64,000 nt of DNA from Aggregatimonas sp. (lineage in GTDB: Bacteria > Bacteroidota > Bacteroidia > Flavobacteriales > Flavobacteriaceae): positions 969,288-1,033,287 of the forward strand of contig OZ250162.1 of NCBI GenBank assembly GCA_965238025.1. Reading direction: 5' to 3'. Below are positions 1 through 64,000 of the stretch, piece by piece. Under the pieces are notes generated by a model that did not search any database, had not been told where the DNA came from, and was given only the letters and a program-made list of their open reading frames with translations. A program made the translations under genes and the position numbers. Position 1 is the first letter of the stretch, and the number at the start of each line of letters is the position of its first letter.

Positions 1-2
1 TT

Positions 3-1253
3 CTAGCCTAGTTTTTTGAAAATAATACAGGCATTATGTCCACCAAAACCAAAAGTATTGCTAAGCGCAACATTTACTTCTCGTTCCTGGGCCTTGTTCA
101 ATGTTAGATTCAACCTTGGATCTATGTTCTCATCTACTGTAGTATGATTTATAGTTGGGGGCACTAGACTGTGCTTCATGGCCAATATTGATGCTATTGC
201 TTCGATTGCCCCGGCGGCACCTAATAAATGCCCGGTCATAGATTTAGTTGAGTTGATATTGATATTCGGTGCATGGTCCCCAAAAACTTCTGATATCGCT
301 TTAAGTTCTGCAACATCCCCTAAAGGGGTAGATGTTCCGTGAGTGTTTATTGTATCAACATCTTCCGGTTTAAGACCGGCATCATTTAAACAATTTTTCA
401 TTACCTGAACAACCCCTATTCCTTCGGGATGCGGTGCTGTCATGTGGTAGGCATCGCTTGAAAGTCCACCACCAAGAACTTCGGCATATATTTTCGCCCC
501 CCTTGCTTTGGCATGTTCATATTCTTCGAGAATAAGTGCTCCTGCACCTTCACCAAGAACAAAACCGTCGCGGGTGGCATCAAAAGGTCGAGATGCCGAT
601 TCAGGACTATCATTTCTAGTGCTTAGGGCATGCATAGCAGCAAACCCACCCATCCCTGCAATGGTAACGGCAGCCTCACTACCTCCTGAGACAACCATAT
701 CGCAATAGCCTAATCGTATATAGTTCATGGCATCGAACAAAGCATTGGCAGAAGATGCACAGGCTGATACCGTAGTATAATTCGGCCCCATAAAACCATG
801 CTTTATGGAGATATGACCAGGAGCGATATCGGCAATCATTTTAGGAATAAAGAACGGATTAAAACGGGGTGTGCCGTCTCCTTCCGCAAAATTCAGCACT
901 TCATTTTGAAAGGTTTCAAGGCCTCCGATACCGGCACCCCAAATAACCCCAACACGAAATTTGTCGAGCTTTTCTAAGTCTAATCCAGCATCTTTGATGG
1001 CCTCATCTGAAGAAACCAAGGCATATTGCGCAAAACGATCTAGCTTGCGTGCCTCTTTACGATTAAAGTGCTCCATTGGATCGTACCCCTTCAGCTCACA
1101 GGCGAATTTAGCCTTAAATTTCTCGGTGTCGAAATACGTTATTGGAGCAGCACCGCTTTTGCCGTTCTTAAGACCCTCCCAATATTCCTCTATATTGTTT
1201 CCGATGGGTGTTAAAGCACCTAATCCGGTTACCACAACTCGCTTTAATTGCAT
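3..1253 (-). CDS. fabF: 3-oxoacyl-ACP synthase II
   Basis: KRVVVTGLG N-terminus, SACAS catalytic Cys, HGTST and SNTFGFGGHN motifs; likely start is the ATG at 1253 (MQLKRVV). Confidence 0.96.
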   Translation of the reverse strand: MQLKRVVVTGLGALTPIGNNIEEYWEGLKNGKSGAAPITYFDTEKFKAKFACELKGYDPMEHFNRKEARKLDRFAQYALVSSDEAIKDAGLDLEKLDKFRVGVIWGAGIGGLETFQNEVLNFAEGDGTPRFNPFFIPKMIADIAPGHISIKHGFMGPNYTTVSACASSANALFDAMNYIRLGYCDMVVSGGSEAAVTIAGMGGFAAMHALSTRNDSPESASRPFDATRDGFVLGEGAGALILEEYEHAKARGAKIYAEVLGGGLSSDAYHMTAPHPEGIGVVQVMKNCLNDAGLKPEDVDTINTHGTSTPLGDVAELKAISEVFGDHAPNININSTKSMTGHLLGAAGAIEAIASILAMKHSLVPPTINHTTVDENIDPRLNLTLNKAQEREVNVALSNTFGFGGHNACIIFKKLG

Positions 1254-1402
1254 GGAATCGTATTTATTTTTGGGTTCACATAGGTGTTGAAAATCCAATA
1301 TAAACCAAAATGAAGTTGTAAGTCAGGTGAAATTAAAAAAAATTATCCATGCGGCATGGTTACCACATGGATAATTTTGAAACTTGTTCAAGAAAACATA
1401 GA

Positions 1403-1636
1403 TTACTTCGCTTCTTCTATATAACTAATGGCTTGGCCAACTGTTGCAATGTTTTCAGCTTGATCGTCTGGGATTTGAATATCGAATTCTTTCTCGAATT
1501 CCATAATCAACTCAACGGTATCCAATGAATCCGCCCCTAGGTCGTTGGTAAAGCTAGCTTCTGTTACTACCTCATTTTCATCAACTCCCAATTTATCAAC
1601 GATGATAGCTTTTACTCTTGATGCGATATCTGACAT
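1403..1636 (-). CDS. acpP: acyl carrier protein
   Basis: [11 protein letters not shown] phosphopantetheine motif, 77 aa, upstream of fabF. Confidence 0.98.
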
Positions 1637-1785
1637 AATTAATTTGGTTTTAAAAATTTAAATTTGATGGCAAAAATAAAAAACTTTAGACTAATTACAC
1701 TATTAGTCGTTAAAATGTACTGTAATTTAAGAAAATTAGGGACAGTAGTAGTAATTTCGTCTTTAAAATTTTTTGTCGTTCCGTA

Positions 1786-2367
1786 ATGAATTCGCTTCCC
1801 TTAAAACGCATAGTACTTTTTGCCTCCGGTTCTGGTTCAAATGTTGAAAACATCGTACGGTACTTTGAAGATAACGAGCACATTACGGTCGCCGCTGTAT
1901 TCACTAACAAAAGCGATGCCAAAGTCATAGAGCGCTGTAAGAGGCTGAATGTAAGCGCGTTATATTTCAACAAAGCAGCTTTTTTAGAGAAAGGTTGCCT
2001 ACTTGAAGTGCTTAAGGGAATACGACCGGACTTAATCGTACTGGCAGGATTCCTTCTAAAAGTACCCCAACACCTAATTACATATTTCCCGAATAAGATC
2101 ATTAACATCCACCCAGCACTTTTACCAAAATACGGCGGAAAAGGAATGTACGGAAGCCATGTGCACCAAGCAGTAAAAGAAAATAGAGAGGCCGAAACGG
2201 GCATCACGATACATTATGTAAACGAAAACTATGATGAAGGAGCGATTATTCATCAGGCGAAAACGGCTTTAACTCCCTTAGACGGAGTTGTCGATATCGC
2301 TAGAAAGGTGCATGAATTGGAGTTTGAGCATTTTCCAAGGGTGATTGAGCAATTGTTGATAAAATAA
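1786..2367 (+). CDS. purN: phosphoribosylglycinamide formyltransferase
   Basis: ASGSGSN, LAGF, INIHPALLP and ETGITIHYV motifs. Confidence 0.96.
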   Translation: MNSLPLKRIVLFASGSGSNVENIVRYFEDNEHITVAAVFTNKSDAKVIERCKRLNVSALYFNKAAFLEKGCLLEVLKGIRPDLIVLAGFLLKVPQHLITYFPNKIINIHPALLPKYGGKGMYGSHVHQAVKENREAETGITIHYVNENYDEGAIIHQAKTALTPLDGVVDIARKVHELEFEHFPRVIEQLLIK

Positions 2368-2451
2368 AAACATACTGTAAGTCTGGGTGCAGTCGAGGAC
2401 CGTTTCGGTTATGATGCATTTCGACTGCGCTCAATGTGACAATAGCAAGCA

Positions 2452-3087
2452 ATGGCAAAAAAAGAAAAATTCTATACGGTTTGGAAAGGTAAACGCCCAG
2501 GAATCTACACCTCCTGGGATGATTGCAAGGCTGCTATTTCAGGATATAAGGGGGCACAGTACAAATCCTTCCCCACCTTTGATCTTGCCAAAAAAGCATA
2601 CAATGGCAATTATGAGGAATATAAGGGGAAGAAAAAAGGTGAGCCCTCACTTTCACAGGAACAACTGCTTAGAATTGGGAATCCCAATTACCATTCTATT
2701 TCTGTTGATGCAGCCTCTAGTGGGAATCCAGGTATAATGGAATACCAAGGCGTAGATACCAAAACAGGAAAGAAACTTTTTAGGCAAGGTCCTTTTGCCG
2801 AAGGCACCAATAATATTGGGGAGTTTTTGGCACTGGTACACGGCTTGGCCTACCTGAAAGAGCGTAAAAGTGATCGGATTATTTATACCGATTCCCGAAC
2901 TGCCATGAGTTGGGTTCGCAAAAAAACCTGTAATACCAAACTCACCGAAACATCAAAAAATAAGGCTCTTTTTCATTTAATCCGTCGTGCATTGAATTGG
3001 TTAAAAAAGAATGATTACAATACCCCTATCGTAAAATGGGAGACCAAGGCATGGGGTGAAATTCCCGCTGATTTTGGGCGGAAATAA
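2452..3087 (+). CDS. rnhA: ribonuclease HI with N-terminal caulimovirus-viroplasmin-like hybrid-binding domain
   Basis: FYTVWKGKRPGIYTSWDDC N-domain; SVDAASSGNPG, TNNIGEF, YTDS and WGEIPADFGRK motifs. Confidence 0.93.
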   Translation: MAKKEKFYTVWKGKRPGIYTSWDDCKAAISGYKGAQYKSFPTFDLAKKAYNGNYEEYKGKKKGEPSLSQEQLLRIGNPNYHSISVDAASSGNPGIMEYQGVDTKTGKKLFRQGPFAEGTNNIGEFLALVHGLAYLKERKSDRIIYTDSRTAMSWVRKKTCNTKLTETSKNKALFHLIRRALNWLKKNDYNTPIVKWETKAWGEIPADFGRK

Positions 3088-3207
3088 AAAATTTGCACCT
3101 GTTTAAAGATAAAATTCGTCCCTTCAACAAATTTTATAATTTGATATAAACACCACTATCAATTCGTAAAGCAAAGCCTTATATTTGCAGCTTAAATTTT
3201 CAGGGAT

Positions 3208-4134
3208 ATGGGAAAATTATTGATTGTAGGTACGGTTGCTTTTGACGAAATAGAAACCCCTTTTGGTAAAACAGATAAAATACTAGGCGGGGCAGGCACT
3301 TTTATAGGCCTCGCCGCCTCTCAGTTTGGCGTAGATTCGGCTATTGTTTCTATTATAGGCGATGATCTTCCTCAAGAATATCTGGATGTACTTTTAAATA
3401 AAGGAATTGACCTTGAAGGTTTGGAGATTGTAAAAGGTGGTAAAACCTTTTATTGGAAGGGTAAGTACCATAATGACTTGAACTCCCGTGATACTTTGGT
3501 AACCGAACTGAATACTTTGGCCGATTTTAACCCGATTGTTCCGGATAATTATAAGGATGCCGATGTGGTCATGTTAGGCAATCTGCACCCCGGTGTGCAA
3601 TTGAGCGTTATCAAACAAATGAGCAAACGCCCCAAGTTGGTGGTGTTGGACACCATGAATTTTTGGATGGACAATGCTTTGGACGATCTAAAGGAAGTTA
3701 TTAAACATATAGATGTTATTACTATAAACGATGAAGAGGCGAGGCAGTTGACAGAGGAGTATTCTTTAGTGGTTGCTGCTCAGGAAATACATAAAATGGG
3801 CCCCCGCTTCGTAGTAATTAAAAAAGGAGAGCATGGCGCACTATTGTTCCATAATGAAAATGTGTTCTTTGCCCCGGCCCTACCATTAGAAGAAGTATTT
3901 GATCCAACTGGTGCTGGTGATACTTTTGCTGGTGGCTTTACTGGTTATTTGGCTGCGACCGGCGATACTTCTTTCGAGAATATGAAACGGGCGATTATAC
4001 ATGGTTCTAACCTAGCATCATTTTGTGTTGAACGTTTTGGAACGGAGCGAATGGAAAGTCTAAGCAAAGATGAGGTGAACAAAAGGCTTCATCAATTCAA
4101 GTCCCTGACACAATTTGAAATTGAGTTAAGTTAA
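3208..4134 (+). CDS. PfkB family carbohydrate/nucleoside kinase
   Basis: GGAGT N-terminal motif and DPTGAGDTFAGG PfkB signature. Confidence 0.9.
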   Translation: MGKLLIVGTVAFDEIETPFGKTDKILGGAGTFIGLAASQFGVDSAIVSIIGDDLPQEYLDVLLNKGIDLEGLEIVKGGKTFYWKGKYHNDLNSRDTLVTELNTLADFNPIVPDNYKDADVVMLGNLHPGVQLSVIKQMSKRPKLVVLDTMNFWMDNALDDLKEVIKHIDVITINDEEARQLTEEYSLVVAAQEIHKMGPRFVVIKKGEHGALLFHNENVFFAPALPLEEVFDPTGAGDTFAGGFTGYLAATGDTSFENMKRAIIHGSNLASFCVERFGTERMESLSKDEVNKRLHQFKSLTQFEIELS

Positions 4135-4140
4135 TTAAAT

Positions 4141-4164
4141 GCCCTGAAAATTCAGGGCTTTTTT
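4141..4164 (+). terminator. Rho-independent terminator after the PfkB gene
   Basis: GCCCTGA-AAAT-TCAGGGC hairpin followed by a T run. Confidence 0.8.
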
Positions 4165-4214
4165 ATTGGCCTCTGTTTAGAGGAATTAAGAAATAATACA
4201 GTAGACAACAGACA

Positions 4215-6113
4215 ATGAGTGACGCCATTAAGCACGAATGCGGAATTTCAATCATCCGATTGTTGAAACCTTTAGAATACTACAAAGAAAAATATGGCAC
4301 CGCATTTTATGGGGTAAACAAAATGTACCTCATGATGGAAAAACAGCACAATCGCGGTCAGGATGGTGCGGGTTTCGCCAGCATTAAATTAGACATGAAA
4401 CCGGGGGAACGTTATATGAGCCGAGTACGTTCTACCGCCCAACAACCTATTCAAGACATTTTTGCCCAAATTAATGACAGAATCAATGGGTCGCTTGAAG
4501 AACATCCGGAATACCAAAATGACGTCGGTCTTCAAAAAAAGAACATTCCATATATTGGTGAACTTCTTTTAGGTCATGTGCGTTATGGCACATTCGGCAA
4601 GAACAGCATAGAAAGTGTCCACCCTTTTATTCGCCAGAACAATTGGATGCATAGGAACCTTATCGTAGCAGGCAACTTCAACATGACCAATTCTTACGAG
4701 CTGTTTGACAACCTCGTTCAGCTTGGGCAGCACCCAAAGGAAATGACCGATACGGTTACCGTTATGGAAAAAATCGGTCATTTCTTAGACGATGCCGTTG
4801 CAAAGCTCTACAAGAAAATCAAAAAAGAAGGATTCAATAAACAGGAGGCTTCACCTCTAATCGAAGAGCGCTTAAGCATTTCTAAAATATTGAAAAGGGC
4901 AGCCAAAAACTTTGATGGAGGCTATGCAATGGCTGGTCTGCTTGGACATGGAGATGCTTTTGTCTTACGTGACCCTGCAGGCATACGACCAGCTTATTAC
5001 TACAAAGATGACGAGGTAGTTGTGGTAGCATCCGAACGTCCGGCTATACAAACCGTATTCAATGTACCCTATGAAAGTGTAAAAGAGTTAGACCCCGGTC
5101 ACGCACTTATCATAAAAAAAAGTGGGAGCTCTGCCATTAAGCAGGTACTTGAACCTACCGAACGCAAGGCCTGTTCTTTTGAACGAATTTATTTTTCCAG
5201 GGGAAGCGATAAAGAAATTTACCAGGAGCGTAAGGAACTGGGTAAGTTGATATTCCCAAAAATATTGACTGCCATAGATCATAACCTCAAAAAAACGGTA
5301 TTCTCCTATATTCCAAATACCGCAGAGACTTCTTTTTTTGGTATGGTCAAAGAAGCTCAGAATTATCTTAACAAGAAGAAAGAAGAGCAGATTTTGGCTT
5401 TAGGCCCTAAGATAACTGGCGATCAATTACATAAAATTCTTGAAGTTCGCCCGCGAATCGAGAAAGTGGCTATAAAGGACGCCAAGCTTCGGACATTCAT
5501 TACCCAAGACAGTAGTAGGGATGATTTGGTAGCCCATGTTTATGATATTTCCTATGGATCTGTACAAAAAGGGGATAACCTTGTTATAATAGATGATAGT
5601 ATTGTTCGCGGTACAACCTTAAGGAAAAGTATCCTTCGTATTCTGGATCGTTTATCCCCAAGGAAAATTGTAGTGGTTTCTTCGGCCCCTCAAATTCGGT
5701 ATCCTGATTGTTATGGAATCGATATGGCCAAATTAGAGGATTTCATTGCCTTTAAAGCTGCCTTGGCACTCCATAAAGAAGGCAAGACTATGGCAATCGT
5801 AGATCAGATATATGAAAAATGCCTGAAACAAGTAAATGCAGAAGACAAGAACGTAGTCAACTACGTAAAGGAGTTTTACGCTCCTTTTACAGCGGATGAA
5901 ATCTCCAAAAAAATTGGGGAGTTATTGACTTCTTCAGGGATTAAAGCAGAAGTACAGATAATCTATCAAACAATTGAAAATCTACACAAGGCTTGCCCCA
6001 AGAATTTAGGAGACTGGTATTTTACGGGAAACTACCCTACAGCTGGTGGTAATCGCGTTGTAAATAGAGCGTTTATCAATTTTTACGAAGGAAAAAACGA
6101 AAGGGCGTATTAA
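4215..6113 (+). CDS. purF: amidophosphoribosyltransferase (Bacteroidota long form)
   Basis: HECG N-terminal nucleophile Cys, HNRGQDGAG, HVRYGT, IIDDSIVRGTT PRPP-binding motif. Confidence 0.93.
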   Translation: MSDAIKHECGISIIRLLKPLEYYKEKYGTAFYGVNKMYLMMEKQHNRGQDGAGFASIKLDMKPGERYMSRVRSTAQQPIQDIFAQINDRINGSLEEHPEYQNDVGLQKKNIPYIGELLLGHVRYGTFGKNSIESVHPFIRQNNWMHRNLIVAGNFNMTNSYELFDNLVQLGQHPKEMTDTVTVMEKIGHFLDDAVAKLYKKIKKEGFNKQEASPLIEERLSISKILKRAAKNFDGGYAMAGLLGHGDAFVLRDPAGIRPAYYYKDDEVVVVASERPAIQTVFNVPYESVKELDPGHALIIKKSGSSAIKQVLEPTERKACSFERIYFSRGSDKEIYQERKELGKLIFPKILTAIDHNLKKTVFSYIPNTAETSFFGMVKEAQNYLNKKKEEQILALGPKITGDQLHKILEVRPRIEKVAIKDAKLRTFITQDSSRDDLVAHVYDISYGSVQKGDNLVIIDDSIVRGTTLRKSILRILDRLSPRKIVVVSSAPQIRYPDCYGIDMAKLEDFIAFKAALALHKEGKTMAIVDQIYEKCLKQVNAEDKNVVNYVKEFYAPFTADEISKKIGELLTSSGIKAEVQIIYQTIENLHKACPKNLGDWYFTGNYPTAGGNRVVNRAFINFYEGKNERAY

Positions 6114-6217
6114 CAATTTTATCGATGAAATACACGAAAAACTGCATTTCATCGATAAATTACGTCGTTCATCGGCTTTTTAGTCACTTAGACGAACCAC
6201 CGCCTATTTTAGACCCG

Positions 6218-6288
6218 CCATAGCATAAGTAGGTTAAGTTCATGGTAAGATTTGGGGCAAAAAAGGTGGGGACTTCCCCGCCTTTTTT
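6218..6288 (+). ncRNA. candidate small RNA, sibling copy 1
   Basis: TATTTTAG -7 box at 6205-6212, 5-nt gap, conserved 39-nt core CCATAGCATAAGTAGGTTAAGTTCATGGTAAGATTTGGG, then terminator hairpin and T run. Confidence 0.6.
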
Positions 6289-6435
6289 ATGTTTTTAATA
6301 TTCCAACGATCACACTAAGTTTATCCTGATCTCCCCGAAAAACCATTTCTCTTTAGCATTTGCACTTCATCCTATTTATAGACAATTCAACAAAGAAATT
6401 TCCCCTACTTTAAAACCCGCCTTATGTTTGGAGGA

Positions 6436-6505
6436 CCATAGCATAAGTAGGTTAAGTTCATGGTAAGATTTGGGGAAAAAAGGCGGAGCAATGCTCCGCC
6501 TTTTT
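6436..6505 (+). ncRNA. candidate small RNA, sibling copy 2
   Basis: perfect TATGTTTG -7 box at 6423-6430, 5-nt gap, same core, terminator AGGCGGAGCA-A-TGCTCCGCCT plus T run. Confidence 0.65.
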
Positions 6506-6700
6506 GTTTTGGGTAATCTTTATATAGTGAAAAAGTTGAACAACCATTTATTCATATAATTAAAGCGTTTAGGTGCCCATTGAATACAATCTTTTGCCCT
6601 TCTTGAAAAAAATATTGACTTTACTGGTAGTTCAACTATGGATAAGGACGTTCGTCTAAAACCTTTCACCAATACAAGATTTCAGTCTATTTTTGGAGGA

Positions 6701-6771
6701 CCATAGCATAAGTAGGTTAAGTTCATGGTAAGATTTGGGGAAAAAAGGTGGAGCATTGCTCCGCCTTTTTT
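6701..6771 (+). ncRNA. candidate small RNA, sibling copy 3
   Basis: perfect TATTTTTG -7 box at 6688-6695, 5-nt gap, same core, terminator hairpin plus T run. Confidence 0.65.
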
Positions 6772-6895
6772 ATTGTCTGAACCCTAGCAAATCGCAAGCG
6801 GAGCCCATTTTTAAGTTGTCGTTTCCTACAATTGTGCCTTTAAAATTTCTTAAAATTTCTTTTTTATATGCTGCAATACCAGTAATTTAGCATTG

Positions 6896-6966
6896 CCATA
6901 GCATAAGTAGGTTAAGTTTATGGTAAGATTTGGGACGAAAAGGGTGGAGACTTCTCCGCCCTTTTC
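6896..6966 (+). ncRNA. candidate small RNA, sibling copy 4
   Basis: TAATTTAG box at 6883-6890, 5-nt gap, core with one C>T change, terminator AAAAGGGTGGAG-ACTT-CTCCGCCCTTTT. Confidence 0.6.
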
Positions 6967-7023
6967 TATTCACCACATTTTGGCGTTTTCTTGTTCAAAA
7001 CTTTGTACACCGTACTATAAATG

Positions 7024-7058
7024 AAAAGACCGCCCCGATAAATCGGGACGGCCTTTTT
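7024..7058 (-). terminator. bidirectional terminator downstream of sod
   Basis: AAAAGACCGCCCCGAT / ATCGGGACGGCCTTTT inverted repeat flanked by A and T runs. Confidence 0.7.
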
Positions 7059-7078
7059 ACTTTCTTGTTGAAGTTCAA

Positions 7079-7687
7079 TTATTTGTTTGCCTCATATAGC
7101 TCAGAAACCCTATCCCAGTTAATTATGTTGAAAAAGGCGCTAACATAATCGGGCCGTCGGTTTTGGTAATTAAGGTAGTAGGCGTGCTCCCAAACATCCA
7201 ATCCTAAAATAGGAAATCCTCCACAACTCACTCCTGGCATTAGGGGATTATCTTGATTAGGGGAGGAACAGACCTCAACTTTTCCTCCTTTATGCACACA
7301 TAACCATGCCCAACCTGATCCAAAACGGGTACCAGCTGCAGCGCTAAATTTTTCTTTAAATGCATCAAAAGAGCCATAAGCACTTTCAATAGCATTTGCC
7401 AGTGCGCCAGAAGGCATACCACCACCATTGGGTGACATAACACTCCAGAACAAGGAATGGTTGTAAAAACCGCCACCATTATTGCGTACAGCGCCATTAT
7501 TCATATCAAGGTTGGTCAAAATATCTTCAATAGATTTTCCCTCCAAATCGGTCCCCGCAATGGCTCCATTCAATTTTGTGGTATATCCATTATGATGTTT
7601 GCCGTGATGAATTTCCATAGTACGGGCGTCAATATGTGGTTCTAACGCATCGGTTGCGTAGGGTAGATTAGGTAGTTCAAAAGCCAT
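7079..7687 (-). CDS. sod: Fe/Mn superoxide dismutase
   Basis: [10 protein letters not shown] start (ATG at 7687); HHGKHH, FNNGGG-like [13 protein letters not shown] and DVWEHAYY motifs. Confidence 0.96.
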
Positions 7688-7914
7688 AATTATTATATTT
7701 TTAGGTGAATTATTCAATGTTGCCCAAAATTACGTTTTTTAACATTCATATTCCACTAATAATATGTTAAGGCCCCTTTAACGGTTTTGACTGTAGGTCA
7801 TCCGCTTACATATATCTTCTTTTGCTTAATTTGCAGCTCAGGAAAGTTCCTGTTATCCAGTACATAAAACTGAAATTTTATTAGGTTAAAACTGCTATTT
7901 TATAGCTAAAAGAA

Positions 7915-10900
7915 GTGCAAGACAGCCCCTTTAAAATATACAATGCCTCCGCTGGATCGGGTAAAACCTACACCCTTACCAAGGAGTATCTCAAAATTAT
8001 ACTTTCCACTGGAGGGGGTTACAGGCAAATACTTGCACTTACTTTCACTAATAAGGCCGTAGATGAGATGAAACATCGAATTCTAGAGAGCCTTTTCGAT
8101 TTTGCAAATACGTTCGAACTAAATAATGCATCCCCTCTGTTTTTGGAGGTTCAAAAAGAATTAAAGTTGGAGCTTCGGTCTTTGCAGAAAAGAGCGGCGT
8201 ATACACTCAAAGATATTCTGCACAATTATGCGTTTTTCGATGTTTCAACACTTGACAAGTTTACGCATCGGCTTATTAGAACTTTCGCTAAAGATCTGAA
8301 AATCCCAAAGAATTTTGAAGTGGTCCTGGATAGGGAGCTTTTATTGAACGAAGCGGTTTCCCGCTTACTACTAAAAGCAGGTAAGAATCCCCTCCTGACT
8401 AAAATATTATTGGATTTTGCCTTTGAAAAAATCGAGGATGACAAGAGTTGGGATATTGGTATTGATCTTATCGAAATAGGTAAATTACTTTTTGAGGAAA
8501 ACCACAAAAAGCATATTGGTAAATTTGCTAACAAGTCCATCAAGGATTTTCTAGAGCTTAAAAAGCTGGTCAATAGTAAAATAAGGACGCTGGAAGAAAA
8601 TTCTGTTTCCAAAGCGCAGGCCATATTACAGTTTATTGTGGAATCTGGGCTTGAGTTTACAGATTTTCCAAGGGAAACATTACCAAACCATTTCAAGAAA
8701 ATTTTGGCCAAGGAATTTCACCCTTCAAAACTCTATGCCAATAAACTAGAAGAAAATATTCCTGCCGGGAAAATATTAAAGGCAGGCATGGCTTTTCCAT
8801 CCACGGAAATCCAAAATCGTATTATTGGCGAGTTTCAGGAGCTGAAAGAGAATGTTTATGCTATGGCTTTCCTTAAAAATGCCTATCGGAGCATTGTCCC
8901 GCTCACAGTCTTAAATTCCATTCAACAAGAATTAAAATCAATACAGGAGGAGCGCGACCAATTATCAATTTCAGAATTCAATACCATCATTTCAAAAGAG
9001 ATAAAGGACCAACCTGCTCCATTTATTTATGAGCGTTTGGGTGAAAAATACCGTCATTATTTTATTGACGAGTTTCAAGATACCTCGGTAATGCAATGGA
9101 ATAATCTACAGCCCTTGATCGACAACGCTTTGGCTGGGCAGGATGAAAATGAAAAAACCGGTTCCCTTTTTCTCGTTGGTGACACCAAGCAAGCTATTTA
9201 TCGTTGGCGCGGCGGTAGGGCAGAACAATTTCTGAAGTTGACCAACGAAAAGGAAAATCCTTTTGTGGTACGGCCAATTGTAAAAGCTTTGGAAACCAAT
9301 TATCGAAGTAGGGCCGAAATTATAAAATTCAATAATACATTTTTTCAAAGTATCAGTGAATTTCTAAATAAGCCCACTTACAAGCAATTGTTCACCGAGG
9401 GCAACAAACAATTACAAAACGCCAAGGAAGGCGGGTATGTAGAGCTGCGTTTTTTAAATGAGGACAAGGAAGATGACAAAGATGACCTGTATGGCAAAGC
9501 GGTTTTGGAAACCATTCAAAAGGTAAATCCAAAAGGAAATGCCTATAATGGTATCTGTATTTTGGTGCGTAGTAATAAGCACGGTGTAGCACTGGCAGAT
9601 TTTCTAACTAGGCATGAAATTCCGGTAATCTCTACGGAAAGCTTGTTAATCAGTAGTAGTGAAAAAGTTCGGTTTTTAATCAACCTATTACGATATTTAA
9701 ATCAGCCGGACGACCTTTCCTTTCGTTATAACATTCTCTCCTATTTATCAAAAAGAAAGGAGAAACGGCATGAATTCATTATTGAAAACCTATACCAGTT
9801 AAACTCCCTTTTGAAAAATGACTACGGTCTTAACACAGCCCTATTACCCCAAAAATCTGTTTATGATGGTCTTGAGCTTGCTATTAAGCAATTCAACCTT
9901 GCTCCTGATTCAGACGTATATTTAATCTCCTTAATGAATGTAGTATTAGATGTAGAGAATACAGATGGCGCTAGCACACCTGTGTTTTTGGATTATTGGG
10001 ATAAGAAGAAAAGTTCATTATCACTCAGCGCACCTATAGCATCAAATGCTGTGCGAATCATGACGATACACAAATCTAAGGGCCTAGAGTTTCCAATCGT
10101 CATTTTTCCTTATGCTAATGAGGATATCTATAAAAGGTATCGAAAAAGCATGTGGCTACCGGTTGATCCAGAAGCGTATAATGACTTTGATCAGCTGTTG
10201 ATTTCAGAAAAGAAAGAGGTAATCAAATACAACGAGACGGCAGCTGAGTTGTATATAGAAGAAGAACGGAAAATGGAATTGGATGCCTTCAATCTACTAT
10301 ACGTTGTCCTTACCCGCGCCGCGCAATCGCTTTTTATAATTTCCAAAAAAGAGCTGTCCGCCAAGGGCGAAAGTAACACCTCGCATTATTCGGGGCTCTT
10401 TATTCATTATTTAAAAACGCGAGGCCTTTGGAATAATGAGCAAGACATCTATAGTTTTGGAAAGCTGAACGTATCCGAAGGGCAATGGCTGACAGCCCAA
10501 GAACCTGTTCCCTATGAATACACTTATAAAAACAGACCCAGTTTTAGCATCTTGGCAAGCGGTGGAAATCTTTGGGAGACCGAAAGAGAATCGGCCATAT
10601 TACATGGAAATCTCATTCATCATATTATGAGCCATATTGAAACCAAGGACGATGTTGCTGAAACCTTGGCCCTTTTTGCCAGTAAAGGTGATATTTCACC
10701 AACGGAATTTGGTCAAGTAAAAAGCACGGTAAGCCAAATTGTAGAACATCCACAACTAGCACCTTATTATAGGACTGGTATAATGATAAAGAACGAAAAG
10801 GATATTATCACGCAAAAAGGGAAGCTTTTACGTCCCGACAGGTTGGTTTTCTATAACAGGGAGGTCGTTGTCATAGATTATAAGACCGGGAAAAAAGACC

Positions 10901-11016
10901 CCACTTACCATCAACAACTTTACGAATATGCAGATGCTCTCGAGGAGATGGGTTATCTTGTAACCCAAAAAATTATCGTCTACAGTAACAGTATTGTTTC
11001 ACCAGAATTCATTTAA
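7915..11016 (+). CDS. UvrD-family helicase-nuclease (AddA/RexA-like)
   Basis: ASAGSGKT Walker A, FIDEFQDT, VGDTKQAIYRWRG, MTIHKSKGLEF, C-terminal PD-(D/E)XK motif RPDRL...IDYKTG. Confidence 0.9.
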   Translation: MQDSPFKIYNASAGSGKTYTLTKEYLKIILSTGGGYRQILALTFTNKAVDEMKHRILESLFDFANTFELNNASPLFLEVQKELKLELRSLQKRAAYTLKDILHNYAFFDVSTLDKFTHRLIRTFAKDLKIPKNFEVVLDRELLLNEAVSRLLLKAGKNPLLTKILLDFAFEKIEDDKSWDIGIDLIEIGKLLFEENHKKHIGKFANKSIKDFLELKKLVNSKIRTLEENSVSKAQAILQFIVESGLEFTDFPRETLPNHFKKILAKEFHPSKLYANKLEENIPAGKILKAGMAFPSTEIQNRIIGEFQELKENVYAMAFLKNAYRSIVPLTVLNSIQQELKSIQEERDQLSISEFNTIISKEIKDQPAPFIYERLGEKYRHYFIDEFQDTSVMQWNNLQPLIDNALAGQDENEKTGSLFLVGDTKQAIYRWRGGRAEQFLKLTNEKENPFVVRPIVKALETNYRSRAEIIKFNNTFFQSISEFLNKPTYKQLFTEGNKQLQNAKEGGYVELRFLNEDKEDDKDDLYGKAVLETIQKVNPKGNAYNGICILVRSNKHGVALADFLTRHEIPVISTESLLISSSEKVRFLINLLRYLNQPDDLSFRYNILSYLSKRKEKRHEFIIENLYQLNSLLKNDYGLNTALLPQKSVYDGLELAIKQFNLAPDSDVYLISLMNVVLDVENTDGASTPVFLDYWDKKKSSLSLSAPIASNAVRIMTIHKSKGLEFPIVIFPYANEDIYKRYRKSMWLPVDPEAYNDFDQLLISEKKEVIKYNETAAELYIEEERKMELDAFNLLYVVLTRAAQSLFIISKKELSAKGESNTSHYSGLFIHYLKTRGLWNNEQDIYSFGKLNVSEGQWLTAQEPVPYEYTYKNRPSFSILASGGNLWETERESAILHGNLIHHIMSHIETKDDVAETLALFASKGDISPTEFGQVKSTVSQIVEHPQLAPYYRTGIMIKNEKDIITQKGKLLRPDRLVFYNREVVVIDYKTGKKDPTYHQQLYEYADALEEMGYLVTQKIIVYSNSIVSPEFI

Positions 11017-11019
11017 TAT

Positions 11020-12213
11020 ATGTACGGAAAAATTCAAGATCACCTAAAAACGGAACTTGCCCAAATAAAGGAAGATGGGCTTTATAAAAGTGAGCGCATT
11101 ATAGTATCAGAGCAAAATGCGGTAATAAAACTTAACACAGGCGAAGAGGTCATTAATTTTTGTGCGAATAATTATTTGGGGCTTTCTTCCCATCCAGAAG
11201 TTGTTCAAGCTGCAAAAGATACCTTGGATTCCCACGGTTTCGGAATGTCTTCCGTTCGTTTTATTTGCGGCACCCAAGATATTCATAAAACATTGGAGCA
11301 AAGAATTGCAGATTTCTATGGTACTGAGGATACCATATTATATGCTGCTGCTTTTGACGCCAATGGTGGGGTTTTTGAACCTTTATTGAGCGCCGAGGAC
11401 GCCATTATCTCAGATTCGCTCAACCACGCCTCTATTATTGATGGTGTTCGTTTGTGCAAGGCCAAACGGTATCGATATGCAAATAGCGATATGGCAGATT
11501 TGGAGAAACAGCTTCAACAAGCAAATGCCGATGGCTCAAGATTTAAGATTATCGTCACGGACGGTGTCTTTTCTATGGATGGCCTTTTGGCTCCCCTAGA
11601 TGCTATTTGCGATCTGGCAGATCAGTATGATGCCCTAGTCATGGTTGATGAATGCCACGCTGCAGGTTTTATCGGAAAAACGGGAAGAGGTACATTAGAA
11701 GAGAAGAACGCAATGGGTCGTATAGATATTATTACAGGGACTCTGGGGAAGGCTCTTGGTGGGGCAATGGGTGGTTATACCACCGGCAAAAAAGAAATTA
11801 TCGAAATTCTTAGACAACGATCAAGGCCTTATCTTTTCTCAAATTCCTTAGCTCCGGCCATCGTTGGTGCATCAATTAAGGTTTTTGAAATGCTGGAAAA
11901 AGACACCTCGCTTCGCGACAAACTCCAACAAAATACCGAATACTTCAAAAAAGGAATCAAGAACGCGGGCTTTGAGATTATTGATGGGGACTCCGCAATC
12001 GTACCAGTAATGTTATATGATGCCAAACTTTCACAACAAATGGCAAACATGCTTTTAGAACGCGGTATTTATGTTATCGGTTTCTTCTATCCTGTAGTTC
12101 CAAAAGGAAAAGCAAGAATTCGTGTACAACTTTCTGCTGCCCATACACAACAACATATAGAAAAAGCCGTTAATGCCTTTCAAGAGGTCGGAGAGGCCTT
12201 AAATGTCGTTTAA
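11020..12213 (+). CDS. kbl: glycine C-acetyltransferase (2-amino-3-ketobutyrate CoA ligase)
   Basis: [39 protein letters not shown]-lysine motif. Confidence 0.96.
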
Positions 12214-12326
12214 ATGTAGGTTTTTATCCATAAAACGCTCTAAAAAAAATAATAGATTGATTTTGTTAATAATAATTAACAACTTACATTTGCGGCTAAT
12301 AAACACTTAAACTTAAAAATTTAAAC

Positions 12327-13667
12327 ATGAAACATCTTAGCAAATTAGTAATTGCTGCCTTCCTTTTAATAGGATTTAACAGCTTGCAAGCTCAAGACGA
12401 GAACAACCCTTGGCAGATTTCTTTTGGAGTTAATGCCATAGATACCTATCCTACGGATGATGGCAGTTCTTTTGGTAATGAACTGTTCAATGTTAATGAT
12501 CACTGGAACATTCTTCCTTCAGTTTCTTACATCGCCGTTTCTAAATCGGTTGCGGACGGTTTCTCTGTCGGTGCTAGAGGTTCATTAAACAAAATCGACA
12601 AACTTGGAGATATCGCTGCAAATGATCTTTCTCATTATGCAATAGATGGTACTTTAAAATATAACTTCTTGAAAAATACGGTCATCGATCCTTTTGTGGA
12701 AATCGGTGGTGGTTATACTTGGATAGACGAAATTGGAGCTGGAACAGCCAACGGGGCCGTAGGTCTTAATGTTTGGTTTACAGAAAATGTTGGTCTTACC
12801 TTACAATCAGGTTACAAACACGCTTTCGAAGATTACGGTGTTAAGCACTGGCAACACTTAGCTGGTTTGGCCGTGAAGTTTGGTGGTACTGATACTGATG
12901 GCGATGGTATCTACGATAAAGATGATGCTTGTCCAGAAGTTGCAGGTCTTGAGGCCTTCAATGGTTGTCCTGATGCTGACGGTGATGGTATCGAAGATAG
13001 CAAGGATAGCTGTCCTAACGAAGCCGGTTCTAAAGAAATGAACGGATGTCCTGATGGTGATGGCGATGGTGTTGCCGATAAAGATGATGCCTGTCCTACC
13101 GAATCTGGTTTAGCTAGTCTAGGAGGATGCCCTGATGGTGATGGTGACGGTGTAGCTGATAAGGATGATGAATGTCCTGCTGAAGCTGGTCCTGCTGAAA
13201 ACAAAGGATGCCCATGGGCAGATAAGGATGGTGATAGCGTTCTTGATAAAGATGATCAATGTCCAGATGTTGCAGGTACTGTTGCTAACAACGGTTGCCC
13301 AGAAGTAACGGAAGAAGTTCAAAAGCAATTGAACGATTACGCCAAAACAATTTTGTTTGATACTGGCAAATCTACTTTGAAGCCTGCTGCTACAGCGGTA
13401 TTCGTAGACATTATCAGAATATTGAATGAGTATCCGACTGCTAGGTTTAGTGTAGAAGGACACACTGATAGCCAAGGTGGTGCTGAAACGAATCAAAAAC
13501 TTTCTGATTCAAGAGCTAACGCTGTTAGAGATTTCTTGATCGCTGAAGGAATTGGTGCTGGTAGATTAACTGCTGCCGGTTACGGTGAAGACAGACCTAT
13601 TGCTAATAACAATACCAGAGCTGGTAGAGCGGAAAACAGAAGAGTTGAAATTAACTTAATCAAGTAA
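12327..13667 (+). CDS. OmpA family outer-membrane protein with thrombospondin type-3 Ca-binding repeats
   Basis: signal peptide, beta-barrel region, repeated DxDGDGVxDxDDxCP, C-terminal GHTDS...NRRVEI OmpA domain. Confidence 0.93.
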
Positions 13668-13694
13668 GAGTTTCTCTCTAAACTAAATAACTTA

Positions 13695-13726
13695 AAAGCC
13701 CTGACGAAATCGTCAGGGCTTTTTTT
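13695..13726 (+). terminator. Rho-independent terminator after ompA
   Basis: AAAAGCCCTGACG-AAAT-CGTCAGGGCTTTT hairpin plus T run. Confidence 0.85.
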
Positions 13727-13737
13727 ATTTTTGGGCT

Positions 13738-16485
13738 ATGCAGAGTTTTTTGGAGGAAGTAATCGCTCAGGTAAGAAAGCAACATAGTTCCTTGGAAAAT
13801 GTTGTTTTTGTGCTCCCAAGTAAGCGTGCGGGTACCTTTGTTCGCAATGCCATTGCAAAAACTGCGCAGTCAACGGAATTTGCTCCTGAAATTTACAGCA
13901 TCGAAAGTTTTGTTGAGCGGGTTTCAGGTATAGCATATGCAACAAATACGGAACAGCTCTTTGAACTTTATAAGGCATATAAGGGCACGTCACCCGTGGA
14001 GCAGGACAACTTCTACACCTTCTCTAAATGGGCACAGGCCCTACTTCAAGACTTTAACGAAATTGATCGTTATCTCATCGATGTTTCACAATTGTTTGTA
14101 AACCTTTCCGCAATCCAAGAACTGGGGATATGGGCACCTAACGCTTCCAGAACCCAAATGATGGAGGATTATGTGTCATTTTGGAGAAATATTGAAACCC
14201 TCTACAGTAACTTTAATAGCGCGCTTCTTGAAAAGGGAATCGGACATCAAGGTCTGGTATACCGCCAAGCTTATGAACGCTTAAATACTTATTTAGAAGA
14301 CCACAAAGACAAGGGTCATATATTTATTGGTTTCAATGCCCTTAACACGGCAGAAGAAAAAATTATTCAGCAAATTTTACAATATCCCAATACAGAAATC
14401 TATTGGGATATAGACCACTACTTTCTTGACGACCCTATTCACGATGCGGGACTTTTTATACGCCAACATTTAACCTCCTGGCCTTATTTTCAGAATCATC
14501 TTCTTAAAGGTTCGAGTCGCTTTTATACCACTCAAAAAAATATTCAAGTAATCGGTATCCCAGGAAATGTATCCCAGGCAAAATATGTCGGGAGCCTATT
14601 AAGGCAATTAGACATGTCAAAGAGTGGGAGGTTACAAAATACCGCCGTAGTACTTGGTGATGAAACCTTGCTTAACCCCATATTGAATTCCATTCCCGAA
14701 ACGCTTTCCAATGTGAATATTACCATGGGGTATCCGTTGTACAAAACGAACCTCGCATCGCTATTCACTCAATTTATAAGTCTGTATATAAATCGTGACT
14801 CCTATGGCTGGTATTATCGTCCTCTTTTAAATTTTTTGGCAAACCCGTATCTACATTCCCTATTTTCAGATGAAGAAAAAAACCTGGCAATACAGTTATC
14901 GCAAAAGATCAAGAAAAATAATTGGTCCTATGTCAACAGTCAAAAATTATTCAAAGCATCTGGCGAAGACCCAACGATTGCCCTATTGTTTTTTGATGGT
15001 CCATACTCCCCTTTAGACTTTGTAAAAAAATGTTCATCCCTTATAGTTGCTTTAAAAGAACGCCTTGAAGCTAATGGAGATGCACTCTCCAAAGAATATC
15101 TATATCGCTTTCATCAATTGTTCGTTCAACTTCAGGAAATGTTGGAAAAACACCCCTTCGTTAAAGATATGAAGTCTTTATTAGGACTATTCAAAGAACT
15201 GCTATCTTCCGAAACACTGGATTTTCAAGGAGAACCGCTTCAAGGGCTACAAATTATGGGGATGTTGGAGAGCAGAAATCTCGATTTTGAAACGGTCATT
15301 CTCACTTCCGTAAATGAGGGAATATTGCCTTCTGGCAAATCAAACAATTCGTTTATTCCCTTTGATTTGAAAAAGGCATTTAATCTCCCCACTTACAAGG
15401 AGAAAGATGCCGTATATACCTATCACTTTTACAGGCTCCTGCAACGTGCTAAAAATATTTACTTGCTCTATAATACGGAGCCAGATGTGCTCGAAGGGGG
15501 TGAAAAAAGTAGGTTGATTCACCAGCTTCTAACCGATTCGACCATAAACCCACAAATTAAAGAGGTTATAGCGGCGCCGAATCTGGAACCTTCAATAAAA
15601 ATCCTTGAAGAAATTAAAAAAGACGAACGTCTTATGGTGCTCATCAAAGCGCATGCAGAAAATGGTTTTTCACCTACTTCATTAAGCAATTATATCCGAA
15701 ATCCCATTGATTTTTATAAACGTAACCTTCTTGGTATAAATGATGTTTCAGAAGTCGAAGAGACCGTTGCCGCCAATACGTTTGGTACCATTGTACATGA
15801 TAGTCTCGAGGAACTCTACACTCCTTTTATCGGAACTATATTAACGGCAGAAGAACTGAAACCTGCCAAGGAAAAAGTGGAAGATGTAGTTAGGCGGCAT
15901 TTTCAAAAAAGTTATACCGACGGAGACATCAGCCGCGGAAAAAACTTAATCGCTTTTAACGTGGTTATCCAATACGTCAAGAATTTTATCGATATGGAAA
16001 TCAAGGAGGTGCAAAAACATGAAATAAAGATTCTTGGGCTTGAGGAAAAATTGAACATCCAATTGGAAATCCCTGAATTGGATTATCCCGTGGTATTGAA
16101 GGGAAAATTGGACCGCATAGATGAAAAAAATGGCATTCCTCGTATTATCGACTATAAGACCGGAAAAGTGCTGTTAAATGAGGTTGAAATCATACATTGG
16201 GAAGCGCTTACCCGTAATTATGAGCATAGCAAGGCATTTCAGTTATTATGCTATGCCCTTATGTATAGCAGTTCAGCTGCCGATACGATTAACGCGGGGA
16301 TTATTTCCTTTAAAAATTTAAAATCCGGCTTGCTCCCATTTGCCACAAAAGACAAAAAAGGAAGGGGCGCGATTAAGAACAACTTAATCGACAAAGAAGT
16401 ACTTGCAAATTTTAAAGTTGAACTAAAAAGATTGGTTTTAGAAATCTGTAATCCGCAGCTTCCATTAAAAGAAAAGGAAGTTTAG
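13738..16485 (+). CDS. PD-(D/E)XK nuclease family protein (AddB/RexB-like)
   Basis: VLPSKRAG, LQIMGMLESRNLDF, FSPTSLSNY and GKLDRIDE...IIDYKTG motifs. Confidence 0.88.
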   Translation: MQSFLEEVIAQVRKQHSSLENVVFVLPSKRAGTFVRNAIAKTAQSTEFAPEIYSIESFVERVSGIAYATNTEQLFELYKAYKGTSPVEQDNFYTFSKWAQALLQDFNEIDRYLIDVSQLFVNLSAIQELGIWAPNASRTQMMEDYVSFWRNIETLYSNFNSALLEKGIGHQGLVYRQAYERLNTYLEDHKDKGHIFIGFNALNTAEEKIIQQILQYPNTEIYWDIDHYFLDDPIHDAGLFIRQHLTSWPYFQNHLLKGSSRFYTTQKNIQVIGIPGNVSQAKYVGSLLRQLDMSKSGRLQNTAVVLGDETLLNPILNSIPETLSNVNITMGYPLYKTNLASLFTQFISLYINRDSYGWYYRPLLNFLANPYLHSLFSDEEKNLAIQLSQKIKKNNWSYVNSQKLFKASGEDPTIALLFFDGPYSPLDFVKKCSSLIVALKERLEANGDALSKEYLYRFHQLFVQLQEMLEKHPFVKDMKSLLGLFKELLSSETLDFQGEPLQGLQIMGMLESRNLDFETVILTSVNEGILPSGKSNNSFIPFDLKKAFNLPTYKEKDAVYTYHFYRLLQRAKNIYLLYNTEPDVLEGGEKSRLIHQLLTDSTINPQIKEVIAAPNLEPSIKILEEIKKDERLMVLIKAHAENGFSPTSLSNYIRNPIDFYKRNLLGINDVSEVEETVAANTFGTIVHDSLEELYTPFIGTILTAEELKPAKEKVEDVVRRHFQKSYTDGDISRGKNLIAFNVVIQYVKNFIDMEIKEVQKHEIKILGLEEKLNIQLEIPELDYPVVLKGKLDRIDEKNGIPRIIDYKTGKVLLNEVEIIHWEALTRNYEHSKAFQLLCYALMYSSSAADTINAGIISFKNLKSGLLPFATKDKKGRGAIKNNLIDKEVLANFKVELKRLVLEICNPQLPLKEKEV

Positions 16486-17199
16486 CTACTTTTTGTCCGG
16501 TCTCGAAGGTCTTACCTCAACTTTGCTAGGTAAGGTTCTAGGATGCATATGCAAAAGGTCTAATACCAAGTCTCCGATATCTTCTGGCTGAATCTTCCAA
16601 GCATCTTTTTCATCCGGTTCATTACCATTAAAATGTGTTGCTACAGAACCTGGCATTATAGTAGATACCTTGATGTCGTGCTTTCTAAGATCTAGCATTG
16701 CGGCCTGGGTAAAACCTACGACTCCAAATTTAGTGGCATTATACCCTGCTCCAGAGGCAAAAAAGTTCGTGCCAGCCAAACTGGCCAAGGTCATAAAGTA
16801 ACCTTTTGATTTCTTAAGTGCCTCAACGGAAGCCTTTAACGTATGGAAAACCCCATTCAAATTGGTATTGATCATGCCGTGCCATTGTGCTTCGGAAAGT
16901 TCGTCTATCGGTGCAAAATACCCTACTCCGGCATTTGCCAGCACGACGTCCACTTGTCCCCAAGTAGCGATTACCCTTTCAATTGCGGCTTTTTCAGAAC
17001 TTAATTCGGTCACATCTGATTCTAAGGCGAGTACATTACTTTCGTCCCCTAAGTAAGCGGCGGCCTGCTTTACCGTTTTTAGGGTTCTTCCGCTGATGGC
17101 CACTTTCATTCCTGCCTCCACCAGCTTTTTGGCTACCCCAAAACCTATTCCTTTTGAGCCTCCGGTGATATAAGCTACCTTATTTTTTAAATCCATCAT
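16486..17199 (-). CDS. SDR family oxidoreductase
   Basis: TGGSKGIG, NAG and YNATK motifs. Confidence 0.92.
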   Translation of the reverse strand: MMDLKNKVAYITGGSKGIGFGVAKKLVEAGMKVAISGRTLKTVKQAAAYLGDESNVLALESDVTELSSEKAAIERVIATWGQVDVVLANAGVGYFAPIDELSEAQWHGMINTNLNGVFHTLKASVEALKKSKGYFMTLASLAGTNFFASGAGYNATKFGVVGFTQAAMLDLRKHDIKVSTIMPGSVATHFNGNEPDEKDAWKIQPEDIGDLVLDLLHMHPRTLPSKVEVRPSRPDKK

Positions 17200-17262
17200 G
17201 AATACTGTTTTTGGTAAAATTAAACCATTTTTTGAGCGAGATTTAAATACAAAAGATATTAT

Positions 17263-18282
17263 CTACTCATGCTCTAAATACAAATTCCTGGCTCTTCTCA
17301 ATTTTTGAGAAATCCGTTTCCGTAACCGTTGGGGCTGCAATACCTCCATTGCCTCCCCAAAACCTAAAATCAATCGTTCTAGCTCAAAATTGATTTTTAC
17401 TTTGATATTGATTTCAATACTACCATCTTCATTTTCTTTCTCTATGAGCTGTGAATGATGCATGGGTTTTGTAATCACATAAGGAGCATTGTATCTATCA
17501 ACCCATAACTTAATATTTGAAGCTCGCTCTCCTTGATTTACTGTTACTCCAACAACATCCTTGTAAAAAGTATCTGCATCAAATTCAAAGTCTGTGTAGG
17601 AAGTTGCAAAATCATAATCAATGGAGATAATTCGATCTAAGGCTAAATTAACAACACCTTTATTTTTATTCCCCATCCCTACTAAGAACCATCGATTATT
17701 GAACTCCTTCAATAAACAGGGATGAAAGGTAATTATATTAGCCTCTCTGGCTTTGAATGACTTGTACTCTAATTTCAAGACCACTTTTTTCTGAATGGCT
17801 TGATACAATTCATCTAACCAATGGAGTCCCTTTAGATTTTCATTTTTATCCAGATGGATAATCGAAGATTGGTGGGTTTTTTCAGTATAAACTTTATCTT
17901 CTAATCGTTGTATGATACCGCCTAACTCCGAGAACAATGAAAAGTCTTTAAACTGCTTCAACATTTCCACAGTTTCTGAAAGTACATTCATATCATTTTC
18001 CGTGATGGGAATATCAGTAATTGAATAGTCTTCCTCTTCGTACTTGTAATATTTCTTATCATAAACAGTAATCGGAGCGTTATACCCTAGTTTATCACTG
18101 CGCATTAATTGAATATCTAATTGAACCGTCCGTTTACTCACGTTCACTTCACGACCCTCGTATTCATATAAGGCATCTGAGCAGGCTTCAATTAAATCAT
18201 CTAAAGTCCATTGACGGTAGTTGTTCTGCAAACATTTGTCAATGGTTTTATAACGGATTAGGGCATTTTTGTTGAGGGCCAT
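17263..18282 (-). CDS. HTH-WYL domain transcriptional regulator
   Basis: N-terminal wHTH (VSKRTVQLDIQLMRS), WYL-like FHPCLLKEFNNRWFLVG...LALDRI, C-terminal WCX-like LILGFGEAMEVLQPQRLR. Confidence 0.9.
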   Translation of the reverse strand: MALNKNALIRYKTIDKCLQNNYRQWTLDDLIEACSDALYEYEGREVNVSKRTVQLDIQLMRSDKLGYNAPITVYDKKYYKYEEEDYSITDIPITENDMNVLSETVEMLKQFKDFSLFSELGGIIQRLEDKVYTEKTHQSSIIHLDKNENLKGLHWLDELYQAIQKKVVLKLEYKSFKAREANIITFHPCLLKEFNNRWFLVGMGNKNKGVVNLALDRIISIDYDFATSYTDFEFDADTFYKDVVGVTVNQGERASNIKLWVDRYNAPYVITKPMHHSQLIEKENEDGSIEINIKVKINFELERLILGFGEAMEVLQPQRLRKRISQKLRRARNLYLEHE

Positions 18283-18284
18283 AG

Positions 18285-18902
18285 CTATAAAATTTCAAGT
18301 TCTCTTTTGATATTGTTTCTTGCATTGTTTTCGAATAACTGATAAAAAGCATCAGTTTTATAAATTCTGTTCTTATTCAAAAACTGTCGTAACACTTTCT
18401 TTCTGCCCCTCTTGTACATGAAGTTCGGTACTGAACCATACTCTTCGCGTATTTGCTTGGTATATGAATGATATTTATCCCAGGATTGCCCGAGAATACC
18501 AAGGTCGAAATCTACCATCCATTTTTCATCAGTATTCATTTTAGGGCTGTGGTCCTTAGTCCCCATAATGAGATTGAAAACCCGTTCTATAGCTCTATCT
18601 TGTGCATAGGTGATTAACAAGTAATCCATTGCCAATTCTCCGCTGTTTAACTCGTTGTTCTTACTCCATATATTATAGATAATATCATGATAGAAAATGG
18701 CATAAGCAACTTCCTCAGGATGATTTAAATTTTCTTTATATCTATCAAAATACTTAAATAATTCCCTTAGGTGATTCAGATCGTGGTAGTGTCTTGAAGA
18801 ATCGCAGTATTTGTTTCTTAGTTCATTCCATTGCGATTCGCCTTGAGACCTATCTTCATTCCAATTCGCTAGTACTTCATAGAATCTTTCTTGTAAATTC
18901 AT
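18285..18902 (-). CDS. HD-domain metal-dependent phosphohydrolase
   Basis: RHYHDLNH...FYHDIIY...DFDLGILG motifs. Confidence 0.85.
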   Translation of the reverse strand: MNLQERFYEVLANWNEDRSQGESQWNELRNKYCDSSRHYHDLNHLRELFKYFDRYKENLNHPEEVAYAIFYHDIIYNIWSKNNELNSGELAMDYLLITYAQDRAIERVFNLIMGTKDHSPKMNTDEKWMVDFDLGILGQSWDKYHSYTKQIREEYGSVPNFMYKRGRKKVLRQFLNKNRIYKTDAFYQLFENNARNNIKRELEIL

Positions 18903-18937
18903 CTGGAACTTTTATGAAAGTTAGATAATAAAAATAT

Positions 18938-18974
18938 CTGCGCAAAATAATTGCGTAGTAGACTATCATATTTG
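18938..18974 (+). promoter_or_regulatory. palindromic operator plus weak -7 box (site 1)
   Basis: CTGCGCA-N7-TGCGTAG, 8 bp, CATATTTG; lies between the divergent HD-WYL and nucleotidyltransferase operons. Confidence 0.75.
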
Positions 18975-18990
18975 TATCATAATTTTAGAA

Positions 18991-19728
18991 ATGATGATAC
19001 ATAAACTTAAAACGCTAGCAACGGACAAAGGAGTAGATATACTTTTTGCTTGCGAATCTGGAAGCAGAGCTTGGGGCTTTGCTTCTCCTGATAGCGATTA
19101 TGATGTTCGATTTGTATACACCCATCCTCTAGAATGGTATCTATCTGTTTCAGAAAAAAAGGATACTATCGATTTAATGGAAGGTGACTTTGATGCAGTT
19201 GGCTGGGAACTTCGAAAGAAGCTATGCTTGCTTAAAAAGTCAAACGTACCAGCCCTAGAGCATTTATTTTCACCCATAACTTATATTGAAGAAAGCGTAT
19301 CTATTAAGGAACTTAGAGAAATCGCTGAAGATTGCTTTTCTCCTGTGGCTTGTATGTATCACTATTTAAGTATGAGCAAAAAATATGAAGAAAAGCTATC
19401 TGGTGAATCTGTAAAACTAAAGAGTTTGTTCTACGCTTTGCGAACAGCTTTGGCGGGCAAATGGATACTGGAGTGCAATACAATGCCACCTGTTGTTTTT
19501 AGCAAAATGTTATCTCTTGTAAAAAAAGATGAAGCAGACGAAATAAGAAACTTGATGGTTATAAAATCAGAGAACTACGAAAGTTACTTACATTCCAGAA
19601 ATGAGAAAGTTATAAATCTTATATCAAGTGTTTTAGTTGCTAACGAAAAGTTTGCAAAATCTCTTTCTGGAGGAAAACCTGATGCTGATAGAATAGATAG
19701 TTTTTTATATAACACCTTGACTAAATGA
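18991..19728 (+). CDS. Pol-beta superfamily nucleotidyltransferase (RlaP/YcgL-like) 1
   Basis: FACESGSRAWGFASPDSDYDVRFVY motif. Confidence 0.85.
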   Translation: MMIHKLKTLATDKGVDILFACESGSRAWGFASPDSDYDVRFVYTHPLEWYLSVSEKKDTIDLMEGDFDAVGWELRKKLCLLKKSNVPALEHLFSPITYIEESVSIKELREIAEDCFSPVACMYHYLSMSKKYEEKLSGESVKLKSLFYALRTALAGKWILECNTMPPVVFSKMLSLVKKDEADEIRNLMVIKSENYESYLHSRNEKVINLISSVLVANEKFAKSLSGGKPDADRIDSFLYNTLTK

Positions 19729-20780
19729 AAACAATAGAAGAGGTAAAAGCTTCAGGAAATATCATATTTGAATGCATTAGCGGTAGTAGAGCATACGGAC
19801 TCGCTACCGCTTCTTCTGATACCGATATTCGTGGAGTTTTTGTACTACCAAAAGAAAAATATTATTCCTTAGAATATGTGGGTCAAATAAATAATGAGAC
19901 GAACGATATTGTGTATTATGAACTTAAAAAGTTTATAGAACTCCTTTCAAAGAACAATCCGAATATTCTTGAGCTATTAAGTGTTCCGGAAGACTGTATA
20001 CTTTCTAAACACCCTTTATTCGACAAAGTAAAATCTAAATACTTTCTTTCAAAATTGTGCAAAGACACCTTTGCGAATTATGCTTTCACCCAAATTAAAA
20101 AGGCAAGAGGATTGAAGAAAAAAATCGTAAATCCTGTTGAAAAAGAACGAAAATCTGTTACTGACTTTTGTTTTGTTCGAAAAGAAAAGCGCGCTGTGCC
20201 TTTGAATACCTTTTTAGAAAATGAAGGTTACGAAGCTGCCCATTGCGGATTGGCAAAAATAAGTCACATGAAAGATTGTTATAACCTATTCCACAATCCT
20301 TCTATGAGCTATAGTGGAGTCGCTAGGGAGAACGCGAATGAGGTTTGCCTTAGTTCTATACCAAAAACAGAAGTTCCTGTTGCTATTCTATATTTTAATC
20401 GTGACGGTTATTCATCCTATTGTAAAAAATATAAAGAGTATTGGTCTTGGGTAGAGAAGAGAAATGATGAACGTTACAAGAGCAATATCTCACATAGCAA
20501 GAACTACGATGCTAAAAACATGATGCACACTTTTCGTCTTTTACATATGGCTAAAGAAATAGGAGCGGATTATAAAATATTGGTAAAAAGACCAGATCGC
20601 GACTTTCTGCTAGCTGTAAAAAATGCTGAATTCGAATATGAAGAATTGGTTGAAAGAGCTGAAAAGCTAAGAACTGAACTAGAATTCATTTATGAAAAAT
20701 CTAGTTTGATGGAAAGGCCCAATCTGAACATAGTAAATGAATTATTAGTTAACATTAGAGAAGAATTTTATAAGCAATAG
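19725..20780 (+). CDS. Pol-beta superfamily nucleotidyltransferase (RlaP-like) 2
   Basis: ISGSRAYGLATASSDTDIRGVF, NNPNILELL, YDAKNMMHTFRLL motifs; 4-bp overlap with the upstream paralog. Confidence 0.85.
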   Translation: MKTIEEVKASGNIIFECISGSRAYGLATASSDTDIRGVFVLPKEKYYSLEYVGQINNETNDIVYYELKKFIELLSKNNPNILELLSVPEDCILSKHPLFDKVKSKYFLSKLCKDTFANYAFTQIKKARGLKKKIVNPVEKERKSVTDFCFVRKEKRAVPLNTFLENEGYEAAHCGLAKISHMKDCYNLFHNPSMSYSGVARENANEVCLSSIPKTEVPVAILYFNRDGYSSYCKKYKEYWSWVEKRNDERYKSNISHSKNYDAKNMMHTFRLLHMAKEIGADYKILVKRPDRDFLLAVKNAEFEYEELVERAEKLRTELEFIYEKSSLMERPNLNIVNELLVNIREEFYKQ

Positions 20781-20785
20781 AAATT

Positions 20786-21463
20786 ATGTCGAAAGAAATT
20801 TTCATCAAAGGATATATTGAAAAGGTAAATAAAAATTATAGCTCATTGGAATACTATTTTAATGATGACCTAGTAATACTTTCTGCTCTTAATCCAGTTA
20901 AGTATGAGGTCATTAATTGTTTAATGATTGAACAGTATCAAGCCTCAGTAACACTTACCAATCACTTGGTTGAAAGAATGTTAAAACTTGCTTTAATAGA
21001 GAAGGAAATCTATGGTTTAAAAATTAGCATAGACGACACAGAACTTGAGAAGAAACTGAAGGAGGCCACTAAAAAATATGATAAAAACGTAATGTTTGAA
21101 TCCATAAAATTAGCATTCGCAGAGAACCTAATTAGTGATAAGGAGAGAGATTATTTAGATAAAATAATTAGAGATAATATTAGAAATGGTTTTTCCCATG
21201 CCGAAATGGAGAAAGTAAACAAGGGTAAACCAGAAAATTTTGAAATGCACTCCTATAAGTTCGGAGAAGTAACAGACTTGTTTAAGAATGGGAAGAAGAT
21301 TCCGAAAAACCAAATAAATGTTTCAACCCTCGCTCCTTTCATGCAATCCGAAATCCAAAAAATGAAAGCGGAAGCAATTGCATTTCCATATTTCAAATGT
21401 ATCTATACGATTGCCAAAAACATTGACCGTAGGCTTGACACTAAGAAAGAATACTACAAATAA
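20786..21463 (+). CDS. hypothetical protein with HEPN-like RxxxxH motif
   Basis: all-helical-looking 225 aa with DNIRNGFSHAE; AT-rich. Confidence 0.55.
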   Translation: MSKEIFIKGYIEKVNKNYSSLEYYFNDDLVILSALNPVKYEVINCLMIEQYQASVTLTNHLVERMLKLALIEKEIYGLKISIDDTELEKKLKEATKKYDKNVMFESIKLAFAENLISDKERDYLDKIIRDNIRNGFSHAEMEKVNKGKPENFEMHSYKFGEVTDLFKNGKKIPKNQINVSTLAPFMQSEIQKMKAEAIAFPYFKCIYTIAKNIDRRLDTKKEYYK

Positions 21464-21469
21464 AATTTG

Positions 21470-21506
21470 CTGCGCAAAATGACTGCGCACATGGAGCTGA
21501 CATTTG
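21470..21506 (+). promoter_or_regulatory. palindromic operator plus weak -7 box (site 2)
   Basis: CTGCGCA-N7-TGCGCAC, 8 bp, GACATTTG upstream of rtcB-1. Confidence 0.72.
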
Positions 21507-21583
21507 TTTCAGAATCATAAAGGAGACCCGTTAAACAGTCTTCATGTAGCGCTCCGCCGGACGAATGGAATCGGCGGAGCTAA

Positions 21584-22995
<1,412 letters not shown>

Positions 22996-22996
<1 letters not shown>

Positions 22997-24768
22997 TGGT
23001 TAAAAAGGACACACTTGCTAAGGCTTATAGTCATTTGGAGGGGAAACCTTTTTTCGATTCTATTGAAATTATCAATATTGAAAAAAGGTTTCAAAATCTA
23101 CATAGGGAATACAAACAAAAAAAGTACAAGGATCTTGCTAGGTGGGAAATGCTTGTCTGGGATTTTAGAATATCAGATGGTAAAGTTCACCCCAGGCATA
23201 CCCATGCTTCCAAGGATGGCAAAATAATCAATGAGTACCCTTCTTTGAGGCTTATGGATGAAGGAGCATTATCATATTTTAAAGATAGAGCTAGATCAAC
23301 TAAAAGTTACTTTTTAAAATCAAGGTATAACCATATTCTATGGGAGAGCAAAAGCAAGCATAGAACCTATGCGGTTAATGCGATTGAAAGCTATACTAAA
23401 CTGATACCTGAAATATCTGTAGAGATAAAAAACAATCAGTTATTGAATTTATGTAAAAGTTTGATAAAATTATCTCACAATTCAAAGCATAAGGTTTTAG
23501 AAACCGCAAATTGCTTAAAAAACCTGATAGAAATTGATGTTCTTGAAGATTACTTTAAGCTAGAGTTGGGTTGTTTTTATCTTGAGAACTACACCATTGA
23601 ATCATTAGATATTTTGAGGTTTATCTTTAACCATTGCTCTAAAAATTTAGGCAATATGTCTATTGAACTAGTATTCTATCCTGATTTCTGTGATGACTTA
23701 ATTAAAATTGGTAGGAAACTTAAAATTGATGTTAAGTCAATTTATAATAAAAAAGCGGAATACTATTTGAACTTGGCCAAGAATGAGAATAGCTGGATAA
23801 AGCAAGATTTTTATTTCAGGGCAATAAAGGCATATTTAGAAATCGGAGAAAAAGAAAAAGCCGATGAACTATTTGTTCTTTTAGAAAATTCGAAAGAAGA
23901 AATCAGAATGGGTTCAGTCAAGAAAGAGTTTGAAGGCCAAGAAATCCAAACAATTTTTAAGCATTTTCATTTAAAGGCTGAGCAATTAACAGATTTACAG
24001 AGTGATAAAATTTACGGCTATCTAGCTAATAGTGAATCCTTTGTCCCAAAAGCAGATGTTTTCTCTAAAAAACCAAAGCAATCTTTTCTGGACTTGCTAA
24101 TGACAACAAGTTTCGATATTAACAGCAACTTTTCGAAAACTGACAGTGGGAAAACGATAAGTGAATATTGGTTACACATTTCAAATTTTACAATAAGAGA
24201 ACTAACTTGGATTTTTCAAAAAGGAATTATAAAAGGAACTCTTAACTATGAATCACTGATTAACTATTTATATCAAAAATCTTGGATTGGAAAGACTTAT
24301 AGTTTGAATGACTATGACGGAAATCCACACGAATACTGTTGGTTACATTTGATTGCCCCATCTTTATTTGATTTTTTTAATCTTTCAGATATGGCCCTGA
24401 AAAGGAAAGATTATGGGAATACTGGATATATTCTATGTATTGATTCGTTGGCTTTGAAAATTGAAGGATTGATACGACATTTTGCTAAGATTATTGGATG
24501 CCCAACAATTGCCATAAACAAAAAAAAAGATGGTACTAGGGAAAGATATATTGAAGAGATAATATCACATGAAAAATTTAAAGAATATCTTCCTAAAGAG
24601 GATATAATTCTTATCATTTTTCTAATGACAAATAAAGGGATGAATATTCGAAATAATATCGCTCATAGCTTCTTTAAGTACGAAAACTATTCTCCGTCCA
24701 TTATGATTCTGTTAATCACTGTTGTTTTAAGACTTTCAAAGTTCGAATTGAATTTTCAAAAAAAATAA
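22996..24768 (+). CDS. DUF4209-like protein with C-terminal HEPN motif
   Basis: C-terminal LALKIEGLIR...GMNIRNNIAHSF; AT-rich, 590 aa, overlaps the rtcB-1 stop codon. Confidence 0.65.
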
Positions 24769-24818
24769 TCGCATATTTGCACCTCAATACTAACAAAAAC
24801 AAGAAAAATAGTACTTCT

Positions 24819-24884
24819 ATGCTAAATCATTTTAATCACATATCGGACGCTATAAAGCTAGGATTGCATCGAATTGATGGGTAG
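24819..24884 (+). CDS. putative leader peptide A (MLNHFNHISDAIKLGLHRIDG)
   Basis: 21-aa ORF after a CATATTTG box (24772-24779) and before a terminator; His7-Ile8 shared with three other leaders. Confidence 0.5.
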   Translation: MLNHFNHISDAIKLGLHRIDG

Positions 24885-24912
24885 ATACTATTGAAAACAG
24901 ATACATAACTAG

Positions 24913-24940
24913 AGCGTCCAAGAAATTGGGCGCTTTTTTT
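24913..24940 (+). terminator. attenuator-type terminator A
   Basis: AGCGTCCAA-GAAA-TTGGGCGCT plus T run; same stem as terminator C. Confidence 0.8.
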
Positions 24941-25044
24941 ATGTAAAATTTTTGAGAATTCTTAAAATTCTAAAAGAATGCCATTTGAAAGCTAAGCATT
25001 TGAAAAACAGCAAATTGATGAATTATGCTGCCATCTGTTAACTA

Positions 25045-25150
25045 ACGGACAGGCTATCTCATGTCTAAATTTAATTGTAAATTCTTGATTGTCAGTGATT
25101 TATAATAAATTTTATTTGTGTAATTCAAATATCCGTTTTAGATTTGCACC
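25045..25150 (+). promoter_or_regulatory. conserved promoter cassette, copy 1 (drives rtcB2-prfH)
   Basis: TTTG(25115)-N20-TAGATTTG(25139); blocks ACGGACAGG, TCTAAATTTAAT, CTTGATTGTCAGT and ATCCGTTTTAG also present in copy 2. Confidence 0.75.
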
Positions 25151-25181
25151 AGAATTAAACAATAACATTTTTCACTGAAGT

Positions 25182-25286
25182 ATATATGACAATTTCAATC
25201 ACATATCAAAAAACACTACAAGCACCAGGTGCAATTGTAGTGTCGCTTCAGGACTTCATACACACATAGCGCTACTCGCAATATGA
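25182..25286 (+). CDS. putative leader peptide B (ATA-initiated IYDNFNHIS... frame; alternative ATG frame 25186-25269)
   Basis: FNHIS matches leader A at codons 5-9; followed by a terminator. Confidence 0.4.
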   Translation: MYDNFNHISKNTTSTRCNCSVASGLHTHIALLAI

Positions 25287-25289
25287 TAG

Positions 25290-25324
25290 AAAGTCCGAAG
25301 CTCTAAAGTTTCGGACTTTTTTTT
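25290..25324 (+). terminator. attenuator-type terminator B upstream of rtcB2
   Basis: AAAGTCCGAA / TTCGGACTTT hairpin plus long T run about 100 nt before the rtcB2 ATG. Confidence 0.8.
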
Positions 25325-25423
25325 ATGCCCTTATTTTTCGAGGCACAACTTTCCGAATTAACATAACAAATCTAGTATGGTTTTCATAAATGGAACGGTC
25401 ATCCTATTCCTAAAATAAAAATA

Positions 25424-26815
25424 ATGGGAAAGAAATTAAGCGGAAAAGACCTAATTAAATTGGGTTTTCCAAAGAACAATAGCATCAATATTACTTTAGG
25501 TCAAATCAATCGGTATCTCAAACGAGTAAAGAAAGAACAGATACTGAGAGAAGCCAAAAAAGTATTGTTACATCCTGAAAACTATCAAGGTGATGGGGTT
25601 TGGGGTAAGATTGCTGAAAGTTTGTTAGATCCTGTAATAGTGAAAAAGCATGCACTCAAAACGGTACGTGCACCATTTCATATTTATGGTGAAAATGAAA
25701 TTGAAGAACAAGCCAAGTATCAATTGTACGATGCTTTAAAACTTCCGATTTCTGTTGCTGGCGCATTGATGCCAGATGCACATTCTGGTTATGGTTTACC
25801 CATTGGTGGTGTTTTGGCAACGAAGAATGCGGTGATTCCTTATGGTGTGGGCGTTGATATCGGTTGTAGAATGTGTTTGACTATTTATCCGATTCCAGTC
25901 TCTTATCTGAAAGGAAAGAAACATCAATTAGCAAATATTCTTTCAGAGCACACCAAGTTCGGAATGCGGGAGACCCATAAGATAAAGCATGACCATGAAA
26001 TCTTTGAGCGAGATGAATTCAAAAACATCCCGTTGGTAAAAAGATTAAAGGATAAGGCTTACAAACAATTAGGCACCTCAGGTGGAGGAAACCATTTCGT
26101 AGAATTCGGGAAGGTCCATATCACGGATGACCAAAACGAATGGGGATTAAAATTAGGCGAATACCTAGGTGTGCTTTCACATAGCGGTTCAAGGGGCTTA
26201 GGTGCAAACATTGCAAAGCATTACACCTATCTGGCAACAAAACAATGTCCGTTACCTAAACATGTACAGCATTTGGCTTGGTTGGATTTGAATACTCACG
26301 ACGGACAAGAGTATTGGCTGGCAATGAATTTAGCTGGAGACTATGCAAAAGCATGTCACGACGATATTCATGCAAGACTGGGCAAACTTTTAGGAGCAAA
26401 GCCAGTGGTTAAAATAGAAAACCACCACAATTTTGCTTGGAAACAAAAGGTGAATGACACTGAGTGTATTGTCCATAGAAAAGGAGCGACACCTGCTGCC
26501 AATGGAGAGTTAGGAATTATTCCTGGGTCTATGACCGCGCCAGGTTATATCGTAAGAGGTTTGGGAAATAAAGAGAGTTTAAACTCTGCTTCCCATGGTG
26601 CTGGAAGGCTTTTTTCAAGAAGAAAGTGTAAAGAAACTTTTACGCGAAGTGAGATTAAAAAGCAACTAGACTCAAATGAGGTAACTCTAATTGGTGGAGG
26701 AATTGACGAAGCGCCAATGGCTTATAAAAACATTGAAAAAGTCATGGCGAATCAACAAGAGTTGGTTGAAGTACTAGGAACCTTCGCGCCTAAAATAGTA
26801 CGAATGGATAAATAG
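25424..26815 (+). CDS. rtcB: RtcB family RNA ligase 2 (PrfH-associated, RtcB2-type)
   Basis: MPDAHSGYGLPIGGV, GVDIGCRM, GTSGGGNHF, HSGSRGLG, HRKGATPA, SHGAGR and DEAPMAYK motifs; adjacent to prfH. Confidence 0.93.
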   Translation: MGKKLSGKDLIKLGFPKNNSINITLGQINRYLKRVKKEQILREAKKVLLHPENYQGDGVWGKIAESLLDPVIVKKHALKTVRAPFHIYGENEIEEQAKYQLYDALKLPISVAGALMPDAHSGYGLPIGGVLATKNAVIPYGVGVDIGCRMCLTIYPIPVSYLKGKKHQLANILSEHTKFGMRETHKIKHDHEIFERDEFKNIPLVKRLKDKAYKQLGTSGGGNHFVEFGKVHITDDQNEWGLKLGEYLGVLSHSGSRGLGANIAKHYTYLATKQCPLPKHVQHLAWLDLNTHDGQEYWLAMNLAGDYAKACHDDIHARLGKLLGAKPVVKIENHHNFAWKQKVNDTECIVHRKGATPAANGELGIIPGSMTAPGYIVRGLGNKESLNSASHGAGRLFSRRKCKETFTRSEIKKQLDSNEVTLIGGGIDEAPMAYKNIEKVMANQQELVEVLGTFAPKIVRMDK

Positions 26816-26911
26816 GGGGATGGCAGCTAGGGAGCGCATTAATAAAGCATAACAGAAAACTATAATTATTGTAATGCAATCTCCAGCTGTCATTATTTAA
26901 TAAAATTTAAA

Positions 26912-27604
26912 ATGGAAAAGGTAATTCAAATAACAGCGGGTAGAGGCCCGGCAGAATGTAGCTGGGTGGTAGCCCAAGTACTCAAGCGATTTTTGGAAGA
27001 AACTAAGACGGAAGGATTGAAATATACCATCCTACATCGTGAAAAGGGAAACCAAAATGGAACTATTCAATCAGTTACTATAAGCTTGACCGGGGAAAAC
27101 CTAAAAGCTTTTTTAACAACTTGGCTAGGTACCATTCAATGGATTGGAAACTCAACATTTAGAAAATACCATAAAAGAAAAAACTGGTTTATTGGTGCTT
27201 TTGAATTGAAGCAAATGCAAACTATGGAAGTGGATGAAAAAGACATCTCTTTTCAAACTATGCGGAGCACAGGGCCTGGTGGTCAAAATGTAAATAAGGT
27301 GAACTCAGCTGTTCGGGCAATTCATAACCCAACAGGAGTTCAAGTAGTTGCCATGGATAGTCGCTCTCAACATCAAAATAAAAAATTGGCAATAGCACGA
27401 CTAAAAGAAAAGATGAGCGAGGCCAACCTAGAGCTGTTAAAAAGCAGTATGACGGACCAATGGGAAAATCATTTAAATCTACAACGGGGAAATCCGGTTC
27501 GGGTTTTTAAGGGTACAGATTTTAAACATAAAAAAGATAACAAAAGCTCTAAACCAAAACGGCAAAAGCTAAAAAACGATTTAAAACAACAAAAATGGGA
27601 CTAA
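26912..27604 (+). CDS. prfH: peptide chain release factor homolog H
   Basis: IQITAGRGPAEC N-terminus, WIGNSTFRKYHKRKNWF, RSTGPGGQNVNK GGQ motif. Confidence 0.92.
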   Translation: MEKVIQITAGRGPAECSWVVAQVLKRFLEETKTEGLKYTILHREKGNQNGTIQSVTISLTGENLKAFLTTWLGTIQWIGNSTFRKYHKRKNWFIGAFELKQMQTMEVDEKDISFQTMRSTGPGGQNVNKVNSAVRAIHNPTGVQVVAMDSRSQHQNKKLAIARLKEKMSEANLELLKSSMTDQWENHLNLQRGNPVRVFKGTDFKHKKDNKSSKPKRQKLKNDLKQQKWD

Positions 27605-28143
27605 CTATAGCCGATACCTATTATTTAAAAGCAAAGGCAGCATCGGGTTACGATTGGGACGAAGTTTGTGAATCACTGAACTACGCCCTGTCCTACGATG
27701 AAAATCATTGTGCCTCCCTTTGTCTTTTAGGTAAAGTTTATGCGGGAAATTTGAATCAGTATACTGAAGCTTTCGATTGCTTTGACAAAGTAATTGCTAT
27801 TGACAGTCAGTATATGGATGTCTATCCTGCCTACGCAAAATATCTTATTTGGGCTGATGAAATTGAAAGGGCAACTAAACTAATTGCTTTTGCTCTCACC
27901 ATAAAAGGCATATCAAAGGGAAGTTTGTTTTGGCTTTCTGCGTATGCATCGGAAACCAAGCAAGCATATAAAGTTGCTCTGAAACATCTTAAGAAAGCTA
28001 AGAAGTATTCATATAATGACGATTACTTTTCTTTCATTGAAGACGAAGAAAATAGAATTAAAAAGAAATTGAAACTGGATAAATCTAAAGCAAAAAAGAA
28101 GAAATCTTCAACTAAAAAAAGGAAGAAAAAGAATAAAAATTAA
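27595..28143 (+). CDS. TPR-repeat protein with basic C-terminal tail
   Basis: TPR-like helices (ALSYDENHCASLCLLGKVY...AFDCFDKVIAID) and Lys-rich tail. Confidence 0.75.
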   Translation: MGLTIADTYYLKAKAASGYDWDEVCESLNYALSYDENHCASLCLLGKVYAGNLNQYTEAFDCFDKVIAIDSQYMDVYPAYAKYLIWADEIERATKLIAFALTIKGISKGSLFWLSAYASETKQAYKVALKHLKKAKKYSYNDDYFSFIEDEENRIKKKLKLDKSKAKKKKSSTKKRKKKNKN

Positions 28144-28180
28144 CATTGGAACGTTTAAAAATAACATCTTTGTAAAACAA

Positions 28181-28291
28181 ATGACACCGAGAAAGTTACA
28201 TATCATCCAACAAATAGAGCTTTGTCTCTTCGATTTTCGCTCAGAATATAGTGAGCGAAACGGACGCTATGTGACTTTATCCAACAGTTGA
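28181..28291 (+). CDS. putative leader peptide C (MTPRKLHIIQQIELCLFDFRSEYSERNGRYVTLSNS)
   Basis: 36-aa ORF after a CATCTTTG box (28165-28172) and before a terminator; His7-Ile8; similar to leader D. Confidence 0.5.
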   Translation: MTPRKLHIIQQIELCLFDFRSEYSERNGRYVTLSNS

Positions 28292-28324
28292 TTCTATGAA
28301 ATAACTTAATTAAGCGATAAAATG

Positions 28325-28356
28325 AAAGCGTCCAATTACCATTGGGCGCTTTTTTT
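28325..28356 (+). terminator. attenuator-type terminator C
   Basis: AGCGTCCAA-TTACCA-TTGGGCGCT plus T run. Confidence 0.8.
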
Positions 28357-28471
28357 ATGAAATTTTTTAAACCAATACGTGAAAAGTAGAAAACAAATAA
28401 AATAGCATAGTTGAAACAGAAAACAATTGGTAGACAGACGGTTGTGACAACTATTCAAAATCCGCAGTATG

Positions 28472-28577
28472 ACGGACAGGAATCCTATTATCTAAATTTA
28501 ATCATAACTACTTGATTGTCAGTAAATTAAATTAATTTTTTCTTGCGTAATCTAAAAATCCGTTTTAGCTTTGCACC
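28472..28577 (+). promoter_or_regulatory. conserved promoter cassette, copy 2 (drives the tRNA array)
   Basis: CTTG(28542)-N20-TAGCTTTG(28566); same four blocks as copy 1 at identical offsets. Confidence 0.75.
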
Positions 28578-28601
28578 ATCATAAATTATAAACCTATATA
28601 A

Positions 28602-28730
28602 ATGGAATTTTTAAAAAGACATATACAATTATTGGAACTACATCTCTGTTCGCCGAAAGGGTTTGAACGGTTTTATAGTGATCAACTGTCCATTTGTAAA
28701 CAAAGGAAAAATACGTGTATCATGTGTTGA
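28602..28730 (+). CDS. putative leader peptide D (MEFLKRHIQLLELHLCSPKGFERFYSDQLSICKQRKNTCIMC)
   Basis: 42-aa ORF between the promoter and a terminator upstream of the tRNA array; His7-Ile8. Confidence 0.5.
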   Translation: MEFLKRHIQLLELHLCSPKGFERFYSDQLSICKQRKNTCIMC

Positions 28731-28759
28731 CGTCATAGACAACATTCACATATGTACAG

Positions 28760-28788
28760 AGCATCTCCAATAAAGAGATGCTTTTTTT
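28760..28788 (+). terminator. attenuator-type terminator D upstream of the tRNA array
   Basis: AGCATCTC-CAATAAA-GAGATGCT plus T run, about 25 nt before the first tRNA. Confidence 0.8.
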
Positions 28789-28812
28789 ATGCGCATTAAA
28801 TTTTTGGAAAAA

Positions 28813-28900
28813 GGAAGAGCAAGCCAAATGGCGGTGGCCACACTCTTGAAAAGTGTTCGGAGTAACCAGTCTCGTGTGGGTTCGACTCCCACCTCTTCCG
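28813..28900 (+). tRNA. tRNA-Ser(UGA)
   Basis: cloverleaf, ACACT-CTTGAAA-AGTGT anticodon arm, long variable arm, GTTCGACTC T loop. Confidence 0.9.
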
Positions 28901-28905
28901 CAACT

Positions 28906-28995
28906 GGAGGGTAGGTAAATACTGGTTCGTTGCGCTCGCCTGCTAAGCGAGTCTGCCAAAAAGCAGTGAAGGTTCAATTCCTTTGCCCTCCGCCA
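28906..28995 (+). tRNA. tRNA-Ser(GCU)
   Basis: CTCGC-CTGCTAA-GCGAG anticodon arm, long variable arm, encoded CCA. Confidence 0.9.
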
Positions 28996-28999
28996 AATT

Positions 29000-29072
29000 G
29001 ACAAGGTGGCTGAATGGTTAAGGCAATGGTCTGCAAAATCATTTTTTATGAGTTCGAATCTCATCCTTGTCT
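29000..29072 (+). tRNA. tRNA-Cys(GCA)
   Basis: GACAAGG/CCTTGTC acceptor, ATGGT-CTGCAAA-ATCAT, U73. Confidence 0.9.
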
Positions 29073-29082
29073 CTAAAATCTT

Positions 29083-29165
29083 GGAAGCATTGAGCAATTG
29101 GCTGGCTCGCCTGACTGTAAATCAGGTTCAGAAATGACATGTAGGTTCAAGTCCTACTGCTTCCA
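29083..29165 (+). tRNA. tRNA-Tyr(GUA)
   Basis: GGAAGCA/TGCTTCC acceptor, CCTGA-CTGTAAA-TCAGG, long variable arm. Confidence 0.9.
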
Positions 29166-29169
29166 CAAC

Positions 29170-29240
29170 GCGTCTGTGGTGTAATGGTAGCATCTGGGTC
29201 TCCAAAACCTATGATTGAGGTTCGAATCCTTACGGACGCG
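29170..29240 (+). tRNA. tRNA-Trp(CCA)
   Basis: GCGTCTG/CGGACGC acceptor, TGGGT-CTCCAAA-ACCTA. Confidence 0.88.
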
Positions 29241-29243
29241 CAA

Positions 29244-29316
29244 AGTACCGTAGTTCAAAGGCTAGAGCGCCCGACTGTCTATCGGGAAGGTACGGGTTCG
29301 AGTCCCGTCGGTACTG
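29244..29316 (+). tRNA. tRNA-Asp(GUC)
   Basis: AGTACCG/CGGTACT acceptor, CCCGA-CTGTCTA-TCGGG, G73. Confidence 0.9.
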
Positions 29317-29320
29317 CAAA

Positions 29321-29392
29321 CTGGGAAGATAACGGTGGTTGTTTACCCGCCTTGGACGCGGGAGGTCGCAAGTTCGAATCTTGCTTCTCAGA
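29321..29392 (+). tRNA. tRNA-Pro(UGG), atypical D arm
   Basis: CTGGGAA/TTCTCAG acceptor, CCCGC-CTTGGAC-GCGGG; lacks U8 and a normal D loop. Confidence 0.7.
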
Positions 29393-29398
29393 CGAAAT

Positions 29399-29470
29399 GC
29401 TCCATTAGCATAGTGGCTAGTGCATCCGACTTTCTATCGGAAGAGAAGGGTTCGATTCCCTTATGGAGTA
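29399..29470 (+). tRNA. tRNA-Glu(UUC)
   Basis: GCTCCAT/ATGGAGT acceptor, TCCGA-CTTTCTA-TCGGA. Confidence 0.9.
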
Positions 29471-29475
29471 CATAG

Positions 29476-29548
29476 TGAGGTATAACTCAGTTGGTAGAGT
29501 ACCGTGCTTTTAACACGGGAGTCTTAGGTTCGAATCCTAATGCCTCAA
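29476..29548 (+). tRNA. tRNA-Lys(UUU)
   Basis: TGAGGTA/TGCCTCA acceptor, CCGTG-CTTTTAA-CACGG. Confidence 0.9.
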
Positions 29549-29554
29549 CAATTT

Positions 29555-29627
29555 GCAGGGATGGCGAAATGGCAAACGCAGCTGGTTTAGAACCAGTACT
29601 CTGAGAGTTCGAATCTCTCTCCCTGTA
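29555..29627 (+). tRNA. tRNA-Leu(UAG), short variable loop
   Basis: GCAGGGA/TCCCTGT acceptor, GCTGG-TTTAGAA-CCAGT, 5-nt variable region, A73. Confidence 0.82.
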
Positions 29628-29631
29628 CAAC

Positions 29632-29705
29632 GCCCCACTAGCCCAACCGGCAGAGGCAAAGGACTTAAAATCCTTCAAGTCCAAGTTCGAATCTTGGGTG
29701 GGGTA
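29632..29705 (+). tRNA. tRNA-Leu(UAA), short variable loop
   Basis: GCCCCAC/GTGGGGT acceptor, AAGGA-CTTAAAA-TCCTT, 5-nt variable region, A73. Confidence 0.82.
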
Positions 29706-29708
29706 CAC

Positions 29709-29780
29709 AAGCTTATGGTGTAATGGATAGCACGCGGGATTTCTAACCCTGAGGTATGAGTTCAAATCTTGTTAGGCTTG
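29709..29780 (+). tRNA. tRNA-Arg(UCU)
   Basis: AAGCTTA/TAGGCTT acceptor, TTTCTAA anticodon loop; anticodon and T stems contain a mismatch or several wobbles. Confidence 0.78.
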
Positions 29781-29785
29781 CAAAT

Positions 29786-29857
29786 AGACCCGTGATGTAA
29801 CGGTTAGCATACAAGATTTTGATTCTTGTTGTAAAGGTTCAAATCCTTTCGGGTTTT
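29786..29857 (+). tRNA. tRNA-Gln(UUG)
   Basis: AGACCCG/CGGGTTT acceptor, CAAGA-TTTTGAT-TCTTG. Confidence 0.87.
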
Positions 29858-29874
29858 CAAAATTGGTTTAAAAT

Positions 29875-29947
29875 GGTGTCTCTAGCTTATTTGGTAAAGC
29901 GTCCCACTGTGAATGGGAGGAATAGGGTTCGAATCCCAGAGTACACC
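29875..29947 (+). tRNA. tRNA-His(GUG), imperfect acceptor/T stem
   Basis: G-1 and C73, TCCCA-CTGTGAA-TGGGA; bulge or mismatch in the acceptor. Confidence 0.78.
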
Positions 29948-29954
29948 CAAAGAG

Positions 29955-30027
29955 GGAACAGTAGCAAAGATGGTCAATGCGGCGGATTGAAGATTCGACG
30001 ATACAGGTTCGAGTCCTGTCTGTTCCA
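29955..30027 (+). tRNA. tRNA-Phe(GAA)
   Basis: GGAACAG/CTGTTCC acceptor, TTGAAGA anticodon loop, one anticodon-stem mismatch. Confidence 0.82.
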
Positions 30028-30031
30028 CAAT

Positions 30032-30104
30032 AGGAGTATAGTTCAATTGGATAGAACGCTGGGCTACGAACTTAGAAATGCGAGTTCGAGTCTTGCTACT
30101 CCTA
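30032..30104 (+). tRNA. tRNA-Arg(ACG)
   Basis: AGGAGTA/TACTCCT acceptor, CTGGG-CTACGAA-CTTAG. Confidence 0.88.
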
Positions 30105-30123
30105 CTAAAGCAAAAGAAATTTT

Positions 30124-30162
30124 AACTACGCATAATAATTGCGTAGTTGTGTTTCAAATTTG
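30124..30162 (+). promoter_or_regulatory. palindromic operator plus weak -7 box (site 3)
   Basis: perfect AACTACGCA-N7-TGCGTAGTT; 8 bp between TGCGTAG and CAAATTTG; precedes the ncRNA block. Confidence 0.78.
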
Positions 30163-30180
30163 TCATGTAATTAAAAACAA

Positions 30181-38143: not shown

Positions 38144-39040
38144 TTAGAAGTTAGCACTACTAGCTATGGCGTCCTTTGAAATTGGCGCTGTTCCCTCTTT
38201 CTCCGATAGTAGGTACCCGTTCCAAGTGAACGAACTGCTAATGAACTTTTTGTTTGTTTGAACCAAGTCACTTTTGAGGGCTATCTTATTATCTGTAATT
38301 ATCGTTTTCAGCGTGATACGGTTTCTTGTCCCTTCCATATCTGATGGAAAAACAAAGGATTCGGTCTTGGAATATGAAGCATTTGAATAATCGATTAAAT
38401 TGGCAACATTAAAGAACTTACCACGGTTCCAAAAGATATAACTCTTTCCTATTCTCTTACCAGAGTCATAATCGGTTAACGCTAGGGTAATAATATCATT
38501 GACGTTGGATAATCCTTTGTCTCCGATATTTTTCACCTCTGCAGGAATTGAAGCAAGACCAGCAAGAACGATTTTGTCTAACTCCACTCCATTTTTGAAA
38601 GCGCGCAGTTGATATTTGGTTTCAACAATGCCCTCGTTATTTGTGATACTGCTCTCATAGCCATAAACGAATTTTATCTTACTGTCAGCATTACTGCCAA
38701 AAGCTTTCTGGGCGATCATCCCTCCCCATACCCATCCGGTTTGTTCTCCGGCATTGACACGGTACCAGTTGCTTTTTATGCCGTTCATTTCTTCGGAGTT
38801 TTGGCTCTCTTCCCGGAGTACCAGTTTTGTTCCAATGCTCAAAACCGCCAATCGTTTACTTTTTAAGGAAGGCTTTTCACGGAGAAAAACATTATGGGCC
38901 ATAAGGTATTCATATGAAAGTTCCTCTGTGAGGGTTTCGCTTTCCATTGTTTTAAAATGTACTTCCGGAGCTGTTTGACCAAATAGTTGGGCAAATGCAA
39001 AGAGGCATAGGACTAGGGCACTTTTCTTTAACTTTTTCAT
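38144..39040 (-). CDS. SH3 domain-containing secreted protein
   Basis: signal peptide; NVFLREKPSLKSKRLAVLSIGTKL...WYRVNAGEQTGWVWG SH3b pattern. Confidence 0.82.
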   Translation of the reverse strand: MKKLKKSALVLCLFAFAQLFGQTAPEVHFKTMESETLTEELSYEYLMAHNVFLREKPSLKSKRLAVLSIGTKLVLREESQNSEEMNGIKSNWYRVNAGEQTGWVWGGMIAQKAFGSNADSKIKFVYGYESSITNNEGIVETKYQLRAFKNGVELDKIVLAGLASIPAEVKNIGDKGLSNVNDIITLALTDYDSGKRIGKSYIFWNRGKFFNVANLIDYSNASYSKTESFVFPSDMEGTRNRITLKTIITDNKIALKSDLVQTNKKFISSSFTWNGYLLSEKEGTAPISKDAIASSANF

Positions 39041-39061
39041 ACTATTAAATTTTAAGGGTTA

Positions 39062-39622
39062 CTAATTAATTGCTGTAAGAGCATCTTCATAATCAAAGTC
39101 ATCATCGTTCCAGGCAAAGCTTTGAAGCACTTTGATATCTTTGATCGTATGTGTTTTGGTATACTGCATTTCAACCTTTACAATCATACCTTCTTGACCA
39201 TGCATTTGGCTTGGAAAAATGTAGTGTTCATCAGATTGTGGCATATCGCAGTACACATTTTCTATTCGGGGCAAGGCAATAAAATCGTTCGCATCGGTAA
39301 CTAAAAAATAGTAGGTTTCGGTGCTTGAACAGCAAGCAGCGTATTCTAGCTCCACTTTTAGAATCTCAGAAATATCCTTTAAACCTGGATTTGAAAGTCT
39401 GGTGATGTGTACTTCTTCCAACAGTTCCAATTCAACAATATTTAATAGTGTTATGGTCTTGGAGGTGTCGTCAGAAGCTACTAGACCCATTAGCGCCATT
39501 CCTTCTTCTTCCTGGCCAATAAGCTGCTCTTGGACTATGGTATACTGCTCCGTTTCTTTGAATTTTTGAGCATTGGCGGTATAAAGACCCAATACACATG
39601 CTAAGAGGATGAATTTTTTCAT
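39062..39622 (-). CDS. hypothetical secreted protein
   Basis: 186-aa ORF with signal peptide, in an operon with the SH3 gene. Confidence 0.75.
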   Translation of the reverse strand: MKKFILLACVLGLYTANAQKFKETEQYTIVQEQLIGQEEEGMALMGLVASDDTSKTITLLNIVELELLEEVHITRLSNPGLKDISEILKVELEYAACCSSTETYYFLVTDANDFIALPRIENVYCDMPQSDEHYIFPSQMHGQEGMIVKVEMQYTKTHTIKDIKVLQSFAWNDDDFDYEDALTAIN

Positions 39623-39651
39623 AATACTTGTTTTAGTTTGTTTTCTATACT

Positions 39652-39722
39652 CAAATCTACGCTAGACTTAATACCAAGTAGTAGGTGTTCTATTATCCGT
39701 AGGGGGTAAACTAGAATCCGTT
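39652..39722 (-). promoter_or_regulatory. promoter with 21-bp-periodic direct repeat (candidate LytTR site 1)
   Basis: minus-strand TAGATTTG at 39652-39659; CTATTATCCGTA (39690) and CTAGAATCCGTT (39711). Confidence 0.65.
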
Positions 39723-39965
39723 TAAAATGGGCATTTATCCCGATTTTGGTTTGATGCTCAAATTGCCATGTTGCGCATGACCGTAAAGTACTCCAGGGGT
39801 TATCCACAAGGTATTTGTTTGAAAAATAGTATGATTTCAAAGCCGGTGGCCATAAGGTTTAAATCTCGATTATCGAGTAAAAGAAAAGCCTGCAAGATCT
39901 TACGATTCTTACAGGCCCTCTTTCCCCAAATAGGGAATCACCAAACCAACTAAACATGAACTAAA

Positions 39966-42119
39966 CTATTTTTTTAAGGTCAAGGTCAATCCTTTATTTA
40001 AGCGTATTGTCTTTTTGGAAAATGCTGCAAATTCCCTACTAATGACCTCATCTAGGACCCATATCCCATTTTCCTTTCTTTCGATTCCGATGACTTTTCC
40101 ATCTGTACTGAATTTTACCCTTATACTTTCATATTTGTCTAAGTATGTATTGACCAGTTTTGAGTAGATTGCCTTGAATTCCATCGTAAGTCTTCTTTTT
40201 TCGGTTTTGAGAATCTTTTGATCAAAGGTTATGGTAAAAGAAGTCTTGAACTTTGTATTTGTCCGAACTTCTGCCTCAGCACCCACTGCAGAATTACTGA
40301 CATTTTTAGGCATGGGCAATGGCTGTTTTACGGTTTTCAATGTCCCATCTTTATTCACTACAGATTCATCTACCGCAACGAAAGAAGTATATTTCGTGGC
40401 CAAATTGTATTTGAGGCCCAATGCGATGACGCTGTCCTTAACATTTTCATTAAAAAGGGTGTTGTAGTCATCCCATTCGGCTATTTTCTTTCGTGCCCAC
40501 AAATAGCGCAACGCTTTGTTCGCCTTGCTCAAATGCCCTTGGGACACCTTGAATTCCTGCCTGATCTTTTTCTTGCCCTGGTATCCGGTGACAATAATCT
40601 TGCCTTGTAACCCCCCTTTATATTTACCATGTACAACAACAGGTCTTGCAGCAAAAATATCCGGAATGCTACTTGGGGCTATAGCGTACATATCAAAGCC
40701 GCGCGATTCAATTTTCACTTGTGTCAATAGTGGCGTTGCAATATATTCCTTGAACTTTTTGGCAACTTTTTGTGCTTCGGACATAGAGGTTGCTATAAAA
40801 GATTCGCTATTCGAAACTTTCGCCATCCCCTCGATCAGATAGCGATTTACACTAGCACCAATCCCAAAAGTGAAGATATTTGCCTGGTCAAGATTGTTCT
40901 TGATCAATTCAAAAGCTTCTTTCTCAACGCTAACATAGCCATCGGTGATGACCACCATAGACCTAGCACTACCTTGATCCCGTCTTGGCAACTTATAGGC
41001 CTCTTTTAAAGCGCTTAACAATTGGGTGCCGCCACCTCCTTGACCTTTGGAGAGAAACCGTATGGCAGCCTCAATATTCTGGGTATTGGTTGCTACCGGT
41101 GTTGGACTAAAAACCGTGGAACTGGAGGCGAACAGCTGTACATTAAACGTATCTGTTGCGCTAAGGTCGCATAGCAAGTTTCTCATTAGCTCTTTAGAAA
41201 CTTCCAAGGGATACCCATTCATAGACCCGGATACGTCTACGATAAAAAGGTACTCTCTTGAGGGGATATCCTCTACCATTACCTTGTTCGTAGGCTCCAT
41301 TTGAAGGGCAAAGAAATTTTCATCTTCATGCTCATACAAGAGCAGACCCGTTTGTATTTTTTTTCCACGAAGATTATAGTTTAGTATAAAATCCCTGTTA
41401 GATGGGTTTTCGTTGCTTTTCGATAGAAAGATTTCTGCCGTTTTCGCATCGGGATAATTCACATTTACTTTATGACTACTGCTATTGATATTCTGAATGA
41501 TCATTCCGGCATTTAGGGTAACTGTCATATCATAACTAAAAGTGTCTGAAATTCTTTTTGCAGTATAAGGCATGTTAACGCTTTCTTCACGCTTCGTACT
41601 TTCTCCTGTAAATCTTGGCCCTACTACTGCAGGGGCTACAAATTGATATTCCCCATTCGTCGGAGCGAGCATTTCCGTATAGTAAATAGCGATGGCTATC
41701 TCATCCCCCGGCATAATATTCCCAACGTTCATTTGAAATACATTAGGTCTATCCTGATCCAGTTTTGCGGCACGTTTCCCTTCGTCTAACGCAGCCTTAT
41801 ATACTTTTTGGGCTTCTTGTCTTTCGAATATCTTGGCATTCACAATACGGGCGCCGATTGTCATCTGCATTTTATGTACCGCTGCATGGGTAGAAAGCGG
41901 AAATACATATTTGGCTTCAATGGCCTGTTTTCCTTTGTTTTGGTATACTTGAGTTACCCGAACATGGGCAATAGCCCCAGAAATCTGAACGTCGGTCTTC
42001 GAGGATTTTAAAGGAATTGCCGCGTCTTTCGAAGACACTAATAAATATGGGCTATCGTCCTGGGCAAAACCAAAGGATATGGTGCAAAAAAGTAGTAATG
42101 TAGCTAGTAGTTTCATCAT
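39966..42119 (-). CDS. VIT and vWA domain-containing protein
   Basis: VIT domain (IAHVRVTQVY...EAKYVFPL), vWA MIDAS DVSGSMNG...GGGT...ITDG. Confidence 0.9.
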   Translation of the reverse strand: MMKLLATLLLFCTISFGFAQDDSPYLLVSSKDAAIPLKSSKTDVQISGAIAHVRVTQVYQNKGKQAIEAKYVFPLSTHAAVHKMQMTIGARIVNAKIFERQEAQKVYKAALDEGKRAAKLDQDRPNVFQMNVGNIMPGDEIAIAIYYTEMLAPTNGEYQFVAPAVVGPRFTGESTKREESVNMPYTAKRISDTFSYDMTVTLNAGMIIQNINSSSHKVNVNYPDAKTAEIFLSKSNENPSNRDFILNYNLRGKKIQTGLLLYEHEDENFFALQMEPTNKVMVEDIPSREYLFIVDVSGSMNGYPLEVSKELMRNLLCDLSATDTFNVQLFASSSTVFSPTPVATNTQNIEAAIRFLSKGQGGGGTQLLSALKEAYKLPRRDQGSARSMVVITDGYVSVEKEAFELIKNNLDQANIFTFGIGASVNRYLIEGMAKVSNSESFIATSMSEAQKVAKKFKEYIATPLLTQVKIESRGFDMYAIAPSSIPDIFAARPVVVHGKYKGGLQGKIIVTGYQGKKKIRQEFKVSQGHLSKANKALRYLWARKKIAEWDDYNTLFNENVKDSVIALGLKYNLATKYTSFVAVDESVVNKDGTLKTVKQPLPMPKNVSNSAVGAEAEVRTNTKFKTSFTITFDQKILKTEKRRLTMEFKAIYSKLVNTYLDKYESIRVKFSTDGKVIGIERKENGIWVLDEVISREFAAFSKKTIRLNKGLTLTLKK

Positions 42120-42152
42120 CTCAGTTTTTTTAGATTATCGCTATTCTTTGAT

Positions 42153-42223
42153 CAAATCTAGCCGGGGATGATGAAGCTGACCCGGCGCTTCTAGAATTCG
42201 TTGGAGATAAACTATTATCCGTT
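42153..42223 (-). promoter_or_regulatory. promoter with 21-bp-periodic direct repeat (candidate LytTR site 2)
   Basis: minus-strand TAGATTTG at 42153-42160; CTAGAATTCGTT (42191) and CTATTATCCGTT (42212). Confidence 0.65.
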
Positions 42224-42332
42224 ATTGTTGGGGAAGTTTTTTTAAGACGCAAAAATTATTTCAAAACCGTCTGTAGATGTAAATATCTTTTTGTGAAAAT
42301 AAAAACCACCTCAACGTATTTGAAGTGGTTTT

Positions 42333-42410
<78 letters not shown>

Positions 42411-42482
42411 TTTGGCTGGCGACAAAGAAAATACTTTTCGATAACCTATCAAAATTCAAGATCAAGTTAATTTCAGATGTTT

Positions 42483-43280
42483 CTAATCTTTCTTGACGCT
42501 TAGAATAAGAACAGGGGTTGGAGCTGAAAACTCTGATTTAAGAATTGTGCTTTTCTCCCATAATTTCTTAAAAAAACCCCTTTTTCTTCTAAAAACAACC
42601 AATAAATCCGGTTTTTGCGATTGAAAATGTTCCATTACACCCAAGTAAGTAGTAGGGTTTTCAGTAATCGTCAGTTTTCCACAAATATCCATCAACGCGG
42701 TATTTATCTTTAAATCGTCTGCTGTATAGCCAGGTGTTTTCACTAAAAGAAGATTTACTGTTGCGCCAAATTTTTCCTTGATGGCCGAAAGAGGGTTAAG
42801 AACACGCTTTTTCTTTAAGACTCCAGATTTGAAAGCGGTTAAAATCGTTTTCAAGGGTTTTAGGGTTGTGCCTTTAGGAACAATTAAAGTAGGAATATTG
42901 GTTCTTTTGATAATTTTACCGGTTGTATTTCCTAAATAAAGTTCTTCTTTTATTTCGTTACTTCTTGGTGCAATAATTATAAGGTCAATGCCCAATTCCT
43001 TATCAATTTCTTTGAGCCCGTCAGCAATATCACCATTGTAGGTGGCTATTTTTATTGAAGTCTTGTTTGCCTGGACCTTATCAATAACCTCGGTCAAACG
43101 CTCCTTACTGCTTTTGGCAACTTTTTGAGAAATATTTGTCAGACTTCCTGCCTTGGCAGAAACGCTAAAAACTTCCATCACATAAATATTGGCCGAAAAT
43201 TCAGCGGCAAAATCCACGGCATACTGTAGGGTTTTATGGGAATCTGGATTGGTGCCTATGGGAACAAGAATATTTTTCAT
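42483..43280 (-). CDS. universal stress protein
   Basis: MKNILVP, IDLII...LYLGNTTGKII...PTLIVP motifs. Confidence 0.88.
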   Translation of the reverse strand: MKNILVPIGTNPDSHKTLQYAVDFAAEFSANIYVMEVFSVSAKAGSLTNISQKVAKSSKERLTEVIDKVQANKTSIKIATYNGDIADGLKEIDKELGIDLIIIAPRSNEIKEELYLGNTTGKIIKRTNIPTLIVPKGTTLKPLKTILTAFKSGVLKKKRVLNPLSAIKEKFGATVNLLLVKTPGYTADDLKINTALMDICGKLTITENPTTYLGVMEHFQSQKPDLLVVFRRKRGFFKKLWEKSTILKSEFSAPTPVLILSVKKD

Positions 43281-43331
43281 AGTACGATTGCTAAATTATA
43301 ATCTAAATTTACAATTAAATAGAACCCGTTT

Positions 43332-43844
43332 ATGATTCGCAGTGCAAAGATATCGGAAATACCCGAGATTATGCTAATTACCAAAGCTTGTGCCGAGCAC
43401 ATGATCAAAAAAGGAATTCATCAATGGAACGAACATTACCCGCACAAAAGGACCTTTGAATTGGATGTAGCACGTAATGAATTATACGTATTGGTCTTAG
43501 AAGGAAAAATTAGCGGAACAATTGTAATATCTACGATAATGGATGAGGAGTACATCCCGATAAAATGGGATACTCCAAACGAGAACAATGTTTATATTCA
43601 TCGGCTATCAGTGCGCCCTGAGCTTCAGGGAAAAGGCTACGCCCGAAAATTGATGGATTATGCGGAAGCCCATGCTCGGGATAATGGTTTTGTTTCGGTT
43701 CGGTTGGACACTTTTAGCCAAAATAAACGCAATCAGAAGTTTTATGAAGCTAGGGGTTATAAAAAATTGACCGACATTTATTTTCCAAAGCAAAGTACAC
43801 ATCCGTTTCATTGTTACGAACTTGTTTTACTGAACTCGCCTTGA
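43332..43844 (+). CDS. GNAT family N-acetyltransferase
   Basis: IHRLSVRPELQGKGYA...NQKFYEARGY motifs. Confidence 0.9.
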   Translation: MIRSAKISEIPEIMLITKACAEHMIKKGIHQWNEHYPHKRTFELDVARNELYVLVLEGKISGTIVISTIMDEEYIPIKWDTPNENNVYIHRLSVRPELQGKGYARKLMDYAEAHARDNGFVSVRLDTFSQNKRNQKFYEARGYKKLTDIYFPKQSTHPFHCYELVLLNSP

Positions 43845-44007
43845 GTTGTTGTTTGGAACCGAGAATGAAGGCTTTTGTGCCTTCATGAAGTAATTTTTTA
43901 ATTGCACAGCCTTAGCTACAAAAGCTTAAAATTGCAAAATTAGGGCGCAAAATGCGAAATTCGCATGTAAAACAATAACTCAAGACGAGTTCAAAATCTG
44001 AAATCTT

Positions 44008-45342
44008 CTGAAGGCAGCCGTTAACTTTAAAAACATCAATAATCTAGCTATTCCAGCAACAATAGCTGGAATTGCGGAACCGTTGCTGTCTATTACCGAT
44101 ACGGCAATCGTTGGGAACATTCCCGTTGACGGGCTCGAATCCCTGGCAGCCGCTGGTATTGTTGGTTCTTTCCTATCGATGCTGATCTGGATTCTTGGGC
44201 AGACCAGAAGCGCCATTTCCGCGATAATTTCGCAGTACTTGGGGGCTGGTAAAATCGAGGAGGTAAAAACACTGCCCGCCCAAGCTATTTTCCTGAATGT
44301 GGGATTAAGTATTCTTATCCTTTTTTCAACAATATTCATTGTCGAGGAGATTTTTCAATTGCTCAATGCATCTGGTAAAATTCTTAGCTATTGCATTTCT
44401 TACTATTCTATCCGGGTTTGGGGGTTCCCCTTAACACTTTTCGTTTTTGCGGTCATGGGCATCTTCCGAGGGCTTCAGAATACTTTTTGGCCAATGATGA
44501 TAGCAATAGTTGGTGCGGTATTAAATGTTATCCTTGACTTCGTCTTTGTATATGGCATCGAAGATTTTATAGCACCTATGTATTTAGAAGGTGCTGCTTG
44601 GGCCAGTCTTATCGCGCAAGGAGTAATGGCAATAATGGCCTTTTCATTATTGGTTACAAAGACCAACTTTAGCTTGCGTCTTCGGTTTCCCATTAATTCC
44701 GAACTGGGGCGACTTGTTGTTATGAGCCTCAACCTATTTGTACGCGCGATCGCCTTAAATACCGCCTTGATATTAGCGGTTCGGGAAGCAGCGGCACTAG
44801 GTGATAAATTTATAGGAGCACATACTATTGCCGTAAATTTATGGCTTTTCTCAGCGTTTTTTATCGACGGATACGGGGCTGCGGGAAATATTATGGGAGG
44901 TCGGTTTTTAGGAGCGAAGAACTATAACAACCTATGGTCATTAGCAAAAAAAATAAGCTTGTACGGCATTGCGATCAGTTTGATTTTAGTAGTCCTTTCG
45001 ATATTGTTCTATAAACCTATCGGCCGTTTATTTTCAAATGAAGCCATTGTTTTAGATACGTTCTATTCTGTTTTCATTATCCTTATAATAGGCCTTCCCA
45101 TAAATGCCGTGGCCTTTGTTTTAGATGGATTGTTCAAAGGTCTAGGGGAAATGAAATACCTGAGAAATGTACTGCTCAGCGCAACCTTTCTTGGCTTTGT
45201 GCCGATGTTGTTTATCGGAAAATATTTGGGGTGGGGACTTCATGGTATTTGGATCGCCTTAACCCTTTGGATGGTGATTCGCAGTGCAGCCTTGGTATGG
45301 AAGTTTCGTAAAAAATTTCGACCCCTTTTGCAAAAGGTTTAA
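44008..45342 (+). CDS. MATE family efflux transporter (probable CTG start)
   Basis: LAIPATIAGIAEPLLSITDTAIVG MATE N-terminus, about 12 TM helices; in-frame stop at 43999. Confidence 0.88.
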   Translation: MKAAVNFKNINNLAIPATIAGIAEPLLSITDTAIVGNIPVDGLESLAAAGIVGSFLSMLIWILGQTRSAISAIISQYLGAGKIEEVKTLPAQAIFLNVGLSILILFSTIFIVEEIFQLLNASGKILSYCISYYSIRVWGFPLTLFVFAVMGIFRGLQNTFWPMMIAIVGAVLNVILDFVFVYGIEDFIAPMYLEGAAWASLIAQGVMAIMAFSLLVTKTNFSLRLRFPINSELGRLVVMSLNLFVRAIALNTALILAVREAAALGDKFIGAHTIAVNLWLFSAFFIDGYGAAGNIMGGRFLGAKNYNNLWSLAKKISLYGIAISLILVVLSILFYKPIGRLFSNEAIVLDTFYSVFIILIIGLPINAVAFVLDGLFKGLGEMKYLRNVLLSATFLGFVPMLFIGKYLGWGLHGIWIALTLWMVIRSAALVWKFRKKFRPLLQKV

Positions 45343-45363
45343 TTTTGAAAAAAATGCTGATTT

Positions 45364-46131
45364 ATGGGCACTGATAGAGCGAACGGAAGTCTTTATACAA
45401 AAATCGATGGGAAGGTTGCTACGGTAGAATTCGGACACCCGGCAAGCAATTCTTTTGTTGCCGTGTTGTTAGAGCGTCTCACCACTGAGTTGAACGAACT
45501 TTCTGAAAACGAAGCCATTAACGTTATAGTTTTAAAATCTGAAGGGGATAGGGCTTTTTGCGCTGGGGCATCTTTTGATGAATTGGTAGCCGTTTCAAAT
45601 CTTGATGAAGGAAAGATTTTCTTTAGCGGATTTGCCAATGTAATCAATGCCATGCGATGCTGTAAGAAAGTCATCATAGGTCGGGTACAGGGTAAAACCG
45701 TAGGTGGTGGTGTGGGTCTTGCCGCCGCGTGCGACTATGTTTTTGCATCGGTAGAGGCCTCCGTTCGACTTTCAGAACTTGCTATTGGTATTGCACCCTT
45801 GGTCATTGCGCCGGCTGTAGAACGAAAAATAGGAAAGGCTGCAATTTCAGAACTCTCCCTTTCTCCTTCTGAATGGAAAAATGCGTATTGGGCAAAAGAA
45901 AAAGGATTGTTTTCCAAAGTGTTCGATAGTATGAAAGACCTTGACAAAGAGGTGTACTTTTTTGCTCAAAAACTTTCTGACCATAATCCACAGGCCTTAC
46001 AAGAATGGAAAAAAGTTTTATGGCAAGGTACCGATCACTGGAATGATTTATTGGTCGAGCGTGCATCTATTTCCGGTACCTTGGTCCTATCGGATTTCAC
46101 GAAAGATGCCTTGGCGAAATTCAAGAAATAA
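45364..46131 (+). CDS. enoyl-CoA hydratase/isomerase family protein
   Basis: FCAGASFDE, VQGKTVGGGVGLAAACD motifs. Confidence 0.9.
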   Translation: MGTDRANGSLYTKIDGKVATVEFGHPASNSFVAVLLERLTTELNELSENEAINVIVLKSEGDRAFCAGASFDELVAVSNLDEGKIFFSGFANVINAMRCCKKVIIGRVQGKTVGGGVGLAAACDYVFASVEASVRLSELAIGIAPLVIAPAVERKIGKAAISELSLSPSEWKNAYWAKEKGLFSKVFDSMKDLDKEVYFFAQKLSDHNPQALQEWKKVLWQGTDHWNDLLVERASISGTLVLSDFTKDALAKFKK

Positions 46132-46173
46132 TAATCTATACATCAAACCGTTTTATTTTAAAAACCCCCGTTC

Positions 46174-46290
46174 ATGAATATTTTAGACTTTCTCAATGGA
46201 GACCTCATCTTTCCTATTTTAGCCCTTTTTGTAGTAATTGTCTATTTTATAAGCCGCATTCGCAGAAGAAAAAAATACAAACGGGACTAA
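46174..46290 (+). CDS. small single-TM protein (38 aa)
   Basis: MNILDFLNGDLIFPILALFVVIVYFISRIRRRKKYKRD: hydrophobic helix with basic tail. Confidence 0.6.
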   Translation: MNILDFLNGDLIFPILALFVVIVYFISRIRRRKKYKRD

Positions 46291-46358
46291 TTCGCTAAGA
46301 ACCAACGCAACCTTTTGGAAAAGAGACATCTCTATAAAAATATGCAGAATTTCACTTT

Positions 46359-46787
46359 ATGAACAATCTCTTCTTATACGGTTTGCTAAGCCTTTTGTTT
46401 TTAAACTGCAACAATGACAATAACGATAATGGTACAGATGCCCAAGATTGCGCAACTGCTATCTGCACCGAAATCTTTGTTACCCTAAACGTATCAATTA
46501 TAGACGCCGACGGTAATGCCGTGGTGTTGGAAGAATTCACGATTACCGATGAAACTTCCGGGAGCAATATTACAGATAAGGTGGTTCAAGGTGGAATCTC
46601 TAATGGCAATGGTTCATACCCTTTGTATCACGACGGATTTATTTTGGACATTCAAAACAGCAGTGTAGAACTATTATTTAAAGGGTATATTGACGGTAAC
46701 GAGGTTGTAAATGCCCCTTTTATCGTTGGTGCAGATTGCTGCCACGTATCGCTCAGTGATGGAAACAATACTATTGTCCTACCATAA
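46359..46787 (+). CDS. hypothetical lipoprotein
   Basis: lipobox FLNC, conserved-looking ICTEIF and ADCCHV motifs. Confidence 0.75.
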   Translation: MNNLFLYGLLSLLFLNCNNDNNDNGTDAQDCATAICTEIFVTLNVSIIDADGNAVVLEEFTITDETSGSNITDKVVQGGISNGNGSYPLYHDGFILDIQNSSVELLFKGYIDGNEVVNAPFIVGADCCHVSLSDGNNTIVLP

Positions 46788-46841
46788 TTTTTCTTATTTC
46801 CTTTTTAAGAATGCTGTACCTTTATCCCCTAAAAAGGTTGA

Positions 46842-47300
46842 ATGAGCAACATCAGAATTACCAAGCAATTTTCGTTTGAAACGGGACACGCCCTTTTTGG
46901 GTACGATGGTAAATGCCGTAATGTGCATGGGCACAGCTATAAACTTTCAGTAACGGTAATCGGCAGGCCCATAACTGATACCTCACACGTAAAATTGGGA
47001 ATGGTCATCGATTTTGGGGATCTTAAAAAAATCGTAAAGGAGGAAATTGTTGATCAATTTGACCACGCAACCGTTTTCAATAAGAATACCCCTCATGTAG
47101 AATTGGCAAAAGAATTGAGCGATAGAGGGCATAGGGTTATTCTAGCCGATTATCAACCTACCAGTGAAAACATGGTCATCGATTTTGCCGCCAAAATCAA
47201 GTTGCGTCTTCCGGAAAATATTCAACTACACTCTTTAAAATTGCAAGAAACGGAGACCTCTTATGCGGAGTGGCATGCCTCTGATAATGACCCCCTTTAA
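46842..47300 (+). CDS. queD: 6-carboxy-5,6,7,8-tetrahydropterin synthase
   Basis: FETGHAL, CRNVHGHSY, MVIDFGDLK, PTSENM, LQETETS motifs. Confidence 0.9.
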   Translation: MSNIRITKQFSFETGHALFGYDGKCRNVHGHSYKLSVTVIGRPITDTSHVKLGMVIDFGDLKKIVKEEIVDQFDHATVFNKNTPHVELAKELSDRGHRVILADYQPTSENMVIDFAAKIKLRLPENIQLHSLKLQETETSYAEWHASDNDPL

Positions 47301-47605
47301 GGGGAGCATTTCTTACCCGTGATAAATTTTAATGAAAAATAGAGGTTGCGAAATTATCCCTACAAAATGCCCGGCAATCAGTCTGAGCCCTTTTATTGTA
47401 GGAAAAAACAGATGTCTTTGCATTTCATCGAGAAAATACGTCGATTTGTCGATATAATGGATTTAAAAACCACAGCAGGCCATTTTTCGACACCTACCGA
47501 TTAGCTTTATTTGGTTCTGGTAATTTTTGCTCTTTATAAAATATTGTTTGTTCCAAAATTACCCCTGAATCGTCGTAGAATTGCTAAAGATAAAACTAAG
47601 ATGTT

Positions 47606-47776
47606 ATGATACAATCACTATTGTTAGGCCTATTTCTTATAATAAGTGCATTGACAATTTTTAAAGTATTAGCCCCTTTCTTATCAACAGCTTCAACAAA
47701 AGAAAAGGTGTTGGACAAGGAATTGGTTGCCAAACGTAGGGAGAGAAAGAAAGATAAGATCGACCGTTTGAATTAA
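47606..47776 (+). CDS. small membrane protein (56 aa)
   Basis: MIQSLLLGLFLIISALTIFKVLAPF... with a charged C-terminus; below the ORF-track cutoff. Confidence 0.55.
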   Translation: MIQSLLLGLFLIISALTIFKVLAPFLSTASTKEKVLDKELVAKRRERKKDKIDRLN

Positions 47777-47981
47777 GCGTGAAATCTTTCAGCATCCTGG
47801 AAGCTATAATTGCCTGAAAGTCAAAACTGACTACTTTTGAACCTTCTCCAAAATGAGTATTGGAAATCAAGTTCGGTCTTTTCTGGTTTAAATCATTCTA
47901 AACTCCACCTGTTGGTGCGATATATTCCAATAACATTACACTTTTTACAACCTTACGACTTTCACTATCTTCGTATGTTGA

Positions 47982-48752
47982 ATGACGACACTACACCTAG
48001 CTGAAGGCAAAAAAGTATATTTTGCAAGTGACAATCACTTGGGTGCCCCAACTATGGCGATAAGCCGCCCCCGTGAGAAGAAGTTTGTCGCTTGGTTAGA
48101 TGACATCAAATCGGATGCCGGGGCAATTTTCCTTTTGGGCGACCTTTTCGATTTTTGGATGGAGTATAAAACTGTAATCCCGAAAGGTTTTGCAAGAACC
48201 CTAGGAAAACTGGCCGAAATCGCAGATTCAGGCATTCCCATTTACTACTTTGTTGGCAACCACGACCTTTGGATGAACGGCTATTTTGAAGAAGAACTTG
48301 GCATTCCCGTTTTTCATAAGCCTCAACAATACGAAATCAATGGTACTTCTTTTTTTATTGGGCACGGGGATGGTCTAGGGCCAAATGATAAGGGGTACAA
48401 ACGCATGAAAAAGGTATTTACCAATCCTGTTTCCAAATGGTTTTACCGATGGTTACACCCCGATTGGGGGGTGCGTTTGGCACAGTACTTTTCCGTAAAG
48501 AACAAACTGATTTCGGGTGATGAGGATGCCAAATTTCTTGGTGAGGACAAGGAGTGGCTGGTACAATACGCCAAGCGAAAATTAGAAACCCAACATTATG
48601 ATCATTTTATTTTTGGGCACCGTCATCTACCTCTGGAAATCGCTTTGGGAGAAACATCAAAATACACCAATCTCGGAGATTGGATCAACTACTATACCTA
48701 TGCCGTTTTTGATGGAGAAAACCTTTCCTTAGAAAAATACATTACTGACTAG
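47982..48752 (+). CDS. lpxH: UDP-2,3-diacylglucosamine diphosphatase
   Basis: ASDNHLG, LLGDLFDFW, VGNHD, GHGD, FGHRH metallophosphoesterase motifs. Confidence 0.87.
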   Translation: MTTLHLAEGKKVYFASDNHLGAPTMAISRPREKKFVAWLDDIKSDAGAIFLLGDLFDFWMEYKTVIPKGFARTLGKLAEIADSGIPIYYFVGNHDLWMNGYFEEELGIPVFHKPQQYEINGTSFFIGHGDGLGPNDKGYKRMKKVFTNPVSKWFYRWLHPDWGVRLAQYFSVKNKLISGDEDAKFLGEDKEWLVQYAKRKLETQHYDHFIFGHRHLPLEIALGETSKYTNLGDWINYYTYAVFDGENLSLEKYITD

Positions 48753-50016
48753 TCGTCTCATGTTCCTCCACATCTTTTCGTAAATCAAGTTTCCTAAAAG
48801 TTGGTGAAACAAAGGCAGTAATCCCCACAGTCAAAAGAGTCATTACTCCTCCAAAAACAACTGCTGTAACCGTACCCATTAGTTTGGCTGTCGCGCCACT
48901 TTCAAAGGCTCCAAGTTCGTTAGACGAACCAACAAACATCGAATTTACCGAGGCTACCCTACCCCGCATATGGTCGGGGGTTTTTAATTGCAATATTGTT
49001 TGCCGAATGACCATCGAAATACCATCTAAAGCCCCAAGTGCAAAAAGTGCGAAAACAGATAACCAGAATGAGGTCGAAAGTCCGAATACGATAATGCTTA
49101 TACCAAATCCGAATACCGCCCAAAGGAGTTTTTTGCCAGCGAATTTATGTATTGGAAAGCGGGTGGAACCTATCATGGTAATCGCAGCACCAACAGCCGG
49201 TGCCGCCCTTAAAACACCAAAACCTTCAGATCCTACTTGCAAAATATCTTGTGCAAAAATCGGTAGTAAAGCCACAGCGCCTCCAAACAATACCGCTATC
49301 ATATCAAGGGTCAAAGCGCCAAATATGGCCTTGGTGTCGAAAACAAACTTTAAACCTTCCTTTAAACTCTGAAAAATAGGTTCTCCAATTTTAGGGTTTA
49401 AAATTGGCTTTCGAGAAATCTTCAAAATGCAAATCAAAGCTAAAACCGAAAAAGCAACAATTAGGCACATTGACCAATGAACCCCGATCCAACTAATCGA
49501 AAATCCTGCTAAAGCCGGCCCTAAAACCGACGCCATCTGCCAAGTAGTACTGCTCCAGGTGGCGGCATTCGGATATATCCGTTTTGGAACGATTAGAGCA
49601 ATCAAAGAAAAAATTGTTGGCCCTAAAAAGGCTCGAACAAGCCCTCCTAGAAAAACTAAAAAATAAATGGAATACAAAATCGTAGTAGAACTAAATTTGG
49701 CTGAAAGAGAGGGTTCGCTTAATAGAAAAAGTCCAAAGCTAATTACCGAAAACCCCAGAATGCATTTGATCAATAGGTTCCGCTTTTCTTTCTGGTCTAC
49801 TATATGCCCGGCAAATAAGGCCATTGATACTGCTGGAATAAATTCCATAAGTCCTATAATCCCTAAAGACCAAGGATCTTTGGTCATCGAATATACTTGC
49901 CATTCAATAACAATAAATTGCATCGACCAAGCAAAGACCATGGCAAAACGGGCCAATAGAAAAATATTGAACTCCTTATAACGAAGGGCCGCATATGGGT
50001 CTAGTGGCTTTGACAT
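48742..50016 (-). CDS. MFS transporter (EntS/H+ antiporter-like)
   Basis: 12-TM pattern; LDMIAVLFGGAVALLPIFA and MRGRVASV motifs. Confidence 0.9.
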   Translation of the reverse strand: MSKPLDPYAALRYKEFNIFLLARFAMVFAWSMQFIVIEWQVYSMTKDPWSLGIIGLMEFIPAVSMALFAGHIVDQKEKRNLLIKCILGFSVISFGLFLLSEPSLSAKFSSTTILYSIYFLVFLGGLVRAFLGPTIFSLIALIVPKRIYPNAATWSSTTWQMASVLGPALAGFSISWIGVHWSMCLIVAFSVLALICILKISRKPILNPKIGEPIFQSLKEGLKFVFDTKAIFGALTLDMIAVLFGGAVALLPIFAQDILQVGSEGFGVLRAAPAVGAAITMIGSTRFPIHKFAGKKLLWAVFGFGISIIVFGLSTSFWLSVFALFALGALDGISMVIRQTILQLKTPDHMRGRVASVNSMFVGSSNELGAFESGATAKLMGTVTAVVFGGVMTLLTVGITAFVSPTFRKLDLRKDVEEHETTSQ

Positions 50017-50019
50017 ATG

Positions 50020-50406
50020 CTACACCGTAATTTCTATTCGATTTCCTTCTGGGTCTAAAACCACACTTTCATAATAACCATCGCCTGTTGTTCTTGGTTC
50101 ACCAATGATCCTAAACCCATCTTTGCGTAGCTTTTTCGTTAGTGAATCAACTTTGTTCTTGGTGCCAACCGATACTGCAAAATGTATCATTCCCAGATGC
50201 TCGCCACCAATGTCTTCTAACTTGGGAATGTTTGGTTTTTGCATCAATTCAAGGCGTGGACCTAGCTCGAAACTGAGAAAATAGGAGGTAAAATCTCTTT
50301 TTGGATTATGGTACTTGTTCCCAGCATTCGCCTCGAAATACGATTCATAAAAATTGCGCATCTTTTCCAAATCATTGACCCAAATAGCAAGGTGTTCTAT
50401 TTTCAT
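50020..50406 (-). CDS. VOC/glyoxalase family protein
   Basis: IEHLAIWV, HFAVSVG, RTTGDGYYESVVLDPEGNRIE motifs. Confidence 0.9.
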   Translation of the reverse strand: MKIEHLAIWVNDLEKMRNFYESYFEANAGNKYHNPKRDFTSYFLSFELGPRLELMQKPNIPKLEDIGGEHLGMIHFAVSVGTKNKVDSLTKKLRKDGFRIIGEPRTTGDGYYESVVLDPEGNRIEITV

Positions 50407-52091
50407 TTAAGGTCCTTTAGTTTTAGTTGCAAGCTCACATTACCTTGCCATTCGTTCTCATCCAAGGTAAAAACAGCGCTAAAAGGCTGCTTGTTTTTTA
50501 CAATGGCTAGTTTATGCCCCAGGTTAAACCCGATTCCCCCGATTGGACCGATTCCCTTTTGTTTTACCGAAACTTTCAAGTGGTCCTCGGTCTCACCGAC
50601 GGCCCTTGCGTACCCCGTATCCTTCAAGTCATCTGTCATGAAAACTGGTGTCATATTTCCGGGTCCGAAGGGGGCGAATTGGTTGATAATCCTCATAAGT
50701 TTAGGTGATATTTTATCAAAAGCGATACGCGCATCCACCTTTATTTCTGGCACCAATAAACTGGGGTCGATAGTCTCGGCCACCACTTTTTCAAATTGCG
50801 CTTTGAATGTTTCATATTGATTTTCTAAAAGCGTTAACCCGGCAGCGTATTTATGTCCGCCAAATTGTTCAATGCAGTCCGAGCAGCCCTGCAGGGCGTT
50901 GTACACATCAAAGCCCTTTACAGAACGTGCGGAGGCAGCCAACTTTTCTCCGCTTTTGGTAAATACCAAGGTAGGGCGATAATACGTTTCTGTTAAGCGT
51001 GATGCGACGATACCTATGACGCCTTTATGCCATGACTCTTTATATACCACGGTGGTATACCCTTCTTCCTCTCCGTTTTTAGCTATCTGTATCAAGGCTT
51101 CTTGAGTAATTTCTTTATCAAGACCCCTTCGGTCTGTATTGAACTGTTCTATCTCCCTAGCAAATTCCCTCGCTTGTTCCAAGTCGGTTGCTACAAGAAG
51201 GTTTACAGCATGCTGACCGTGTTTCATTCGCCCGGCTGCATTAATACGTGGTGCGATGATAAAAACAACGTCGGTTATCGTGAGTTGCTTCTTATTCAAT
51301 TGGTCGATAATCGCCTTAAATCCAATTCGCGGATTCGAATTAATGACTTGCAATCCAAAATAAGCCAGCGTACGATTCTCTCCCGTCATAGGAACGATAT
51401 CAGCACCGATCGCCGTGGCTACCAAATCCAGATATGGAATCAAATCTTCAGTTATTTCTCCCTTTTTAGTCCCTAAAGCCTGAATCAATTTAAAGCCAAC
51501 ACCGCAACCACAAAGCTCATCATACGGATATTCACAATCGGAACGCTTTGGGTCCAAAACGGCGACCGCATCGGGTAGTTCTGGCCCAGGCCGGTGATGA
51601 TCACAGATAATAAAGTCAATATTTTTCGCCTTGGCATAGGCAACTTTATCAATCGCTTTTACGCCACAGTCTAGGGCGATGATAAGAGAAAACCCATTGT
51701 CATGGGCAAAATCGATTCCCAAATAGGAGACTCCATAACCCTCGTTATAACGGTCGGGAATATAGGTGGCGACATTAGGGTAATAGCTTAATAAGTATGA
51801 CGAAACCAAGGCAACCGAGGAGGTGCCATCCACATCATAATCGCCAAAAACAAGTATATTTTCTTTTTTGACGATAGCCTTTTCTATACGTTCTACGGCA
51901 ACGTTCATATCCTTCATCAAAAAAGGATCGTGCAAATCGGAAAGTTGTGGTCTAAAGAACTTTTTTGCTTTTTCATAGGAATTTATGCCCCTTTGTAAAA
52001 GCAGTTGCGCGACCAAACCATCAACCCTAAGCACACCGGCTAGTTGGTTTATTTGTTGTTGTTCGGGTTTTGGTTTTATGGTCCAGCGCAT
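50403..52091 (-). CDS. recJ: single-stranded-DNA-specific exonuclease RecJ
   Basis: GDYDVDG, IALDCG, CDHH, DLVATAIGAD, APRINAAGR, GGHKYAAG motifs. Confidence 0.97.
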   Translation of the reverse strand: MRWTIKPKPEQQQINQLAGVLRVDGLVAQLLLQRGINSYEKAKKFFRPQLSDLHDPFLMKDMNVAVERIEKAIVKKENILVFGDYDVDGTSSVALVSSYLLSYYPNVATYIPDRYNEGYGVSYLGIDFAHDNGFSLIIALDCGVKAIDKVAYAKAKNIDFIICDHHRPGPELPDAVAVLDPKRSDCEYPYDELCGCGVGFKLIQALGTKKGEITEDLIPYLDLVATAIGADIVPMTGENRTLAYFGLQVINSNPRIGFKAIIDQLNKKQLTITDVVFIIAPRINAAGRMKHGQHAVNLLVATDLEQAREFAREIEQFNTDRRGLDKEITQEALIQIAKNGEEEGYTTVVYKESWHKGVIGIVASRLTETYYRPTLVFTKSGEKLAASARSVKGFDVYNALQGCSDCIEQFGGHKYAAGLTLLENQYETFKAQFEKVVAETIDPSLLVPEIKVDARIAFDKISPKLMRIINQFAPFGPGNMTPVFMTDDLKDTGYARAVGETEDHLKVSVKQKGIGPIGGIGFNLGHKLAIVKNKQPFSAVFTLDENEWQGNVSLQLKLKDLK

Positions 52092-52276
52092 GGGTTAAAA
52101 TTCAAGTTCAAGTGTCAAGTTCAGGTGCAAGTGCAATTCTTATAATCTGGCCCTACCTACTTTTTGTTCTTTATAATTGTTGCTATGATTCGAATTAATT
52201 GCTCTACTTCATCTAATAAATCAAATTTCTTTTCAACCATTTATTTTTTCTTTGAACTTGACACTTGAATTTGAGT

Positions 52277-53161
52277 TTAAGCCTTCAAATCCCCCTTTAT
52301 AAATGCATCAATATACCCAGCAATCTCCTCCCCTTTTTCTTCCTGCAAAAAATGTCCTGCATTTGCAATTGTTATTTTTTGTTGGTCATTCGCTGTTGGG
52401 ATTAATTTATAAAAGAACTTTTCCAAGCCCGTAAAAACCTTGTCCTTATCGGAAAATAGAACTAAGGCCGGTTTGTCCCAATTTTCCAGCACTTCCCTGG
52501 CCTTAATCATATATTTTACCGCCGGATCATCTTTTCTTCCGGGGACCAGCGAGGGAAATGCCTTCGCACCTGCCTTATATTTTCTATTAGGGTATGGTGT
52601 ATCATACGCCTTTAAAACTTCTTTTGACAACTTATTATGGCTGGCATATTGGATGATACCACTTACGGGTAACGAAGGATGGTATTTTGAAAACCACTGC
52701 CACATTTTAAACGGCAATGGCAGCTTCTTTCCAACGGGTATAAAGGTATTCATAATGACAACCCTCTTAAACCACTCGGGGCGCTGCCCTAGTAATCCCA
52801 GCCCTAACAGGCCGCCCCAATCCTGAACGACAAGGGTCATTTCTTTAAGGTCGAGTTTCTCACAAAAATTAACTAGCGAATCCAAATGAAATTGGTAACT
52901 GTAATCTTTTACCTTGATGGGTTTGTCAGATTTACCAAAGCCTAAAAAATCTGGAGCAATAAACCTATAATTATTCAAGACCGGAATAAACTTTCGATAT
53001 AAATAACACCAACTAGGCTCCCCGTGTAGCGCTAAGATAACTTCGCCTTCGCCTTCATCTAGGTAATGCATTTGCATGTTCTGGAAACCCAAATAGTTTT
53101 CCTTAAAATCAAAATCCGGTAAATTTTCAAATTGGGTTAATGGTGTTCTTATATACTCCAT
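52277..53161 (-). CDS. haloalkane dehalogenase-like alpha/beta hydrolase
   Basis: LHGEPSW, APDFLGFGKSDKP, VQDWGG, AGHFLQE motifs. Confidence 0.88.
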   Translation of the reverse strand: MEYIRTPLTQFENLPDFDFKENYLGFQNMQMHYLDEGEGEVILALHGEPSWCYLYRKFIPVLNNYRFIAPDFLGFGKSDKPIKVKDYSYQFHLDSLVNFCEKLDLKEMTLVVQDWGGLLGLGLLGQRPEWFKRVVIMNTFIPVGKKLPLPFKMWQWFSKYHPSLPVSGIIQYASHNKLSKEVLKAYDTPYPNRKYKAGAKAFPSLVPGRKDDPAVKYMIKAREVLENWDKPALVLFSDKDKVFTGLEKFFYKLIPTANDQQKITIANAGHFLQEEKGEEIAGYIDAFIKGDLKA

Positions 53162-53166
53162 TGGTA

Positions 53167-53595
53167 TTAGTTGTGATGAAAGATTGTTTTGATGTCTAAC
53201 TCCGCAAACCGGCGAAACATCTCCATTACCCCGCAGTATTTTTCTATGGACAGATCAACAGCCCGTTGTAGTTTCTTCTCTTGAAGGTTTTTCCCATGAA
53301 AGTGATATTCAATTACCACTTTATCGTAGAACTTCGGGTGCTCATCTGTCAAGTTTGCAATGGTTTCGATAGTAAACTCGTTAACCTCTAATTTCATCTT
53401 TTTCATTAAGGATGCCACATCAAGCCCGGAACATCCCGCAAGTGAGGAAAGCATAAGCGCCTTAGGGCGCATTCCGCTGCTATCACCACCATCTTCCGTA
53501 GCGATATCGATTTTAAAATTATGCCCTGATGGATTGTTGCTTTCGAAGGCCATATTGCCCAGCCATTTCGTCGTGATATGATTTGTTGCTCCCAT
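53167..53595 (-). CDS. OsmC family protein
   Basis: PKALMLSSLAGCSGLD...EKYCGV two-Cys pattern. Confidence 0.9.
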   Translation of the reverse strand: MGATNHITTKWLGNMAFESNNPSGHNFKIDIATEDGGDSSGMRPKALMLSSLAGCSGLDVASLMKKMKLEVNEFTIETIANLTDEHPKFYDKVVIEYHFHGKNLQEKKLQRAVDLSIEKYCGVMEMFRRFAELDIKTIFHHN

Positions 53596-53698
53596 AAATT
53601 TTCGTTTCTTGTGAAGGATAAATGTACGATTATTTAAAGGCTTAGAAAATGGTTCTTTATACTTCGTACCTCGTATTTTTAACTTCTAACTTGATAAT

Positions 53699-54301
53699 AT
53701 GGCTTTAGTAAATCCGCTTGATCCCAACCATAGTCCCGAAACTAAAAAACTCGCCGAATTCTTTAACGAAACACTCGGATTTTGTCCGAATTCTGTTTTG
53801 ACCATGCAGCATCGGCCAGCCATTTCCAAGGCTTTTATCAACTTGAATATGGCCGTAATGGCGAATGAGGGTCGGGTGACCTCAGCTCTTAAAAGAATGA
53901 TTGCTTGGGTGAGCAGCAACTCCACCGGATGTCGCTATTGCCAGGCCCATGCGATTCGCGCCGCAGAGCGTTATGGGGCGGAACAAGAACAGCTCGATAA
54001 TATTTGGGAGTACCGAACTCATCCAGCTTTTTCGGAGGCGGAAAGGGCCGCTTTAGACTTTTCATTACAAGCATCCCAAGTACCGAACGGAGTCGATGCT
54101 GAAATAAAAGCACGTTTGTACGAACATTGGAACGAAGGTGAAATCGTAGAGATGTTAGGGGTGATTTCCCTATTCGGATATCTGAACCGATGGAACGACT
54201 CCATGGGAACTTCTATTGAAGAGGGGGCCGTGGAAAGTGGTGATCAATATTTGGGAAAACATGGTTGGGAGAAAGGTAAGCATGATGGAAGTAACTATTA
54301 A
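53699..54301 (+). CDS. carboxymuconolactone decarboxylase/AhpD-like peroxidase
   Basis: GCRYCQAH CxxCxxH motif, SEAERAALDF. Confidence 0.87.
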   Translation: MALVNPLDPNHSPETKKLAEFFNETLGFCPNSVLTMQHRPAISKAFINLNMAVMANEGRVTSALKRMIAWVSSNSTGCRYCQAHAIRAAERYGAEQEQLDNIWEYRTHPAFSEAERAALDFSLQASQVPNGVDAEIKARLYEHWNEGEIVEMLGVISLFGYLNRWNDSMGTSIEEGAVESGDQYLGKHGWEKGKHDGSNY

Positions 54302-54311
54302 TCGCCGTTTT

Positions 54312-55085
54312 ATGAAAGGAGCATTTATGCTGTTAATCATTAGTCTTTTCCTTTTTGGTTGTGAAGAAATCATTACCGAAAAAACCATTAATAAAAGGGA
54401 TTACTATGTCGAATATACCAAGGATAATAGGGAGATTTATCGATTTAACGATAACACGAAAATGAACGGTGTTTTTAAGGTCATTTACGAAAATGCGCTA
54501 AAAGAATCTTTTTCGACACGGGATGGACAGTTGTTCGATGCCTATAAAACATACCATCCGAACAGCATGGTAGCATCTGAAACCGGTTATTTAAGGGGCT
54601 TAAAAAATGGGGCTGAAAAGACTTTTTATCCCTCTGGTAAACTTCAAACCGAAAAGACCTTCAGAAACGGCAAAAAAATAAAAGTCTCCAAAAGTTATTA
54701 TGAAAATGGGGCCATTCAAAGCAAAACCGATTCAGAAGGGAATACTAAGTTTTTTGATAAGAATGGCTCGGTTTTATCTCAAAGCAATACCGACCACAAC
54801 AAAATCTTCAAAGATGGGAAATTACGCTTTGAAGAATATGAATATAAGGACAAAATCGGGCCAATTATGGTAATGAAGTCGTATCAGGAAGATGGAAGTG
54901 TTTCAAAAATCCTAGGAATGCGAATGGATAACGAAATGATGTCGGAAGAAAATATATTCCTTTTGGTTTTGGACGAAAATCATGCCATAACGGACTCCAT
55001 TAACCCGAAACAAGATATGGCCAAGTTTATGAAAGTGCTCAAAGAATTGGGTCCTGAGCTAGCAAATGAACTGCCAAACTGGTAA
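54312..55085 (+). CDS. lipoprotein with MORN-variant (YwqK-like) repeats
   Basis: lipobox LFGC; repeats YHPNSM, FYPSGKL, YYENGAI; start uncertain (54282-54312). Confidence 0.7.
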   Translation: MKGAFMLLIISLFLFGCEEIITEKTINKRDYYVEYTKDNREIYRFNDNTKMNGVFKVIYENALKESFSTRDGQLFDAYKTYHPNSMVASETGYLRGLKNGAEKTFYPSGKLQTEKTFRNGKKIKVSKSYYENGAIQSKTDSEGNTKFFDKNGSVLSQSNTDHNKIFKDGKLRFEEYEYKDKIGPIMVMKSYQEDGSVSKILGMRMDNEMMSEENIFLLVLDENHAITDSINPKQDMAKFMKVLKELGPELANELPNW

Positions 55086-55170
55086 TGTTGAACGGTTTAT
55101 GCTATCACCACGATTGAAATACCAACTCTTTAAGTAACAAATATCTGGGTCCGACTTAATGGTTATTTTA

Positions 55171-55743
55171 TCAAAAGAGCCAGGTTTTAACCCTATGTTG
55201 TAGCGCTGTTACAACCTCTTCCTCAAACCAGGGGTTCTTGGCCAACCAAAACCGATTTCTAGGTGAAGGATGCGGTAAGGGGAAATATTTGGGTAAATAC
55301 TTTTTATAGGCCTTTACGGTTTCCGTTAGATTTTTTTCCATCTCTCCTTTCAGGTAATAGTTTTGAGCATACATACCGATAAGAATTATCAGTTCCAAAT
55401 TGGGCATGCTATCCCATAATTGTTGGTGCCAAAGGGGGGCACATTCTTTTCGCGGAGGTAAATCGCCACTTTTCCCTTTCCCGGGGTAACAAAAGCCCAT
55501 TGGTACCAAGGCAATTTTGGTTTCGTCATAAAACACCTCATCTGAAACTCCTAGCCATTTTCTTAATTGTCTTCCGCTAGGGTCGTCCCAGGGCACTCCT
55601 GTTTCGTGCACTTTGGTTCCGGGAGCCTGCCCAATGATAATTATTTTTGAATCGCGATGAGCAGCGACAATGGGTCTTGGGCCCAAAGGCAGATGCTCTT
55701 TGCAAACCTCGCACGCCTTTATTTCCGTGAGTAATTTTTTCAT
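55171..55743 (-). CDS. uracil-DNA glycosylase family protein
   Basis: IIGQAPG, WDDPSGRQLRKWL, GDLPPRKEC, LPHPSPRN motifs. Confidence 0.9.
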   Translation of the reverse strand: MKKLLTEIKACEVCKEHLPLGPRPIVAAHRDSKIIIIGQAPGTKVHETGVPWDDPSGRQLRKWLGVSDEVFYDETKIALVPMGFCYPGKGKSGDLPPRKECAPLWHQQLWDSMPNLELIILIGMYAQNYYLKGEMEKNLTETVKAYKKYLPKYFPLPHPSPRNRFWLAKNPWFEEEVVTALQHRVKTWLF

Positions 55744-55774
55744 TTATGCATTTTTTTTAAATGTATGAAAAAGC

Positions 55775-55945
55775 CTAGCGAACACCTATTACCATTAGTT
55801 TAATCCCATCCTTGGTATGTATAATTCGATGTACTGAATAACTACTTTCATTCAACTCAACCCATTCGCCACTCCGGGGTTGGGTTTCCAATGCAAGTTC
55901 CCCTATTTTTTCTTTGCTAGTGTTTTCAATTAAAATCACTTTCAT
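55775..55945 (-). CDS. small hypothetical protein (56 aa)
   Basis: MKVILIENTSKEKIGELALETQPRSGEWVELNESSYSVHRIIHTKDGIKLMVIGVR, co-oriented with its neighbours. Confidence 0.55.
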   Translation of the reverse strand: MKVILIENTSKEKIGELALETQPRSGEWVELNESSYSVHRIIHTKDGIKLMVIGVR

Positions 55946-56100
55946 ATTAATGTGTTTACCCTATTATCTATGATTTATCCTATACAACCAAAGCACACCG
56001 ATCATAAGATCGACGCGCTTGGAAGCATAATCAACTAAAACCGCCATTACGTCATAATCAGGGGAAACATCCGGTTCCAATTGTTTTAATCTAATTATTT

Positions 56101-56469
56101 CTAACCTAGTTCTATGCCATTGGTTACCTCGGTTTTATGCAGGCTAACTACAATAAGTACTGCGATACCGTTGATCCAATAGTAATAAGCGTCCAAGCCT
56201 TCGAATCCTAAAATAAAAGGTGCTAGAATAAATACTATAGCGACCAAAAAATCAACGATTAAATGAAACTTATATGGAATAACTTTGAATACTCCCAAAT
56301 GATGGTCCGTTAACAATGTCAAAATAAACGCTGCTATTCCAGTAGCTACCGATAGTTGCAAAGCCAAAGGGTTTGAACTTCCCAATCCCAATAAAAAGGG
56401 CAATGCGATCAACGCAATAGCAACAGGGTAATCTAAAAATGCGTGTATTCTTTTCGTTATGAATTTCAT
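56101..56469 (-). CDS. small membrane protein (SPW-repeat-like)
   Basis: HAFLDYPVAIALIALPFLLG...H..VDF four-TM pattern. Confidence 0.75.
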   Translation of the reverse strand: MKFITKRIHAFLDYPVAIALIALPFLLGLGSSNPLALQLSVATGIAAFILTLLTDHHLGVFKVIPYKFHLIVDFLVAIVFILAPFILGFEGLDAYYYWINGIAVLIVVSLHKTEVTNGIELG

Positions 56470-56501
56470 GATTTTTACTATTAAATTGTTATTGTTTTTT
56501 G

Positions 56502-56858
56502 TTAGGCCGCGTTGAAGTATTCTTCTTGAACTACCTTTCCTTCATCATTCCATATACGTCGAATGATCTCATGCCAGTAAATCTTACTGCCATCTTTCAT
56601 ATCAAAATCGAATGTGAATTCTGATGCCGATACGTTTCCTTCTACAATTGAATGATGGAGTGTAATGCCATTTACAACGGCAATTGATCCGGCAAAACCT
56701 TCCATTTTAGCAACCATTCCCGCTTTATCAGAAGTTGTTCCCCCCTGACCATGATCAGAAGTTGTCGCACTTTCTGCGAAAAATTGCTTAACTGCATCTA
56801 CGACGGCCCCAGTTAAAACTACGGCGTCCATTTTTTGTACTTGTTCCTTGATATTCAT
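56502..56858 (-). CDS. SnoaL/NTF2-like protein, copy 2
   Basis: 118 aa, 115/118 identical to 58913-59269. Confidence 0.82.
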   Translation of the reverse strand: MNIKEQVQKMDAVVLTGAVVDAVKQFFAESATTSDHGQGGTTSDKAGMVAKMEGFAGSIAVVNGITLHHSIVEGNVSASEFTFDFDMKDGSKIYWHEIIRRIWNDEGKVVQEEYFNAA

Positions 56859-56944
56859 CTTTTTGTTTTTAGTGATTAATACTGCAAAGATGAGGGAGAA
56901 ACGAGCTTGGGATGCTACAAAAAAAGCGCTATAAATTGTACTTT

Positions 56945-58234
56945 TTATTCCAAAGTAGTGTCTTCTGGTCGTTGCGTCTTTCGAACTATCAATCGAAGGC
57001 CTTTATCAGAATTAAAATAGCTCCAAGTCCAATTCACGAATACAATGAGCCTATTTCTAAAATCTACTAGTAACATTAAGTGAAGAAACATCCATACAAA
57101 CCATGCAATCCCACCGGAAAACTTAAGATAAGGAAGATCTACTACTGCCCTATTTCTTCCGATGGTCGCCATAGTGCCCTTGTCTTTATATTTGAAAGGA
57201 GTCATTTCTTTACCTTTTACAATAGCATTAAGGTTTTTACCTAAATGATAACCTTGCTGTGCTGCGACGGATGCCAACATTGCGTGCCCTTTTCCATCCA
57301 ATTCGGATGAAATCGACGCAACATCCCCAAGAGCAAAAATATTCTCATGCCCATCCACTTTATGATATTCATCAGTTACTATGCGTTTACTCTTATTCAG
57401 GCTGTTGTTCATATTACCAACCGGTGCACCCATAACGCCAGCCGACCATATCAAAGTTCTGGTACTAAAGTCATTATTGTTTGTTGTTACTTTCTTGCCG
57501 TCATAGTCTTTTACTACAGTATTCAGCCAAACATTTATTCCCAGTTTCTTTAAAAATTTATGGGATTTACGGGAAGCATTATCACTCATTCCCGACAAAA
57601 TTCGAGAAGAGGCTTCAATCACGTGAATCTGCATCTGTCTAATATCCAAATCGGGATAATCATTGGGGAGCACATTGGTTTTAAGCTCTGCAAGAGCCCC
57701 GGCCAGTTCAATACCAGTGGCGCCACCCCCTACTATAACAAAACTCATGTATTGTTCCCTTTCGAGGATATCTGAGGTATTAAGGGCATTTTCAAAATTC
57801 TGTAGAATTAAACTTCTTAGATCCAGAGACTCTCGAAGGCTCTTCATAGTGTAGCTATATTTCTGGATATTCTTCATTCCGAAGAAATTTGTAGTCGCAC
57901 CTGTCGCAATGACCAAGAAGTCATATTTAAGGGTTCCTATATCTGTGGTAAGTTCATTTAATTCTGAATTTACACTACTAACTTCCGCCATTCTAAAATG
58001 AAAGTGTTTCTTTCCCTTAAAAACTTTTCTTATCGGATAAACAATGGAATCTGGCTCCAACCCCCCACTTGCTACCTGATACATTAAAGGTTGAAATGTA
58101 TGGTAGTTATTTTTATCCAGAAGAACTACTTGATAATTTCTACTGTTAATGGTTCGGGCGAGTTTAAGGCCCGCAAATCCGCATCCTATAATAACTATTC
58201 TCGGCAAATCGATACTAGGGATATTTAAATTCAC
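56945..58234 (-). CDS. ndh: type II NADH dehydrogenase (NAD(P)/FAD-dependent oxidoreductase)
   Basis: IIGCGFAG, HTFQPLMYQVA, VGGGATGIELAG, ALGD, YKDKGTMATIGR motifs. Confidence 0.9.
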   Translation of the reverse strand: MNLNIPSIDLPRIVIIGCGFAGLKLARTINSRNYQVVLLDKNNYHTFQPLMYQVASGGLEPDSIVYPIRKVFKGKKHFHFRMAEVSSVNSELNELTTDIGTLKYDFLVIATGATTNFFGMKNIQKYSYTMKSLRESLDLRSLILQNFENALNTSDILEREQYMSFVIVGGGATGIELAGALAELKTNVLPNDYPDLDIRQMQIHVIEASSRILSGMSDNASRKSHKFLKKLGINVWLNTVVKDYDGKKVTTNNNDFSTRTLIWSAGVMGAPVGNMNNSLNKSKRIVTDEYHKVDGHENIFALGDVASISSELDGKGHAMLASVAAQQGYHLGKNLNAIVKGKEMTPFKYKDKGTMATIGRNRAVVDLPYLKFSGGIAWFVWMFLHLMLLVDFRNRLIVFVNWTWSYFNSDKGLRLIVRKTQRPEDTTLE

Positions 58235-58394
58235 AATTAGATATTTTTTATTATTGAAGCTTTCGAATGCTATTTGCCATTAACCACCTAAAGTATTTAA
58301 TTGTGCAGGTCTTTCCTAATGGTCTGCATAGAGATAATAATAAAAGCGCAAGCAAAAATGCTTGCGCTCAATTCACTATTATTTAAAATAATGA

Positions 58395-58868
58395 TTAATT
58401 AAAAGTTTTACTCAATTTTTCCCAGTTTTTGTCTGCTCCCGCAACAAGTTTATTGTGGTCTTTTTCATCCAACCATAATTGTTGGGCATCTAGGTTAAGA
58501 TCATATAAGAAAAGAAAATACTTTCCATCCTTTACAATAAATTTGTTGGGGTCTGGTCTAAATTTAGCTCCAGCATAAGTCCCGAAGGCGCAAAAACCAC
58601 CATACTGAGGTTTATACTTGTTGGGGTTCTTATCAAAGGTCGCTTTTTGTTCCGCAGAAGTGAAATAGTAGGTTATCTTTTCGTGTACAGATTTATGTTC
58701 TTTTAATCCTTTTTGGGCAATTCCCAAATCTAAATATGACACCGGGCTATACCCTTGTAAGTGTATGGTGCTATTATCTACGTTATTTGCCATTCTATCT
58801 TGGGCAAATGTGCTGGTACTTACAACTAGGGCAAGCGCCAAGACTGTGGTTTTGATTAAATTTTTCAT
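58395..58868 (-). CDS. YHS domain-containing (seleno)protein-like
   Basis: GYSPVSY, YYFTSAEQKATFDKNPNKYKPQYGGFCAFG motifs. Confidence 0.85.
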   Translation of the reverse strand: MKNLIKTTVLALALVVSTSTFAQDRMANNVDNSTIHLQGYSPVSYLDLGIAQKGLKEHKSVHEKITYYFTSAEQKATFDKNPNKYKPQYGGFCAFGTYAGAKFRPDPNKFIVKDGKYFLFLYDLNLDAQQLWLDEKDHNKLVAGADKNWEKLSKTFN

Positions 58869-58912
58869 TTTGTTTCTATTATTTTAATAATTAAATCTTT
58901 ATTCCTTTTTTA

Positions 58913-59269
58913 TTATTCTGCATTGAAGTATTCTTCCTGAATTACCTTTCCTTCATCATTCCATATACGTCGAATAATCTCATGCCAGTAAATCTTACTG
59001 CCATCTTTCATATCAAAATCGAATGTGAATTCTGATGCCGATACGTTTCCTTCTACAATTGAATGATGGAGTGTAATGCCATTTACAGCGGCAATGGATC
59101 CGGCAAAACCTTCCATTTTTGCAACCATTCCCGCTTTATCAGAAGTTGTTCCTCCCTGACCGTGATCAGAGGTTGTCGCACTTTCTGCGAAGAATTGCTT
59201 AACTGCGTCTACGACCGCACCCGTTAATACTACGGCGTCCATTTTTTGTACTTGTTCTTTGATATTCAT
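58913..59269 (-). CDS. SnoaL/NTF2-like protein, copy 1
   Basis: 118 aa; near-identical paralog 2.4 kb away. Confidence 0.82.
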   Translation of the reverse strand: MNIKEQVQKMDAVVLTGAVVDAVKQFFAESATTSDHGQGGTTSDKAGMVAKMEGFAGSIAAVNGITLHHSIVEGNVSASEFTFDFDMKDGSKIYWHEIIRRIWNDEGKVIQEEYFNAE

Positions 59270-59341
59270 CTTTTTGTTTTTAGTGATTAATACACTGCAA
59301 AGATGAAGGGGAAGTGAAGTTTGATTGCTACAAAAAAAGCG

Positions 59342-60394
59342 CTATAAATTGTACTTTTTTGATTTGAATTCGGAAGGAGTCTTGCCTGTATAATGCCTAA
59401 AGAAATTTGAAAAATGGTTGGGTTCCTCAAAACCCATCTGATAAGCAACTTCATTAACGGGGACATTTTCGGCCAGTCGCAATTTAGAGGAACTTATGAG
59501 TTCACTACGGATTAATTGACCCAATGAACTATTCAACTTATTTCGGGTCTTTTTGGAAAGTGTTTTTACAGAGAGGTTCATCTTGTCCGCATAAAATCCT
59601 AAAGAACGCTCTTCTTTATGATGGGATTGTATCAAATCGATAATGTCCTGAACAAAGGTGTCCCGTCTTTCAAAATCGAAATTAGAACGAAACTCAGATG
59701 GGGTGTTGCCTGTCGTGTTTTTAAATACCCTATTAAAGTATGCGGCATCTTTATAGCCCATCTCATACGAAATTTCCTGTATGTTTTTATCAGTAAAGGC
59801 TATTTTACGTTTGCTTTCTACCAATCTTTTTTTACCTAAAAGCTTACTGACGGACAAGCCAATCTTTTTGTTCACCAAGGCCTGGGCATCAACCCCATTT
59901 TCACTGATCAACTTGACCAGATCAGCACTCGTCAAACGGTTCGGAAACTGCTCGTCTATTACTTCCTTAACATCAAAGATGATTTGATACTCGCTTTTGT
60001 TCGCCTTAAAAGGGTTTTGCCAATACCATTGCTTTGCCGAAATGTCGATAATCTCTTGGGTATTCTCAGAAAAAAGAGAAGTGTCAAGAAATCTTTGGCA
60101 TTCTGTACATTCTTCGAAATCAATATATCCCAAGGATATTAAATGTTTAAAAAGAACACGTACTTCCTTATTCCTAAAAACTGTTTCGTTTGGGAATTCT
60201 ATTTTACGGACTATGAAATCATCGGACAGAAACTTAATGTATTGTCCTTTTTCGAGGTAAATTGCCCTATCCTGCCAATCAAAATAATTTTCAAAATCAA
60301 CCTGTATATTCCCCCTTCCTGAAAGGATGTGTATTAAGGTATATTTATCTATAAAATAGACCTTGTCAATTTCGGGAAGAAGCTTTGTAACCAC
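59342..60394 (-). CDS. AraC family transcriptional regulator with two AraC HTH domains
   Basis: IQEISYEMGYKDAAYFNRVFK...TPSEFR and VNEVAYQMGFEEPNHFSNFFR...TPSEFK. Confidence 0.9.
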   Translation of the reverse strand: MVTKLLPEIDKVYFIDKYTLIHILSGRGNIQVDFENYFDWQDRAIYLEKGQYIKFLSDDFIVRKIEFPNETVFRNKEVRVLFKHLISLGYIDFEECTECQRFLDTSLFSENTQEIIDISAKQWYWQNPFKANKSEYQIIFDVKEVIDEQFPNRLTSADLVKLISENGVDAQALVNKKIGLSVSKLLGKKRLVESKRKIAFTDKNIQEISYEMGYKDAAYFNRVFKNTTGNTPSEFRSNFDFERRDTFVQDIIDLIQSHHKEERSLGFYADKMNLSVKTLSKKTRNKLNSSLGQLIRSELISSSKLRLAENVPVNEVAYQMGFEEPNHFSNFFRHYTGKTPSEFKSKKYNL

Positions 60395-60496
60395 AATTTA
60401 TCGATTTAGAAGATTTAGTCGAAAAAAGAAAAGGCGCTAACAACAGATTAAGATAATCATAATTCTTTTTGAATTCGTTTTTAAGGAAAGGTAAAA

Positions 60497-61168
60497 CTAT
60501 TTTTTGCCCCCTACTATCAGTACAATTTCTCCCTTTGGCGGCTTTTCAGTATAGTGTTTTAATACCTTAACAGCGGTACCTCGAACCGTTTCTTCATATA
60601 GTTTGGTAAGTTCCCGAGAAACCGAAACAGGTCTATCGGCCCCAAAATACTCCACCAATTGTCCTAAGGTTTTCAATAATTTATGGGGGGATTCATAGAA
60701 GATAATGGTGCGTGTTTCCTCAGCCAATAAAAGAAGACGTGTTTGCCTACCTTTTTTTACGGGAAGGAATCCCTCGAAAACAAATTTATCATTAGGGAGA
60801 CCACTATTGACCAAAGCGGGCACAAAGGCGGTTGCCCCCGGAAGGCAATCAACTTCAATATTATTTTTCACGCAGGCGCGGGTCAATAAAAATCCCGGGT
60901 CCGAGATTGCTGGAGTTCCGGCGTCGGAAATCAGCGCCATAACTTCACCAGCTTGTATCCTTTTAATCAGCCCATCAACCGTTTTATGCTCATTATGCAT
61001 ATGATGGCTTTGCATGGGAGTTTCAATTTCAAAGTGCTGCAAAAGCTTACCGCTTGTTCGGGTATCTTCCGCCAAGATAAGATCGACCTCTTTTAAAACG
61101 CGAATGGCGCGCAGGGTCATGTCCTCTAAATTGCCTATTGGTGTAGGTACCAGAAATAGTTTACCCAT
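60497..61168 (-). CDS. rsmI: 16S rRNA (cytidine1402-2'-O)-methyltransferase
   Basis: VPTPIGNLEDMTLRA, AEDTR, ISDAGTPAISDPG, FYESPHK, RELTKLYEE motifs. Confidence 0.96.
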   Translation of the reverse strand: MGKLFLVPTPIGNLEDMTLRAIRVLKEVDLILAEDTRTSGKLLQHFEIETPMQSHHMHNEHKTVDGLIKRIQAGEVMALISDAGTPAISDPGFLLTRACVKNNIEVDCLPGATAFVPALVNSGLPNDKFVFEGFLPVKKGRQTRLLLLAEETRTIIFYESPHKLLKTLGQLVEYFGADRPVSVSRELTKLYEETVRGTAVKVLKHYTEKPPKGEIVLIVGGKK

Positions 61169-61175
61169 AATCGAA

Positions 61176-61532
61176 TTAAGGCCTAACGGTCTTTCCTAAA
61201 AAATATGAAGTAAGCAATAACACCAAGGCCATCAGTGCGCCAAATTGTTCTCCATCCCCGACCATAAGGTGCGCGAAGAAAGCCAATACAAAATTAAAGA
61301 AGAAACCGGCATAAGCCCATTGCTTTAAGTGCCTTCCAAAATTGGTCAAAATAACTATCAGACCTGAAATTTTCAAGACCGCCAAAGGGTATATGATATA
61401 GGTGGGATAGCCCAAAGCGGTAAACGCTTTTACAATTTCACCATGATTGAAAAGGTACATTCCTGCAGAAAAAAGAACCATTAAGGCTAATAAGATCGTA
61501 ACTATCCAATAAATTATTTTTTGCGTCTTCAT
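61176..61532 (-). CDS. DoxX-like family membrane protein
   Basis: LGYPTY...LKQWAYAGFFFNFVLAFFAH motifs. Confidence 0.85.
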   Translation of the reverse strand: MKTQKIIYWIVTILLALMVLFSAGMYLFNHGEIVKAFTALGYPTYIIYPLAVLKISGLIVILTNFGRHLKQWAYAGFFFNFVLAFFAHLMVGDGEQFGALMALVLLLTSYFLGKTVRP

Positions 61533-61640
61533 AAAATGGTTTTAATGTCTTTAAATATAATGAATACCTTTAAAATATGTTCGAACGAAAATACCCCGAT
61601 AGCTTCTGTCGGGGTAACACTAGGTTTTATTTGGTTTGAT

Positions 61641-62330
61641 TTATGAAAACTTCCGCTCTATCAATTCCATAAAACGCTCCTCGTATTCTTCTTTGCCTTC
61701 CCAATTACTATGGTCAGGTTTAACCATGTTCGTAATGAACGCAACCGAACGTTCGTGAGAATCTATGGTTTTTAATTGAGACAATACTCGATTATAATCC
61801 TCCGTACTCCCTCCGAACAAATGCTTTACAAAGGCCAGTCGGTTATTCAAATCTATTTTAATGTCTTTAGTGCTTAATTTGTCGTTTAAGGATTTTGATT
61901 TCGTTTCGGCTTGGGTCTCACTAGTTTTAGGGGGCATAAATAACTCCTTGTCATTTTTTAGATAATTAGGTGTTCCAAGAAATTCCGATAAAACTTCATC
62001 TATTGGGGTGTCATTTGGCATTTCGGACACCATATCCTTGATGGTGTCAATTCCCGGGGTCATAATGTCTTCTTGATGCGGATTACTTTCGGGTACCGAT
62101 GTGTTTTCATTAAGCACTGCATTGGCCATTTTCTCAAATCTTTCGGCAATCACATTTTTAGAAACGTCAATTTCTATGTCGTTCAATTTCTCTTCAATGA
62201 ACTTGAGAACGGCGAGTTTTTCGTACAACAGCCTAGCGGATTCATACTGTTCAGAGATACTATCCTTATCGCTATGAACAATAATATCCGTACATAATTT
62301 TCGAAGTTCTTCCTTTAATTTTTTCTTCAT
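61641..62330 (-). CDS. conserved hypothetical protein
   Basis: 229 aa; C-terminal SLNDKL...IDLNNRLAFVKHLFGG pattern. Confidence 0.75.
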   Translation of the reverse strand: MKKKLKEELRKLCTDIIVHSDKDSISEQYESARLLYEKLAVLKFIEEKLNDIEIDVSKNVIAERFEKMANAVLNENTSVPESNPHQEDIMTPGIDTIKDMVSEMPNDTPIDEVLSEFLGTPNYLKNDKELFMPPKTSETQAETKSKSLNDKLSTKDIKIDLNNRLAFVKHLFGGSTEDYNRVLSQLKTIDSHERSVAFITNMVKPDHSNWEGKEEYEERFMELIERKFS

Positions 62331-62446
62331 CGGTCTAAGATTTAAACTCTCTCTGAGTTCTACTCAAAAGTTGTGCCTTTTTTGTTAATTTTATGCTTGC
62401 TGAAAGAAGAACGAAAAAAGAGCCTACTTTCGTCTAAAATTACAAA

Positions 62447-63091
62447 ATGTTTCTCGAAAATACTGTTAACCACAAAGAACAATTCGGTTGGATCGAAGTT
62501 ATCTGCGGCTCTATGTTTTCGGGTAAGACCGAAGAGTTGATACGACGATTAAAGCGTGCGCAATTTGCGAAACAAAAGGTTGAAATCTTTAAACCTATGG
62601 TCGATACACGCTATAATGAGGAGATGGTGGTCTCGCACGATGCCAATGAAATCCGATCTACGCCTGTACCGGCTGCTGCGAATATTCGAATTTTAGGCGA
62701 TACTTGTGATGTGGTCGGAATTGATGAAGCCCAATTCTTTGATGATGAAATCGTAACGGTCTGTAACGACCTTGCGAATAAAGGCGTTAGGGTGGTCGTA
62801 GCAGGACTGGATATGGACTTTAAAGGCAATCCTTTTGGCCCAATGCCTGCCCTTATGGCCACGGCGGAATATGTGACCAAAGTACATGCCGTCTGCACTC
62901 GAACAGGTAATTTAGCTAACTTCAGTTTCCGAAAATCTAAAGATGAAAACTTGGTGCTACTCGGAGAAACAGGGGAATATGAGCCGCTAAGCCGCGCTGC
63001 TTTTTACAAGGCCATGTTAAAAGAAAAAGTTAAAGAGATGCCCGTTCAAATAGAGGAAATCGTATCAAACACCAAAAAATCGAATGGCTAA
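62447..63091 (+). CDS. tdk: thymidine kinase
   Basis: [31 protein letters not shown] motifs. Confidence 0.96.
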
Positions 63092-64000
63092 AGCTGAGGA
63101 GACTGTTCTGGAAATTAACCTTAGTGCATTAGAACACAACTATCGCTTTTTAAAACAACAGATACAGTCTGAAACTAAGTTTTTGGCTGTGGTGAAGGCA
63201 TTCGCCTATGGTAGCGATGCCGAACGAATCGCCCTTAAAATGGATGCCCTCGGTGTCGATTACTTTGCGGTCGCCTACACTAAGGAAGGAGTGGCGCTTC
63301 GGAATGCTGGTATTAGCAAACCTATTTTGGTCCTGCACTCGCAACCAGCACATTTTGATGAAATCATCGAGCGTTGTTTAGAGCCTAGTATATATTCACA
63401 CAGAATTTTGACTGGCTTTTTAGACACGGCCAAAAGCCATGGTCAGGTAAACTACCCCATACATCTCAAGTTCAACACCGGACTAAACCGTTTAGGGTTT
63501 TGGGAGAATGATGTTGATGCTATATCAGATCAACTAAAGAACCGGGAAGAACTAAAAGTAATTTCCATTTTCTCCCATTTAGCCGCTTCCGAAGATATAA
63601 ATGAAGTTAATTTTACGCGAGGGCAGATAACTACATTTGAAAAGATCGTGCAAGAATTAGATACCCGCTTGGGATATCGCCCTTTTAAACATTTGCTGAA
63701 TACTTCGGGTGTCCTGAATTACCCAGAAGCACAATATGATATGGTTCGCTGCGGGATAGGTTTATTCGGTTATGGGAATCATCCTGATATAGATGCAAAA
63801 TTGAAACCTGTAGCTACCTTGAAAACCGTGATTTCCCAAATTCATAAAATAGAACCGGGGGAAACGGTTGGTTACAATCGGGCGTTTACCTCAGAAAACT
63901 ATCGCGTAACCGCAACATTACCCTTAGGCCATGCCGATGGTATTGGAAGGCAATATGGCAACGGAAAAACATATGTAACCGTTAATGGCGAAAAAGCATA
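63084..64000 (+). CDS. alr: alanine racemase (runs off the window end)
   Basis: [48 protein letters not shown] motifs. Confidence 0.93.

Follow-up and report, generated by a model that had tools for sequence, protein, structure and literature searches.

The Flavobacteriaceae, some of which are fish pathogens, play a major part in degrading the organic matter of marine and freshwater habitats. To our knowledge, almost nothing is known about RNA regulators in this family, and we know of no Hfq in it or in the phylum Bacteroidota as a whole. The closest described system to the locus analyzed here is Rfp13 of Flavobacterium psychrophilum OSU THCO2-90, a 73-nt independent transcript at 208062–208134 on the minus strand reported by Guerin et al. 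2021 (ISME Commun 1:33; PMC9723704). In that study, the 5′ end of Rfp13 is marked by a peak of 7237 reads at the purine directly before CCAT, its promoter is assigned to the SigA class, and the gene is convergent with sodA (207374–207979, plus strand) (PMC9723704). Rfp13 is named once in the main text, among structured sRNAs conserved beyond the species (PMC9723704), and no mention of it beyond that paper was found in the literature searched.

Here we describe four related units in a 64-kb window (the whole stretch of DNA that was analyzed). The units are likely to be independently transcribed Rfp13-type sRNA genes of ~71 nt arranged as an array, for which we propose a mode of action and a mode of regulation. 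The Rfp13 family is already known as a transcript and is absent from Rfam; what is new is its tandem amplification in marine genera, its family-wide synteny, the existence of two paralogue and promoter classes, and a conserved activator-type site.

Layout of the array

The units lie between a gene for a purF-like glutamine amidotransferase (4215–6113, plus strand; 632 aa; Pfam GATase_7 and GATase_6) and sod, a gene for a Fe/Mn superoxide dismutase on the minus strand (7024–7687; Pfam Sod_Fe_N and Sod_Fe_C). The sod coding sequence (7079–7687, 202 aa counted from the ATG) is convergent with the array, and a terminator scan placed the gene's own terminator at 7024–7057 on the minus strand. A pattern search gave exact matches to CCATAGCATAAGTAGGTTAAGTTYATGGTAAGATTTGGG at 6218, 6436, 6701, and 6896 on the plus strand, while none of 100 shuffles contained any match. 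The repeat finder returned a single 83-nt family with four plus-strand copies (6205–6287, 6423–6505, 6688–6770, and 6883–6965) at spacings of 218, 265, and 195 nt. The 39-nt core is identical in copies 1–3 and differs once in copy 4 (C24→T). In all four units, a −7 box (TAnnTTWG) is positioned exactly 5 nt 5′ of the core, and an 11–14-bp G+C-rich hairpin followed by a T run is found on its 3′ side. A simple terminator scan detected two of the four unit terminators, and RNA folding recovered all four.

All units are on the plus strand, and their start sites are predictions transferred from the mapped start of F. psychrophilum Rfp13. Unit 1 (6205–6288) consists of the −7 box TATTTTAG (6205–6212), a predicted start at G6217, the core (6218–6256), and the terminator (6259–6288). 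Unit 2 (6423–6505) has the −7 box TATGTTTG (6423–6430), a predicted start at A6435, the core at 6436–6474, and the terminator at 6477–6505, and the corresponding parts of unit 3 (6688–6771) are TATTTTTG (6688–6695), A6700, 6701–6739, and 6741–6771. Unit 4 (6883–6966), with the −7 box TAATTTAG (6883–6890), a predicted start at G6895, the core at 6896–6934, and the terminator at 6938–6965, is a type-B paralogue marked by C24→U and by the linker GAUUUGGGAC.

A preliminary description of this DNA had placed four 39-nt cores at these positions, each 5 nt downstream of a −7 box, and both points hold. The same description gave the spacers as unrelated and 125–195 bp long, which needs correction: from each terminator to the −7 box that follows it there are 134, 182, and 111 nt, and the spacers preceding copies 2 and 3 have a conserved direct-repeat motif in common.

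Relationship to Rfp13

The core sequence was found in Table S8 of Guerin et al. 2021 as Rfp13 (THC0290_N_0129; PMC9723704). The four units are 78–84% identical to Rfp13 overall and agree with it at 35–36 of 40 core positions. A covariance model that includes Rfp13 scored units 1 to 4 at 88.0 (at 6217–6288), 82.8, 87.5, and 80.9 bits, respectively, and found only these four in the 64-kb window; the other matches, at 19.5 bits or less, are terminators alone, read on the other strand. The predicted folds, with a hairpin, a linker, and a terminator, agree with the structure published for Rfp13. When the units were searched against Rfam 15 at E ≤ 10, as the preliminary description had suggested, no family reached its gathering threshold, including FopS (RF04319), PrrF, RyhB, and Qrr; the homology is instead to the published Rfp13. 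The best Rfam scores were terminator-driven (34.9 bits against a gathering threshold of 60, and 33.7 against 50), and the FopS model gave 17.9 bits against 56. We are confident that the four units are Rfp13-family sRNA genes. The earlier proposal of sibling sRNA genes that are separately promoted and terminated is supported by the homologue, which is transcribed independently as a 73-nt RNA.

Distribution and synteny

No further copies were found in the 4,042,260-bp genome with a pattern allowing 3 mismatches, a short-word BLAST, or an nhmmer profile. All 15 genomes of the same genus that were compared carry a tandem array of at least three units (usually 4–5) with a 100% invariant core, and the last copy has T24 in all 15, from which it follows that the copies are orthologous. 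Within the family, 8 of the 10 genera sampled carry the element, and it was found in none of the order's 16 other families. An exact match to the 24-mer CATAAGTAGGTTAAGTTYATGGTA is present in at least 119 species genomes; the 80 that are listed all belong to the Flavobacteriaceae or to unclassified Flavobacteriales or Bacteroidota, with genera including Maribacter, Zobellia, Pricia, Flagellimonas, Winogradskyella, Aquimarina, Kordia, Gillisia, Salegentibacter, Leeuwenhoekiella, and Flavobacterium. Among these 80 listed loci, 34 hold one copy, 23 hold two, 10 hold three, and 11 hold four, and there is a single locus each with five and with six copies. By tblastn, nearly every species locus has purF upstream of the array in the same orientation, and sod is convergent in 59 of the 80, the end of the locus cutting off most of the others. 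The order purF–array–sod is kept in almost every one of the 80 loci in which the flanks are present.

These data bear on a quite different reading, in which the repeats are not genes at all but REP or MITE elements, cis elements of the purF 3′ UTR, or short ORFs. Such a reading would draw on a repeated element that sits on one strand directly downstream of purF and contains an ATG within its core (ATGGTAAGATTTGGGG), but the four copies are confined to one locus that is syntenic across the genera listed above, each unit has a promoter of its own, and a separate start has been mapped for the homologue. A REP or MITE family, which the preliminary description had itself raised as the competing identity, was rejected because the array is a single conserved locus with only four copies and no dispersed ones in the genome. 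A short ORF was likewise rejected: a TAAG/TAG indel and A runs of variable length shift any frame after the ATG between orthologues, which excludes coding. We thus regard it as highly improbable that the units are not genes.

As for the history of the array, the gene was amplified from 1 to 4–6 copies in the Maribacter/Zobellia/Pricia group, which would provide both dosage and separate inputs. Copy 4, which differs in its conserved promoter and in its linker, is probably the older paralogue.

RNA structure

Each unit folds into a 5′ hairpin, ~12 unpaired nucleotides, and a terminator, at −25 to −26 kcal/mol (−25.6, −26.3, −25.4, and −25.1 kcal/mol for units 1 to 4, with z scores of −3.4, −4.7, −3.5, and −3.7). 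In the predicted architecture, the 5′ part is a weak hairpin of 8 pairs and one bulge that presents an invariant 13-nt loop, AUAAGUAGGUUAA, the middle part an invariant single-stranded linker, UA(A)GAUUUGGGG, and the 3′ part a strong intrinsic terminator with a stem that can covary freely. Two elements do not vary among the copies, namely the loop AUAAGUAGGUUAA and the linker element GAUUUGGGG. The loop segment reads AGUAGGUUAA.

The preliminary description had noted that the terminator stem varies in sequence while staying paired and had proposed a covariation analysis, and across homologues the terminator helix does covary. In a model-fitted alignment of 150 copies, 99.4% of the cells are paired, compared with 35–58% when the 3′ partners were slid, and 10 of the 11 terminator pairs show compensatory changes; a MAFFT alignment agrees. 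The 5′ helix is almost invariant (R0-U, C-G, C-G, A-U, U-A, bulge, A-U, R-U, C-G). Double changes were found at two of its pairs, from C-G to U-A in one homologous locus (L036) and from A-U to U-A in another (L071), and the helix is also supported by several wobble changes and by paired indels in Flavobacterium. Taken alone, the 5′ hairpin is not stabler than shuffled sequence (−6.2 kcal/mol, z −0.29), and the constraint is therefore mainly on its sequence. The near-invariance of the hairpin could equally reflect protein binding.

Promoters and a conserved direct repeat

To describe the promoters, we made an ungapped alignment of 171 non-redundant sequences, anchored on the start site and built without a motif model. 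Both here and in all four units of the window, 5 nt separate the −7 box from the CCAT that follows, and the alignment also shows a T-rich −33 region. Transcription would start at the purine before CCAU from a −33/−7 promoter of the sigma-A type. Additional information peaks appear at −71/−70/−65 and −50/−49/−45, 20 bp apart, and correspond to a direct repeat with the consensus GCATTTCATC(G). Copies 1–3 are each preceded by two GCATTTCATC repeats with a 20-bp period, the second of which ends beside the −33 box; copy 4 has none. In copies 1–3, the proximal motif copy begins at a constant 54 nt upstream of the core's first C. The motifs lie at −54 and −74, and the proximal one ends at about −45. 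Of 51 motif pairs, 42 have the 20-bp period.

Unit 1 has three motif copies (6123–6174, plus strand), one of them inverted: CGATGAAATAC at 6123–6133 is the inverted copy, and GCATTTCATCG (6144–6154) and GTCGTTCATCG (6164–6174) are direct. The inverted copy accounts for a 17-bp inverted repeat at 6118–6159, just after purF, which is formed by CGATGAAATAC and GCATTTCATCG. Unit 2 has the direct repeat at 6362–6392 on the plus strand (GCACTTCATCC at 6362–6372 and ACAATTCAACA at 6382–6392, with the 20-bp period), and unit 3 has it at 6627–6657, also on the plus strand (GTAGTTCAACT at 6627–6637 and GACGTTCGTCT at 6647–6657). In place of the GCATTTCATC repeats, unit 4 carries the 10-nt element TTAAAATTTC twice in tandem (6840–6859, plus strand). 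This different upstream region with tandem TTAAAATTTC is highly conserved between copy 4 and its orthologues, and the promoter type is found in Maribacter, Zobellia, Pricia, Flagellimonas, and Eudoraea.

Both motif sites were found at their fixed positions in 57 of 115 type-A units with C24, 3 of 26 type-A units with T24, and 0 of 24 type-B units, and in no unit at control offsets, a count that is partly circular in that these promoters also supplied the sites for the matrix. In F. psychrophilum, the sequence TTTCATCG occupies the place of the motif in the promoter (PMC9723704 supplements). In a genome-wide motif scan at 21 bits or above, eight pairs had the 20-bp spacing and five the 21-bp spacing, compared with 0–4 at other spacings. 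Three of the pairs at the enriched spacings are the sRNA promoters, and the remaining ones lie upstream of hemF, a DUF1800/DUF1501 pair, and large secreted proteins. No −7 box was found at the matching distance at these non-sRNA pairs in the genome scan, and we therefore claim no regulon.

A candidate LytTR regulator

Two sites that are two helical turns apart and abut the −33 box fit an activator. The 9-nt GCATTTCAT-like motif has the geometry expected of LytTR sites, which are 9–11-nt direct repeats placed 11–13 nt apart, directly 5′ of the −35 or −33 element, and this geometry is also compatible with AraC-type regulators. The LytTR regulator YpdB of E. coli binds GGCATTTCAT-N11-GGCATTTCAT at the yhjX promoter, and its target is turned on at stationary-phase entry; LytTR sites have no general consensus (PMC4847170). 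The genome encodes 11 response regulators with LytTR-like C-terminal domains that cluster together, and the one representative checked by Pfam has a LytTR domain. None of the 11 is adjacent to the array in the genome. On one MAG contig (L068), the only such contig, a LytTR-type regulator adjoins the sRNA copy. Judged from motif geometry and resemblance, a LytTR regulator is the best, though tentative, candidate for driving copies 1–3. Whatever its identity, the conserved activator-type site provides a concrete route to the signal.

Expression of the homologue and the question of iron

In the limma table of the F. psychrophilum study (PMC9723704), Rfp13 rises in the transition phase (log2FC 5.68) and further in the stationary phase (7.09), responds to the iron chelator dipyridyl (2.38, adjusted P 0.008) and to NaCl (2.2), and falls in plasma (−1.27) and with amoxicillin (−2.55). 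Its array signal is very high (2^17), and it is annotated as 'induced under iron depletion' (PMC9723704). The finest expression cluster of Rfp13, A1769, also holds tRNAs, which likewise rise in stationary phase and on agar (PMC9723704), so part of the growth-phase rise may be a small-stable-RNA or recovery artefact; the rise of Rfp13 is earlier and larger than that of the tRNAs. Given that Rfp13 rises at the transition phase, upon iron chelation, and with NaCl, the array is probably the output of a nutrient or stress switch. Contigs from public RNA runs of relatives hold the core and also the spacers, and their unitig depth sums over copies. Contig breaks at the repeat edges were considered as transcript boundaries and rejected as an assembly effect.

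The chelator response raises the possibility of an iron-sparing sRNA of the RyhB or PrrF kind, which would be repressed by Fur and would lower iron proteins, including that of the neighbouring sod. The annotation and the dipyridyl value speak for it, as do the sod adjacency, which is kept across the family, and a tandem layout that recalls PrrF1/PrrF2. Several results point the other way. The best match in the promoters to the 19-bp proteobacterial Fur consensus is 12 of 19 positions against a shuffled mean of 12.4, and the conserved promoter motif, at −54 and −74, has the geometry of an activator site. Complementarity to the sod translation start is average (−8.6 kcal/mol where the genome mean is −7.5, and −10.4 kcal/mol where it is −9.95, within 0.6 sd), growth phase is a far stronger inducer than chelation, and sodA is not among the best 31 CopraRNA predictions (PMC9723704). 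The iron–sod circuit, raised earlier as a speculation, is thus partly supported, by the iron response and the convergent sodA of Rfp13, but not by an E. coli-type Fur box, by pairing at the sod start, or by the order of inducers, and we consider a dedicated iron-sparing role improbable.

Targets and mode of action

We propose that the units are trans-acting and that they would base-pair through the loop, the linker, or both, in the manner of other Hfq-independent sRNAs of the Bacteroidota. From the sequence analysis, we give this mode of action an even chance. The clearest signal comes from the linker complement CCCAAATC, an 8-mer with 14 occurrences in start regions (−40 to +20) against 2.3 expected. 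It ranks highest of 224 permutations and is the sole 8-mer that stands out, with 40 positions tested. The CCCAAATC sites lie mostly before lipoprotein genes, and three are also accompanied downstream, in the right order, by AACCTAC, the complement of the loop. Sites of the CCCAAAUC type are candidate pairing sites in 5′ UTRs, and the 5′ UTRs of the genes that begin at genome positions 3,230,624, 3,536,950, 2,255,002, 1,378,712, and 3,828,890 are candidate targets. A-rich translation-initiation regions ending in ATG, proposed as partners in the preliminary description, may be among the targets, and the scans speak neither for nor against them.

Broader scans were less informative. A duplex scan with the whole sRNA over 3318 translation starts was dominated by long-loop artefacts, and a colinear two-seed scan of the genome gave, at low thresholds, no clear excess over reversed or shuffled seeds. 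Its top candidates are mostly lipoproteins without Pfam domains and therefore show no theme, and the best candidate target has no orthologues in the metagenomes searched. The CopraRNA list published for Rfp13, whose input included the Zobellia galactanivorans and Cellulophaga algicola homologues, names remG, gcdH, adhesins, dnaA, glnS, and ribD/ribE at FDR 0.014–0.04 (PMC9723704); these predictions have no coherent theme either. An intergenic site at 2,361,010–2,361,035 of the genome is complementary to 25 nt of the sRNA, and its opposite strand resembles the split remains of a copy.

An alternative is that the RNAs do not pair with mRNAs and instead sequester a protein or another abundant RNA, with the loop and the linker as the binding site and several highly expressed copies supplying titration capacity. 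The scans for mRNA targets, which gave no convincing excess, would be in keeping with this, and so would the very high array signal of the homologue, the amplified copy number, and the ~40 nt that do not vary among the listed genera, even at stem positions where covariation would be possible but is rare. However, each RNA carries a single motif, whereas decoys of the CsrB or 6S type carry repeated ones. The Qrr sRNAs, which act by pairing with mRNAs, also have ~32 invariant nucleotides, so invariance alone does not discriminate between the two modes. We hold sequestration to be unlikely, although less so than an iron-sparing role, and retain base-pairing as the working model.

Combining base-pairing with the candidate regulator gives a more specific picture, which we offer as a speculation with the odds against it. 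The array would be the RNA output of a YpdA/YpdB-like LytTR two-component system that senses the depletion of nutrients as growth ends. Its regulator would drive three or more of the sibling sRNAs, the older paralogue would be driven by a second input, and the whole would form a Qrr-like multi-copy switch that reprograms mRNAs for secreted proteins and lipoproteins throughout the Flavobacteriaceae.

Comparison with known systems

Several features of these RNAs are those usual for a central regulator: ~40 nt that are invariant across the listed genera, a fixed address between purF and sod, a place among the most abundant small transcripts in F. psychrophilum, the single species studied, and amplification to 4–6 copies in some genera. 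The two promoter types offer a natural way to test why sibling sRNAs are retained in bacteria.

The units share with Rfp13 the two-hairpin layout, the start position relative to the −7 box, the convergent sodA neighbour, and a promoter with a motif site, which is TTTCATCG at −50 to −43 in F. psychrophilum. They differ in number and in kind: there is one annotated gene at the F. psychrophilum sodA locus, whereas four genes in tandem, of two paralogue types with distinct promoters, are found here. The neighbour on the far side is purF here and Rfp14 with tyrS in F. psychrophilum, and the marine copies have one additional linker A and a bulged C in the stem.

Among other sRNAs of the phylum, GibS, MasB, and FopS of Bacteroides are likewise Hfq-independent RNAs, 70–150 nt long, that have a −33/−7 promoter, expose an accessible seed, and end in an intrinsic terminator. 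FopS, too, forms a multi-copy paralogous family; its genes are dispersed beside polysaccharide-utilisation loci, in contrast to the Rfp13 family, which is restricted to one locus and to the Flavobacteriaceae. PrrF1/PrrF2 of Pseudomonas and RyhB offer a parallel in tandem sRNA genes, in the chelator response of the homologue, and in the suggested link to SOD, but the units here have neither an E. coli-type Fur box nor homology to those RNAs nor a predicted pairing with sod mRNA, and sod is a neighbour.

On the side of regulation, the YpdB site resembles the motif in being a direct GCATTTCAT repeat with an 11-nt spacer just upstream of a promoter. Its period is 21 bp rather than 20 bp, E. coli is only very distantly related, and different LytTR families do not keep the same specificity. 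In overall design, the array resembles Qrr1–5 of Vibrio and other sibling sRNAs, which are near-identical sRNA genes with a long invariant region, variable terminators, and their own promoters with response-regulator sites (putative in our case), an arrangement that permits dosage and signal integration. There is no sequence relationship and no Rfam match between the two; the Qrr genes are dispersed, dependent on sigma-54 and LuxO, and Hfq-requiring, whereas the units described here are in tandem, have promoters of the sigma-A type, and belong to a phylum without Hfq as far as we know.

Regulator motifs at the array and elsewhere in the genome

Directly 3' of the purF stop codon, two copies of the promoter motif in opposite orientation, GATGAAAT and ATTTCATC, make up a 17-bp inverted repeat (window 6118-6159) that is kept in other genera. 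The repeat may have a dual role, terminating purF and providing unit 1 with a third site for the regulator. Outside the window, additional pairs of the GCATTTCATC-like motif with a spacing of 20 or 21 bp were found on the contig of the same genome, C1, at positions 3828672-3828890, 1566916, 1271172, 14200, and 2660579. The genes located 3' of these pairs encode a 798-aa lipoprotein, a DUF1800/DUF1501 pair, HemF, and two large secreted proteins, and the 5' UTR of the lipoprotein gene also holds TCCCAAAATCTTA...AACTTAACC, which is complementary to the sRNA. Because none of the pairs at these five positions has a -7 box at the corresponding distance, they do not establish a regulon. In a single case, a LytTR response-regulator gene adjoins the sRNA: at L068 2635-3505 (MAG contig JARRKS010000359.1, a scaffold containing Ns), which is among the few exceptions to the placement of the sRNA between purF and sod, the regulator gene is convergent to the sRNA and ends approximately 90 nt downstream of it.

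Diverged copies and a complementary intergenic site

An array member of Maribacter antarcticus (L096 6648-6718), scoring 68.4 bits, has a degenerated linker, GGTAACATGTGTGAAAAAAGG, while its hairpin and terminator are intact, and it looks like a sibling in decay or divergence. At a second locus of a same-genus relative (L027 1501-1534 in G014), a terminator-like hairpin is immediately followed by a degenerate fragment of the core, TAGCGTAAGTAGGTTTAGTTTGGTAAGATTTGGGA, which scores just 19.4 bits with the covariance model; similar matches occur in five other genomes of the genus, and none was found in the genome of the window at E ≤ 0.001.

Elsewhere in that genome, beyond the window, an intergenic sequence, CCCCAAATCTTACCATAACTTGACC (C1:2361010-2361035, equivalent to L154 2011-2036), is complementary to nt 15-41 of the sRNA, including an exact run of 16 nt. 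The sRNA loop has its own complement, ATCTACTTAT, approximately 80 nt downstream of this sequence. The minus strand of the region resembles a core interrupted by a hairpin insert of approximately 75 nt; this core-like reading has no promoter or terminator. The site could be a target or a sponge, or alternatively a decayed copy. An Rfam search of the intergenic sequence gave no match.

Growth-phase expression of the homologous sRNA

In the F. psychrophilum microarrays, the signal of Rfp13, the 73-nt homologue of the window units, goes up in stationary phase and on agar, and tRNA-Cys and tRNA-Asn behave in the same way (Table S4, cluster A1769; PMC9723704). Where small stable RNAs in that data set seem to be "induced" by growth phase, caution is advisable.

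Follow-up and report, generated by a model that had tools for sequence, protein, structure and literature searches.

The 64,000-nt window (the whole stretch of Aggregatimonas sp. DNA analysed here) contains four units composed of a promoter, a small ORF and a terminator, which are arranged in two pairs (Table). Leaders A and B precede rtcB2, prfH and a gene for a TPR protein (Pfam matches: RtcB, 2e-82; RF-1, 1e-24; TPR, weak), and leaders C and D precede an array of 16 tRNA genes. The original prediction of a two-unit layout occurring twice is borne out, and the two occurrences are linked by a direct repeat of 142 nt, with 73% identity between 25045-25186 and 28472-28613. Also as predicted, a Bacteroidetes-type −7 box can be read in the sequence upstream of each of the four ORFs, each of them is followed by an intrinsic terminator, the four lying at 24911-24936, 25291-25318, 28324-28351 and 28758-28784, and terminators A and C have the stem AGCGTCCAA/TTGGGCGCT in common. 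The Bacteroidetes promoter consensus is TAnnTTTG, and its resemblance to the box of leader A suggests that the latter acts as a promoter.

Table. Features of the leader pairs and their targets (window positions)
Feature	Position	Strand	Basis
Leader A −7 box, cATATTTG (CATATTTGC in A-type units)	24772-24779	+	sequence
A start:stop helix	24807-24820 (5' strand), 24880-24892 (3' strand)	+	MFE fold
Leader ORF A, 21 codons, MLNHFNHISDAIKLGLHRIDG; His7 24837-24839, Ile8 24840-24842	24819-24884	+	ORF
A antiterminator box X, GGACGCT	24845-24851	+	complement of terminator 5' arm AGCGTCC
Terminator A, AGAGCGTCCAA-GAAA-TTGGGCGCTTT + T run	24911-24940	+	terminator prediction
Inter-leader hairpin, copy 1 (TCTGTT..AACGGA), then CAGG	25034-25049	+	alifold
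Imperfect palindrome CTTGATTGTCAGT, ~50 nt upstream of B start site	25084-25096; second copy 28511-28523	+	sequence
Leader B promoter: −33 TTTG 25115-25118, −7 TAGATTTG 25139-25146	25115-25146	+	sequence; conserved in all units
B region 1, CTGAAGT, immediately 5' of start codon, pairs with region 2	25175-25181	+	covariation
Leader ORF B, 27 codons, MTISITYQKTLQAPGAIVVSLQDFIHT, conserved frame	25186-25269	+	orthologue comparison
B mid-ORF hairpin	25213-25243	+	folding
B region 2/antiterminator strand GCTTCAGGACTT, ORF codons 20-24	25245-25256	+	covariation
Terminator B, AAGTCCGAAGC...GTTTCGGACTT + T run	25291-25325	+	repeat/helix analysis
Target 1: rtcB2 25424-26815, prfH 26912-27604, TPR protein 27595-28143	25424-28143	+	Pfam
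Leader C −7 box, cATCTTTG	28165-28172	+	sequence
Leader ORF C, 36 codons, MTPRKLHIIQQIELCLFDFRSEYSERNGRYVTLSNS; His7 28199-28201	28181-28291	+	ORF
C region 1, GAAAGTTACATATCATCC, codons 4-10, P0 5' strand	28191-28208	+	alifold
C region 2: X box GGACGCT 28262-28268 + P0 3' strand TATGTGACTTT	28262-28278	+	folding, alifold
Terminator C, AAAGCGTCCAAT...ATTGGGCGCTTT + T run	28324-28356	+	terminator prediction, alifold
Inter-leader hairpin, copy 2 (TCCG..CGGA)	28462-28477	+	alifold set
Leader D −7 box, TAGCTTTG	28566-28573	+	sequence; conserved
Leader ORF D, 42 codons, MEFLKRHIQLLELHLCSPKGFERFYSDQLSICKQRKNTCIMC; His7 28620-28622	28602-28730	+	ORF
D antiterminator box position, AGGAAA (GGGAGA in relatives), ~+103 from ATG	28705-28710	+	covariation
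Terminator D, AGAGCATCTCC...AGAGATGCTTT + T run	28758-28788	+	terminator prediction
Target 2: 16-gene tRNA array	28813-30105	+	ARAGORN, Rfam

The two-unit module recurs in marine flavobacteria (Aquimarina, Bizionia, Polaribacter, Tenacibaculum and metagenomes) at 54 distinct loci in other genomes and metagenomes, a count that is phylogenetically non-independent and includes a metagenome sample biased by its retrieval with the A/C terminator sequence, which renders region 3 invariant by ascertainment. Given this retention, the four-unit architecture is, by sequence comparison, far above chance. At all these loci the module precedes either rtcB2-prfH-TPR, with leaders A and B, or tRNA arrays, with leaders C and D; a third combination places C and a B-like leader ahead of TPR and a tRNA array. 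Among 80 Bacteroidota loci, 34 have a B-type leader 5' of rtcB2; loci of Flavobacterium, Myroides and Chryseobacterium belong to this set. An Rfam search of the leaders found no family match, the sole hit being Thr_leader on the B terminator at chance level (E 0.58). The encoded peptides are poorly conserved, and the X boxes differ in reading frame between lineages, yet the ORFs remain open, a preservation which suggests that they are translated.

Within the ORF, leaders of every type carry a box whose sequence complements their own terminator's 5' arm, and the pairing has covariation support in each of the four types. In B-type leaders, three helices were compared across 25 sequences with 500 shuffles each and with slid-register controls, and the terminator, antiterminator and region 1:2 helices all surpassed 500/500 shuffles and every slid register. 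The terminator helix is 97.1% paired, with four covarying pairs changed on both sides; the antiterminator (2:3) helix is 89.8% paired, with four double-sided pairs, one of them AU10/GC10; and the region 1:2 helix is paired in 73% of cells, with five double-sided pairs (alignment A2). The three regions covary together from U:A to C:G. Of 30 orthologues, 28 have an ORF of 24-28 codons, and in 24 of the 30 leaders a gap of 8-10 nt separates region 2 from the stop codon, a distance at which region 2 would be covered by a ribosome terminating there. The mid-ORF hairpin varies in sequence among orthologues while displaying a mean z of about −2.1 against shuffles.

The −7 box of leader C lies only 8 nt 5' of the ATG, and the transcript would thus be nearly leaderless if it begins at the putative start site; the spacing from TTTG to ATG is conserved at 8-10 nt in C-type leaders. 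Codons 4-10 form one strand of the P0 helix, which comprises nine pairs with compensatory changes in three (alifold) and is more stable in cognate than in non-cognate duplexes (means −7.9 versus −5.6, p<2e-4). Under constraint folding, P0 holds the box when no ribosome is present, and a ribosome placed on codons 1-12 leaves the box free to pair with the terminator arm. The minimum free energy folds predict the antiterminator in B even without a ribosome, and in C even when a ribosome occupies the stop codon; an off-state would therefore depend on kinetics.

A-type ORFs of 18-21 codons are open in all A-type lineages despite internal frame shifts. A covarying helix brings together the regions around the start and stop codons, and its cognate duplexes average −6.6 kcal/mol against −4.7 for non-cognate ones (permutation p<2e-4, 17 leaders). 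Box X, whose frame varies by lineage, is followed by a GCU-AUAA-AGC mini hairpin and varies only by wobble-compatible transitions, with a compensatory change in one unit (L002: AGACGC with GCGTCT). In 13 D-type leaders, no other segment pairs better with the terminator 5' arm than the box, which covaries with it (GGAGAU/AUCUCC, GGAGGU/ACCUCC, GGAAGGU/ACCUUCC), although the copy in the window is degenerate, with AGGAAA in place of the GGGAGA of its closest relative.

We regard the four units as probable ribosome-dependent transcription attenuators. Each transcript would start from its own Bacteroidetes-type promoter, pass through a short translated ORF and end at the intrinsic terminator unless an antiterminator forms by pairing of the in-ORF box (GGACGCU in A and C, GCUUCAGGACUU in B, GGGAG-type in D) with the terminator 5' arm. 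A start-proximal segment, namely the RBS/AUG region in A, B and D and codons 4-10 with His7-Ile8 in C, would be able to pair with an ORF segment further downstream, at the box or adjoining it, and the position of the first ribosome would set the fold while RNA polymerase transcribes the terminator. A timely ribosome would cover the box and let the terminator form; a ribosome that is late, or stalls early, would leave the box free for the antiterminator and permit read-through into rtcB2-prfH-TPR or the tRNA array. The most likely cue is slowed or damaged translation in general, whether it stems from ribosome damage, from tRNAs that are cleaved or in short supply, or from inhibitors. If so, faltering translation switches on both the ribosome-repair operon and the spare tRNAs. 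The original prediction of leader-ORF/terminator attenuators gating the ribosome-rescue operon as well as the array of spare tRNAs is thus supported by the boxes, the covariation, the constant targets and an analogue in Pseudomonas (PA5471.1). Its core idea of stalling is supported in the form of an attenuator dependent on ribosome position, but not uniformly: in A, constraint folding shows that a ribosome on codons 5-14 masks the box, and a stall at His7 would therefore favour termination rather than relieve it. Because the box lies at codons 9-11, the polarity of type A may be reversed.

The classical amino-acid attenuators are trpL, hisL, leuL, pheL and thrL, with Rfam families for Trp, His, Leu and Thr leaders. 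The units described here resemble them in the leader ORF, the alternative 1:2, 2:3 and 3:4 helices, the intrinsic terminator, the stop placement by which a terminating ribosome covers region 2 and, in type C, the conserved codon within region 1. They differ in having no runs of regulatory codons, in targeting RNA repair, ribosome rescue and tRNA genes, and in the nature of region 1, which consists not of ORF codons but of the ribosome-binding region in A, B and D. The closer counterpart in target biology and logic is the PA5471.1 leader of P. aeruginosa, a short ORF which attenuates the operon of RtcB-like armZ (PA5471) and PA5470 (prfH): its complete translation yields a 3:4 terminator, while a ribosome that stalls, owing to antibiotics or to defects in suhB or cca, changes the RNA fold and lets transcription read through (PMC12057347, PMC13041342). 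The likeness rests on architecture, target and logic and not on sequence; the Pseudomonas leader belongs to another phylum and has a MexZ/efflux connection with no equivalent here, whereas the present locus has four distinct leader families in tandem pairs, two of which gate tRNA arrays instead of protein genes. Joint induction of a spare tRNA array and rtcB by translational stress is also seen in Anabaena sp. PCC 7120, where a normally silent L-array and rtcB are co-induced upon translation inhibition (PMC8421152), but control there is exerted at the DNA level through promoter direct repeats, and the description includes neither a leader ORF nor a terminator. The RNA-repair ligase operon rtcBA of Salmonella and E. 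coli is likewise turned on when the translation apparatus is damaged, through RtcR (PMC7790460), a sigma-54 protein activator with a CARF domain that senses tRNA fragments and is not a cis-acting attenuator.

His7-Ile8 is present in ORFs A, C and D as first noted, and His occupies codon 7 in 22/24 C-type, 13/17 D-type and 10/18 A-type leaders. The same motif had been read in leader B from an ATA at 25182 (IYDNFN-HI-S), a reading we reject: the frame conserved in 30-45 orthologous leaders starts at the ATG (MTISITYQ...LQDFIHT) and has at codon 7 Tyr in the window and Thr, Tyr or Asn in orthologues. Nor is the FNHIS common to A and B a sign of peptide kinship, as it reflects DNA identity (15/16 nt, 24829-24844 versus 25192-25207) translated in two frames, and the extended likeness between C and D (HI.Q..EL.L...YS) is not kept in orthologues. 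ACAUA recurs out of frame in A and B; among type A leaders it is found in 16/18, spread over all three frames, against 12/18 with His. Since the His-Ile codons of C are one strand of the covarying helix that sequesters the antiterminator, and ACAUA in A is free of frame, the motif is, as far as alignments and folds indicate, at least in part an RNA constraint.

These observations bear on the possible but unlikely explanation that codon 7 (His in A, C and D, occasionally Tyr) is a hungry-codon probe, by which cleaved or uncharged tRNA-His or GUN-anticodon tRNAs would halt the ribosome there, induce the antiterminator and bring in repair enzymes and replacement tRNAs. GUN-anticodon tRNAs are the targets of colicin-E5-type anticodon nucleases. 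The conservation of His7 amid freely varying flanking positions is consistent with such a sensor, as are the preservation of the His frame in some leaders with indels, where His falls at codon 6 or 8, the use of CAC as well as CAT in type A, the location of His7 in the middle of region 1 in C, where classical attenuators put control codons, and the constancy of Asp and Tyr tRNAs, which exceeds that of all other array members; in P. aeruginosa, the response to a tRNA-maturation defect runs through two specific PA5471.1 codons (PMC13041342). However, each leader has a single such codon, and the B type, the most widespread rtcB2 leader, has no His7. The C-type codon is invariably CAT and base-paired in P0, for which RNA constraint is a sufficient explanation, and in A the frame-free ACAUA outnumbers His and a ribosome sitting on codon 7 hides the box. 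Only 4 of 10 arrays include tRNA-His, and tRNA-His is not unusually limiting in this genome, having one housekeeping copy like most tRNAs.

It is rather improbable that the leaders are structured RNAs which bind a protein, tRNA or small ligand to select between terminator and antiterminator, with ORFs incidental or secondary. Several elements are conserved irrespective of frame and fit this scheme, namely the X boxes and ACAUA, in D the UUCGCCGA loop and in A the GNRA mini hairpin that follows the box, and so does the inter-leader hairpin, which displays double-sided changes in 5/6 pairs (alifold, 31 sequences) and whose many G-U pairs are valid on the + strand only. Its difficulty lies in the ORFs themselves, which keep a fixed start, a similar length and a stop at a set distance from the antiterminator strand in every lineage despite frame-shifting indels, as well as in the classical leader-peptide architecture and the absence of a matching Rfam family.

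The erm, cat and speFL leaders exemplify inducer-dependent ribosome stalling, and an M-x5-His-Ile/Lys peptide might similarly arrest the ribosome only with an antibiotic or small molecule. As in leaders of the erm, vmlR, bmrCD and yxjB type, a stall in a short upstream ORF would relieve a terminator or free a ribosome-binding site, but those encode drug-specific arrest peptides and control resistance genes, whereas the targets here are RNA repair genes and tRNAs. The fixed short distance of the conserved residue from the start, and the induction of the Pseudomonas analogue by ribosome-targeting antibiotics (PMC12057347), speak for such an arrest; the lack of conservation at positions 2-6, the absence of the motif from B, the lack of any resistance gene downstream and the RNA-level account available for C make it highly improbable. 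Of the initial suggestion that HI is an arrest or sensor signal, the strong conservation of His7 in A, C and D stands, while its absence from the B frame and the RNA-level constraint in C and A count against it, leaving an arrest or sensor role of the leader peptide as an unproven candidate. Stand-alone sRNA or micro-protein genes with insulating terminators and no effect in cis, compatible with the promoter and terminator of each unit and with trans action of terminated leader RNAs or peptides in other bacteria such as S. meliloti (peTrpL, PMC7298713), have very little chance of accounting for poorly conserved peptides, in-ORF boxes that pair and covary with terminators, and units that invariably sit immediately 5' of the same targets and in their orientation.

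Leaders B and D have strong promoters of their own, and the attenuator model gives read-through from A and C no stated purpose. The imperfect palindrome upstream of the B start site, which reads CTGATNATCAG in most units, is a candidate operator.

Leaders A, B, C and D, the four promoter/small-ORF/terminator units of the window, belong to an RNA-repair island that includes positions 24772-28788. Two RlaP nucleotidyltransferase genes, a divergent RtcB gene and a DUF4209 gene lead up to the first leader pair, A and B, which stands before rtcB2, prfH and a gene for a TPR protein; the second pair, C and D, precedes a tRNA array, and a GOLLD-like RNA and tRNA-like elements end the island. All four units display a Bacteroidetes-type -7 box, an ATG ORF and a hairpin followed by a T run, and terminators A and C do have the stem AGCGTCCAA/TTGGGCGCT in common, as the original prediction stated. 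A direct repeat of 142 nt (73%) lies upstream of leaders B and D. BLAST found no further copy of the two-leader module in the 4.04-Mb genome beyond these two.

Coordinates of the features of the island and its surroundings in the window
Feature	Position	Remarks
WYL-WCX regulator gene	17263-18282 (-)	Pfam WYL 6e-10, WCX 2e-15
Leader ORF A	24819-24884	21 codons, ATG start, His7-Ile8
A segment repeated in B	24829-24844
Spacer A-B	24941-25160	first terminator to second promoter
Leader ORF B	25186-25269	27 codons, ATG start, MTISITYQKTLQAPGAIVVSLQDFIHT
B segment repeated from A	25192-25207
Mini-ORF after leader B	25282-25305	ATGATAGAAAGTCCGAAGCTCTAA (MIESPKL)
rtcB2	25424-26815
prfH	26912-27604
-7 box to ATG of leader C	28165-28183
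Leader ORF C	28181-28291	36 codons, ATG start, His7-Ile8
Spacer C-D	28357-28590	first terminator to second promoter
Leader ORF D	28602-28730	42 codons, ATG start, His7-Ile8
Loop motif of leader D	28658-28667	GUUCGCCGAA
Antiterminator box of leader D	28705-28710	AGGAAA
16 tRNA genes	28813-30105
GOLLD RNA match	30780-31256	127.7 bits, E 5.5e-34 (gathering score 150)
YrlA-like and tRNA-like matches	31501-31670	weak

The four units appear to be leader-peptide attenuators: each combines a leader ORF and an intrinsic terminator before the targets with a predicted, mutually exclusive antiterminator, and the switching segments overlap the ORFs, the antiterminator boxes lying inside them and region 1 of C corresponding to codons 4-10. 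The terminator helices covary in types B and C. Translation of the ORFs, the polarity of switching and the cue are what we infer from these sequence features. No Rfam family was found for any leader (cmscan at E<=1, window 20000-34000), and the B terminator alone drew matches at chance level (Thr_leader, which scored 24.5 bits where the cutoff is 55, as well as STnc240 and Yfr10).

A search with RtcB2 yielded 80 Bacteroidota loci, 34 of which carry a B-type leader before rtcB2 by nhmmer profiles; about 36 modules were added by a pattern scan of metagenomes to a total of 54 distinct units, counts which are not phylogenetically independent. The full two-leader module is alignable across Aquimarina, Bizionia, Polaribacter, Tenacibaculum and several MAGs, and carriers of the B-type leader include Flavobacterium, Myroides, Chryseobacterium, Cloacibacterium, Halpernia, Fluviicola and one Chitinophagaceae MAG. 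The orthologous leader ORFs stay open in all lineages. The downstream targets are likewise constant: A and B precede rtcB2-prfH-TPR, C and D precede tRNA arrays, and where C is paired with a B-like leader, a TPR gene and a tRNA array follow. A phage origin of the module was rejected, as none of 10 pattern matches on viral contigs holds one. Many relatives have an ORF of 224-229 aa with no Pfam match between the B-type leader and rtcB2 (for example at 7327-8016 of the related locus L001, with equivalents in L002, L004, L007 and L011), and the Flavobacterium loci have one of 253-257 aa in this place; the window has no such ORF between leader B and rtcB2.

The sole ATG ORF of leader B is not the frame in which an FNHIS motif had been read from an ATA at 25182; the conserved frame is that of the ATG, and the likeness of A and B in this motif reflects DNA identity over 15 of 16 nt. 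An ORF of 24-28 codons ending in L-R/Q-D/G-F is found in 30 protein-anchored orthologues. Region 1 (ACGAAG-like) lies 3-6 nt 5' of the ATG, a mid-ORF hairpin of variable sequence lies inside the ORF, region 2 (GCUUCGNGRCUU) covers the final codons before the stop codon, and region 3 (AAGYCCGAAGC) is followed by region 4 and the T run. In alignment A2 (25 sequences) the terminator 3:4 has 97.1% of cells paired and 4 pairs changed on both sides, the antiterminator 2:3 has 89.8% and 4, and the start-proximal helix 1:2 has 73% and 5. Each of these helices beats 500 of 500 shuffles and every slid register, and one 2:3 pair is split AU:10/GC:10 in parallel to the change in the terminator. In 24 of 30 B leaders the stop codon starts 8-10 nt past region 2. 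Given a ribosome footprint of roughly 12-15 nt either side of the P site, a ribosome terminating there would sit over the 3' portion of region 2. A mini-ORF begins 9 nt before the stem of the B terminator and ends in its loop, with equivalents in 14 of 30 B-type leaders; its translation would melt the terminator.

Type C is, as modelled by folding, a classical 1:2/2:3/3:4 design with His7-Ile8 in the middle of region 1. RNAalifold pairs codons about 4-8 (GUUACAUA) with UAUGUGAC, directly 3' of the box GGACGCU, in a helix that holds the box (P0), with compensatory changes in 3 pairs. Among 23 C leaders the mean duplex energy is -7.9 kcal/mol with the cognate partner and -5.6 with non-cognate ones (permutation p<2e-4). 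Constraint folding of the window C leader, in which minimum free energy misses co-transcriptional kinetics, leaves the box held by P0 and the terminator arm largely free when no ribosome is present, and pairs box with arm when a ribosome occupies codons 1-12. The ribosome masks for C and D were displaced by 1 nt in this folding, with no effect on the result. In nearly all C-type units the ATG lies 8-10 nt past the -7 box TTTG, a gap so short that the mRNA should be leaderless or nearly so.

Type A places the box GGACGCU in codons 9-11 and has a GCU-GNRA-AGC mini hairpin just after it, and its start-codon region pairs with the stop-codon region (cognate mean -6.6 vs -4.7 non-cognate, p<2e-4); this helix is seen by the duplex test, while MAFFT and alifold gave only the mini hairpin and the terminator. 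In constraint folding the box is hidden by a ribosome placed on codons 5-14; translation of a type A leader may therefore favour termination, and its absence read-through. The A and C boxes, GGRCGY, match the 3' arm of the terminator with variants that are all wobble-compatible, and L002 has a compensatory change (AGACGC with GCGUCU); the metagenome loci were chosen through the A/C terminator sequence, which makes region 3 invariant by ascertainment. For type D, the segment that pairs best with the terminator arm is a box of GGGAG type at about +103 relative to the ATG, with covariation between the two (GGAGAU/AUCUCC, GGAGGU/ACCUCC, GGAAGGU/ACCUUCC). The box of the window D leader is weakened in comparison with the GGGAGA of relatives, including the closest, L011; in this strain the attenuator of the tRNA array would accordingly be less inducible or not inducible at all. 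Most D-type leaders have a conserved loop motif, encoding S-P-K/R, at the tip of a short hairpin.

Extension to the orthologues upholds the shared His-Ile motif of the original prediction for A, C and D and removes it from B. His7 occurs in 22 of 24 type C leaders, always as CAT and with ACAUA at +18 in 21 of 24, and in 13 of 17 of type D. Type A has it in 10 of 18, with two more at codon 8 and both CAT and CAC in use, and ACAUA is found in 16 of 18 at +16 to +21, in all three frames. Codon 7 of type B is never His: Thr, Tyr or Asn stand there, NAY codons are not enriched (31%, close to adjacent positions, in 45 leaders comprising the 30 orthologues and metagenome additions), and marine B leaders have ACAUAU out of frame. 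The constraint on His7-Ile8 in type C acts demonstrably at the RNA level, because these codons form a strand of the helix, and that on ACAUA in type A does so at least partly. His7, the single conserved codon of A, C and D and a candidate regulatory codon, is confounded by RNA pairing and out-of-frame nucleotide conservation. A role as codon or peptide is possible, and has a precedent in P. aeruginosa: the response of the PA5471.1 leader to a tRNA-maturation defect depends on two specific codons (PMC13041342). A dedicated link to tRNA-His is counted against by its presence in 4 of 10 arrays, which makes it no universal member, and by its single housekeeping copy, as for most tRNAs, which makes it not unusually limiting in this genome. 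A target for a MazF-like single-stranded RNase is unlikely in type C, whose ACAUA is base-paired in P0.

The codons of His and Tyr are NAY, decoded by GUN-anticodon tRNAs, and codon 7 of A, C and D leaders is His and sometimes Tyr. We consider it improbable, if worth stating, that this codon is an integrity probe for these tRNAs and the leaders a dedicated cis-encoded alarm of tRNA damage. Attack by an anticodon nuclease of the colicin-E5 kind would then stall the pioneer ribosome exactly at region 1, and the stall would cause the replacement tRNAs and the RtcB2/PrfH repair pair to be transcribed; the tandem leaders and the covarying inter-leader hairpin would add a second layer, in which read-through polymerases ignore the next terminator. 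The most constant members of the 10 attenuator-gated arrays compared (including those of the window, L004, L005, L026, L100, L101 and L169) are Asp(GUC), Glu(UUC), Tyr(GUA), Gln(UUG), Arg(ACG) and Phe(GAA). Several of these constant tRNAs are classical anticodon-nuclease targets.

As an attenuator, the closest studied system, by published descriptions, is PA5471.1, where complete translation forms a 3:4 terminator before armZ (RtcB-like) and PA5470 (prfH) and stalling relieves it (PMC12057347, PMC13041342). In Anabaena, translational stress induces a silent tRNA array together with rtcB via promoter repeats (PMC8421152). Neither this kind of switch nor the logic of the regulon is therefore new; what is new are the leader families of Bacteroidota, their arrangement in tandem pairs, their gating of tRNA arrays and the His7/ACAUA element, and no leaders are mentioned in the PrfH/RtcB2 literature examined. 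We know of no tRNA genes described under leader-peptide attenuation, and to our knowledge little has been established about how bacteria outside the Proteobacteria decide when to turn on RNA repair, ribosome rescue and spare tRNA arrays. For Bacteroidota the conserved leaders provide a concrete cis-acting candidate mechanism, in which a single type of switch that senses translation serves both the ribosome-repair pair rtcB2-prfH and the tRNA arrays. Initiation in this phylum proceeds without Shine-Dalgarno sequences, and four natural variants of one design, with the box at differing ORF positions and one near-leaderless, could reveal how ribosome position is read out there. His7/ACAUA is a defined target for mutagenesis to part peptide, codon and RNA roles.

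The inter-leader spacers are better conserved than the leader ORFs. Each contains a first hairpin with the loop GAGACAG and a second, UCCGUU..AACGGA followed by CAGG, which shows covariation in 5 of 6 pairs and G-U pairs compatible with the + strand only; a palindrome, CTGATNATCAG, sits some 50 nt 5' of the B/D start. The spacer could act as RNA on read-through transcripts, serve as an operator, or do both. A WYL-WCX regulator, encoded divergently from the RlaP-RtcB1 operon, is a candidate for binding the palindromes that precede promoters B and D. Right after the tRNA array, the GOLLD RNA match falls under its gathering score, and YrlA-like and tRNA-like matches lie beyond it.
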